Assembly (NCBI GenBank): GCA_964367085.1
Contig: CAYIWL010000003.1
Coordinates: 1-36,002, forward strand
Direction of reading: 5' to 3'
DNA: 36,002 nt
Origin: Candidatus Woesearchaeota archaeon
Lineage (GTDB): Archaea > Nanobdellota > Nanobdellia > SCGC-AAA011-G17 > ARS1403
Each line of letters begins with the position of its first letter. The stretch's first letter is position 1. A program made the translations under genes and the position numbers. The notes beneath the pieces are model-generated. The model worked only from the letters and a program-made list of their open reading frames with translations. It did no database searches and was not told where the DNA came from. Below, piece after piece: positions 1 through 36,002 of this stretch.

Positions 1-120
1 CTAATTGAAAAGCCGCAATTTAAAGATAGTTTTAAAGGGATTTTTGGAGTATTTAGTTATAACGAAGATGACCTAGAAAAAACAAAACAGTTAATTAAAA
101 AAATATTAAATTATAACTAA
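1..120 (+). CDS. 3' end of an ORF entering from the left edge (LIEKPQFKDSFKGIFGVFSYNEDDLEKTKQLIKKILNYN*), function unknown
   Basis: Open frame from base 1 to TAA at 118-120, read by hand; too short to assign. Confidence 0.5.
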   Translation, partial: LIEKPQFKDSFKGIFGVFSYNEDDLEKTKQLIKKILNYN

Positions 121-140
121 AGATGCAGCAAAGGATATAA

Positions 141-1229
141 GAACTCAACAAGGAAAAATCAAGTGATAATTATAAATCTCTGGATAAATGCCCATACTGC
201 CAGGGAAAAATAGTTAAACGTGGATTAAGAAAAAAGAAATACGAACAAGTGCAGATTTATTTCTGCCAAAACTGCAGCAAACGATTCATTTCAGCAATAA
301 CAAAAAATAAAACATACCCTCTTAAAATTATTATAGATTCTTTAATTTTATATAATAAATTAAATCCAATAGAATTAATTCCAGATATAATACAAGAAAA
401 ATATGGAATATCATTAAAGCCAAGAACAATCTCAAATTGGCTGAAAGAATATGAAAAATATATTCCATTTCTAAGAATGAGAGAATTTGCATTTAAAAAA
501 TATTCAAAAAAAGAAATAATTGAAGAATCAAAATTATTTCATCAGCAGATTTATAATTTCAAATACAACAGAGCAAAATTAAATATAATCCTAGAAGAGG
601 ATTTCAAACACCATCGTTTTAAACCATTAAAAGAATTTCTAGAATTAGCTATAGCCGAATGTCCCAATCATATTTTTCAAAGCTCGGAAAATAGGGCTTC
701 AGATCTGAAAGGAAAATTCAATTTAGAGGGAGTAAGAATAATTCCAAAAGATAATTTTATAGTAAAAACAACCAATTTCATAACTCAAGCAGTTAGCAAT
801 AATAAAGCAAGGCATGAAACTTTGCAGGATTTTATGATAGCAAATGATTCAACAACAATAGTAGCAGAGCTCCCTGTTTTGTTGGACAGTGAGGACATTA
901 GGCATTACAAGCACGAGCTTAATTTTGAAATCCCAATATCCCTCCAAGATGGGGAATACATCACAGGTCATATTGATTTAGTGCAAGTCAGAAATGGCTC
1001 AATTTATATTCTTGACTATAAACCGTCAGCCAAGAAACAAAAACCAATTGAACAATTGACAATTTACGCACTAGCTTTGGCAAGATTGACTGGATTAAGA
1101 TTATATCATTTTAAGTGTGCATGGTTTGATGAAAGAAATTATTATGAATTCTTTCCTTTGCATGTAGTCTATAAAATAAAAAACAAAAAAAGAATTCCAA
1201 GAGAGCAAACAAAGCTAAATTTAATATAA
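141..1229 (+). CDS. Zn-ribbon + HTH + C-terminal PD-(D/E)xK (RecB/Cas4-like) nuclease; start uncertain, possibly inactivated by a stop at 138-140
   Basis: Frame is open upstream of the called GTG (249) to 141 and gives CPYC-x(21)-CQNC (IS1/InsA-like ribbon). HTH-like IQEKYGISLKPRTISNWLKEY follows. Nuclease motifs: AELP, GHIDLV, ILDYKP, EQLTIYALAL. Confidence 0.8.
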   Translation, partial: ELNKEKSSDNYKSLDKCPYCQGKIVKRGLRKKKYEQVQIYFCQNCSKRFISAITKNKTYPLKIIIDSLILYNKLNPIELIPDIIQEKYGISLKPRTISNWLKEYEKYIPFLRMREFAFKKYSKKEIIEESKLFHQQIYNFKYNRAKLNIILEEDFKHHRFKPLKEFLELAIAECPNHIFQSSENRASDLKGKFNLEGVRIIPKDNFIVKTTNFITQAVSNNKARHETLQDFMIANDSTTIVAELPVLLDSEDIRHYKHELNFEIPISLQDGEYITGHIDLVQVRNGSIYILDYKPSAKKQKPIEQLTIYALALARLTGLRLYHFKCAWFDERNYYEFFPLHVVYKIKNKKRIPREQTKLNLI

Positions 1230-1307
1230 AACATCTCGCTTTTCTTGCAAGAAAGATCAATCTCAGCAGGTTACATGGATTCGTCAGAATTATTTCATGA
1301 AAATCAG

Positions 1308-1411
1308 TGATGCAGCTTAATGATGAAATCAAGGCTCAAAATGAAGCAATAAAGGCATTAGAAAAAGAAGTCCAACAATTACGGCAGGAAAACAATCAGC
1401 AACTAAAATAA
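1308..1411 (+). pseudogene. Orphan C-terminal coiled-coil remnant (VMQLNDEIKAQNEAIKALEKEVQQLRQENNQQLK*)
   Basis: Hand translation; shares a QLN-led heptad pattern with 2686-2817 and resembles the tail of peptidase-S74 chaperone-type fibre proteins. Confidence 0.4.
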
Positions 1412-1525
1412 ACTAATATAAATAAAAACTGCTATCATTATAATTAACACAACCAGCAAAAAAGCCGCATAATTCATCGAGCTAAATACTGAAAAAGCAT
1501 TCCTATTTTTAATTTCTTCTCTCAT
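1403..1525 (-). CDS. 40-aa single-TM membrane peptide
   Basis: MREEIKNRNAFSVFSSMNYAAFLLVVLIIMIAVFIYISLF*; GGAG upstream; 2 nt after the previous stop. Confidence 0.55.
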   Translation of the reverse strand: MREEIKNRNAFSVFSSMNYAAFLLVVLIIMIAVFIYISLF

Positions 1526-1527
1526 TT

Positions 1528-1707
1528 TCATCTCCTTTCTAATTTATTTAATCTATCAGCCAATAAACTAATCCTTGACAACGCAATTGCATCAATTGCA
1601 GCTAAAAAAGAAACTGCAATTATAATGAAATACTGAAATTTTTCCTCGCCCAAAAACAACCCGATAAACGCTATTATCGTCATAACACTGGCAATAAATG
1701 CAATCAC
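1528..1707 (-). CDS. 59-aa two-TM membrane protein
   Basis: GTG start; VIAFIASVMTIIAFIGLFLGEEKFQYFIIIAVSFLAAIDAIALSRISLLADRLNKLERR*; TATA-like run at about 1731-1740. Confidence 0.55.
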   Translation of the reverse strand: MIAFIASVMTIIAFIGLFLGEEKFQYFIIIAVSFLAAIDAIALSRISLLADRLNKLERR

Positions 1708-1771
1708 GTCAAAGATTAATTTTATTTAATCTTTATATATTCCCTATCTATTTAAGGCTTTCCTCTCAACT

Positions 1772-1837
1772 TCGGCATCAAACCCTTTTAGAAAAAGGTC
1801 TTGACCCCAAGGGGGAGTTCAAAAGAACCGTAGGTTA
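1772..1837. repeat. Spacer block A (hairpin-rich, ~65 bp), copy 1; copy 2 at 5474-5538
   Basis: tcggcatcaaacccttttagaaaaaggtcttgacccc...aaaagaaccgtaggtta is near-identical at both sites. Confidence 0.9.
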
Positions 1838-1972
1838 ACACGGCTCAAGGCCTTTCATTTCATTCAACGTCGGCATCGGCACAACAAGGAAACAGCACCA
1901 GAAGCCTAAATACAGCAAAATTCCTCCTTTCCAGCCAGATTTTCCAGGTTTTTCCAGTAATATCAGTCATCT
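1832..1972. repeat. Spacer block B/D (NVGIGTT-coding motif through first 15-bp motif); related copies at 2636-2672, 4244-4288, 5670-5850
   Basis: 1832-1858 = 2636-2662 (27 bp); 1864-1888 = 5689-5713 (25 bp); 2649-2672 = 5670-5693 (24 bp); 1889-1972 aligns with 5767-5850. Confidence 0.9.
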
Positions 1973-2041
1973 CAATTACTAGTAATTTCAGTCATTTTTC
2001 TTAGTAATCTTAGTCAGTTCAAGCATTAGTAATTTTAGTCA
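1955..2041. repeat. Four tandem 15-bp YAGTAATNTYAGTCA motifs (further copies at 4274, 4753, 4778, 5833)
   Basis: Copies start at 1955, 1980, 2002, 2027; 1956-1994 is identical to 4754-4792. Confidence 0.9.
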
Positions 2042-2058
2042 GCTAGTTAAAAAATTTG

Positions 2059-2076
2059 AACAGCAAGTTTTTTAAA
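2059..2076 (+). promoter_or_regulatory. Conserved BRE/TATA promoter (AACARCAA-rk-TTTTTAAA); also at 4913-4933, 5927-5947, 6624-6644, 7092-7112
   Basis: Same motif ends 22-24 nt before the start codon of five TA loci, the archaeal leaderless spacing. Confidence 0.75.
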
Positions 2077-2100
2077 GAGGTTTTAATTATAAGGACTGAT

Positions 2101-2289
2101 ATGACAAACTCAAATATAACTTTAAACACAATATACAAAGATTTGGAATTGATAAAAACCAAGGTTATTAACATAGAGGAACATATTTTAGAAAGAGAAT
2201 TATCAGAAGATGACAAAGAAGCAATAGATCAGGCTTTGGAAGAAGAAAAACAGGGAAAACTTTTAACAAAGAACCGAGTCTTTGACTAG
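2101..2289 (+). CDS. Antitoxin (acidic, RelB-like partner)
   Basis: Start moved to ATG 2101 (24 nt after TATA); ELSEDDKEAIDQALEEEKQGKLLT; overlaps the RelE gene. Confidence 0.75.
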   Translation: MTNSNITLNTIYKDLELIKTKVINIEEHILERELSEDDKEAIDQALEEEKQGKLLTKNRVFD

Positions 2290-2548
2290 AATGTTCCCCG
2301 CAGAATTCTCTACAAAAGTTGCTAAATATATTAAAAAATTAGACAAGATTACAAAATCGAGAATAGAAAACAGAATTAATGAACTTGAACAAGATCCATT
2401 TCCAAAAGAAGTTGAAAGAGTAAAAGGTTACAAGGGAGAAAAAGTTTTCAGGGTAAGGGTTGGAGACCAAAGAATTCTTTATATTGTAAGGTATAATCCA
2501 AATAAACTTATCATAACTAAGGTTGATAAAAGACCAAGAGTTTACTAA
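2282..2548 (+). CDS. relE: RelE/ParE family toxin
   Basis: KYIKKLDK...FRVRVGDQRILY...VDKRPRVY. Confidence 0.85.
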   Translation: MTRMFPAEFSTKVAKYIKKLDKITKSRIENRINELEQDPFPKEVERVKGYKGEKVFRVRVGDQRILYIVRYNPNKLIITKVDKRPRVY

Positions 2549-2550
2549 AA

Positions 2551-2817
2551 ATGCAACATCGGCATCTTCCTTTCTTTAAAAAAGAAAGCAAGTCCAAAGA
2601 AAAGATAGAAAATATCGGCAAGGGAATCAAGGCGCAGGTTAACACGGCTCAAGGCCTTTCATATCGCTCAACTTCGGAACAGGCAATCTACATCATCCAA
2701 CTTAATGAAGCAGTTCAAAATCATCAGAACGAGATGAAACTGCAAAAACAAGCATCAGCCGTTCAGCAGCAGGAACTGGCATTATTGAAAGCCCACATCT
2801 CAGTATCCGAAGCCTGA
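2551..2817 (+). pseudogene. Mosaic of spacer blocks ending in coiled-coil remnant (AIYIIQLNEAVQNHQNEMKLQKQ...SEA*)
   Basis: ORF is assembled from repeated blocks B and C; unlikely to be an intact gene. Confidence 0.5.
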
Positions 2818-2832
2818 AACCCCTCAAAATCC
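2707..2832. repeat. Spacer block C, 126-bp direct repeat, copy 1
   Basis: Identical by eye to 4598-4723. Confidence 0.95.
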
Positions 2833-2931
2833 AGCATTTTTCATAAAGAATCTGTTACATAATTTAGTTAAAAATCCACTACATGAAATTCTCACCAATA
2901 ATTATTTAAACGTAAATAGTTAACAAAGATT

Positions 2932-3375
2932 ATGGCATCTAATGATGAAACAAGGAAAATAATAAAAAACTGGTTGGAACAAGCAGAATCAGATTTGAAA
3001 AGTGCAGAATATAATCTAAATGGAAGAAAATTAGATGTAGCTTCATATCTCTGCCAGCAAGCAGCAGAAAAAGCATTAAAAGCATTTTGTATAAAAATTC
3101 ACAACAAACTATGGAAAACCCATGATTTAATAAAGTTGGCAGAATTAGTCAATGCACCGGAAAACATAATAGAAATTTGTAATGTGTTAAGTCCTATTTA
3201 TACTGAAGATCGTTATCCTGATTATTCAGATATCATCCCAGCTAAAAAATTTGAAGAAAAAGAAGTAAGTGATTTTCTAAACAAAGCCAAGGAGGTAGTC
3301 AAATGGACAAAAGAAAGTCTGGAATCATCAAAAAACTCAAAGAATTCAAAAAAGAAAACAAAATCAAAAAAATGA
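2932..3375 (+). CDS. HEPN domain protein
   Basis: WLEQAESDLKSA, CQQAAEKALKA, KTHDL, RYPD. Confidence 0.9.
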   Translation: MASNDETRKIIKNWLEQAESDLKSAEYNLNGRKLDVASYLCQQAAEKALKAFCIKIHNKLWKTHDLIKLAELVNAPENIIEICNVLSPIYTEDRYPDYSDIIPAKKFEEKEVSDFLNKAKEVVKWTKESLESSKNSKNSKKKTKSKK

Positions 3376-3611
3376 TTTTTTTCGGAAGTAGAATGACTAA
3401 TAATTATAATAAATACAGTGACATTGATCTTGTAGTAGTCTCTCCAAAATTTAAAAAATTAAAATCATTTCAACGCCCAGCAATGCTAAGATTAAAATGG
3501 AATATGAAGTATCCGGTGGATCTTCTTTGTTACACTCCAGAAGAATTTGAAAGAAGAAGAAAAATACCCTCGATAGTAAGAGAAGCTGCCGAAACAGGGA
3601 TTGAAATATAA
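3303..3611 (+). CDS. Minimal nucleotidyltransferase (MNT) antitoxin
   Basis: FFGSR...SDIDLVVVS...VDLLCYTPEEF. Confidence 0.9.
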   Translation: MDKRKSGIIKKLKEFKKENKIKKMIFFGSRMTNNYNKYSDIDLVVVSPKFKKLKSFQRPAMLRLKWNMKYPVDLLCYTPEEFERRRKIPSIVREAAETGIEI

Positions 3612-3718
3612 TAAATCCATCAATCTCACTTTTCTCAAAAGCTTTTCTTAGAACCTTTTAAGAAAAAGTATTCATGGAAAAAAATAAAGCTGGATAAAAT
3701 TAGAAAATGAAAGACAGT

Positions 3719-3952
3719 TTAAACTTCTCTTCTCAATTCCTCATAATCTTCTCTGCTTAACTTTATCTGTTTAAGAATTTCTCTCAGCAAACTCACGCCT
3801 ATCTCTTCATTTCCATGAACAGGAACAACGGTTCTTCTTCCATCAGTGTGCCGATATCTTACATGACTTCCTTTTCCATAAGTTTTCTCAAAACCAAGTT
3901 TTTCTAAGATCTTACACAGTTTTTTACCAGAAATAGGAACAAGTTTTGTCAT
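3719..3952 (-). CDS. hicA: HicA family toxin
   Basis: LEKLGF...KGSHVRYRHTDGRRTVVPVH...LREILKQ. Confidence 0.9.
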   Translation of the reverse strand: MTKLVPISGKKLCKILEKLGFEKTYGKGSHVRYRHTDGRRTVVPVHGNEEIGVSLLREILKQIKLSREDYEELRREV

Positions 3953-4173
3953 CTTGCAATCTGTAATTGCTGTACACCAACAAATCTCATTGGGCTAATT
4001 TCTTCTTTATCCGCTTCCAAACAAACTTCAATAGCTTCTTTAATCCTGTCTAACACTTGTGCAACAGTTTTACCTTGAGTAAAGCATCCTTGAATGTCAG
4101 GCACACTAGCTATGTACCATCCATCCTCTCCTTGTTCTATCAAAACAGTAAAATTATATATTTGCCTTTCCAT
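3949..4173 (-). CDS. hicB: HicB family antitoxin
   Basis: YIASVPDIQGCFTQGKT...IKEAIE; start moved to ATG 4173 (TATA about 25 nt upstream). Confidence 0.9.
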   Translation of the reverse strand: MERQIYNFTVLIEQGEDGWYIASVPDIQGCFTQGKTVAQVLDRIKEAIEVCLEADKEEISPMRFVGVQQLQIAR

Positions 4174-4288
4174 ATAAAAATAATTTGTTAATCTATCTTT
4201 ATATACCTTTCGACAACAAGCCACAGCTAACCATCGTATATAAGCATTAGAAGCCAGATTTTCCGGGTTTTTCTAGTAATTTCAGTCA

Positions 4289-4378
4289 GGTTATGACATA
4301 AGAATGGTTTACGAAATTGATGATGATAACAAAGAAATAGTCGTTGTAGCTGTTGGCTCTCACAAAGTCTATGAGTGA
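4289..4378 (+). pseudogene. 3' fragment of a RelE/YafQ-like toxin (GYDIRMVYEIDDDNKEIVVVAVGSHKVYE*)
   Basis: Hand translation; begins right after the 15-bp motif at 4274-4288, with an in-frame stop at 4277. Confidence 0.7.
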
Positions 4379-4527
4379 ATTTTAAGCTCCCAAGTTTTTA
4401 CCGCTTTTATTTTGGCTAGATCGCTTTCCTTTATAGCTTCCATCATTTCCCTATTTCTCAATATCCCAACCTCTTCTAAAAGCGCCTCATATTCTTCTCT
4501 TGGAATCTGAATCATTTCTTGTCTCAT
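4369..4527 (-). CDS. 52-aa antitoxin-like protein (Phd/YefM C-terminal-like)
   Basis: MRQEMIQIPREEYEALLEEVGILRNREMMEAIKESD...; GAGG and TATA upstream. Confidence 0.7.
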   Translation of the reverse strand: MRQEMIQIPREEYEALLEEVGILRNREMMEAIKESDLAKIKAVKTWELKIHS

Positions 4528-4597
4528 AAAAAACCTCAAGTAAATCTTCTTTAAATAATTATCGGTTAGTTCGCACTAGCGAATCAAGTCCAAAAGA

Positions 4598-4723
4598 GAA
4601 GCAGTTCAAAATCATCAGAACGAGATGAAACTGCAAAAACAAGCATCAGCCGTTCAGCAGCAGGAACTGGCATTATTGAAAGCCCACATCTCAGTATCCG
4701 AAGCCTGAAACCCCTCAAAATCC
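4598..4723. repeat. Spacer block C, copy 2
   Basis: Identical to 2707-2832. Confidence 0.95.
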
Positions 4724-4955
4724 TCAAAAACAGCCAAGATCCAAGAAAATCCTAGTAATATCAGTCATCTCAATTACTAGTAATTTCAGTCAGCTAGCCA
4801 ACAAATTCTACTAACTTTTCGTGAACGTTTTCCTAAAAGGTTCTGCTAGTAATATTCTATTGTTTTATTAGTAAAACTAATTACACTTAAAAAAAATTAA
4901 ATAGTAACAACGAAAAACAACAAGGTTTTTAAATATAGCATCCTCCAATACTAAA

Positions 4956-5198
4956 GTGAGAATAACAATTCCGCCTTATGCACAAGAAAGAATAAAAAGA
5001 TACAATCTAACAAAAAACATAGTTGAAGAGGCAATAAGGAATCCAGATGAAATTGTCAAAGGTTATGAAGGAAGATTGATAGCTCATAAGTTGCTTGATA
5101 AACACGTACTAAGGATTGTTTATCTGAAAACTGAAGAAGAAATAAAAGTAATTACGGTTTACCCTGCAAAAAAAGAGCGTTATTGGAGGAAAAAATGA
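4956..5198 (+). CDS. DUF4258-like toxin
   Basis: YAQERIKRYNL...EEAIRNPD...LRIVY...KVITVYP. Confidence 0.8.
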   Translation: MRITIPPYAQERIKRYNLTKNIVEEAIRNPDEIVKGYEGRLIAHKLLDKHVLRIVYLKTEEEIKVITVYPAKKERYWRKK

Positions 5199-5413
5199 AA
5201 GCGTTTTATGACAAGGAAACGAATGTATTATTAATAAGAATAAGAGATAATAAGCCAGAATATGGAGAAGATATCGGCCAAGGGGTTGTAGTGCATTTTG
5301 ATAAGAATGAAAACCCTGTAGAGATAGAAATTCTTGATGCCAAAAAATATCTGGCAAGCTGGTTGGAACAAGCACTAGAAATAGCTCCGAAACAAAAGTT
5401 AGTGGCTGCTTAA
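5195..5413 (+). CDS. DUF2283 family antitoxin
   Basis: MKAFYDKETNVLLIRI...VVVHFDKNENPVEIEILDA; ATGA overlap with the toxin stop. Confidence 0.85.
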   Translation: MKAFYDKETNVLLIRIRDNKPEYGEDIGQGVVVHFDKNENPVEIEILDAKKYLASWLEQALEIAPKQKLVAA

Positions 5414-5473
5414 AACAGATTAATGGCAATAAAAACCGCTTTGGTTCTTATCATCTCCAGCTTACAAGCAACA

Positions 5474-5538
5474 TCGGCATCAAACCCTTTTAGAAAAAGG
5501 TCTTGACCCCAAAGGGGAGTCAAAAGAACCGTAGGTTA
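5474..5538. repeat. Spacer block A, copy 2
   Basis: Matches 1772-1837. Confidence 0.9.
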
Positions 5539-5970
5539 TTTTACGGCAACGTCTCAAGTCTCCAGCATCTCCACATAGAAATAATTCCAATATTGAGATA
5601 AATATTAGGTGTAGATGCGTCTCAACCTTGCCTTTGGCATCAAGGCTCAAGATTCAGGTTAGCAGGTTATCAAGGCCTTTCATATCGCTCAACGTCGGCA
5701 TCGGCACAACAAGTTCGGTAGTTAAAAGAAAGGCTAAAAGAAAGTTCAAAGACGGTAAAGGCACAGGAAACAGCATTAGAAGCCTCAAACACAGCAAAAT
5801 CCCCATTTCAAGCCAATATTCCACTAAATTTTTAGTAATCTCAGTCATCTACAATAACATCAACAGCCAATCACAATAATTCTTATTAACTTCAAAAACA
5901 ACCATCAACTATGAAGAAAAAAGTAAAAAAACAACAAGGTTTTTAAACTTGTCTTCTTATAAAAAACAAT

Positions 5971-6249
5971 ATGTCAAAAGAACTATTATTAACAGTTGTT
6001 GTAAAGGAAGAAGAAAAAGGATACTCCGTTCTATGTCCGGAATTAAATGTAGCCAGTCAAGGAGAAACCTTTGAAGAATCTATTTCAAACATAAAAGAAG
6101 CTACTGAATTATATATAGAGAGTGCAAAACAATTAGGTATTCTGGATGAAATTCTAGACCAGCTTGGAATTACAAATCAAGATTTTAATAAAGGGCAGAT
6201 AATTCCTAAAGTTATTACAGCAAATGTTCCAATAAGGATCGCAGCTTAA
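5971..6249 (+). CDS. hicB: HicB family antitoxin
   Basis: YSVLCPELNVASQGETFEESISNIKEATELYIE. Confidence 0.9.
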   Translation: MSKELLLTVVVKEEEKGYSVLCPELNVASQGETFEESISNIKEATELYIESAKQLGILDEILDQLGITNQDFNKGQIIPKVITANVPIRIAA

Positions 6250-6251
6250 AG

Positions 6252-6473
6252 ATGAAACTGCCGGTTATTTCTGCAGATAAAATACTCAAGCTTCTAAAGA
6301 AGGAAGGGTTTGAAATCACAAGACAGAAAGGCTCACATATATCTCTTCACAGAAAATTAGAAGGGGGAAGCATAATTTTGGTTGTTGTCCCGAGAAAAAG
6401 GGAAATCAAAAAAGGCACTTTATTAAGCATTATTAAACAATCAAAGATGTCAAGGAGAAGAATTTCTAAGTAA
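6252..6473 (+). CDS. hicA: HicA family toxin (C-terminus probably altered by a 1-nt insertion)
   Basis: LKKEGFEITRQKGSHISL...GTLLSIIKQ; deleting one G near 6454 restores MSREEFLSKIG*. Confidence 0.85.
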   Translation: MKLPVISADKILKLLKKEGFEITRQKGSHISLHRKLEGGSIILVVVPRKREIKKGTLLSIIKQSKMSRRRISK

Positions 6474-6667
6474 GATTGGTTAGCCTATCAAAAAACACTG
6501 CAGCAGCTAAAACAATCATCCGCCCATAGCCCCAATTCCCAAAAATAATTTAAAAATCAGCAGTATGAGTTTTTTTAAAAATTCGTTATATAAATTTTAA
6601 AGAATCAAATACACAAAAAGTAAAAAAACAACAAAGTTTTTAAACTTGTTTCTATCAAATATTTATT

Positions 6668-6865
6668 ATGAAAACCGTAACTTTAAATGTCATAAATAGC
6701 AACCTTAAAAAATTGTACAACGAAGTTGAGTTCATAAAAAACATCCTCTCAGAAGAATATGAGCTGAGCAGTTGGGCAAAAAATGAATTATCAGAAGCAA
6801 GAAAAATTCCAGATTCTAAGCTAATAAGCCATGATGAGGCTAAGAGGCGCATTCTCCAAAAATGA
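6668..6865 (+). CDS. Antitoxin (small, RelE partner)
   Basis: YELSSWAKNELSEAR...LISHDEAKRRIL; ATGA overlap with RelE. Confidence 0.75.
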   Translation: MKTVTLNVINSNLKKLYNEVEFIKNILSEEYELSSWAKNELSEARKIPDSKLISHDEAKRRILQK

Positions 6866-7068
6866 GTTATGCTGTAAAATGGAATGATAATCCCTTAAAA
6901 CATCTTGAGAAACTACCCAAAGAAATTTCTTTAAGAGTCTTGAAAAAATTAGACAAAGTTGCTGAAGATCCTTTTAGATATCTAGAGCATTACGAAGGTG
7001 CGGACGTTTATAAGTTGAGGATAGGAGACTACAGAATGCTTATTGATGTTGACTTCACAACTAAATAA
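6862..7068 (+). pseudogene. relE: RelE family toxin, C-terminally truncated
   Basis: YKLRIGDYRMLIDVD then stop; lacks the final strand and GHRxxVY seen in the paralog at 23495-23746. Confidence 0.75.
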
Positions 7069-7134
7069 TTAAAAATCAGCGATGTGAAACAAAAAACAGC
7101 AAGTTTTTTAAAGGTTAATCCAATAATAAATGAT

Positions 7135-7272
7135 ATGCCAGAAACAATAACAATTTCAAAACATGAATATGTAAGGCTAAAAAGAATTGAGGAAATAGAT
7201 CATAATCTAATAAGTCAGTTAGTCAGATCCTTGGAGGATATAAAAGCAGGAAGAATAAAGAGAGTAGTTTAG
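7135..7272 (+). CDS. Orphan 45-aa antitoxin
   Basis: MPETITISKHEYVRLKR...SLEDIKAGRIKRVV; ATG 22 nt after the conserved promoter. Confidence 0.75.
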   Translation: MPETITISKHEYVRLKRIEEIDHNLISQLVRSLEDIKAGRIKRVV

Positions 7273-7383
7273 ATGTTTTTCTTCAAAGCTTCCTTAACAT
7301 CATTCAAATGCGCTTGGTTCGATGAGAAAAATTACTTTGAATTCTTCCCCCTGCACATTGTTTATCAAAAGGCAGCTATTTAA
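7273..7383 (+). pseudogene. Remnant carrying the C-terminus of a paralog of the 141-1229 nuclease
   Basis: FKCAWFDEKNYFEFFPLHIVY (from 7303) vs FKCAWFDERNYYEFFPLHVVY (from 1110): 18/21 identical. Confidence 0.85.
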
Positions 7384-7459
7384 CCCATCGCCAAAGCAAA
7401 AAGTTTAAATAAATAAAAGATATACATTAGTATACTAAATAAATACAATTGTATATAAA

Positions 7460-7723
7460 ATGCATACACTAAAAAATCTGCTAAAATCAAGCACAAGAAT
7501 TAAGATCTTGAACCTATTATTATTTTCAGATAGGCAATATCATCTAAGGGATATCTCAAGAAAAATAAAGAAAACACCGATATATGTTTCAAAAGAACTT
7601 GAAAATCTGAAAAAGATAAACCTAATAAAAAAAGATAGAATGGCTAACCTAACTCTCTATTCTATTAACAACAAGAGTAAAATCATAAGCGAACTAAGGA
7701 GTATATTTAAGAAATGCAAATAG
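7460..7723 (+). CDS. Stand-alone winged-HTH (ArsR-like) regulator
   Basis: STRIKILNLL...YHLRDISRKI...VSKELENL; palindrome ATACAATTGTAT at 7443-7454. Confidence 0.8.
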   Translation: MHTLKNLLKSSTRIKILNLLLFSDRQYHLRDISRKIKKTPIYVSKELENLKKINLIKKDRMANLTLYSINNKSKIISELRSIFKKCK

Positions 7724-9315
7724 AAAAAATCAAAGTAGGAATCTATGCATTGGTCATACTAATTATAGTTCAATCCTCATCTGCTTTCAATGGTACGGGC
7801 TCGTCTGGAGAGGAAACAAGATTCGCTCTAGGATATATAACAATAAACGCAACTGACGGGGATTCAAAAATGCAAGGATTTGGAGGGATAATTTCATACG
7901 TCCTTGCAGCTGAAGAAAGCTTCAAAGGGTGGCTATTGCAACTAGATTATAACTTCTTTGCTCCTGAACCAGTTGACTTAAACTCTCCTTTAAACAATTC
8001 ATACTTCAATTTCACTACTGATTTTGACTGGAGCAACACAACAGACACAGAAAGATTTGAAGTTTCATACTTATTTGAAATATGGAATGATACAGCGGCA
8101 ACAAGCACACATTTTGTAAATTATTCAATAACAGAGACAGCAAACACGACACAGACAACGCCTACGATAAACGGGGAAGGAGCATTTTATTGGAGGGTAG
8201 CAGCAAATGATTCAAGTAAAAACTCTTCATTCTCAGAGTTAAGAGTAATAACTATAGACACAACTCTCCCAGCAGCTTTCAATATAACTTCGCCGACAGA
8301 TGCCTCATCATCAACAGACACAACTCCGATATTGCAATGGGATGCTTCAACAGATACAAATTTAGATAATTATACCATTGAATTATCAACAGGAGCGGAT
8401 TTCTCGACGATAAGCCAGACAGAGGTTTCAAAAACAAATTCACTAGAAAACTGGTCTGCGCCGCTGGCTGTTAATACTTATTATTGGAGAATAAGCGCAG
8501 TGGACAAGGCAAACAACCAAAGGATGAGTGATAATAATCAGTCGTTCTCGGTTAAGGCCTCGCAGACAACGACAGTAACATCATCAGGAGCAGGAGGAAC
8601 ATCAGGGGGAGGAACAAAGCCATTCACATTGAACATACTTGCGCCAGAGGGGATTATATTAACAGCAAATGACGTAATCAAAGTTCCACTATTAGTAATA
8701 AATCCATCATCATTAAGAGTCAGAGGGATAAACCTAGCAGTCCGTTCAGACGAATCAAGTATAGCAGTTGAGCTTGACAGGACGTCAATCTCAGAAATTA
8801 ATCCAGGAACACAGGAAAAATTAACTCTAACAATAAACACTGGAGATCTGGCAATAGGTTCGTATGGAATTACAATTGACGCATCAGTTGAAACTCCTGT
8901 TTTCTCTGACTCGACGAGGATATTTGCAAATTTATTAGAAAGAAGTGAAGGAGAAGCAGAAGTGCTTGACAAAGTAGATTTCGCAAAGCAGCTCTTCCAA
9001 GGAAATCCTGAATGTCTTGATCTTTCAGAGTATATTGAGGAAGCAGAAGCAGCCCTCCAAGAAGGTAATTCGGCGACAGCACTGAGCTTGGCAGAGAATG
9101 CAATTGATGCATGCAATAAATTAATCGAGCAAAGATCGCAATTTGCGTCGTCGATAACAGCAGCAGCAACATTCATAGACCGGGCAAAAGAGCAGCTAAT
9201 GTCAAAAACACTTATAATTGTAGCATCAGAAATAATCGGATTGATTATAATCTTAGTAGCAGTCTACAAATACAGAAAATCAAAAAGGAAAAAATTAGTA
9301 AAGCCACATTCTTAA
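7714..9315 (+). CDS. Membrane-anchored surface glycoprotein with two FN3/Ig-like domains, a Gly/Thr linker and a CARDB-like domain
   Basis: Signal peptide; repeated YYWR(V/I)xAxD; many NxS/T sequons; C-terminal TM plus basic tail. Confidence 0.8.
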   Translation: MQIEKIKVGIYALVILIIVQSSSAFNGTGSSGEETRFALGYITINATDGDSKMQGFGGIISYVLAAEESFKGWLLQLDYNFFAPEPVDLNSPLNNSYFNFTTDFDWSNTTDTERFEVSYLFEIWNDTAATSTHFVNYSITETANTTQTTPTINGEGAFYWRVAANDSSKNSSFSELRVITIDTTLPAAFNITSPTDASSSTDTTPILQWDASTDTNLDNYTIELSTGADFSTISQTEVSKTNSLENWSAPLAVNTYYWRISAVDKANNQRMSDNNQSFSVKASQTTTVTSSGAGGTSGGGTKPFTLNILAPEGIILTANDVIKVPLLVINPSSLRVRGINLAVRSDESSIAVELDRTSISEINPGTQEKLTLTINTGDLAIGSYGITIDASVETPVFSDSTRIFANLLERSEGEAEVLDKVDFAKQLFQGNPECLDLSEYIEEAEAALQEGNSATALSLAENAIDACNKLIEQRSQFASSITAAATFIDRAKEQLMSKTLIIVASEIIGLIIILVAVYKYRKSKRKKLVKPHS

Positions 9316-9774
9316 AATTCTCGGCCCATATTTTCCATCATTCAGGCTAGAGCTAATAATCACGGCAGAAGTATAAACCTCTCCGCCGCTAATGGTAGGC
9401 AAAGTGCAGCTTCCAGGATCGCTAGGAGAGCAGATAGTAAAGGCATATTTCTCTCGATATCTTGGGGGCAAAGAGCCTTCAATGTAGCAGTCAACTTCTT
9501 TAGCACAAAGAGAGGGTTCTTGGGGTTGATTAATACAATTACTTACTTCTTGTTCCGCAATTTGATTAAATCCATTTATATCACTGCTCACAATGCATTC
9601 CCTAAACTCATCATTCTTGCTTATCTCATCCAAGATGCTTTCCTGCAAACTCCTTATTCCTTGCACAAATCTCTCATCTCCATCCTTGCTCTTTCCAGCA
9701 TAAAAAATAAATAAGAACACGATTATTATTGCCAGGACTGCTTCCAGAGTTCTGATAAACCCTCTTTTATTCAT
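9295..9774 (-). CDS. Prepilin-like protein (class III signal peptide)
   Basis: MNKRG/FIRTLEAVLAIIIVFLFIF; start moved to 9774. Confidence 0.8.
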   Translation of the reverse strand: MNKRGFIRTLEAVLAIIIVFLFIFYAGKSKDGDERFVQGIRSLQESILDEISKNDEFRECIVSSDINGFNQIAEQEVSNCINQPQEPSLCAKEVDCYIEGSLPPRYREKYAFTICSPSDPGSCTLPTISGGEVYTSAVIISSSLNDGKYGPRILRMWLY

Positions 9775-9809
9775 AAATAAAATAAAACAGATAGAGTATA
9801 TAAATTTAA

Positions 9810-9953
9810 TCAAGCATTAATCAGCAAGAAGAAAGCAATGCCAATAATTATAATTGCTATAGACACAGTAGTATTTTTTTTAAATACACTAATGATTAAA
9901 GCAATGCTGAGCAAGGTCGCTCCGATTATTTTAGCCAAAAAGATATCTGTCAT
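9810..9953 (-). CDS. 47-aa two-TM membrane peptide
   Basis: MTDIFLAKIIGATLLSIALIISVFKKNTTVSIAIIIIGIAFFLLINA*. Confidence 0.6.
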   Translation of the reverse strand: MTDIFLAKIIGATLLSIALIISVFKKNTTVSIAIIIIGIAFFLLINA

Positions 9954-9954
9954 T

Positions 9955-10107
9955 TTAATTTCCTATTGCCAGCAGCACACCCCCAAGCCCTATAAGAACA
10001 GCACCTAAAACTTTAAAGTCAAAAGCCGTCAAATAAAATCCAATCGCTCCTAGAGTAGCCCCGATTAATTTCACAGAAGAAAGATTTATTTTTCCTATCC
10101 TGCTCAT
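9955..10107 (-). CDS. 50-aa Gly-rich two-TM membrane peptide
   Basis: MSRIGKINLSSVKLIGATLGAIGFYLTAFDFKVLGAVLIGLGGVLLAIGN*; TATA about 25 nt upstream. Confidence 0.6.
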   Translation of the reverse strand: MSRIGKINLSSVKLIGATLGAIGFYLTAFDFKVLGAVLIGLGGVLLAIGN

Positions 10108-10154
10108 GCAGATTAAATTAAAGATTATTTATATAAGCTTTTCTGAAATTTAAC

Positions 10155-10916
10155 TCACCAAACTTGGATATTCAGAATTACCTGTTCTAGACTTCCGTCT
10201 TTATCCAGGATTGCATCTCCTAAATTCACTCCGTAAACAGTTATGTCGGCAGGCGGTATCGTCTGGTCGCATTCATTTTTACTTAGCTTCCCAATTCTTC
10301 CTTTTACAAAGCAATAATTATTTTTCAGTTCACCATCACTATTTAATACGCTTATCTTAAACTGCCTGAACATCGGAAATTTATCTTCGAGCTTGCTAAT
10401 TTCCAATTCATCCAGTTTTCTTTCGCTGATGCCTTTAAACACAATCGGGTTACCTGCACCGATACCAAATTCTGGAGGATTTTCGCATTTCATTTCAGGA
10501 GTTACATCCCCTGGATCTGCAGGATCGGAATATCCCTCAATCTCGTTGTAAAAAACCCAAAAATTATCATCCTTATTAAATAATTTTATCTTCAACGCTC
10601 CAGAATACGCAGCAGGGTTTCCAGTTTCGGCATTAACAACTTTAAACTTGCTGGTTATATCGGGAATGTATTCATTCAGATTAAGATCATAAACCCCGCC
10701 GTTGTCGCAACTAAAGCTGAGCAAAACTTTATTCACACTCCATTCCACCTCATTGTGAAAACTTTCTTTGGCAAGATTAACAAGGACATCACCTTCAAAA
10801 CTCGGTTTATAATTTGGTTTTATGAAAGCGAGCAAGATTATTAAATAAGTCAAAAATATAGCAATGCTTACAACCCAGTCAATGTGCACATTTCCTCTTT
10901 TATTTTTGATTTTCAT
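10155..10916 (-). CDS. Prepilin-like protein (class III signal peptide)
   Basis: NKRG/NVHIDWVVSIAIFLTYLIILL. Confidence 0.75.
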   Translation of the reverse strand: MKIKNKRGNVHIDWVVSIAIFLTYLIILLAFIKPNYKPSFEGDVLVNLAKESFHNEVEWSVNKVLLSFSCDNGGVYDLNLNEYIPDITSKFKVVNAETGNPAAYSGALKIKLFNKDDNFWVFYNEIEGYSDPADPGDVTPEMKCENPPEFGIGAGNPIVFKGISERKLDELEISKLEDKFPMFRQFKISVLNSDGELKNNYCFVKGRIGKLSKNECDQTIPPADITVYGVNLGDAILDKDGSLEQVILNIQVW

Positions 10917-10921
10917 TTTAT

Positions 10922-11782
10922 TTACGGCGGCGCAACAGTTAATATCAAGAGCAGTGCAATCACAACCAATGCAAAGCTATGTTTTATCCCATATTTAATT
11001 TTTCCCTCTGAAAATTTCCCAATTAGCAGTCCGGCAAAAACTCCTTGGATAACAATCAAACTCATAAAGATCCTTTTAAAATTCAACTCACTCCCTGCAG
11101 TAGTTTCTCCAGCCTCGAAAAACCCTCCTCCACTAACCCCTCCAGTAAGTCCTTTAAGCATGTCTTGTATCATAGGCATTAGTTTAACTTCCAACATCAG
11201 CATCACTCCGATGAAAATGAAAAATACAATATATCCCTGCACAACTTGGGAATAGGTACTGCTTTTCCTTTCATCTTTCAATCGCTCAATGCTAACAACG
11301 CTGTCAGCCACGCTTTCAAGGATGTCGTCCATTCTTCCCCCACTTTCTTCAGCTTGTATGATTATCGCAACACTTCTACTTATCACTTTGTTATCTGTCT
11401 CTCTTGCAAATATCCTCAATCCTTCTTTTACAGGAATACCCCATTCAATTTGAAACGCAAGTTTTTTTACATAATTAGACAAAGCACCAAAGTCTTTATC
11501 CTTCAGATTCAATATGCTCTGCGGTATTGGTATTCCAGACTTAACTCCCTCGACAAGAGCCCGAATAAATTCCAAAAACTCAGTCTCAACTTCTTTCTGC
11601 CTCTTATTTTCTTTCAAGTACAAAAGATACGTCGGTAATCCGCCAAGCACAAAACTCAAAAGCAATAAGCTCCAGAACCATCTAGTATTAAAGAATAAAG
11701 CGAAATCAATGCTAGTTAAAAATAAGAATACAATAATCCCAATATAAAATTCTTTTCTCATTTTATATATCCGGCTGGACAA
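10922..11782 (-). CDS. Type II secretion system F family (TadB/TadC/ArlJ-like) platform protein
   Basis: FIRALVEGVKSGIP...IQAEESGG; multiple TM helices. Confidence 0.9.
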   Translation of the reverse strand: MSSRIYKMRKEFYIGIIVFLFLTSIDFALFFNTRWFWSLLLLSFVLGGLPTYLLYLKENKRQKEVETEFLEFIRALVEGVKSGIPIPQSILNLKDKDFGALSNYVKKLAFQIEWGIPVKEGLRIFARETDNKVISRSVAIIIQAEESGGRMDDILESVADSVVSIERLKDERKSSTYSQVVQGYIVFFIFIGVMLMLEVKLMPMIQDMLKGLTGGVSGGGFFEAGETTAGSELNFKRIFMSLIVIQGVFAGLLIGKFSEGKIKYGIKHSFALVVIALLLILTVAPP

Positions 11783-13022
11783 TGTTCATGAACATTATGA
11801 ATCCAATATTCAATGCAGGAACAACAATAAACGTTCCAATTTTCTCAATGAATCCTATGTCCAATCCTCCTAATTTGCTTCCTACTATCGAAATCAAAAC
11901 CAAGACGATGACAAACAATAGAGGTGCAGCAATTAAAATCGCAGTATAGATATCTGTATACGTGCTTAAAGTCTCGACATATTTTTTCCGGTCAGACCTA
12001 TATCTTATCAAAGTGTCTTCAGCCTTGTTCTTCAAAAAACTCTTTATGCTCCCCCCGCTCTCAATGCTGCTAACCATCCCGTTCAAAACATCTCTAAATT
12101 CGCTACTAGGAGTTGTTTCAGCGACGGATTTCAGTGCAGTAGTAAGATTATATCCAAATAGATGCACATAATTCATTATCCTCTTTATCTCGCCAGATAG
12201 GGCCTTATAGTCTTCGCTTTGTAGCAACATTCCGAATATGTCAATTAACCTTGCACCGCTTCCGGCAACAGCAGCCATGTGTATTAACGCAAAGGGTAAG
12301 TCATTTTTTATCTCCCTTCTTCTGCTATCAACGATGACTTTAGGATAATAGTAAAAAATAAATGCCAAAACAAAGAAGAATAGTATTGCAAGCATCAAGC
12401 TCTTAAAAACATCAAGCACCCCAATTCCAAAAATAAAGAATCCTGAAAAAAGAGCTAGGATAAATCCAGCACAGCTCCCCATGATCCCGAGGTTGATGTA
12501 GGTATTAGAAAAGACTCTTATGTTCGCCATCCTCAAGTTCTTATAAAGTGCTTCAAAGTATTCAGGATATTTTCTTGAAAGGTCTTTGCTGAAGTTATCA
12601 AATATTAAATTGGCATATTTCCCGAACAAGTTATAGGAATAAGTGCTGTAATTTGCTTTCTCCCCTGTTACCTTTCCTTTCTTGAAAAGTTTTGCAAAGT
12701 TTTTAGCTTTTTTAGCGTCAATTTTAGTTTCATTAGCTTTCTGTTCAACTTCAAATAACTTGCTTATTTCTTGATTAATTTCCTTCAGGTTTTCAATCAG
12801 ACTAATTATTTTTTTAACGCCTTTGCTTCCCCTAACGTCCTTGCTCTCAAGTTGTTTCAGTTTTTCTTTATACTCATCTTCATTCACTTTCTCATTTACA
12901 AAACCCTTATTCAGCTTGTTATAATCTTTAAGAACATCTCGATATTCTCTCTTAACTGACTCAATCTCGCTGATTATTTTCTCAGCATCTTCTACTTTCT
13001 TCTGGATTTGATCAGATAACAT
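11763..13022 (-). CDS. Type II secretion system F family platform protein with N-terminal coiled coil
   Basis: DLPFALIHMAAVAGSG...ETTPS...SIESGG. Confidence 0.9.
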   Translation of the reverse strand: MLSDQIQKKVEDAEKIISEIESVKREYRDVLKDYNKLNKGFVNEKVNEDEYKEKLKQLESKDVRGSKGVKKIISLIENLKEINQEISKLFEVEQKANETKIDAKKAKNFAKLFKKGKVTGEKANYSTYSYNLFGKYANLIFDNFSKDLSRKYPEYFEALYKNLRMANIRVFSNTYINLGIMGSCAGFILALFSGFFIFGIGVLDVFKSLMLAILFFFVLAFIFYYYPKVIVDSRRREIKNDLPFALIHMAAVAGSGARLIDIFGMLLQSEDYKALSGEIKRIMNYVHLFGYNLTTALKSVAETTPSSEFRDVLNGMVSSIESGGSIKSFLKNKAEDTLIRYRSDRKKYVETLSTYTDIYTAILIAAPLLFVIVLVLISIVGSKLGGLDIGFIEKIGTFIVVPALNIGFIMFMNIVQPDI

Positions 13023-13287
13023 CTCTCAGCTCGTCATTCAGGATTAGACTATTTTTCTTGCACAGTTCCATTATTCTTTCTCTAACTTTTGCCAACCCAT
13101 TATCGACATCATTCAATTTCTTATTATACTCTGAAAAAACATCTCTTTCAATTTTAGCTTCTCGGTATTTTGCTTTCAGATTTCGTATATCAAGCTCAAT
13201 CTCATTTTTCCGGTTCATCAATAATTCATACTCAGCACCTATTTCTTTGATTTTCGCAAGATTTTTTTTAAAGTCGTCAAGGCTCAT
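13012..13287 (-). CDS. Small coiled-coil protein in the pilus operon
   Basis: Overlaps both neighbours; heptad pattern. Confidence 0.7.
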   Translation of the reverse strand: MSLDDFKKNLAKIKEIGAEYELLMNRKNEIELDIRNLKAKYREAKIERDVFSEYNKKLNDVDNGLAKVRERIMELCKKNSLILNDELRDVI

Positions 13288-14879
13288 AGCAGAAACCTCT
13301 TCAGAACAGCATCTTTGTTTTTATAGTACTCATTGATTACTTTCTGCACTTCCTCAAACTCGACTACGTTTTTCTTGTAAAGCGCATTCAGAAGATTTCT
13401 CCTCAATTCAAATTCTTTCTGCAATTCTTCTATGCTCACGCCTTTTTTAGATACGATTTTTTTGAACACAAAACTGTCTTTTTTAAACTGAAAAATATCC
13501 CTCCTGGCATCCCACTGGAATGGAACATTTATTTCAGCATCTCCTTTTTCATCTACTCGGATAATTTCCTGCACAGCTCTAAGTTTCCTAGCATCTTTCC
13601 CTTTTATCTTAGCATGTGTTACAATACAGACAACATCAAGTATCTCAACTAAGCTCGGGCTCAAATTTATTGGAGCAGTTTCTAGTCTTTTAATCACAGT
13701 TTTAACGTCATCAGCATGCATTGTAGAAATCCCAGCATGTCCGCTGGCCATTCCCTGAAATAAAACATTTGCTTCCTGTCCTCGGATTTCCCCGACGATA
13801 ACGTAATCAGGGCGCTGTCTAAAGCTCGCTCTCAACAAATCAAATAGAGTTATTTCTCCAGTATTCTCGCCACCAACACCAGTACCGGCTCTTGCAACAC
13901 TAGGAAGCCAATTCTCATGAATCAATCTCAATTCTTTCGTGTCCTCAATGGAAACAATTCTTGCCTCTGGCCTGATAAAAGAAGCAATGCAATTAACAAT
14001 AGTGGTTTTACCGCTTCCAGTTCCTCCTACAATTAATATGTTAGTCCCGTGCTCGACGATGATCCATAAATATGCAAGCATCTCAGCAGAAACAGTTCCA
14101 ATGCTCATTAATTTTACAGGACTCCATGCCTCTCTAGTGAACATTCTTATTGAAAATGTGGGACCGCGGGAAGTAACATCCTCAGTATAAGTTGCATTCA
14201 CCCTCGCTCCAGAATCAGCCAATCTTCCATCCATAATGGGGTTTGCATAGCTTATGTATTTCCCACATTTCTGTGCCAGTTTCTCGACGAAACCAGTAAT
14301 CTCGTCAAAGTCATCATAAACAATGTTTGTTTTTATGCTCCCAAATTTTCTATGCACAATGTATACGGGAGTTTTAATCCCATTGCATTCGATATCTTCT
14401 ATATAGAAATCATTCATCAAGGATTCAATCTTATTTAACCCTATAAAATCCCTATAAATATAATACATCAACTTCAGATAGGAATTCCGATTAATTCCAA
14501 TCCCAAGCTCTTTCAAAAGCACCCTGACATTTTTTTCAAGATACTCAATCAACACTTCCTTATCGTCGACATTGATGAAGCTTATATCAATAAGTTCCTG
14601 CACACCCTGTTCAAGTGTATTCAAAATCTCTTTTTCTCTAACGTCAAGATTTGGCTCTTCAATACTATAGATTATTTCTCCATGAACTTCATCCCAGTAT
14701 AAATGCGCATATGCATAAGGCAATATCAATCCATATCTCAAATCAAGTTTAGTTTCATCTTTAACTTCAGGAAGCTCAGGTTTTTTGGCATTAAAATCTA
14801 CCTTGAACAGCTGCTCATCTTTTTTAGCTTCCTCTTTTTCAGGATCTTTTTTTTTAAATAGAGAATCTAGTTTCAACAA
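13284..14879 (-). CDS. Type II/IV secretion ATPase (ArlI/TadA/VirB11-like)
   Basis: Walker A GGTGSGKTT; SIEDTKEL; RQRPDYVIVGEIRG; GH...STMHA. Confidence 0.95.
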   Translation of the reverse strand: MLKLDSLFKKKDPEKEEAKKDEQLFKVDFNAKKPELPEVKDETKLDLRYGLILPYAYAHLYWDEVHGEIIYSIEEPNLDVREKEILNTLEQGVQELIDISFINVDDKEVLIEYLEKNVRVLLKELGIGINRNSYLKLMYYIYRDFIGLNKIESLMNDFYIEDIECNGIKTPVYIVHRKFGSIKTNIVYDDFDEITGFVEKLAQKCGKYISYANPIMDGRLADSGARVNATYTEDVTSRGPTFSIRMFTREAWSPVKLMSIGTVSAEMLAYLWIIVEHGTNILIVGGTGSGKTTIVNCIASFIRPEARIVSIEDTKELRLIHENWLPSVARAGTGVGGENTGEITLFDLLRASFRQRPDYVIVGEIRGQEANVLFQGMASGHAGISTMHADDVKTVIKRLETAPINLSPSLVEILDVVCIVTHAKIKGKDARKLRAVQEIIRVDEKGDAEINVPFQWDARRDIFQFKKDSFVFKKIVSKKGVSIEELQKEFELRRNLLNALYKKNVVEFEEVQKVINEYYKNKDAVLKRFLL

Positions 14880-14926
14880 TATATCACCTCACAATACAAA
14901 ATACAAAGCCCGAATATAAACCTTAC

Positions 14927-15445
14927 TCATCCGCTAGTTTTTATTTCGACATAGTCGGCATCAGTATAAGTGTGTTCAATTCTCAGATTATACTTGCCGC
15001 TCAGCAGTTTAAAATCGCTTTTAAGATTGATTTCATCTTTGTAATCCAGATAAAGCTCTATCTCATATCCCTGCCCAAGGCTCTTAGACTTAATTTTTAA
15101 GCTCCCCTCCTCAATAGGATTAGGTAAATCCGGTTCTATTCCCAATTTCTCCTCACTAACTATCTTCCAACTTATCCGGTCATTAACTTCATCTATTAGA
15201 AAATCTCCTTCTCCAATTTCAACATACAAGGGCCTTCTGCTTCCAAACCCTTCATTGTAAACTGCATGAATCACGCTATCCATCTCGTACATCACATTTT
15301 TCGTCTGTAGCACAGTATTTCTTTCCTTCAATTTATTAACAAAAGGCATTCCAACGCTAAGAATCAAAGTCACCATTATGATTCCAAGAGCAGTATAAAG
15401 TGCAGCTGAAATCCATATATCTCCCTTTTTGTTCATATCCATCAT
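14927..15445 (-). CDS. Type IV pilin-like protein
   Basis: NKKG/DIWISAALYTALGII. Confidence 0.8.
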   Translation of the reverse strand: MMDMNKKGDIWISAALYTALGIIMVTLILSVGMPFVNKLKERNTVLQTKNVMYEMDSVIHAVYNEGFGSRRPLYVEIGEGDFLIDEVNDRISWKIVSEEKLGIEPDLPNPIEEGSLKIKSKSLGQGYEIELYLDYKDEINLKSDFKLLSGKYNLRIEHTYTDADYVEIKTSG

Positions 15446-15476
15446 CTTAATTCAAAATATTTTCTAGTTTAATAAT

Positions 15477-15986
15477 TTATTTCTCCCATGCAATTTTCTT
15501 GCTGTCGCAGTTAACAACCCCACTTTCTATAGCAACTCTCGGAATTATCTCAATCCTTTTCTTCCCATCCCATTTCACAATAGTATCATCACTCCCATCA
15601 GATTTTTTAATTTGATGATTTGAAAAGTCGAAAGACATGGCACTGAAGGATTCTATTTCAGTTTCCTTATTTGAATGATCAACAACGACGTTTTCATCAG
15701 AGATAAAAAATCTTATAATAAATCCCGCTAAGTCAAGGTCATTTCGGTTATTATTTTTTACAATTATTGTCGAAGCTGTTCCAAGTTTTTCTTCCAATTT
15801 AATATTTACATCAGCACACTCAAGCTCCGTCCCAATCTTGCTTTCAGATTGCTCAATCCCTTTTTCAACTAATTTGCTCGACCAATTAATAACAATCAAT
15901 CCAAGCGAAACCACAAAAACAATAAGCAGCACAGTTCCAATTAATGCACTTATCCCTTTGCTATTAATTTTTTTTATCAATGCCAT
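15477..15986 (-). CDS. Archaeal type IV pilin
   Basis: SKG/ISALIGTVLLIVFVV; two Cys. Confidence 0.85.
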   Translation of the reverse strand: MALIKKINSKGISALIGTVLLIVFVVSLGLIVINWSSKLVEKGIEQSESKIGTELECADVNIKLEEKLGTASTIIVKNNNRNDLDLAGFIIRFFISDENVVVDHSNKETEIESFSAMSFDFSNHQIKKSDGSDDTIVKWDGKKRIEIIPRVAIESGVVNCDSKKIAWEK

Positions 15987-15988
15987 TT

Positions 15989-16171
15989 TCATTCTTTAAA
16001 TAATAACAACCTCAAATTTAAAAGCTGGCTTACAAAAACTAATATAAAATAAACGTAAACGTAACTTAGCTCAATCCAGTCTATTCCCCTTATCAAGCTG
16101 AAGGACATCCAGATGATACTTAAGATTAATAATATCAAATCCAACAGGATTATATTTGCTCTTAGCGCCAC
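15989..16171 (-). CDS. 60-aa two-TM membrane protein
   Basis: Highly hydrophobic ORF abutting both neighbours. Confidence 0.55.
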   Translation of the reverse strand: MALRANIILLDLILLILSIIWMSFSLIRGIDWIELSYVYVYFILVFVSQLLNLRLLLFKE

Positions 16172-16279
16172 TCAAATCACTCCTACAAATCTTAAGATTA
16201 AAACTATCATAGCTATAATCCCGATTATACTTGCTACTATTGCTATTATAGAAAATACTTTATCTGATTTTTTCTCCAT
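16172..16279 (-). CDS. 35-aa single-TM peptide
   Basis: MEKKSDKVFSIIAIVASIIGIIAMIVLILRFVGVI*; strong GGAGG upstream. Confidence 0.6.
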   Translation of the reverse strand: MEKKSDKVFSIIAIVASIIGIIAMIVLILRFVGVI

Positions 16280-16305
16280 TTTTTCCTCCTTAGTATTCTT
16301 CTTTT

Positions 16306-16779
16306 TTACAAATTATAAACAGCCATCTGTTCTGAACATAGCCACCATCCAGCATTTCCGCTTTCCAATTCATCTTCAAACACAATCTGAGGGATAAATT
16401 TAATTACCTTAGGATTAAATTTTGGTTTCTCGACTTTAACACTAACTTTTTCATATCCTCCCAATACCTGCCTGGCTTTTTTAATCTCGACTTCGCTGTC
16501 TTTTTCATATCTGACTAAAAAATCATTCAACACTCTATCTTTCAAATTCTCAACATCAATAGTAAAAAAATCACCGCTATCTTTCACGTCGTCAACTCTT
16601 ATTTCAACCTTACTTCTGCAGGTATTCTGTGCAGTAGTCCTGTCCGTACTCTTCTGGCTCTCCTCTATAAATCCCCCAGATGAAAATTTAAATATCAAAA
16701 AGCTGACAACGACTACAAAAGAGATAAGTAAAACAACAACAATCAATTCGCTAACCCCTCTTTTTCCAAAAAATATCAT
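16306..16779 (-). CDS. Archaeal type IV pilin
   Basis: KRG/VSELIVVVLLISFVV. Confidence 0.85.
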   Translation of the reverse strand: MIFFGKRGVSELIVVVLLISFVVVVSFLIFKFSSGGFIEESQKSTDRTTAQNTCRSKVEIRVDDVKDSGDFFTIDVENLKDRVLNDFLVRYEKDSEVEIKKARQVLGGYEKVSVKVEKPKFNPKVIKFIPQIVFEDELESGNAGWWLCSEQMAVYNL

Positions 16780-17237
16780 TTCAACCAGGCTGATATTCTA
16801 TCCTCGCATCCTATTTCCTCGTCGTCAGAAATAATAACCGGAATTAGTTCTATCTTGTAAATATTTACAACGCCAGCAAAGATATTATGTTTGCAGCTCA
16901 CTTGTGGCAGGAATTTATCGCTGCCAGCAGGGCAATTCTTAGTAGAGAAATCAATTTCCTCATTGCCGATAGTATCTCCATATATTCTCAATACAGCTTT
17001 GTTAACTCCTAAAGTTCCACGATTTGTCATATTCAGGATTTTACCACCTGCTTCATCAAAGTTATCAAGGCTTATTCTAACATCAGCACACTCAACACTA
17101 TTTCCCATAGTGATTATTTTCTCGCTCACTCCTTCTTCCTGCTCTTTTGAAAACGTAGTAACAACAACAGCAATTGCAATCGCAGAAACAATCAAAAGTA
17201 CAGTGGCAACAATGCTAGCATCACCTTTTTTCATCAT
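16776..17237 (-). CDS. Archaeal type IV pilin
   Basis: KKG/DASIVATVLLIVSAIAI; NRG motif. Confidence 0.85.
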   Translation of the reverse strand: MMKKGDASIVATVLLIVSAIAIAVVVTTFSKEQEEGVSEKIITMGNSVECADVRISLDNFDEAGGKILNMTNRGTLGVNKAVLRIYGDTIGNEEIDFSTKNCPAGSDKFLPQVSCKHNIFAGVVNIYKIELIPVIISDDEEIGCEDRISAWLK

Positions 17238-17869
17238 CACACCTTCACAACCTTGACATAGTTCTCATCCAAGTTTTTAAAAATCAAGCTCTCGACTCTG
17301 TTGCTCTTTCCTATTGGCTTACTAAAATCATATTTATTGCCGTCGATGTAAATATTAATTTCATTCACATCACTATATTCCTTCACATAGTATCTTTTAT
17401 CTAAACTTTGAATATCGCTGGACTTCAAGAAAAAGTTCTTCCCGCTGCCAAAAGAAAAAGATAATCCGCCAGCATCACCCTGAGCAGGCTGCAAAACATT
17501 TTTGCCCTCACATCCTCCGCAGTCAGTTTCAATTGGGGTGCTCAAGAAATTGACAACCTTCCATGGACTTTCAGTATCTCTGTCGTCGTAAACAACCATC
17601 ACAAGCCCAACATTAAACCCGAGTTTAGTAAAAGCATTCAGCAGATTATCCTCGCTATCAAGATTTTCAACAAGACGCGCAGTAGGGTCACTTCCCTCAA
17701 GATAGCCAAGATCCATTACATATGCTCTCTCTCCTACAAAGTTCTCGACATAGAAATCAAAATTATCTTCTTCAGGAGGTTCAACTTTGTTAACAACCTT
17801 CAAAACCCCCCAAATAGCAATTACAAGCACAACTGCAGCTAAGATATAAACCTGACCTCTTTTATCCAT
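17237..17869 (-). CDS. Prepilin-like protein
   Basis: MDKRG/QVYILAAVVLVIAI. Confidence 0.8.
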   Translation of the reverse strand: MDKRGQVYILAAVVLVIAIWGVLKVVNKVEPPEEDNFDFYVENFVGERAYVMDLGYLEGSDPTARLVENLDSEDNLLNAFTKLGFNVGLVMVVYDDRDTESPWKVVNFLSTPIETDCGGCEGKNVLQPAQGDAGGLSFSFGSGKNFFLKSSDIQSLDKRYYVKEYSDVNEINIYIDGNKYDFSKPIGKSNRVESLIFKNLDENYVKVVKV

Positions 17870-17908
17870 GCACTAGCAAATACTTTCAATATATATAAAA
17901 TATTCGTA

Positions 17909-17981
17909 AGCCTTGGGAGAGGATTGAACTCTCGACCTCCACATTACCAATGTGACGCTCTACCAACTGAGCTACCAAGGC
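17909..17981 (-). tRNA. tRNA-Thr(GGU)
   Basis: GCCTTGG acceptor stem; CACA-TT-GGT-AA-TGTG anticodon arm; GTTCAATCC T arm. Confidence 0.95.
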
Positions 17982-18022
17982 ATAAAAATTCTCTAAGAAA
18001 AATTGTATTTAAAGATTATGGC

Positions 18023-18107
18023 TGCGAGAGACAGGATTTGAACCTGCGTAGGCACTAAGCCACAGGATCTTAAGTCCTGCCCGTTTTCCAGACTCCGGCA
18101 CTCTCGC
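18023..18107 (-). tRNA. tRNA-Leu(UAA)
   Basis: GCGAGAG stem; CAGGA-CT-TAA-GA-TCCTG; long variable arm. Confidence 0.95.
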
Positions 18108-18172
18108 ATAAACTCTCTCATAAAAATTAGCTATATAAAAGTTTTTATACAGAAACTTATTTGTAGCTTGCT

Positions 18173-18964
18173 ATGAAAAAGTATGTAATAGCATTGATTC
18201 TAATCCTATTCTTACAATCAGTTCTAGCCTACGAGTTAAAACAAGGAGAATCAACAGAGTTTGAAAGTAGAAAAATAACCGTAGTCGCATTGCAGCAAAG
18301 TAAAGCAGTTATCCAAGTTGATAGTGAGAAGAGAATAGTTAATTTAGGAAATTCGGAGGTAATTAGCGGAGTAAAAATCTCAGTAGCAGAAATTTTATAC
18401 ACTGGAGATGAATCATCAAAAATTACATTCAATGCTGCATTAACATATGTATGCGGAGATTCTGTTTGCAATCCAGGAGAAACCCAACAAAATTGCTGCT
18501 CAGACTGCAAATGCTCAGGCTCAGACAGATGCATCTCTTCAGGATGTATCCTTCCTCAATGTTTTCTAGATGAAGATTGCAATGATAATCAAGATTTGAC
18601 AAAAGACAGCTGCAAAGATTACAAATGCCAGCATCAAAAAATAAAATGCACAAAGGATGAGCAATGCAACGATAACAAGCCAGATACAGATGATTTCTGC
18701 AGCTCAGGAACATGTCAAAACCTTCCGCCAATATGCAAAACAGATGAAGAATGTGCAGACACAAATCCATGCACTCTCGATCAATGCATAAACAAGGACT
18801 GCAAATACACTCCAATAGAAAGTTGCACTCTCCCAGAAACAAGTGAAAAAGAAATTGAAGATAATAAAGAAGAACGAGAATCAGAAGAAAAAACAACTAC
18901 ATCAGAAGAACCAAAAAAGAATTTCTTCAAGAGAATTGTAAGCTGGATAAAGAATCTATTTTAA
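18173..18964 (+). CDS. Secreted Cys-rich repeat protein
   Basis: Signal peptide; CGDSVC; three CxDxxxxTxDxC repeats; acidic linker; amphipathic NFFKRIVSWIKNLF tail. Confidence 0.8.
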   Translation: MKKYVIALILILFLQSVLAYELKQGESTEFESRKITVVALQQSKAVIQVDSEKRIVNLGNSEVISGVKISVAEILYTGDESSKITFNAALTYVCGDSVCNPGETQQNCCSDCKCSGSDRCISSGCILPQCFLDEDCNDNQDLTKDSCKDYKCQHQKIKCTKDEQCNDNKPDTDDFCSSGTCQNLPPICKTDEECADTNPCTLDQCINKDCKYTPIESCTLPETSEKEIEDNKEERESEEKTTTSEEPKKNFFKRIVSWIKNLF

Positions 18965-19054
18965 AGCCCAAGGAGGGATTTGAACCCACGACTTATTGCT
19001 CTTTCTACAAAGCCTGTGTACGAAGCAATTACTCTACCACTGAGTTACTTGGGC
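18965..19054 (-). tRNA. tRNA-Thr(CGU) with an 18-nt intron at 37/38 (19001-19018)
   Basis: GCCCAAG stem; ATTGC-TT-CGT-A-[CACAGGCTTTGTAGAAAG]-A-GCAAT; GTTCAAATCCC. Confidence 0.9.
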
Positions 19055-19059
19055 TAAGC

Positions 19060-19206
19060 TCATAGCTCTTCTTTTACTTTGCCTTTATATTTTCTCTGGC
19101 ACTCGCTGCAAACAACTTTTCTTTTCCCATCAGCTTTAATATAAGCCCCTTTAATCTTCCCTAGAAAGCTTTCAATGATTTCATTCTTGCACAAGTCGCA
19201 CTTCAT
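19060..19206 (-). CDS. 48-aa zinc-finger protein (CxxC...CxxC)
   Basis: MKCDLCKNEIIESFLGKIKGAYIKADGKRKVVCSECQRK...; TATA upstream; below the ORF-track cutoff. Confidence 0.75.
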   Translation of the reverse strand: MKCDLCKNEIIESFLGKIKGAYIKADGKRKVVCSECQRKYKGKVKEEL

Positions 19207-19509
19207 CTAAATATAAAAAGCAGGATGTTTTAAATAATTAACGATAATAATGTAATAGTAGTTACTCTAATTTTCACTCAAAAATTAAATTCTTTCCACA
19301 TGCAATTTCTGTTGCAGAAAATATACCTTTCATTTTAATTTTATTTATATATGAATGAAGTTTACAAAAGGTAAAATGTTTGAACCGCCAAAAATAAGCT
19401 TCAAGACAATTAAGCAGAACAAAACACTTTCTGATTTCCAAGCAAAAAGAGAAGCATCACAGAACTAAATCTCAGAATCTCAGAAAAAATTATTTAAAAA
19501 AAGAAAAAA

Positions 19510-20322
19510 TTATTTAACAGGTTTCAGGTCATCCCAAACCACGTCAAACATCTGCTGCAATGCAGTCCCAAAATAAGGAGTTTTAACCCAAACGCCAACA
19601 TCATAGCTCGGATGCACATTTTCATCATCCATCACCATGAACATCACATCTTTTCCGTCGACAATCAAAAATCTCGCATTCATGTTATCAAGGGCTTTTA
19701 CTTCAGCAATTTTCCCAATTTCCTTGGCAACTTTAACTGCATCTTTATCCATGCTCGCAGCAATTCTTATGTTTACATTTTTCTTCTTCAATCTCTCAAG
19801 CTCAGGTTTCAAAGCCTCAATTTTTCTGACAAGGCCTTTTCCAGTAGTAACTAGCACAATAGATTTCTCAGCCTGTTTGATCAAAGTTTCCATATGAGTG
19901 TAAAGATTAGGCCTTCCTCTTAGCGCCCCACTCAAATCAGTAGGTTCAATAAACTGTATTCCTTGTTTATGCAATAAATCAAGCTCGCCAAGAACATCAG
20001 TTTTCTTTAAATTAGTCAAACTTTTTACTCTTTCTTCTGCAGCTCTCAGCATATATTTTTTAACTCTTTCAACGACTTCATTAGGATCAACAGCTAAATA
20101 TTTTATCGGCTTTCCAAGTTTCATAGTCACAAAACCTTTTTTCTCAAGGCTTTCAAGAACATCATACGCCCTACTTCTAGGAACATTCCCAATATCAGAC
20201 AGCTCGCCAGCAGTACTCACCCCCCTAGAAAGCAATGCAGTCCAAATCTTAACTTCATATAAATTCAACCCAAATAATTGCCTCAACCTGCTCAGAAACT
20301 CATCCTTAACAATCATGATCAA
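19510..20322 (-). CDS. TrmB family transcriptional regulator
   Basis: GLNLYEVKIWTALL...VPRSRAYDVLESLEKKGF; PLD-like C-terminal domain. Confidence 0.9.
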   Translation of the reverse strand: MIMIVKDEFLSRLRQLFGLNLYEVKIWTALLSRGVSTAGELSDIGNVPRSRAYDVLESLEKKGFVTMKLGKPIKYLAVDPNEVVERVKKYMLRAAEERVKSLTNLKKTDVLGELDLLHKQGIQFIEPTDLSGALRGRPNLYTHMETLIKQAEKSIVLVTTGKGLVRKIEALKPELERLKKKNVNIRIAASMDKDAVKVAKEIGKIAEVKALDNMNARFLIVDGKDVMFMVMDDENVHPSYDVGVWVKTPYFGTALQQMFDVVWDDLKPVK

Positions 20323-20407
20323 ACCTCCTTTTTACGATTGTAACCATCATCAATTCAGTACAGTTATTCACTACAATTAAAAGTAAAAATGAAGGAAGTA
20401 TATAAAT

Positions 20408-22096
20408 CTATTGCTTGTCTAAATGTTTTCCTCTTTGAGAATTATAAATTTTCTTAATGTCTTCAAATGTGTTCACATCTTTAATGTTTTTTTCGTCGAT
20501 ACGCAACCTAAGAACTTTTGGAAACCTAAGTGCAAATCCAGAGCTATAACCCGGACTTTTTTGTATCTCTTCATATCCAACTTCAATAATTATTTTTGCT
20601 TTCACCTCGACTTCTTTTCCTTTTTGTTTTTCAATAAGAGGTTTCAGTAATCTAGTAATCTCTTTGTAAGTAAGCCCTTCAGATTTTTCCTTCACGCCTG
20701 TAGAAACTTTTCCAGCATCCAAAAATTTATCTCCAGACCTGCATGCAACAGTATAGCTCGTCAGCCATCCAGTTCTTTTTCCCTCGCCATATTCAGCTTT
20801 CACAATCACAAGATCAAGCGGCTCTAAAATGTTTTTCATTTTCATCCAGCCATTTACATATCTTCCTGGCCGGTATTTGCTTTCGAGATTTTTAGCCATT
20901 ATTCCCTCAAAACCCTCCATCAAAATTTTTCTGAAATATTCCTCCGCTCTTTTTTTATCATCAGTAACAATCTTTTCTGTCAGAACAACTTCATTTCTCT
21001 TTTCCTTCACAGCATTTTCAAGTATCTTTCTTCTCTCAATTAAAGAGCGCTCCATTAAATTCTCGCCATTGAAATAAATAATATCAAACAAGTCAAGCTC
21101 GACAGGAAATTTTTCAGCCATTTCTTTGATGTTGTATTTTCTTTTTATTCTCTGAGAGACAGTTTGGAAAGGAAGATATTTTCCACTTTTTTTATCATAT
21201 CCAACGGCTTCTCCGTCAAGAATGTAATTTTCTCCTTTGATGTGTTTTTTCAAAAAATCTACAAGGTCGGGAAACTGCTCAGTAACTTCCTCCATTCTTC
21301 TGGTAAATAATTTTATCTTGCTTCCATCAAAATGGCATTGCAGTCTAAATCCATCGATTTTATTTTCAATCTGAATCTTTTCTCCAAGAGCTTCAAAGCA
21401 TTCTTCAATACTGCCAGCAAGAATCGCAAGCATGCATTTAACAGGCTTCCCGACTTTCAAGCCGATGTTTTTTAATTTTTTTTCTTTTGCTAGCTCTGCA
21501 ACCTCACCATAATCTCCGCTCAAATCAGCAGCATTTTCAATCTCGCTAGTTTCAATTTCAAATGCTTTTGCAATCCCCTCTCTTATAATTCCAGAGCTAA
21601 CCCCAATCCTTAAATTTTCCAAGACAGTTCTCACGATGTACTTAGCTTCTTCCCCATCGGCACTGCTCAGAAGTTCAGTTATCAGTCTTATCTTCCTGTC
21701 AACAGTTCCTTTCCCTTCAAGCCCGGCAAGTTTCCTTATGTTCTCCATCACCTTACTGCTATCGACTTCTCGGGAATACAAAGTAGACTGTTTTCTTTTA
21801 ACAATAATATCTTCAGCAACAAGCCCAAGATCCCCTTTTTTCCTGAAAAGATTTTCAATTTTATCAACGCTCTCACCACTAGCAACGCTCAATGCTTTTA
21901 TCATCAATCTATTGCTAAACCCGATTTTCCTCTTGTCCCACTCTGGAAAAATTCTCCCCTCAAGCAGGTAAACAATCTCTCTCAGCTCATCTTTTCTAGC
22001 TTTTTTTAAAGTCTCAGAAATAATTTCAATCTTCTCCAGCCTTTTGCTCGTTCTTTCAAGCTTGTTGTAAACATCCACTAAGCTGCTGTATTTCAT
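20408..22096 (-). CDS. lig: ATP-dependent DNA ligase
   Basis: ENKIDGFR (motif I), LDGEAV, FDIIY, EGIMAK, WMKMK, ALRFPK. Confidence 0.97.
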   Translation of the reverse strand: MKYSSLVDVYNKLERTSKRLEKIEIISETLKKARKDELREIVYLLEGRIFPEWDKRKIGFSNRLMIKALSVASGESVDKIENLFRKKGDLGLVAEDIIVKRKQSTLYSREVDSSKVMENIRKLAGLEGKGTVDRKIRLITELLSSADGEEAKYIVRTVLENLRIGVSSGIIREGIAKAFEIETSEIENAADLSGDYGEVAELAKEKKLKNIGLKVGKPVKCMLAILAGSIEECFEALGEKIQIENKIDGFRLQCHFDGSKIKLFTRRMEEVTEQFPDLVDFLKKHIKGENYILDGEAVGYDKKSGKYLPFQTVSQRIKRKYNIKEMAEKFPVELDLFDIIYFNGENLMERSLIERRKILENAVKEKRNEVVLTEKIVTDDKKRAEEYFRKILMEGFEGIMAKNLESKYRPGRYVNGWMKMKNILEPLDLVIVKAEYGEGKRTGWLTSYTVACRSGDKFLDAGKVSTGVKEKSEGLTYKEITRLLKPLIEKQKGKEVEVKAKIIIEVGYEEIQKSPGYSSGFALRFPKVLRLRIDEKNIKDVNTFEDIKKIYNSQRGKHLDKQ

Positions 22097-22135
22097 AAAA
22101 ACATTTAAATATCAGGCTGCTTTAAAATCTTTTGT

Positions 22136-22717
22136 ATGGATCTATTCACTTGCATCAAAAATACAATTCAGGTAAAGTCATATTTGGATAAAGATGTAAA
22201 GCATAAAGACATTGCAAAAATTCTGGACGCAGCACATTTTGCTTCCTCATCAGGAAATATTCAAAACTGGCGCTTTATAACTGTGAGAAACCGCGCAACA
22301 AAAGAGGAGATAGCGAGGGCATGCCTAGAACAGCTGTGGATTCAGGAAGCTCCTGTACTTATCGTTGTTTGCTCTGACAATTCAAATGTAAAATCATTTT
22401 ATCCGAAGAACTGGAAAAAATTCTCCATAGAAAACTGCGCAGCCGCTACTCAAAACATCCTTTTACAGGCAACTAGTCTGGGGTTATCTTCTTCATGGAT
22501 TAAAAGTTTTAACACGTTAAAATTGAAAAACATTCTAAACATTCCGGATGAAGTTTCTGTAGAGGCAATTGTCACAATAGGATATTCAAAAGAAAAGCCG
22601 ATAGAAAAAAGGCACAAGCTGGAAGAGCTCACTTTCTTTGAAGCATACGGTGCAAGAAGAAGAGATGTTTCTGTATTCCCGCTGGGAAAGCATCTTGCTA
22701 AATTTAAGAAGGTTTAA
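22136..22717 (+). CDS. Nitroreductase family protein
   Basis: ASSSGNIQNWRFI; QNILLQATSLGLSSSWI; TIGY. Confidence 0.9.
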   Translation: MDLFTCIKNTIQVKSYLDKDVKHKDIAKILDAAHFASSSGNIQNWRFITVRNRATKEEIARACLEQLWIQEAPVLIVVCSDNSNVKSFYPKNWKKFSIENCAAATQNILLQATSLGLSSSWIKSFNTLKLKNILNIPDEVSVEAIVTIGYSKEKPIEKRHKLEELTFFEAYGARRRDVSVFPLGKHLAKFKKV

Positions 22718-22738
22718 TAGATATTATTCCGATTTAAA

Positions 22739-23422
22739 ATGGTCACTAAACAAATTACAGATGTTTTCTACGATAAATTTGCAAATATTACTCGATTCAA
22801 GGCATGGAGAAAATATCTTCGCTGGGCATACAACAAAACTCTTGAAGATACAAAGAGTGTAAACGTAGTATCTATTTCGAAAAGAGTTAATCCAAAATGC
22901 CTTCTATGTGGTGTTAGTGGTGAAGTTACTGCTGAAGAATATATTGACTTCACCATAAAAACCAACCCGAGTTCATATATTAATATAATTGATTTAGGAA
23001 ACCCCCAAATCCAGAGTGTTCAAAATCTTGTTGCAAAAAAATATCCGAAAGATAGGATAATCGTTAAAAATGCAAACGCTTTGAACCTCAACTTCATAAA
23101 AAATCATAGTATTGATTGGATTGACACAGATGGATTTCTTGCTTACTTTGATGATACTATGCTTTTAAGATTAGTGATAGAATGGAAAAGGATACTAAAG
23201 AAAGACGGATATATCACTTTTAGAGAATGTTCAGGAGAAGGGATTATAGGCATAGTTATCAATAAAACAAGACTTTCAATTGGGAATAGATGGATGCCAA
23301 GGATATTACATGAGCATACTACTAAAAAAATACGGACTATTTTTGAAAATGAGGGATTTACACTAATAACGAAACCTACCTTTATTCCAACGGTGGATAG
23401 ATTTTTAATATATAACTCTTAG
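22739..23422 (+). CDS. Class I SAM-dependent methyltransferase-like protein
   Basis: LLCGVSG (degenerate motif I), IIDL, ANALNLNF, EWKRILKKDG. Confidence 0.75.
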   Translation: MVTKQITDVFYDKFANITRFKAWRKYLRWAYNKTLEDTKSVNVVSISKRVNPKCLLCGVSGEVTAEEYIDFTIKTNPSSYINIIDLGNPQIQSVQNLVAKKYPKDRIIVKNANALNLNFIKNHSIDWIDTDGFLAYFDDTMLLRLVIEWKRILKKDGYITFRECSGEGIIGIVINKTRLSIGNRWMPRILHEHTTKKIRTIFENEGFTLITKPTFIPTVDRFLIYNS

Positions 23423-23465
23423 TCAGCGATTCCTATTAATTTAAAAATAAATTAAAAAATATAAT

Positions 23466-23481
23466 GGCACCAAAAGCTATA
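23466..23481. repeat. 16-bp direct repeat GGCACCAAAAGCTATA (also 25302-25317; partial at 24091-24101)
   Basis: Exact match read from the sequence. Confidence 0.85.
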
Positions 23482-23494
23482 ATATTGTTTTTAG

Positions 23495-23746
23495 TCAGCT
23501 TTCATAAACATTCTTTCTGTGCCCTGCCTTCAAGATTATTAAAGTTTTAGTAGAATGATCAACATCAATTATTAATCTATAATCTCCAACTCTTAACTTA
23601 AATCCTTCCTTCTCTTCAAGATGCTCAAGAAAGTGAAAAGGATTTTCTTTGCATTGTTGGAGTTTATTCCAAATTCTTTCTTTATCTTTCTTATCTAGTT
23701 TATTCAAAAAATCAGTAGCTTTCTTATCAAATCTAAGCTCATACAT
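23495..23746 (-). CDS. relE: RelE family toxin
   Basis: FKLRVGDYRLII...GHRKNVYE. Confidence 0.9.
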   Translation of the reverse strand: MYELRFDKKATDFLNKLDKKDKERIWNKLQQCKENPFHFLEHLEEKEGFKLRVGDYRLIIDVDHSTKTLIILKAGHRKNVYES

Positions 23747-23748
23747 TT

Positions 23749-23985
23749 TTACAAGCCAAGAATCTTCTTAACCTCATTCTCGGTATAGAACTCCCCTTTT
23801 TTGATTCTCTCCCTCGCTTCTTTTATCTCAAGAATAGTTTTCTGGCTAAGTTTCGGTTCTTTTTCAGTTAGTTTAGCTAAGTAGATAAGTTTTCTGACAA
23901 GCTCGTCATAACTCTCACGCTTATATTGTTTAAAGGAGTCAAGTTCTGTTTTTGTCGTCTGATTTAGTCTTATTGTCGTCTCCAT
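23749..23985 (-). CDS. Antitoxin (RHH-like)
   Basis: METTIRL...ESYDELVRKL...EARERIKKGEFYT; palindrome TATACAATTGTATA at 23985-23998. Confidence 0.85.
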   Translation of the reverse strand: METTIRLNQTTKTELDSFKQYKRESYDELVRKLIYLAKLTEKEPKLSQKTILEIKEARERIKKGEFYTENEVKKILGL

Positions 23986-24103
23986 ATACAATTGTATACA
24001 TATGTAGATTTTATAAGTCTTTTGGTCAGTGAAATTTTTTAACCAAGATAAATCTTCTAAAATAATTTAAAAAATATAAAAAAGTGAAAAGGGCACCAAA
24101 ATA

Positions 24104-24451
24104 TTATTTATATCCTAATTTTTTGTTATAATCTTTGTGATCCAAAACATCCAAAATAAAAGCAATGATTTCAATTTTACTCTCTCCATCTGTTAAGGTA
24201 TACATCATTCTCCAAAAATTTGGAAGCTCAACCCTGAATAGATTAGTCACACCATACTTAACTTTGTATTCATTTGGAATAAGCGTCTTGGCAATTGGAT
24301 CACCATAATGAATATTCACTTTTATCAACTCTACCTTTTTATTGATCGCATTCAGAATTGATCTGTCTACTTTTGAATTTAAAGCAATTTCATTTAAATG
24401 TTTATATACTTCTTCAGCTTCGGGAGAGAAGATTACTCTAACATCCCTCAT
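24104..24451 (-). CDS. RelE-like toxin
   Basis: YGVTNLFRVELPNFWRMMYTL...DHKDYNKKLGY. Confidence 0.7.
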   Translation of the reverse strand: MRDVRVIFSPEAEEVYKHLNEIALNSKVDRSILNAINKKVELIKVNIHYGDPIAKTLIPNEYKVKYGVTNLFRVELPNFWRMMYTLTDGESKIEIIAFILDVLDHKDYNKKLGYK

Positions 24452-24735
24452 AACTCAAGACCTTCTTTTATTGCATTCCGGATATTTGGATTTAGGTTGT
24501 GGATCCATGTAATCCCTTTTATCGATACTGCTATCTTATTGCTTTCCTCGAGGTATTCAAGAATTATCTTAAGAGTGTTATGGTTGATTTGTTTTGGTAG
24601 TCTTCTCTTAATTTCAGCTATTGTTACTATACTATCATCCATATTTTTCAGTGTTTGCTCTACCATAAGCACAGTATTTAAAGTAGGAGAATGCTCCAGT
24701 TTTCCCTTTTCTATCGATTCTAGCATTTTAGTCAC
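24448..24735 (-). CDS. wHTH antitoxin-like protein
   Basis: PTLNTVLMVE...TLKIILEYLEESNKI; ATGA overlap with the toxin. Confidence 0.7.
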   Translation of the reverse strand: MTKMLESIEKGKLEHSPTLNTVLMVEQTLKNMDDSIVTIAEIKRRLPKQINHNTLKIILEYLEESNKIAVSIKGITWIHNLNPNIRNAIKEGLEL

Positions 24736-24868
24736 TAAACATAATTAATTAATAACTAATTATTATTAACTTATATATAAAACTTTTGGTTAGTTAAAAG
24801 CAATTCAATGTTCTATTAACAAAGCATCTTGAGAAATTAAAGAAAATAATATCAACAAAAAACAAATT

Positions 24869-25252
24869 TTAGTTAGTTGGAAAGTATTTTCCGATAACGT
24901 TTTTTAAATTTGCAGTAAAATTATTATAATCTCCCTTATCAATATAATCAGTTGCTCCTATTTTCATTGCTTCTGATCTAGTTTCTTCAATTCTATCTCC
25001 ACTAACCATACAAATAGGAACTTTAGAATTAAATCCTCTTATTTGAGTGATTGCAAACAAACCGCTCATTAAAGGCATATCGTTATCTGTAAATATCAAA
25101 TCATAGTCTCCTTCTTTAACTTTCTCAACAAGGTCTCTACCATTCGAAACTCCTTCAACTTCTGTTTTAGAAAAATGTCTAATCGCTCTTATATAAGTTT
25201 CTCTTACTTTGTCATCGTCCTCAGCAATAATAATTGTCATTAAAGTCTCCAA
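24869..25252 (-). CDS. Stand-alone response-regulator receiver (CheY-like)
   Basis: IAEDD, DLIFTDNDMPLMSG, MVSG, GATDYIDK. Confidence 0.9.
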   Translation of the reverse strand: METLMTIIIAEDDDKVRETYIRAIRHFSKTEVEGVSNGRDLVEKVKEGDYDLIFTDNDMPLMSGLFAITQIRGFNSKVPICMVSGDRIEETRSEAMKIGATDYIDKGDYNNFTANLKNVIGKYFPTN

Positions 25253-25365
25253 AAGAATAAAATCTTATAAGCCTATCGCAAAAAAATAAATAGAAAGAAA
25301 GGGCACCAAAAGCTATAGGGGGTTAAGAGAAGCCAAGTAAGGTGCCCTTGGAAAACATTATTCTC

Positions 25366-26457
25366 TTATACGATGTCTATCCCTAGCTCTTCGCTGAACT
25401 GGATTTTTCTCGCACGCTCATTAGCAACCCGATCAACCCTTCCTAGGATGTATGGCGAGGTAACTCCAGCAATGATAGTCATCACTCTTAATTTTCCTTT
25501 CATCTCTTCATTTATCCTCGCACCCCAAATAACGTTTGCATCCTTATCAAGGCTTTCAGTTACAATTTCTCCAATTCTGTTTACGTCATCCAGTGTTAGA
25601 TCAGCTCCGCCTTCAACATGGATCAAAGCACCAGTAGCTCCCTTGTAGCTTATATCCAATAAAGGATTTGTTAAAGCTCTTCTAGTAGCTTCATCTACTT
25701 TGTGATCTGTATTAGACTCGCCAACACCAATGCTGCAAACGCCGCAATCAGTCATAATAGCCCTTACATCTGCATAATCTAGGTTTACTAAGCTTGGAAC
25801 AGCTATGGTTTCAACTATCCCTCGAATCATCGTGCTTATCAGCTCATTGGCAACTGCAAAAGCCTGTTGAATAGGTAGATTGCCTGCAATTGACACTAGT
25901 CTATTATTATCGATTACAATTACCGAATCACTTACCTGTCTTAACTCTTGCAATCCAAACTCAGCCTTGTCAATTCTAGCTCTTTCAAGCGAAAATGGCA
26001 TAGTAACTGTTCCGATTACAATTGCTCCGGCTTCTTTAGCTATTTTAGCAACTACAGGAGCAGCTCCAGTTCCTGTTCCTCCACCTTCCCCAGCGCAAAC
26101 AAACACCATGTCAGAATCTCTCAAAGCTTCCTTTATCTCCTGCACACTCTCTCTAGCAGCTTCTAATCCTTTTTGAGGAAAGCCACCTGCACCTAATCCT
26201 CTAGTAACATCTCTTCCAAGTAAGATTTTCTTGTCTGCATTATGAACATCTAGATGTTGCTTATCAGTATTAACTGCCAAGATTTCAGCACCCTGCACAC
26301 CTTTTTTATAAAGCCAGTTTACCATATTGCCACCAGCACCACCAACGCCGATAACTTTTATATTAGCCTGGCCAACAGTCACCTCAGAAGACTTTTGCTT
26401 AGAACTCTCGCTTATTGCATTTTGCACGATAAACTCCATTTTTTTATCCCCCATCAT
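25366..26457 (-). CDS. ftsZ: Cell division protein FtsZ (FtsZ2-like)
   Basis: GVGGAGGN, GGGTGTG, NLDYAD; PFSLERAR and DNNRL resemble archaeal FtsZ2. Confidence 0.97.
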   Translation of the reverse strand: MMGDKKMEFIVQNAISESSKQKSSEVTVGQANIKVIGVGGAGGNMVNWLYKKGVQGAEILAVNTDKQHLDVHNADKKILLGRDVTRGLGAGGFPQKGLEAARESVQEIKEALRDSDMVFVCAGEGGGTGTGAAPVVAKIAKEAGAIVIGTVTMPFSLERARIDKAEFGLQELRQVSDSVIVIDNNRLVSIAGNLPIQQAFAVANELISTMIRGIVETIAVPSLVNLDYADVRAIMTDCGVCSIGVGESNTDHKVDEATRRALTNPLLDISYKGATGALIHVEGGADLTLDDVNRIGEIVTESLDKDANVIWGARINEEMKGKLRVMTIIAGVTSPYILGRVDRVANERARKIQFSEELGIDIV

Positions 26458-26559
26458 TTTTTTTATTTTATTTTTTGATTATCATCTTGCGAAAGAGAAA
26501 GCTTTATATATAACATAGCCTCCTATCTCTCTAAGTTTTACAGAAAAACTTGATACACT

Positions 26560-26612
26560 TTGTCTCGCCAAAGACAATTGAAATCGCCAATTTGAGTTCG
26601 CCAAAACTCAAA
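26560..26612. promoter_or_regulatory. Twin hairpins with identical CGCCAA loops between ftsZ and gatD
   Basis: TTGTCT-CGCCAA-AGACAA (26560-26577) and TTTGAGTT-CGCCAA-AACTCAAA (26591-26612); third TCGCCAA at 26584. Confidence 0.55.
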
Positions 26613-26773
26613 CTAATTCTTATTTATTTTCAATTAAGTTTTCACAAAGAGAGGACTAATTTAAATAGACTATCATTCTGAAAAGTATATTTTAAAAAAT
26701 AATATTCTACTAAATATATTTTACAATAAATAATAATGTTTTTATAGCAGCAAGTTTTTCAGTTGAATACAAG

Positions 26774-27859
26774 ATGAAAACCATTTCAATATTGCATTTA
26801 GGCGGCACAATCGCAGCAAAAGTCTCGCCAAAAGGAGGAGTATCAGCGCAGTATACAGCAAAAGAGATTCTTGAATTATATCCAGAAATAAAGCAACTGG
26901 CAACAATCAAATCCAGATTAGTTTCTAACATGCTCTCAGAAAATATGAACTTCTCACATTACAATTCAATTGCAAAAGAAATCCAAAAAGAAGTAAAAAA
27001 CAAAGTTGACGGAATTATCATCACGCACGGCACAGACACCCTTCACTACACTTCAGCCGCATTGTCTTTCATCTTAGAAAACCTGCCAATTCCAATCATT
27101 CTAGTGGGTGCTCAAAGATCTTCAGACAGGGGAAGCAGCGATGCAGCATTAAATCTAGTTTCCGCAATTAACTTCATCAACAAGACAGACTTTGCAGAGG
27201 TAGCAATCTGCATGCATGCATCAATGGAAGATACTCACTGCTCAATCCTTCCAGCCTTGAAAACAAAAAAATTTCACACATCAAGGAGAGATGCTTTCAA
27301 GCCAGTAAACGCAAAACCATATGCATTTGTCTATCATGATCAAGGATTAGATTTGCTAAGAAAAAATTTCAAAAAAATAAATAAAAAATCAAAATTAAAT
27401 TTAAAATTGTTTAATCCAAAAATAAAAGTAGGAATTCTAAAAACACATCCAAACATGTCAGCAGAAGAAATAAAATTCTATTCGAAATTCGACGGCTTAA
27501 TTATCGAAGGCACAGGCATGGGGCATGCGCCAATAATAAAAACAGATTCATTCACATCAGAGAATCTAAAAATCTTCAAAGAAATAAAAGATCTAGCAAA
27601 AAAAATTCCAGTGATCATGACATCGCAATGCACATTCGGCAGGATTAACATGAACGTCTACACCCCAGGAAGAAAGCTTCAGGAGATAGGAGTCTTAGGA
27701 AATTTATCTGATATGACAACAGAGACTGCTTTTATAAAACTAGCATGGCTTTTGTCTAACTATAAAAAACAAGAAATTAAAAATTTGATTTCTGAAAACA
27801 TAAGAGGGGAGATATCAGAAAGAACTTCGACAGAATTATTGGAAAATGATTTTTCCTAA
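26774..27859 (+). CDS. gatD: Glu-tRNA(Gln) amidotransferase subunit D (asparaginase-like; N-terminal domain absent)
   Basis: GGTIA, HGTDTLHYT, GAQRSSDRGSSDA, HTSRRDAF, GTGMGH. Confidence 0.9.
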   Translation: MKTISILHLGGTIAAKVSPKGGVSAQYTAKEILELYPEIKQLATIKSRLVSNMLSENMNFSHYNSIAKEIQKEVKNKVDGIIITHGTDTLHYTSAALSFILENLPIPIILVGAQRSSDRGSSDAALNLVSAINFINKTDFAEVAICMHASMEDTHCSILPALKTKKFHTSRRDAFKPVNAKPYAFVYHDQGLDLLRKNFKKINKKSKLNLKLFNPKIKVGILKTHPNMSAEEIKFYSKFDGLIIEGTGMGHAPIIKTDSFTSENLKIFKEIKDLAKKIPVIMTSQCTFGRINMNVYTPGRKLQEIGVLGNLSDMTTETAFIKLAWLLSNYKKQEIKNLISENIRGEISERTSTELLENDFS

Positions 27860-27913
27860 ACAAAAAGATTTATAAATACATGTATATACGTGTAATTACA
27901 TAGAGGTAATTCA

Positions 27914-28123
27914 ATGATTTTGCAAATAAGCAAGCATGCAAAAGAGAAAATGGACATTGAAGGGATCGATGAAGACCAGATAAAAAAGGCTATCAAAATG
28001 GGGGCAATTTCAAGACAAACCAACGGCTATTTAGCATCGTATACATATATTAATGTAGCCTATAAAAAAAGAGGAGACGTTTACAGGATTAAAACAGTAT
28101 TCACGACAAAAGGTGAAAGATGA
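27914..28123 (+). CDS. DUF4258-like toxin
   Basis: ISKHAKEKM...IKKAIKMG...IKTVF. Confidence 0.75.
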   Translation: MILQISKHAKEKMDIEGIDEDQIKKAIKMGAISRQTNGYLASYTYINVAYKKRGDVYRIKTVFTTKGER

Positions 28124-28462
28124 ATGGAAGATGAAAATTTATGCTGGGAATGTAATAAGAAGATGATCATTAAAAAGATTGAGTACAAACTTCACGGAGT
28201 TAGCCTAGGAAAATTTGATGCACTAGTATGTGAAGGATGCAACGAAACATATTTTAGTGAAGAAACTTCAAGGAAAATAACAAAGATAGCAAAAGAAAAA
28301 GGTCTATGGGGGTTAGAAGCAGAAACAACAGTAACACAGGCAGGAAATTCTTTAGCAATAAGGATTCCTAAAAAAATAGCAGAGTTCTTACATCTAAAAA
28401 AAGGAACATTTGCAAGAATGCACCCGGAAGAAGACAAATTAATCATGGAGTTTGAGGAATAA
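28124..28462 (+). CDS. YgiT/MqsA-type Zn finger + AbrB/MazE antitoxin
   Basis: CWEC...CEGC; GNSLAIRIPKKIAEFL. Confidence 0.85.
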   Translation: MEDENLCWECNKKMIIKKIEYKLHGVSLGKFDALVCEGCNETYFSEETSRKITKIAKEKGLWGLEAETTVTQAGNSLAIRIPKKIAEFLHLKKGTFARMHPEEDKLIMEFEE

Positions 28463-28530
28463 AAAAGTTCTGCACATTTTCATTAATTATAGGAAAGAAA
28501 AATCATATGGAAGCACTAAAAATTAAAGAC

Positions 28531-29235
28531 CTATTTCTTAAATTTCATAAGTATAAACTCCGGTACATACAATTTAGCAGTTCTATTTTTTATAGGGTAA
28601 ACCTCCCCCGGAGAACATGAATCTTCACTCAAAGTCATCAATTGAAAATTTTTTAAAACAAAATCATTAAGATGTTCCTCTAATGTGTGAGTTGGCTCAT
28701 AAACGGTAAGGGTTCTATCAAAAAGATCCAACCCAATAACCTCTCGTTCAAAATAGTTTCCTCCTTTTTTGTATTCAAACATCATCATAGGATGATTACC
28801 AACAAAAATAAAATAGCCACCAGGAGATAAAATTCTATGAATTTCTTGAAACAAGGGATTCATATCTTCTGCATGTTGGATTGCAAACCTGCTAAAAACT
28901 AAATCAAAAAAACCATCCTGAAAACCGGTATTTTCTATATCTCTTACAAAAAGGTTCTCAATGCCTGGATTTAATCTCTTAGCAAGCCTAATCATTGGAT
29001 TAGAGCCATCAATTCCATAATAACTTGCACCTTTCTCTTGAAAATATTTCAGATATCTTCCGTAACCACATCCAGCATCCAAAACTTTCTTTCCTGCAAG
29101 GGGAAAATCAATTTCCTGCAAAATTCTTTCCCAAGTTACATCCGAGCTCTTGGCATGAAATTTCTCTTGCGCATCCATATATTGTTTAGCAAAGTTACCT
29201 TTATATTGCTCATAGCTACATTTTAATTTATTCAT
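28531..29235 (-). CDS. Class I SAM-dependent methyltransferase
   Basis: VLDAGCGYG; FDLVFS; EIHRILSPGG. Confidence 0.92.
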   Translation of the reverse strand: MNKLKCSYEQYKGNFAKQYMDAQEKFHAKSSDVTWERILQEIDFPLAGKKVLDAGCGYGRYLKYFQEKGASYYGIDGSNPMIRLAKRLNPGIENLFVRDIENTGFQDGFFDLVFSRFAIQHAEDMNPLFQEIHRILSPGGYFIFVGNHPMMMFEYKKGGNYFEREVIGLDLFDRTLTVYEPTHTLEEHLNDFVLKNFQLMTLSEDSCSPGEVYPIKNRTAKLYVPEFILMKFKK

Positions 29236-29239
29236 TTTT

Positions 29240-29901
29240 TTAAAAATTAGATTTAAGAAAGCCTCCTATTTCACCTTTCAAACCATTATTATATTCTTCA
29301 AAATCCAAAGCAACACCAAAAGTATATCTATCTTTTGCCAATCCAACCCTCACTTTTTGAAGACTAAAATTATGACCGTTTCTACCAATATTAGTAACAT
29401 TTTCCACATGACAGGACCCATTTATCTTAGGGTTTATTTTCACATCGTATCCTAAAGTGGAGAACATTTCAACATTAGTATTTTTCCCTAATTCAAGGGT
29501 CAACAAGTTATAACTACCAAAACATCCAAAATTCCTAAAATGCTGTACTCCTAACCGAGGGATTACACCTCTATATCCTGAAATTGTCTGAAACTCAGCA
29601 ACCCCATCAAAGGCATAAAAAGATCATGACTAAAATCAAACACACCATAGTAATCTACGTTCTCATCATATCCCATTTTAGTAATCCCCCTGACAAATAA
29701 CCCTGCTTTTGAAGTCAATTCTTTCCCCATTATTGAATCAAGGGTAATATCTTTTTCCATGCATATAAATTCAGTTGAATCTTCAGCATTAGCTTTAGGA
29801 ATACCGACGCCACCAGATAGGGTTCCTGCATCTAATAAAAAAGAGGCCATACAAATATCCGCTAATCTTCTTATTCTTGCTTTATCAAACATTTTTATCA
29901 T
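29240..29901 (-). pseudogene. Frameshifted secreted beta-strand-rich (beta-barrel-like) protein, about 220 aa
   Basis: The two tracked ORFs join by a 1-nt shift near the A5 run at 29617-29621, giving ...AFDGVAEFQTISGYRGVIPRLGVQHF...; ends GGFLKSNF. Confidence 0.65.
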
Positions 29902-30003
29902 TTTAGTATTATTTAATAGTAAAAATACTCTTTTTATAATTTATTACCCCTGTACAGGATATATAATAGAAAGATTTTTAAATAATTTTTCATTTCATTT
30001 TTT

Positions 30004-30738
30004 ATGGAAAAACAGCAGTTAATAAACTTAGGATTAACAAATGGAGAAGCTAAGGTTTATTTAGCCTTGTTAAAATTAGGATCTTCATCAGTTGGACCAA
30101 TAACAAAAGAGGCAGATGTAGCTTATTCTAATATTTATGATATCCTAGACAGATTATTAGAGAAAGGATTGATATCTTTTATTTTAAAAGGGAAAACCAA
30201 GTACTTTCAAGCAGTTTCTCCATCAAGGCTAAGTGAGTTCCTGGAAAAAAAGGAGAAGAAATTACAAGAAGATAAGATTTCTCTTAAAGCCTTAATTCTC
30301 GAATTAGAAAAAATACAATGTCCAAGCTCAAAGCAAGAAGCAGAAATATTCTTAGGATATAATGGAATAAAAACCGCATACGATAGGATGATAAAAGATG
30401 ATAACGGAAAAAAAGAAGACTGGCTTTTTTTCTATATAGAAGAAAAGTCTCACACAAGAAAAACAGAAGAGTTTTACACAAGAGTTTATAACAGATTTAA
30501 GCAGATAAAAGCAAAAGGTATAGCAAATATAGAATACAAAAAATCAGAGTTTATTAAGAAGACACATTTTAACATGATGTATGTAGATTTTCCAATACCG
30601 GGAAATATAGATATTTACAAAGACCATATCCTTTTTATCTCGTGGGGGGAGAATCCAACAGGAATACTAATCACCTCTCAAGATATATCGAATAAATTCA
30701 AAGATTATTTTTACTCAATTTGGAAACCAAAGACTTAA
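30004..30738 (+). CDS. TrmB family transcriptional regulator
   Basis: LGLTNGEAKVYLALLKLG...IYDILDRLLEKGLI. Confidence 0.9.
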   Translation: MEKQQLINLGLTNGEAKVYLALLKLGSSSVGPITKEADVAYSNIYDILDRLLEKGLISFILKGKTKYFQAVSPSRLSEFLEKKEKKLQEDKISLKALILELEKIQCPSSKQEAEIFLGYNGIKTAYDRMIKDDNGKKEDWLFFYIEEKSHTRKTEEFYTRVYNRFKQIKAKGIANIEYKKSEFIKKTHFNMMYVDFPIPGNIDIYKDHILFISWGENPTGILITSQDISNKFKDYFYSIWKPKT

Positions 30739-30786
30739 ATATAACCTAAATAACAGTTATAATAACCTAAATAATGGTTATTTAAT

Positions 30787-31305
30787 ATGAAATTCGTAAA
30801 TTTTCTTAAATCAAACCCAAATACAAGAAAGATTTTCGGGCAGAGAGAATTAAAAATAATAGAAAAACAACTCTGGGGGGTTAATCTAACGCAATCGGAA
30901 AAAAATCGTTTATCTAGAGACATAAGGAAAAAATTAGACCTCATTAAGGAAGTTTCAAGATATGAAGATGAATTTGATTTAAAGAAAGGCACCGAAATAA
31001 AAAAAATAATAGAAGAAACTAGAGAGGAAATCTTAAATGACCCATTAAGAAATAAAATAGAAAAAATTCTTCTATTCGGTTCAGTAGTAAAGAATGAATT
31101 AACTTTTAGATCTGATGTAGACTTTGCAGTTATCTTCGATGATATAACAAAAAAAGAAGCGTTCAAATTTAGGATTAGGATTCATGGAAGATCTTCTGAT
31201 AAAGTTGATATACAAGTTTTCAACATACTACCTAAAAAGATTAAAGACTCAATTAAAAAGAATAATAAGGTGATATATGAAAGAGGAAAACCGTATCGAA
31301 GATAA
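30787..31305 (+). CDS. MNT nucleotidyltransferase antitoxin
   Basis: LFGSVV...SDVDFAV...VDIQVF. Confidence 0.9.
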   Translation: MKFVNFLKSNPNTRKIFGQRELKIIEKQLWGVNLTQSEKNRLSRDIRKKLDLIKEVSRYEDEFDLKKGTEIKKIIEETREEILNDPLRNKIEKILLFGSVVKNELTFRSDVDFAVIFDDITKKEAFKFRIRIHGRSSDKVDIQVFNILPKKIKDSIKKNNKVIYERGKPYRR

Positions 31306-31735
31306 AATTTTGGAAATAGAGAAGTATTTAGAAGAATTAATCCCAAATTTACCTGCAGAATTAGAAGAATATAAAAAAGACTTTAAGATAAAAGCAATAT
31401 GTGAAAGATATTTTGAGAAAATAGTTGAAGCAATGGTAGACTTAGCATTTATCACTATAAAAGATAAAAAATTAACGATTCCTGAGGATGATAAACAGGC
31501 TTTTGACATATTATCAAGCAATAAGATTATTTCTCAAGAACTGTCTGAAAAATTAAAAGACACTAAAGGTATGAGAAATGTGATAGTTCATGAGTATGGA
31601 AGAATAGATGATGATAAAATTTTCTACTCAATTACTGAAGAATTAGAGAAAGATACAAAAGAATTTATAAACAATATAACTAATTTAATTGAAAAGGGAA
31701 AAAGAAACAAAAAATCAAAAAATGCTAAATTATAA
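31277..31735 (+). CDS. HEPN (DUF86/HepT-like) RNase toxin
   Basis: Rx4H motif MRNVIVHEY. Confidence 0.9.
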   Translation: MKEENRIEDKILEIEKYLEELIPNLPAELEEYKKDFKIKAICERYFEKIVEAMVDLAFITIKDKKLTIPEDDKQAFDILSSNKIISQELSEKLKDTKGMRNVIVHEYGRIDDDKIFYSITEELEKDTKEFINNITNLIEKGKRNKKSKNAKL

Positions 31736-33152
31736 AAACCTAGGATTCAAAGCAGGATTAGAAATCCATCGGCAACTTTCTACTTCAAAACTTTTTTGCA
31801 AATGTAGCACAGCATTACAAGAAAAAAATGAAGAAATCCAAGTGAAAAGAAAGCAAAGAGCCGTAGCAGGAGAAGCAGGAAGGAAGGATATAGCCGCTTT
31901 GTTTGAAGAATTAAAAAGCAGAACTTATGTTTACCATGGATTTGAAGATGAATATTGTTTAGTTTGTTTAGATGAGGAACCGATCCATAACATTAATGAA
32001 AAGGCCTTAGAAACTGCTTTAACACTAGCCAAACTACTCAAATTAAAAATTCCTAAAGAACTAAAAGTAATGAGAAAAATCATTAACGATGGATCAATGA
32101 GTAGCGCTTTTCAGAGAACTTTAATTGTAGGAACAGAATCAAAAAATTCTTTCATAAAAACTTCTCAAAAAAGAATAAAAATAAATCAACTTTCCCTAGA
32201 AGAAGATGCATGTAAAATAATTAAAACAGAAGAAAATCATGTACATTATTCTCTTTCTCGTTTAGGCATTCCTTTATTGGAGTTAACAACAAATCCTGAT
32301 ATAAAAACCCCAGAACAAGCTAAAGAAGCTGCGGAAGTGATTGGAATGACCCTAAGAAGCTTGGGAACTACACGCAGAGGAATTGGATCTATAAGACAAG
32401 ATATAAATCTCTCAATAAAAGATGGAGCAAGAGTAGAGTTAAAGGGATTTCAAAATCTAAGACAAATGCCGAAAGTCATTGAAAATGAAATAGAAAGGCA
32501 ATTATCTCTAATCAAAAAAGGAAAAAAGATAAAAGAAGAAGTTAGAAGGATAAAATTGGATAATACTACAGTATTTTTAAGACCTCTATCAGGGAGTTCT
32601 AGATTTTATCCTGAGACAGATAGTACCAATATAAAAATAGATAAAAAAATGTTATCAAAAATCAAAATCCCAGAGTTAATAGCAGAAAGATCCCTTAATC
32701 TTGAAAAACAGTTTAATCTGCAGCCTGAAATAGCAACAGAACTGATTGAAAAGAAAATTAATTTTGAATCTCTAGTTAAAAAATATCCAAGAATGTCTCC
32801 AAAGTTCATCTCTCAAATTTTAGTTGAAATGCCTAAAGAGCTAAAGACAAGATTTGACATAAAACATGATTTCACATTGAATGAATTCGAAAAAATTATT
32901 GAGCTAGCAAATCAGAACACCCTTCAAAAAGAAGCCGTCTCAGATATAATGATAAAACTCGCTAAGAGACAAGAAATAAATCCAGACAACTACAAGCAAG
33001 TTTCATTCAAGGAAATAGAGCATGAGATAAAACAAGTTATGGAAAAAAATCCAACCCTAACACCGAATGCAATCATGGGGATCATAATGAAAAAATACTC
33101 TGGAAAGGTTAATCCTAAAGAAGTTTTTGACATGATTAAAAAACTACAATGA
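31722..33152 (+). CDS. gatE: Glu-tRNA(Gln) amidotransferase subunit E (short form)
   Basis: GFKAGLEIHRQL, KLFC, DEEP, FQRT, LEEDA, RGIGSIRQDIN, RFYPETD; start moved to ATG 31722. Confidence 0.92.
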   Translation: MLNYKNLGFKAGLEIHRQLSTSKLFCKCSTALQEKNEEIQVKRKQRAVAGEAGRKDIAALFEELKSRTYVYHGFEDEYCLVCLDEEPIHNINEKALETALTLAKLLKLKIPKELKVMRKIINDGSMSSAFQRTLIVGTESKNSFIKTSQKRIKINQLSLEEDACKIIKTEENHVHYSLSRLGIPLLELTTNPDIKTPEQAKEAAEVIGMTLRSLGTTRRGIGSIRQDINLSIKDGARVELKGFQNLRQMPKVIENEIERQLSLIKKGKKIKEEVRRIKLDNTTVFLRPLSGSSRFYPETDSTNIKIDKKMLSKIKIPELIAERSLNLEKQFNLQPEIATELIEKKINFESLVKKYPRMSPKFISQILVEMPKELKTRFDIKHDFTLNEFEKIIELANQNTLQKEAVSDIMIKLAKRQEINPDNYKQVSFKEIEHEIKQVMEKNPTLTPNAIMGIIMKKYSGKVNPKEVFDMIKKLQ

Positions 33153-34009
33153 ATCTTTTGCTAAAAAAATTAATGGAAAAAAAGAGGATAATCGCTACAA
33201 TCATTATTCTGATTTTCATCGCAACATCAAGCAAGACAGTAAATGAGCTAGGAGTAAATTATCTAGCAAACCAGCAGGAAAGAAAAAACGGGGTCATGGT
33301 GGGAGCAGAGCCGTTTTTTATTCAAGGGGATAAGGAAGTAGGAATCTTATTAATCCATGGTTTTACTTCATCACCAAAAGATTTTCGCGAGTTGGCAGGT
33401 TTTTTAGCGGAAAAAAACATAACTGTTTACGTCCCGCTTCTTCCAGGACACGGAACCCACCCTAAAGATTTGAAAGGGATAAGTTATGAAGACTGGACAG
33501 ATGCAGCACAGCAAGCGTTAAATCTGCTAGACACAGAAAAAAAATTCGTTCTGGGATATTCGATGGGAGGAACATTAACTCTCCATCTTGCAGAACAGAA
33601 TGACTTAGCAGGAATAATCTCAATAAATTCAGCAATAATTTTAGAGAGTCGCTATATCCCATTCATTCCACTCGTAAAGCTGGCAGAAACCTACACAACA
33701 AAAAAAGCAGAGGACATAGTGCAATTCATAGACGAGAAAAGAGTCCTCTACGATTCTACTCCATTAGACAGCATTACTGAAATGCAAAAATTAATCAGCA
33801 TAGTCCAGTTGGAAAAAATTACAGAGCCGATATTGATTTTCCAGGCAGAAAATGATAAAATAGTATCTCCAGAATCAGCAGGTCATATCTACAACGAGGT
33901 AGAATCATCTGATAAAGAAATAATTTACCTATCCAATTCTACACACAACAGGATAAATGATCAGCAAGCTGCATTCGAAAAAGTATATGAATTTGTATTA
34001 GCACATTAA
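33149..34009 (+). CDS. Alpha/beta-hydrolase (carboxylesterase/monoacylglycerol lipase-like) with N-terminal anchor
   Basis: LIHGFT, LPGHG, GYSMGG, D..V, STH. Confidence 0.9.
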   Translation: MNLLLKKLMEKKRIIATIIILIFIATSSKTVNELGVNYLANQQERKNGVMVGAEPFFIQGDKEVGILLIHGFTSSPKDFRELAGFLAEKNITVYVPLLPGHGTHPKDLKGISYEDWTDAAQQALNLLDTEKKFVLGYSMGGTLTLHLAEQNDLAGIISINSAIILESRYIPFIPLVKLAETYTTKKAEDIVQFIDEKRVLYDSTPLDSITEMQKLISIVQLEKITEPILIFQAENDKIVSPESAGHIYNEVESSDKEIIYLSNSTHNRINDQQAAFEKVYEFVLAH

Positions 34010-34260
34010 CTCATAAATATTTTTCTTACTCTCTCTTTTTCTTTCTTGCTTCTCTTAACAAGTTCACTTACAAGTTTCCTTCCTTGCTTTTCATTCAAGC
34101 TTCCTTTCCTTACAATCTCTCCAACTAGTTTTTCAGCATTGTCTTTGGCAACAGATGCAATTCCTATGCTAAACAAAAATCCGGTATTCAATGCTTTCTT
34201 CACTCTAGAAATATTTTCAGACGTATTTTTGTTTTTAGTGCCTCTTTTTTTCTTTCCCAT
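34006..34260 (-). CDS. Phasin-like (PHA granule-associated family) protein
   Basis: FSIGIASVAKDNAEKLVGEIVRKGSLNEKQGRKLVSEL; adjacent to the AarF kinase. Confidence 0.7.
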   Translation of the reverse strand: MGKKKRGTKNKNTSENISRVKKALNTGFLFSIGIASVAKDNAEKLVGEIVRKGSLNEKQGRKLVSELVKRSKKEKERVRKIFMS

Positions 34261-34261
34261 T

Positions 34262-35905
34262 TTAAACAACAATCCTCCTTTCGTTTATTACAGATAAAAA
34301 CAATTGTATAGTTAAAAAGATTGCTATCAAGAACCCAGTAACAGCTAGCCACTTTCCATTCCCAGAATTGAGCACAAGAGCACTTGCAACTATCAGCGCA
34401 GCAATAATCACTCCTAAGCTGACCCTATTACTACTTCTATCTATCTCTCTTTCCAGTTGCACCAAATCTTTTCTTTCAAACCTTACACCTAACTCTCCTC
34501 GATTAAGTTTCTGCAATATTTCATTGACTTGTCTTGGCATAGATTTAATGTTCTTTGCAAGGCCAGAAATATCTCCGACAAATGTTTTAACAAGATAACT
34601 CGGCCTTAATCTTTTAGTAGTAAGATTATCGACGTATTCATGCAAAGTCGCACTCAAGCTAAAATCAGGATTAAGTTGCAAACCCACTCCTTCAATTGTA
34701 ACAACTGCTTTGGCAAGTAAGATAAAGTCAACAGGAAGCAAGATGTTATTCCTCCTGGAAAAAAGTACCAAGTCATTAAAGAGATGTACTACATCAACCT
34801 GCTCAATACTAGCATCTGCATATTCCTCAACAATGGCTTCAATGTCATGAGTCAATTCCTCGTTTTTTTCCTCGATCATTCCAATATTCAAAAATCCGTC
34901 GGCAAATTCATCAAACCTTCTGCCTACAAGGGATATGAGCATGTCTATAAATTTCTCTCTCATATCCTCAGTTAAGTTGCCGCAAATACCATAATCAATC
35001 AAAACAATTTTGTTTCCAGGCATTACAAAAAGATTTGCAGGATGAGGGTCAGCATGAAAAAATCCATACTCAAAAACCTGTTTCATAAAGCAGTCAGCCA
35101 GATTCCTAGAAATAATCTTCTCATCACAGCTCCATTCTCTCAATCCTTCTTTGTCATCAATAGGAACACCATCAATGTAACTTAAAACTAAAACTTTCTT
35201 AGTTGTGAAATCCCAATATACCTTAGGAACTTTTACAGTTTCACTGTTCAAAAAATTCCGGTAAAATCTATCAACGTTTCTTCCTTCTTTAAGATAATCG
35301 AGCTCATTTAAAGTATACCTTTTAAACTCATCAACGATGCTTTTCAAATCATATTCTTTCACGTCTTCAACATGGTTCTGCAGCAGCTCTGCAAGGTGAT
35401 ACAAAAGATCAATATCAGCATCCATTATCTCTTTTATCTCCGGCCTTTGAACTTTAACTACAACCCTAGTCCCATTCAACAATTTAGCTCTATGCACTTG
35501 TCCTATGCTGGCGCTTGCAATAGGCTCCTTTTCAAAATTAGAAAATATCTCCTCTATCTTATGTTTCAATTCGCTCTCAACAATTTTCTTGACGTCGTTA
35601 AAAGGAAAACTGCTGACATTGTCCTGTAATCTGCTGAATTCTTCACAGTATTCTTTAGGGATTAGATCCGGTCTTAGACTCAGTAACTGCCCCAGTTTGA
35701 TAAAAGTTCCGCCAAGCTCATCCATCGCTATCCTGATTTTCTTTGGCAAATCCATTGGCTTCTTCTGTTCAACTCTCTGGTGCCAGAATAAATGATCGCC
35801 AAGTTTTAATTGATAGAGATAATACCCCAAGCCTGATTTGAATAACACAGAAACAATCTGCTTTAACCGATGAGCATCTCTGTAAACATGTTTAACATCA
35901 ACCAT
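34262..35905 (-). CDS. AarF/ABC1/UbiB family atypical kinase
   Basis: FIKLGQ, ASASIGQVH, VKVQRP, FFHADPHPAN, IDYG; C-terminal TMs. Confidence 0.95.
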   Translation of the reverse strand: MVDVKHVYRDAHRLKQIVSVLFKSGLGYYLYQLKLGDHLFWHQRVEQKKPMDLPKKIRIAMDELGGTFIKLGQLLSLRPDLIPKEYCEEFSRLQDNVSSFPFNDVKKIVESELKHKIEEIFSNFEKEPIASASIGQVHRAKLLNGTRVVVKVQRPEIKEIMDADIDLLYHLAELLQNHVEDVKEYDLKSIVDEFKRYTLNELDYLKEGRNVDRFYRNFLNSETVKVPKVYWDFTTKKVLVLSYIDGVPIDDKEGLREWSCDEKIISRNLADCFMKQVFEYGFFHADPHPANLFVMPGNKIVLIDYGICGNLTEDMREKFIDMLISLVGRRFDEFADGFLNIGMIEEKNEELTHDIEAIVEEYADASIEQVDVVHLFNDLVLFSRRNNILLPVDFILLAKAVVTIEGVGLQLNPDFSLSATLHEYVDNLTTKRLRPSYLVKTFVGDISGLAKNIKSMPRQVNEILQKLNRGELGVRFERKDLVQLEREIDRSSNRVSLGVIIAALIVASALVLNSGNGKWLAVTGFLIAIFLTIQLFLSVINERRIVV

Positions 35906-36002
35906 AAGAAAAATCCATAACTAACAAATATAAATAACTTTTGAAACTGTAGTATCCTGAAATTATTTCCCAACGATAGATTTTTTGCCTGTCTCATTTT
36001 TT

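Follow-up and report, generated by a model that had tools for sequence, protein, structure and literature searches.

How about eight unrelated toxin-antitoxin pairs came to stand within about 6 kb of an archaeal genome, separated by repeated spacers, is the question raised by a stretch of 36,002 nt (hereafter the window) from Candidatus Woesearchaeota archaeon (assembly GCA_964367085.1, contig CAYIWL010000003.1, positions 1-36,002, forward strand). Genome-wide searches covered the whole 855-kb assembly, a groundwater MAG of 72 contigs, and the order of cassettes across the repeats is that of a short-read assembly. The results suggest that cassettes are gained and swapped by recombination between leftover gene ends rather than via an integron. 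With modest confidence, the segment is read as a hypervariable cassette array derived from fibre-gene remnants, not an integron, which grows and reshuffles by recombination in gene-end linkers.

Layout and repeats of the array

The array is a 6.2-kb block with a nuclease gene on one side and, on the other, the 3′ end of that gene in a displaced copy. Its left edge is the stop codon of the nuclease gene, its right edge is the displaced 3′ end, and conserved chromosome follows on the right flank. The features, from left to right, are:

123..1229, +, zinc-ribbon/PD-(D/E)XK nuclease gene, subtype 'LARLTGLRLYHFKCAW' (Pfam PDDEXK_1, E 4.9e-7)
1230..1411, +, linker F1, aligned with F3 and a C51 remnant; opens directly after the nuclease stop with an A′-type motif (AACATCTCGC plus palindrome TTTCTTGCAAGAAA) and closes with a coiled-coil remnant ORF (1307-1411)
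1403..1707, −, inverted cassette of two small hydrophobic ORFs (42 and 59 aa; ORF list)
1766..2056, +, linker F2: Blocks A and B (LNVGIGT), D14 1887-1910, D4 1933-1969, four 15-mers 1955-2041
2059-2076, +, promoter copy 1, 25 nt from TATA end to ATG
2056-2289, +, ORF of a putative antitoxin, ATG 2101 (position and size)
2282-2548, +, ParE/RelE toxin (Pfam ParE_toxin, E 1.6e-5)
2553..2832, +, linker F3: A′ motif GCAACATCGGCATC plus hairpin 2553-2590 (z -2.1), Block B, and Block C encoding a coiled-coil C-terminus '...SEQAIYIIQLNE...' with stop; 53% to the C51 remnant over 49 aa (tblastn)
2891-2910, +, second-type promoter, upstream of HEPN
2932-3375, +, HEPN (Pfam HEPN, 3.4e-28)
3303-3611, +, MNT (Pfam NTP_transf_2, 2.1e-13); the HEPN-MNT cassette has 81.5% nt identity to G006:C1
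3719-3952, −, HicA of an inverted cassette (Pfam 4.6e-21)
3949-4224, −, HicB of the same cassette (Pfam 8.8e-9); the pair has 80% nt identity to L078 1343-1836
4252..4288, +, linker F4: D4 and one 15-mer
~4307-4378, +, short remnant ending ...VYEIDDDNKEIVVVAVGSHKVYE*, putative RelE/ParE-like (read by eye)
4369-4539, −, 56-aa ORF, possible orphan antitoxin (ORF list; position and size)
4598..4955, +, linker F5: Block C, two 15-mers 4753-4792, 30-nt hairpin motif 4815-4844, promoter copy 2 4916-4933
4956-5198, +, DUF4258 (Pfam 5.5e-8)
5183-5413, +, DUF2283 (Pfam 9.8e-14)
5425..5950, +, linker F6: fibre-derived lead-in 5425-5467, Blocks A and B, D14 5765-5788, D4 plus 15-mer 5811-5847, promoter copy 3 5930-5947; 5425-5481 is 93% identical to L075 2014-2070
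5971-6249, +, HicB (Pfam)
6252-6473, +, HicA (Pfam); 5971-6473 has 76.5% nt identity to L078 624-1154 and 78% to G008:C12
6627-6644, +, promoter copy 4, within segment 6615..7068
6668-6865, +, putative antitoxin (position and size)
6862-7068, +, truncated ParE, 68 aa (ParE_toxin 1.5e-6, profile positions 1-72 of 89)
7095-7112, +, promoter copy 5 (motif copy)
7084-7272, +, small ORF, putative antitoxin without toxin partner, in-frame ATG 7135 (position and size); 47% identity to an ORF in G006:C1
7273..7383, +, displaced PD-(D/E)XK nuclease 3′ fragment (…FKCAWFDEKNYFEFFPLHIVY…; tblastn and alignment), with a 55-nt core 75% identical to 1109-1163
7460-7723, +, ArsR-type regulator of the conserved right flank (Pfam HTH_5)
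7714-9315, +, surface-type protein of the conserved right flank, 533 aa, syntenic in G003:C30 and G001:C24

The repeat blocks are:

Block A, +, 1767-1823 and 5469-5525: 93% identical (BLAST stretches the match to 71 nt at 95.8%)
Block B, +, 1829-1881, 2633-2685 and 5654-5706: 85% and 68% to the reference copy
Block C, +, 2707-2832 and 4598-4723: 126 nt, 100% identical

The long form of the nuclease gene is interrupted by TAA at 138-140; therefore, only 249-1229 is open (326 aa, GTG start), which has 78% identity to an intact 376-aa paralog on contig C51. The initial annotation had counted about eight toxin-antitoxin loci of unrelated families, among which ParE/RelE, HEPN-MNT, both HicAB pairs, and DUF4258/DUF2283 stand by Pfam; the RelE fragment is a putative reading by eye. 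The antitoxin label of four ORFs (2056-2289, 4369-4539, 6668-6865, and 7084-7272) is putative and drawn from position and size only, and they had no Pfam or NCBIfam family match; nor did the hydrophobic ORFs at 1403-1707. On C51, too, two small membrane ORFs in a comparable inverted arrangement are found between linkers.

All the repeats reported earlier were re-found in place, and every copy is co-oriented on the + strand. The 15-mer TAGTAATNTYAGTCA occurs in eight copies with at most one mismatch on this strand (1955, 1980, 2002, 2027, 4274, 4753, 4778, and 5833), compared with 0.04 expected in shuffles, and the promoter-like AACARCAARKTTTTTAAA in five (2059, 4916, 5930, 6627, and 7095), compared with 0.00. 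Within the assembly, exact copies of both are confined to the array; elsewhere, two 15-mers with one mismatch (C17 and C30) and one promoter with two mismatches (C2) were detected. In a proposed search of the blocks against the rest of the genome by BLAST, matches outside the array were restricted to C51 (four) and one weak ParE-like stretch (23534-23647).

Promoter copies 1-5 lie 25, 23, 24, 24, and 23 nt from the start codons of five different operons, and a TATA-to-start spacing of 23-25 nt is the expectation for leaderless archaeal transcripts. Since five near-identical copies precede five different operons, the BRE/TATA promoter is part of the linker and not of the cargo. A second promoter type is found before HEPN-MNT (2891-2910) and, inverted, at 4550-4569 for the orphan ORF; in metagenome locus L081, it serves different cargo.

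Linkers as remnants of gene ends

On the + strand, the linkers are deletion derivatives of one ~450-nt unit, in which 15-mer direct repeats and then the BRE/TATA promoter come after the 3′ portion of a Peptidase_S74-type fibre gene (with its GNVGIG motif and coiled-coil C-terminus); the five window linkers can be aligned colinearly, each as a deletion variant of this single unit. Block B translates to LNVGIGT and Block C to the coiled-coil C-terminus, and both match fibre-like genes on C51 (L001 3374-4033, 1-249) as well as an intact S74 fibre gene of G006:C1. In G006, the A′ motif, the pre-15-mer region, and the promoter are all located downstream of the stop codon of the intact fibre gene.

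The linkers consist of decayed pieces from the fibre-gene 3′ end, from the region downstream of it, and from the nuclease-gene 3′ end. They are not dedicated recombination sites, and the earlier view of constant linkers as a shared kit is not supported in the sense of a purpose-built one. Nor is the phenomenon specifically archaeal, as had been suggested, since in an Omnitrophota MAG (L051) a fibre-3′-end duplication, 95-96% identical and with an internal deletion, flanks a cassette.

Cargo differs among related arrays

The described pattern of variable cargo between constant, co-oriented linkers recurs in other genomes, and gene order, for which a comparison with relatives had been suggested, is not common to them. 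Five of the nine metagenome loci with 15-mer pairs contain at least two linker blocks spaced at 0.7-2.9 kb, and the cargo that these enclose is MNT-HepT, HicAB, YafQ/ParE, DUF5678 together with an aspartyl protease, or HEPN-MNT; L075, L076, L078, L081, and L074 each have at least two 15-mer blocks separated by different toxin-antitoxin pairs. In L078, homologues of the HicAB (80%) and HicBA (76.5%) pairs are separated by one 15-mer block, where the window has an extra 1.7 kb. Identity to L074, L075, and L076 is 91-97% for the 15-mer block, compared with 76-81% for cargo, while linkers are not better conserved in relation to L078 (blocks 75-79%, cargo 76-80%).

In close relatives, it is the nuclease-gene 3′ end that forms the repeated linker between single cassettes. 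In G003:C30, G007:C36, G036:C30, and G077:C89, a full nuclease gene is followed by cassettes (AbiEii/AbiEi-like, Fic, UPF0175, and ParE-like), each closed by a 3′ fragment whose 3′ boundary is sharp and common and whose 5′ boundary is variable. Three genera share the same AbiE cassette-fragment junction, which occupies a different place in their arrays. Such arrays are not general: in 40 genome_contigs loci with the gene, no additional 3′ fragment was detected (E <= 0.01).

The HEPN protein has 79% identity in G006, a member of another genus in which two conserved window proteins show 60% and 57-74%; searches of G001 (91% complete) and G003 (97% complete), both of the same genus as the window, did not find its cassette. 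The distribution of at least one cassette, together with its linker, is horizontal. G003:C30 and G001:C24 are syntenic downstream of the array, G003 has a different 3-kb array at the orthologous site, and in G008 the nuclease gene directly adjoins the surface-protein gene; the site is variable within an otherwise collinear chromosome.

Proposed recombination between gene ends and its alternatives

Recombination between repeated gene ends, a process of known kind, accounts for most of the anatomy; the undescribed cassette accumulation system initially proposed is not supported as a dedicated one. In each slot, a linker begins right after the preceding stop codon (fibre 3′-end remnants, one to four 15-bp repeats, and the BRE/TATA promoter), a toxin-antitoxin operon follows with its start codon 23-25 nt past the TATA box, and then comes the next linker. 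A crossover between direct repeats would excise linker and cassette as a loop, and a single crossover with a homologous gene end elsewhere would re-insert it and so displace the older 3′ end in the downstream direction. Cargo could be exchanged or removed by double crossovers in the linkers on either side, and toxin-antitoxin addiction may then keep arrivals in place.

The array, which has no attC-like fold or nearby integrase, resembles C-terminal displacement at rhs loci. The displacement model, as presented for those loci (PMC2935791), predicts that fragment cores should resemble the full gene of their own genome, and the nuclease fragment cores do so (G003_f1 is 96% identical to G003_full, versus 85% to the orthologous fragment G007_f2). 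The two nuclease-gene cores of the window are only 75% identical; a recent homologous crossover is not visible there, and illegitimate or nuclease-driven insertion fits the window's 3′ fragment equally well.

It is rather unlikely that a dedicated system operates, in which the zinc-ribbon PD-(D/E)XK protein and a small four-helix-bundle partner cut a specific site (the 17-mer GGCAACGTCGGCATCGG in fibre genes, the 15-mer repeats, or the gene's own 3′ core) and break repair copies linker-cassette units. The family is large (2062 homologues, E <= 1e-5), with members 60-80% identical across DPANN archaea and bacteria, mostly on short contigs. Among the 24 of 40 genome_contigs nuclease loci covered by a neighbour scan, the gene typically has co-oriented genes of toxin-antitoxin type on its flanks, and S74 or G2-type fibre genes are nearby in four; an upstream partner of ~150 aa is kept in 13 of 16 loci. 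In a Saccharibacteria MAG, it lies between split-intein halves interrupting a giant fibre gene, the position of a homing endonuclease. However, site recognition and cutting are putative, the window copy has a premature stop and has lost half of its zinc ribbon, and the fold search detected a weak RecB/AddA/Cas4-like nuclease domain at most (E 0.01), with known homing endonucleases and transposases left unmatched.

With regard to the 17-mer, a single sequence encodes GNVGIG in 14 of 21 loci (probability 1.5e-5 by G000 codon usage), and at many right-hand cassette junctions its nucleotide conservation is far above codon expectation, which could reflect a specific site rather than generic homology. 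It, or a near copy, occurs at or just past the stop codon of unrelated cassettes, and in G005 15-mers lie ~30 nt upstream of the nuclease gene. In 121 genomes, 13 of 18 copies have the nuclease gene or a fragment on the same contig, and the 17-mer is found in 5 of 13 genomes having a long nuclease gene versus 2 of 108 lacking one, an association that is overstated because related genomes are not independent. On the other hand, the exact 17-mer is absent from 8 of these 13 genomes, and irregular fragment 5′ boundaries and internal deletions are unlike the products of a precise recombinase.

Vertical decay without mobility, whereby an ancestral tandem array of fibre paralogs was eroded by deletion and toxin-antitoxin modules colonised the gaps independently and were kept by addiction, is decidedly unlikely. 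It would suit the at least three co-oriented tandem copies or remnants of fibre-like genes on C51, the internal repetitiveness of fibre genes, the age of most linker copies (66-96% identity), and the irregular deletions. It does not suit the identity of Block C over all 126 nt in two slots with unrelated flanks, the cassette and linker that are 79-97% identical in another genus but were not found in two same-genus genomes, the shifting position of the AbiE cassette, the different array of G003, or the identical promoter kits upstream of differing cargo on different contigs.

An assembly artefact, in which several loci or strains were joined into a chimera at the repeats, is very improbable. 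The MAG is in 72 contigs, with C51 ending inside a linker and C30 in 15-mer-like sequence, and public unitigs break at repeats; nevertheless, the unique parts of the cassettes and several junctions between repeat and unique sequence are covered, with zero differences, by unitigs from runs belonging to two studies (e.g., 2338-2736, 2803-3651, and 4326-4627), and the same kind of array is present on independent contigs of other assemblies.

Integrons with attC arrays and toxin-antitoxin cargo were reported in archaeal MAGs, Nanoarchaeota included, and toxin-antitoxin genes were given as 10.5% of functionally predicted integron cassette proteins (10.1101/2022.02.06.479319). Although the window also has co-oriented cassettes of similar size, a true integron, or an integrase-less attC cluster with overlooked recombination sites, is scarcely credible: in agreement with the initial annotation, neither attC nor integrase was found at the locus by ssDNA folding, Rfam (tRNAs only), and PF00589 (two matches in the genome, on C8 and C21, and no tyrosine recombinase on the window contig), linker ssDNA folds weakly (-4.4 to -11.5 kcal/mol per 131 nt, z -1.3 to -2.4), the cassettes have their own promoters and three are inverted, and the linkers are direct repeats and gene remnants.

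Origin of the linkers and their putative promoters

The repeats reported for this array in the initial annotation were each present at their position. The 15-mer TAGTAATNTYAGTCA occurs in eight copies, all on the plus strand, from 1955 to 5847 (0.04 expected), and a promoter-like 18-nt element occurs in five (0.00 expected); exact copies of both are restricted to this array within the whole assembly (855 kb, 72 contigs, 84% complete). In a BLAST search of 1230-7383 against the genome, a variant of the check that had been proposed for each block, the repeat blocks of the linkers (the spacers between cassettes) matched only the array itself and contig C51 of the same assembly. Among homologues with names, the best for the window's genes belong to Woesearchaeota and Nanoarchaeota MAGs.

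According to Pfam, the cargo comprises ParE/RelE genes (one full, one truncated), HEPN with MNT, two HicAB pairs, and DUF4258 with DUF2283. These are adjacent small genes in which a toxin family has a partner, as in type II toxin-antitoxin (TA) loci, an assignment that refers to gene content. The presumed antitoxins, including the ParE partners, and two small hydrophobic ORFs had no family match. Elsewhere in the window, a minus-strand stretch at 23534-23647 is 69% identical to the truncated ParE region (6964-7077), which suggests another RelE/ParE-type gene.

The linkers are derived from genes. Contig C51 carries, all in one orientation, fibre-like genes that combine a GNVGIGT motif with a coiled coil at the C-terminus, as well as a four-helix-bundle gene, a nuclease paralog, an HEPN-MNT pair, and additional fibre remnants that run to the contig end. 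Translated on the plus strand, linker block B reads LNVGIGT, and block C reads ...SEQAIYIIQLNE... followed by a coiled coil and a stop codon; ORF 1307-1411 is a further coiled-coil tail, and the reading frame of the C51 fibre fragment continues through the linker pieces D14 and D4. Alignment of five linkers gave a single colinear backbone with differing internal deletions.

Elements of the linker backbone, in order
Element 1: CAAC(A/T/G)TCGGCATC
Element 2: small hairpin, CTTTCTT/AAGAAAG in some copies and CCTTTT/AAAAGG in others (z -2.1, -3.0)
Element 3: second GNVGIGT-coding motif
Element 4: coiled-coil end
Element 5: conserved pre-repeat region
Element 6: one to four 15-mers, spaced 22-25 nt
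Elements 7 and 8: variable stretch, then promoter

In another genome, G006, contig C1 has an intact fibre gene (508 aa) whose product includes a Peptidase_S74 domain. It is followed by exactly the linker-type downstream sequence and, further on, by cassettes that alternate with remnants of fibre 3′ ends. The window contains six fibre-gene remnants, and its own assembly yielded no intact fibre gene and no S74 match. By sequence comparison, the spacer kit is a set of recycled gene ends together with a portable, putative promoter.

The putative promoter belongs to the linker and not to the cargo. Five BRE/TATA-like copies end 25, 23, 24, 24, and 23 nt before the starts at 2101, 4956, 5971, 6668, and 7135, respectively, and a spacing of 23-25 nt between element and start fits leaderless archaeal transcripts. 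A second promoter type is located upstream of HEPN-MNT, with an inverted copy upstream of the minus-strand ORF 4369-4539, and in the metagenome locus L081 it precedes a DUF5678 and aspartyl-protease pair. A third leader is common to the HicBA cassette of locus L078 and a different cassette of L081.

Two other small elements were observed in the linkers. A perfect 14-bp palindrome, AATTACTAGTAATT, is present between the first two 15-mers (1974-1987 and 4772-4785) and might be bound by a dimeric protein. The 30-nt motif CTTTTCGTGAACGTTTTCCTAAAAGGTTCT at 4815-4844, with a related inverted copy at 3650-3669 and further copies in loci L023-L031, can form a small hairpin (GAACGTTTT...AAAAGGTTC) and has 90-97% matches in at least 10 genomes of the order. 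Its contexts are intergenic, next to Alba, HicB, or a small PD-(D/E)XK gene, and in two genomes it lies inside archease ORFs; given such unrelated contexts, it was set aside as a candidate recombination site and may be a small dispersed repeat.

The nuclease gene and its displaced 3′ fragments

The ORF at 249-1229 encodes a PD-(D/E)XK nuclease. The last conserved stretch of this protein, FKCAWFDE..FFPLH.VY, is encoded at 1109-1163 and is repeated at 7273-7383 as a 36-codon fragment, so that the array as originally delimited spans exactly from the nuclease stop codon to the end of a displaced 3′ copy. The window nuclease is 78% identical to the intact 376-aa paralog on C51, whose N-terminus carries a CxxC...CxxC zinc ribbon. 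The long frame of the window copy is interrupted by a TAA at 138-140, which removes the first half of the ribbon, and no ATG, GTG, or TTG start lies between this stop and the GTG at 249; therefore, the first CxxC is probably untranslated. This copy of the nuclease may be inactive.

A PDB sequence search with the nuclease returned no match. With an AlphaFold model (pLDDT 85.4), the fold search gave only weak matches to RecB/AddA/Cas4 nuclease domains (E 0.01), an ESM Atlas search retrieved only the family's own PDDEXK_1 clusters, and the similarity of the N-terminus to the IS1/IS1595 zinc-binding domain was sub-threshold (E 0.0086, 16.6 bits versus a 28-bit cut-off). There are 2062 homologues at E <= 1e-5. 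With the record of the query itself left aside, identity is 61-83% for the best 120 of these, which come mostly from contigs a few kb long and are assigned by name to Woese-, Nano-, Aenigm-, and Pacearchaeota and to a Parcubacteria bacterium. A genome_contigs scan added Omnitrophota (61-64%), Planctomycetia, Firestonebacteria, Berkelbacteria, Saccharibacteria, and proteobacterial MAGs, a range that binning errors may inflate. The genes neighbouring the nuclease are co-oriented TA-type genes, with fibre genes nearby in 4 of 24 loci scanned, and a small helical partner lies directly upstream in 13 of 16 loci. Among 121 genomes of the order, 13 carry the long form of the nuclease, and most carry a shorter homologue, about 225 aa in length. 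The latter (C9:19621-20304 in the window's assembly), found at one locus in most of the 121 genomes, is homologous to the C-terminal two thirds of the array nuclease at about 30-39% identity and looks like a housekeeping relative.

Relatives were compared through a DNA search of 41 genomes and through individual loci. Downstream of the array, the chromosomes of G003 and G001, both of the same genus as the window's genome, are collinear with the window, and the stretch before the ArsR and surface-protein genes differs; in the gene-order comparison suggested earlier, it is this site that varies. An intact gene followed by its own 3′ fragments in the same orientation, with varying core lengths, was found for both the nuclease and the fibre genes.

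Nuclease genes and 3′ fragments in the window and in other genomes
G003, contig C30: full nuclease, AbiEii with an AbiEi-like gene, 3′ fragment, two nucleotidyltransferase-type ORFs, 3′ fragment, ArsR, surface protein
G007, contig C36: full nuclease and three fragments, with two small ORFs, the AbiE pair also found in G003, and a Fic gene in between
G036, contig C30 (another family), and G077, contig C89 (another family): full nuclease and two fragments each
Window: full nuclease gene and one fragment
G008: split nuclease gene directly adjoining the surface-protein gene

All fragments lose similarity within a few bases past ...CCNYTKCAT, and their upstream starts vary; 5-20 residues follow the core. 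The AbiE cassette and its fragment junction are common to three genera at different array positions. Over the 55-nt core, fragment G003_f1 is 96% identical to the full gene of its own genome and 85% identical to the orthologous G007 fragment, and over the 75 nt upstream the order is reversed (81% versus 84%), a comparison that is only suggestive because these stretches are short. Between fragment core and full gene of the same genome, identity is 91% in G036 and 75% in the window, and the G007 fragments are of a different subtype from the full gene. The low value in the window implies that its own insertion event was old or not homologous. In 40 gene-carrying loci from other species, no extra nuclease 3′ fragment was found at E <= 0.01, a result that speaks against such arrays being general.

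Variable cargo between constant linkers

A metagenome scan for two neighbouring 15-mers yielded nine loci, five of which have at least two co-oriented 15-mer blocks, 0.7-2.9 kb apart. Between the blocks lie MNT-HepT, an inverted HicAB, YafQ/ParE, an unassigned ORF with ParE, HicBA, DUF5678 with a protease, or HEPN-MNT. The proposal of variable cargo between constant linkers was thereby borne out, with differing TA pairs in these five of nine loci. Locus L078 carries homologues of the two Hic cassettes of the window (80% and 76.5%) with one 15-mer block between them, and the window has 1.7 kb extra at this place, limited by the 15-mers at 4274 and 5833; a cassette-sized insertion or deletion thus maps to the linkers.

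At least one cassette, together with its linker, is distributed horizontally, as judged from the identities. The 15-mer block of the window is 96.8% identical in L074, 93-94% in L075, 90.8% in L076, and only 75-79% in L078, and the cargo common to the window and related loci is 76-81% identical. L074 corresponds to the window block for block, as does locus L014 of G006. Two large conserved window proteins are 78-86% identical in same-genus genomes, and 60% and 57-74% in G006. The cassette HEPN protein is 79% identical in G006 and was not found at E <= 1e-5 in G001, G003, or G008.

Among public reads, eight runs from two studies contain the stretch, all as short unitigs that break at the repeats. 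Many unitig joints between linker blocks were seen, with sides of 20-34 nt at 90% likeness, for which other organisms or repeats may be the cause. One replaced-segment joint, from 4797 to 2894 with 30 other letters, has the same arrangement as L081. Bins with 15-mer blocks have a summed unitig depth 4-8 times that of the others, although depth is not copy number. In the assembly itself, contig C51 ends inside a linker block (1-72 and 5387-5496), and contig C30 finishes in 15-mer-like sequence (10239-10253). Assembly probably breaks at further array copies, and the genome is likely to contain more cassettes than were assembled.

Comparison with known systems

The finding is real, the idea of cassettes is right in part, and the closest known process, by analogy, is C-terminal displacement. 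At rhs, cdiA, and mafB loci, displacement is proposed to proceed via a circular intermediate and homologous recombination, by which the older end is shunted downstream (Jackson et al. 2009, PMC2935791). As at rhs loci in that account, an intact gene is followed here by its own 3′ fragments in the same orientation, with core lengths that vary and other genes in between, and in two relatives (96% and 91%, against 75% in the window) the core of a fragment matches the attached copy of the same genome. The strings of core fragments of variable length past an intact gene fit the rhs model, and displacement by recombination of this kind is most likely the process at work here. Circles would be excised and re-inserted by homologous recombination, as modelled for rhs (PMC2935791), cassette swaps and deletions would come from double crossovers in the flanking linkers, and TA addiction would account for retention of the cargo. 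The comparisons show the identity of the linkers, the promoter kit, the variability of the cargo, its horizontal distribution, and a cassette-sized insertion or deletion at linkers; recombination as such, the formation of circles, and a possible part played by the nuclease are inferred.

Several features differ from the rhs loci as described in the available part of that source. The anchors here are fibre and nuclease genes, not polymorphic toxins, and the displaced tip has no toxin domain, being 5-20 residues in the nuclease and a coiled coil in the fibre. The cargo is not a toxin tip followed by an immunity gene; it consists of independent, self-contained type II/IV TA operons, and the linker contributes 15-bp direct repeats and a putative promoter. 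A further difference is in the hosts, which are DPANN archaea and candidate-phyla bacteria. Displacement as at polymorphic-toxin loci would accordingly extend to ordinary TA cargo and to archaea. In both host groups, tiny genomes nevertheless have hypervariable islands, and gene entry is poorly understood; the present locus offers a testable architecture in which cassettes lie between recycled gene ends, which would provide a ready-made promoter as well as homology for exchange. These cassettes adjoin surface-fibre genes that are likely relevant to host attachment.

A more specific mechanism is still conceivable in view of three flagged features: the uncharacterised and very widespread family of the nuclease, a 17-mer whose DNA sequence is conserved across domains, and the array of 15-bp repeats. 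GNVGIG is spelled GGCAACGTCGGCATCGG in 14 of 21 loci, at GC contents of 0.30 to 0.47, and in 21 of 24 instances in locus L066. Elsewhere, the same genes use AT-rich codons, and the codon usage of the window's genome predicts this spelling with a probability of 1.5e-5. Across 121 genomes, the 17-mer has 18 copies in 7 genomes, 13 of them on a contig with a nuclease gene or fragment. Unrelated cassettes have the 17-mer or a near copy at their stop codon or just past it in the window (1230, 2555), in G109:C83, and in G077:C89, and in other cases it lies 40-60 nt past the stop codon. Its conservation may reflect a recognition site, a recombination hotspot, or gene conversion; a text search of the literature for GNVGIG retrieved no paper. 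One improbable scheme would be an integrase-free gene-capture platform common to ultra-small archaea (DPANN) and bacteria (Patescibacteria, Omnitrophota), in which a selfish module of four-helix-bundle and zinc-ribbon PD-(D/E)XK proteins targets the 17-mer in surface-fibre genes, break repair copies linker-promoter-cassette units between genomes and even domains, and the 15-mers serve as an operator or recognition array. If so, the fibre locus would be a cross-domain exchange site for TA and defence genes.

Apart from displacement as at rhs loci, fractured genes (PMC2677866) offer a partial parallel. In L066 (24-14231, a Saccharibacteria MAG), a giant fibre gene is split, beside GNVGIGTT modules, by an intein whose N and C halves enclose the nuclease gene and a small ORF. 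This placement of the same nuclease family and its small partner resembles the fractured genes as far as the available part of PMC2677866 describes them, whereas the nuclease here appears to be of a zinc-ribbon, RecB/Cas4-like PD-(D/E)XK type and not of the Vsr-like family; no intein signature was found among the window ORFs. A full intein occurs in a fibre gene of same-genus G001 (L083, 442-4245), and in G077 an intein C-half ORF lies ahead of a fibre gene (L086, 629-1099).

TA and defence islands formed by preferential attachment (PMC6393860) likewise show unrelated TA families densely clustered at a variable site, but the intergenic DNA here is a repeated, partly conserved kit that would give promoters and exchange homology; such an architecture is not described in the available portion of that archaeal review.

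The initial annotation had likened the array to an integron. Its variable cargo and constant linkers stand, but the linkers are gene ends with a portable promoter, and the closest process is C-terminal displacement and not an integron. Like the archaeal and chromosomal integrons of 10.1101/2022.02.06.479319 (as far as available), the array has small co-oriented cassettes, many TA pairs, constant elements, and cargo that differs among relatives. Unlike them, it lacks IntI on the contig, shows no evident attC-like folds, has cassettes with their own putative promoters, and has linkers that are gene remnants of irregular length. As first noted, no integrase is visible: PF00589 matches in the 84% complete assembly are confined to C8:21595-22065 and C21:615-1085, with none on C3, the window's contig. 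The linkers are direct repeats with weak single-strand folds (z -1.3 to -2.4), the hairpins found after some stop codons are only small (z -2.1 and -3.0), and an Rfam scan detected only tRNAs. Integron cassettes are mostly promoterless and depend on a common Pc, but here a separate BRE/TATA-like element precedes each of five cassettes, and three cassettes of the array are inverted in the ORF listing. An integron was rejected on these grounds.

Three further candidates did not fit. The four-helix-bundle gene and the duplicated gene 3′ ends suggested a diversity-generating retroelement, but the differences between the duplicates of L051, a locus of an Omnitrophota MAG, are not adenine-specific and no reverse transcriptase was found near the arrays; the window's inverted-repeat list contains no paired inverted-repeat ends bracketing cassettes, as IS elements or MITEs would have; and for a virus origin, IMG/VR gave one marginal match to the nuclease (38% over 52 residues) and none to the 15-mer pair.

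In other lineages, the cassette linker is the 3′ end of a different type of gene, ending in ...SVIIKLG or ...GNVIIRLG and a stop codon.

Linkers of this second type
L040: 95-190, 3645-3710, 4535-4610
L067: 340-500, 1020-1175
L087: 2705-2850

With the 3′ ends of other gene types serving as linkers, duplication of gene 3′ ends around cassettes may be general in such islands.
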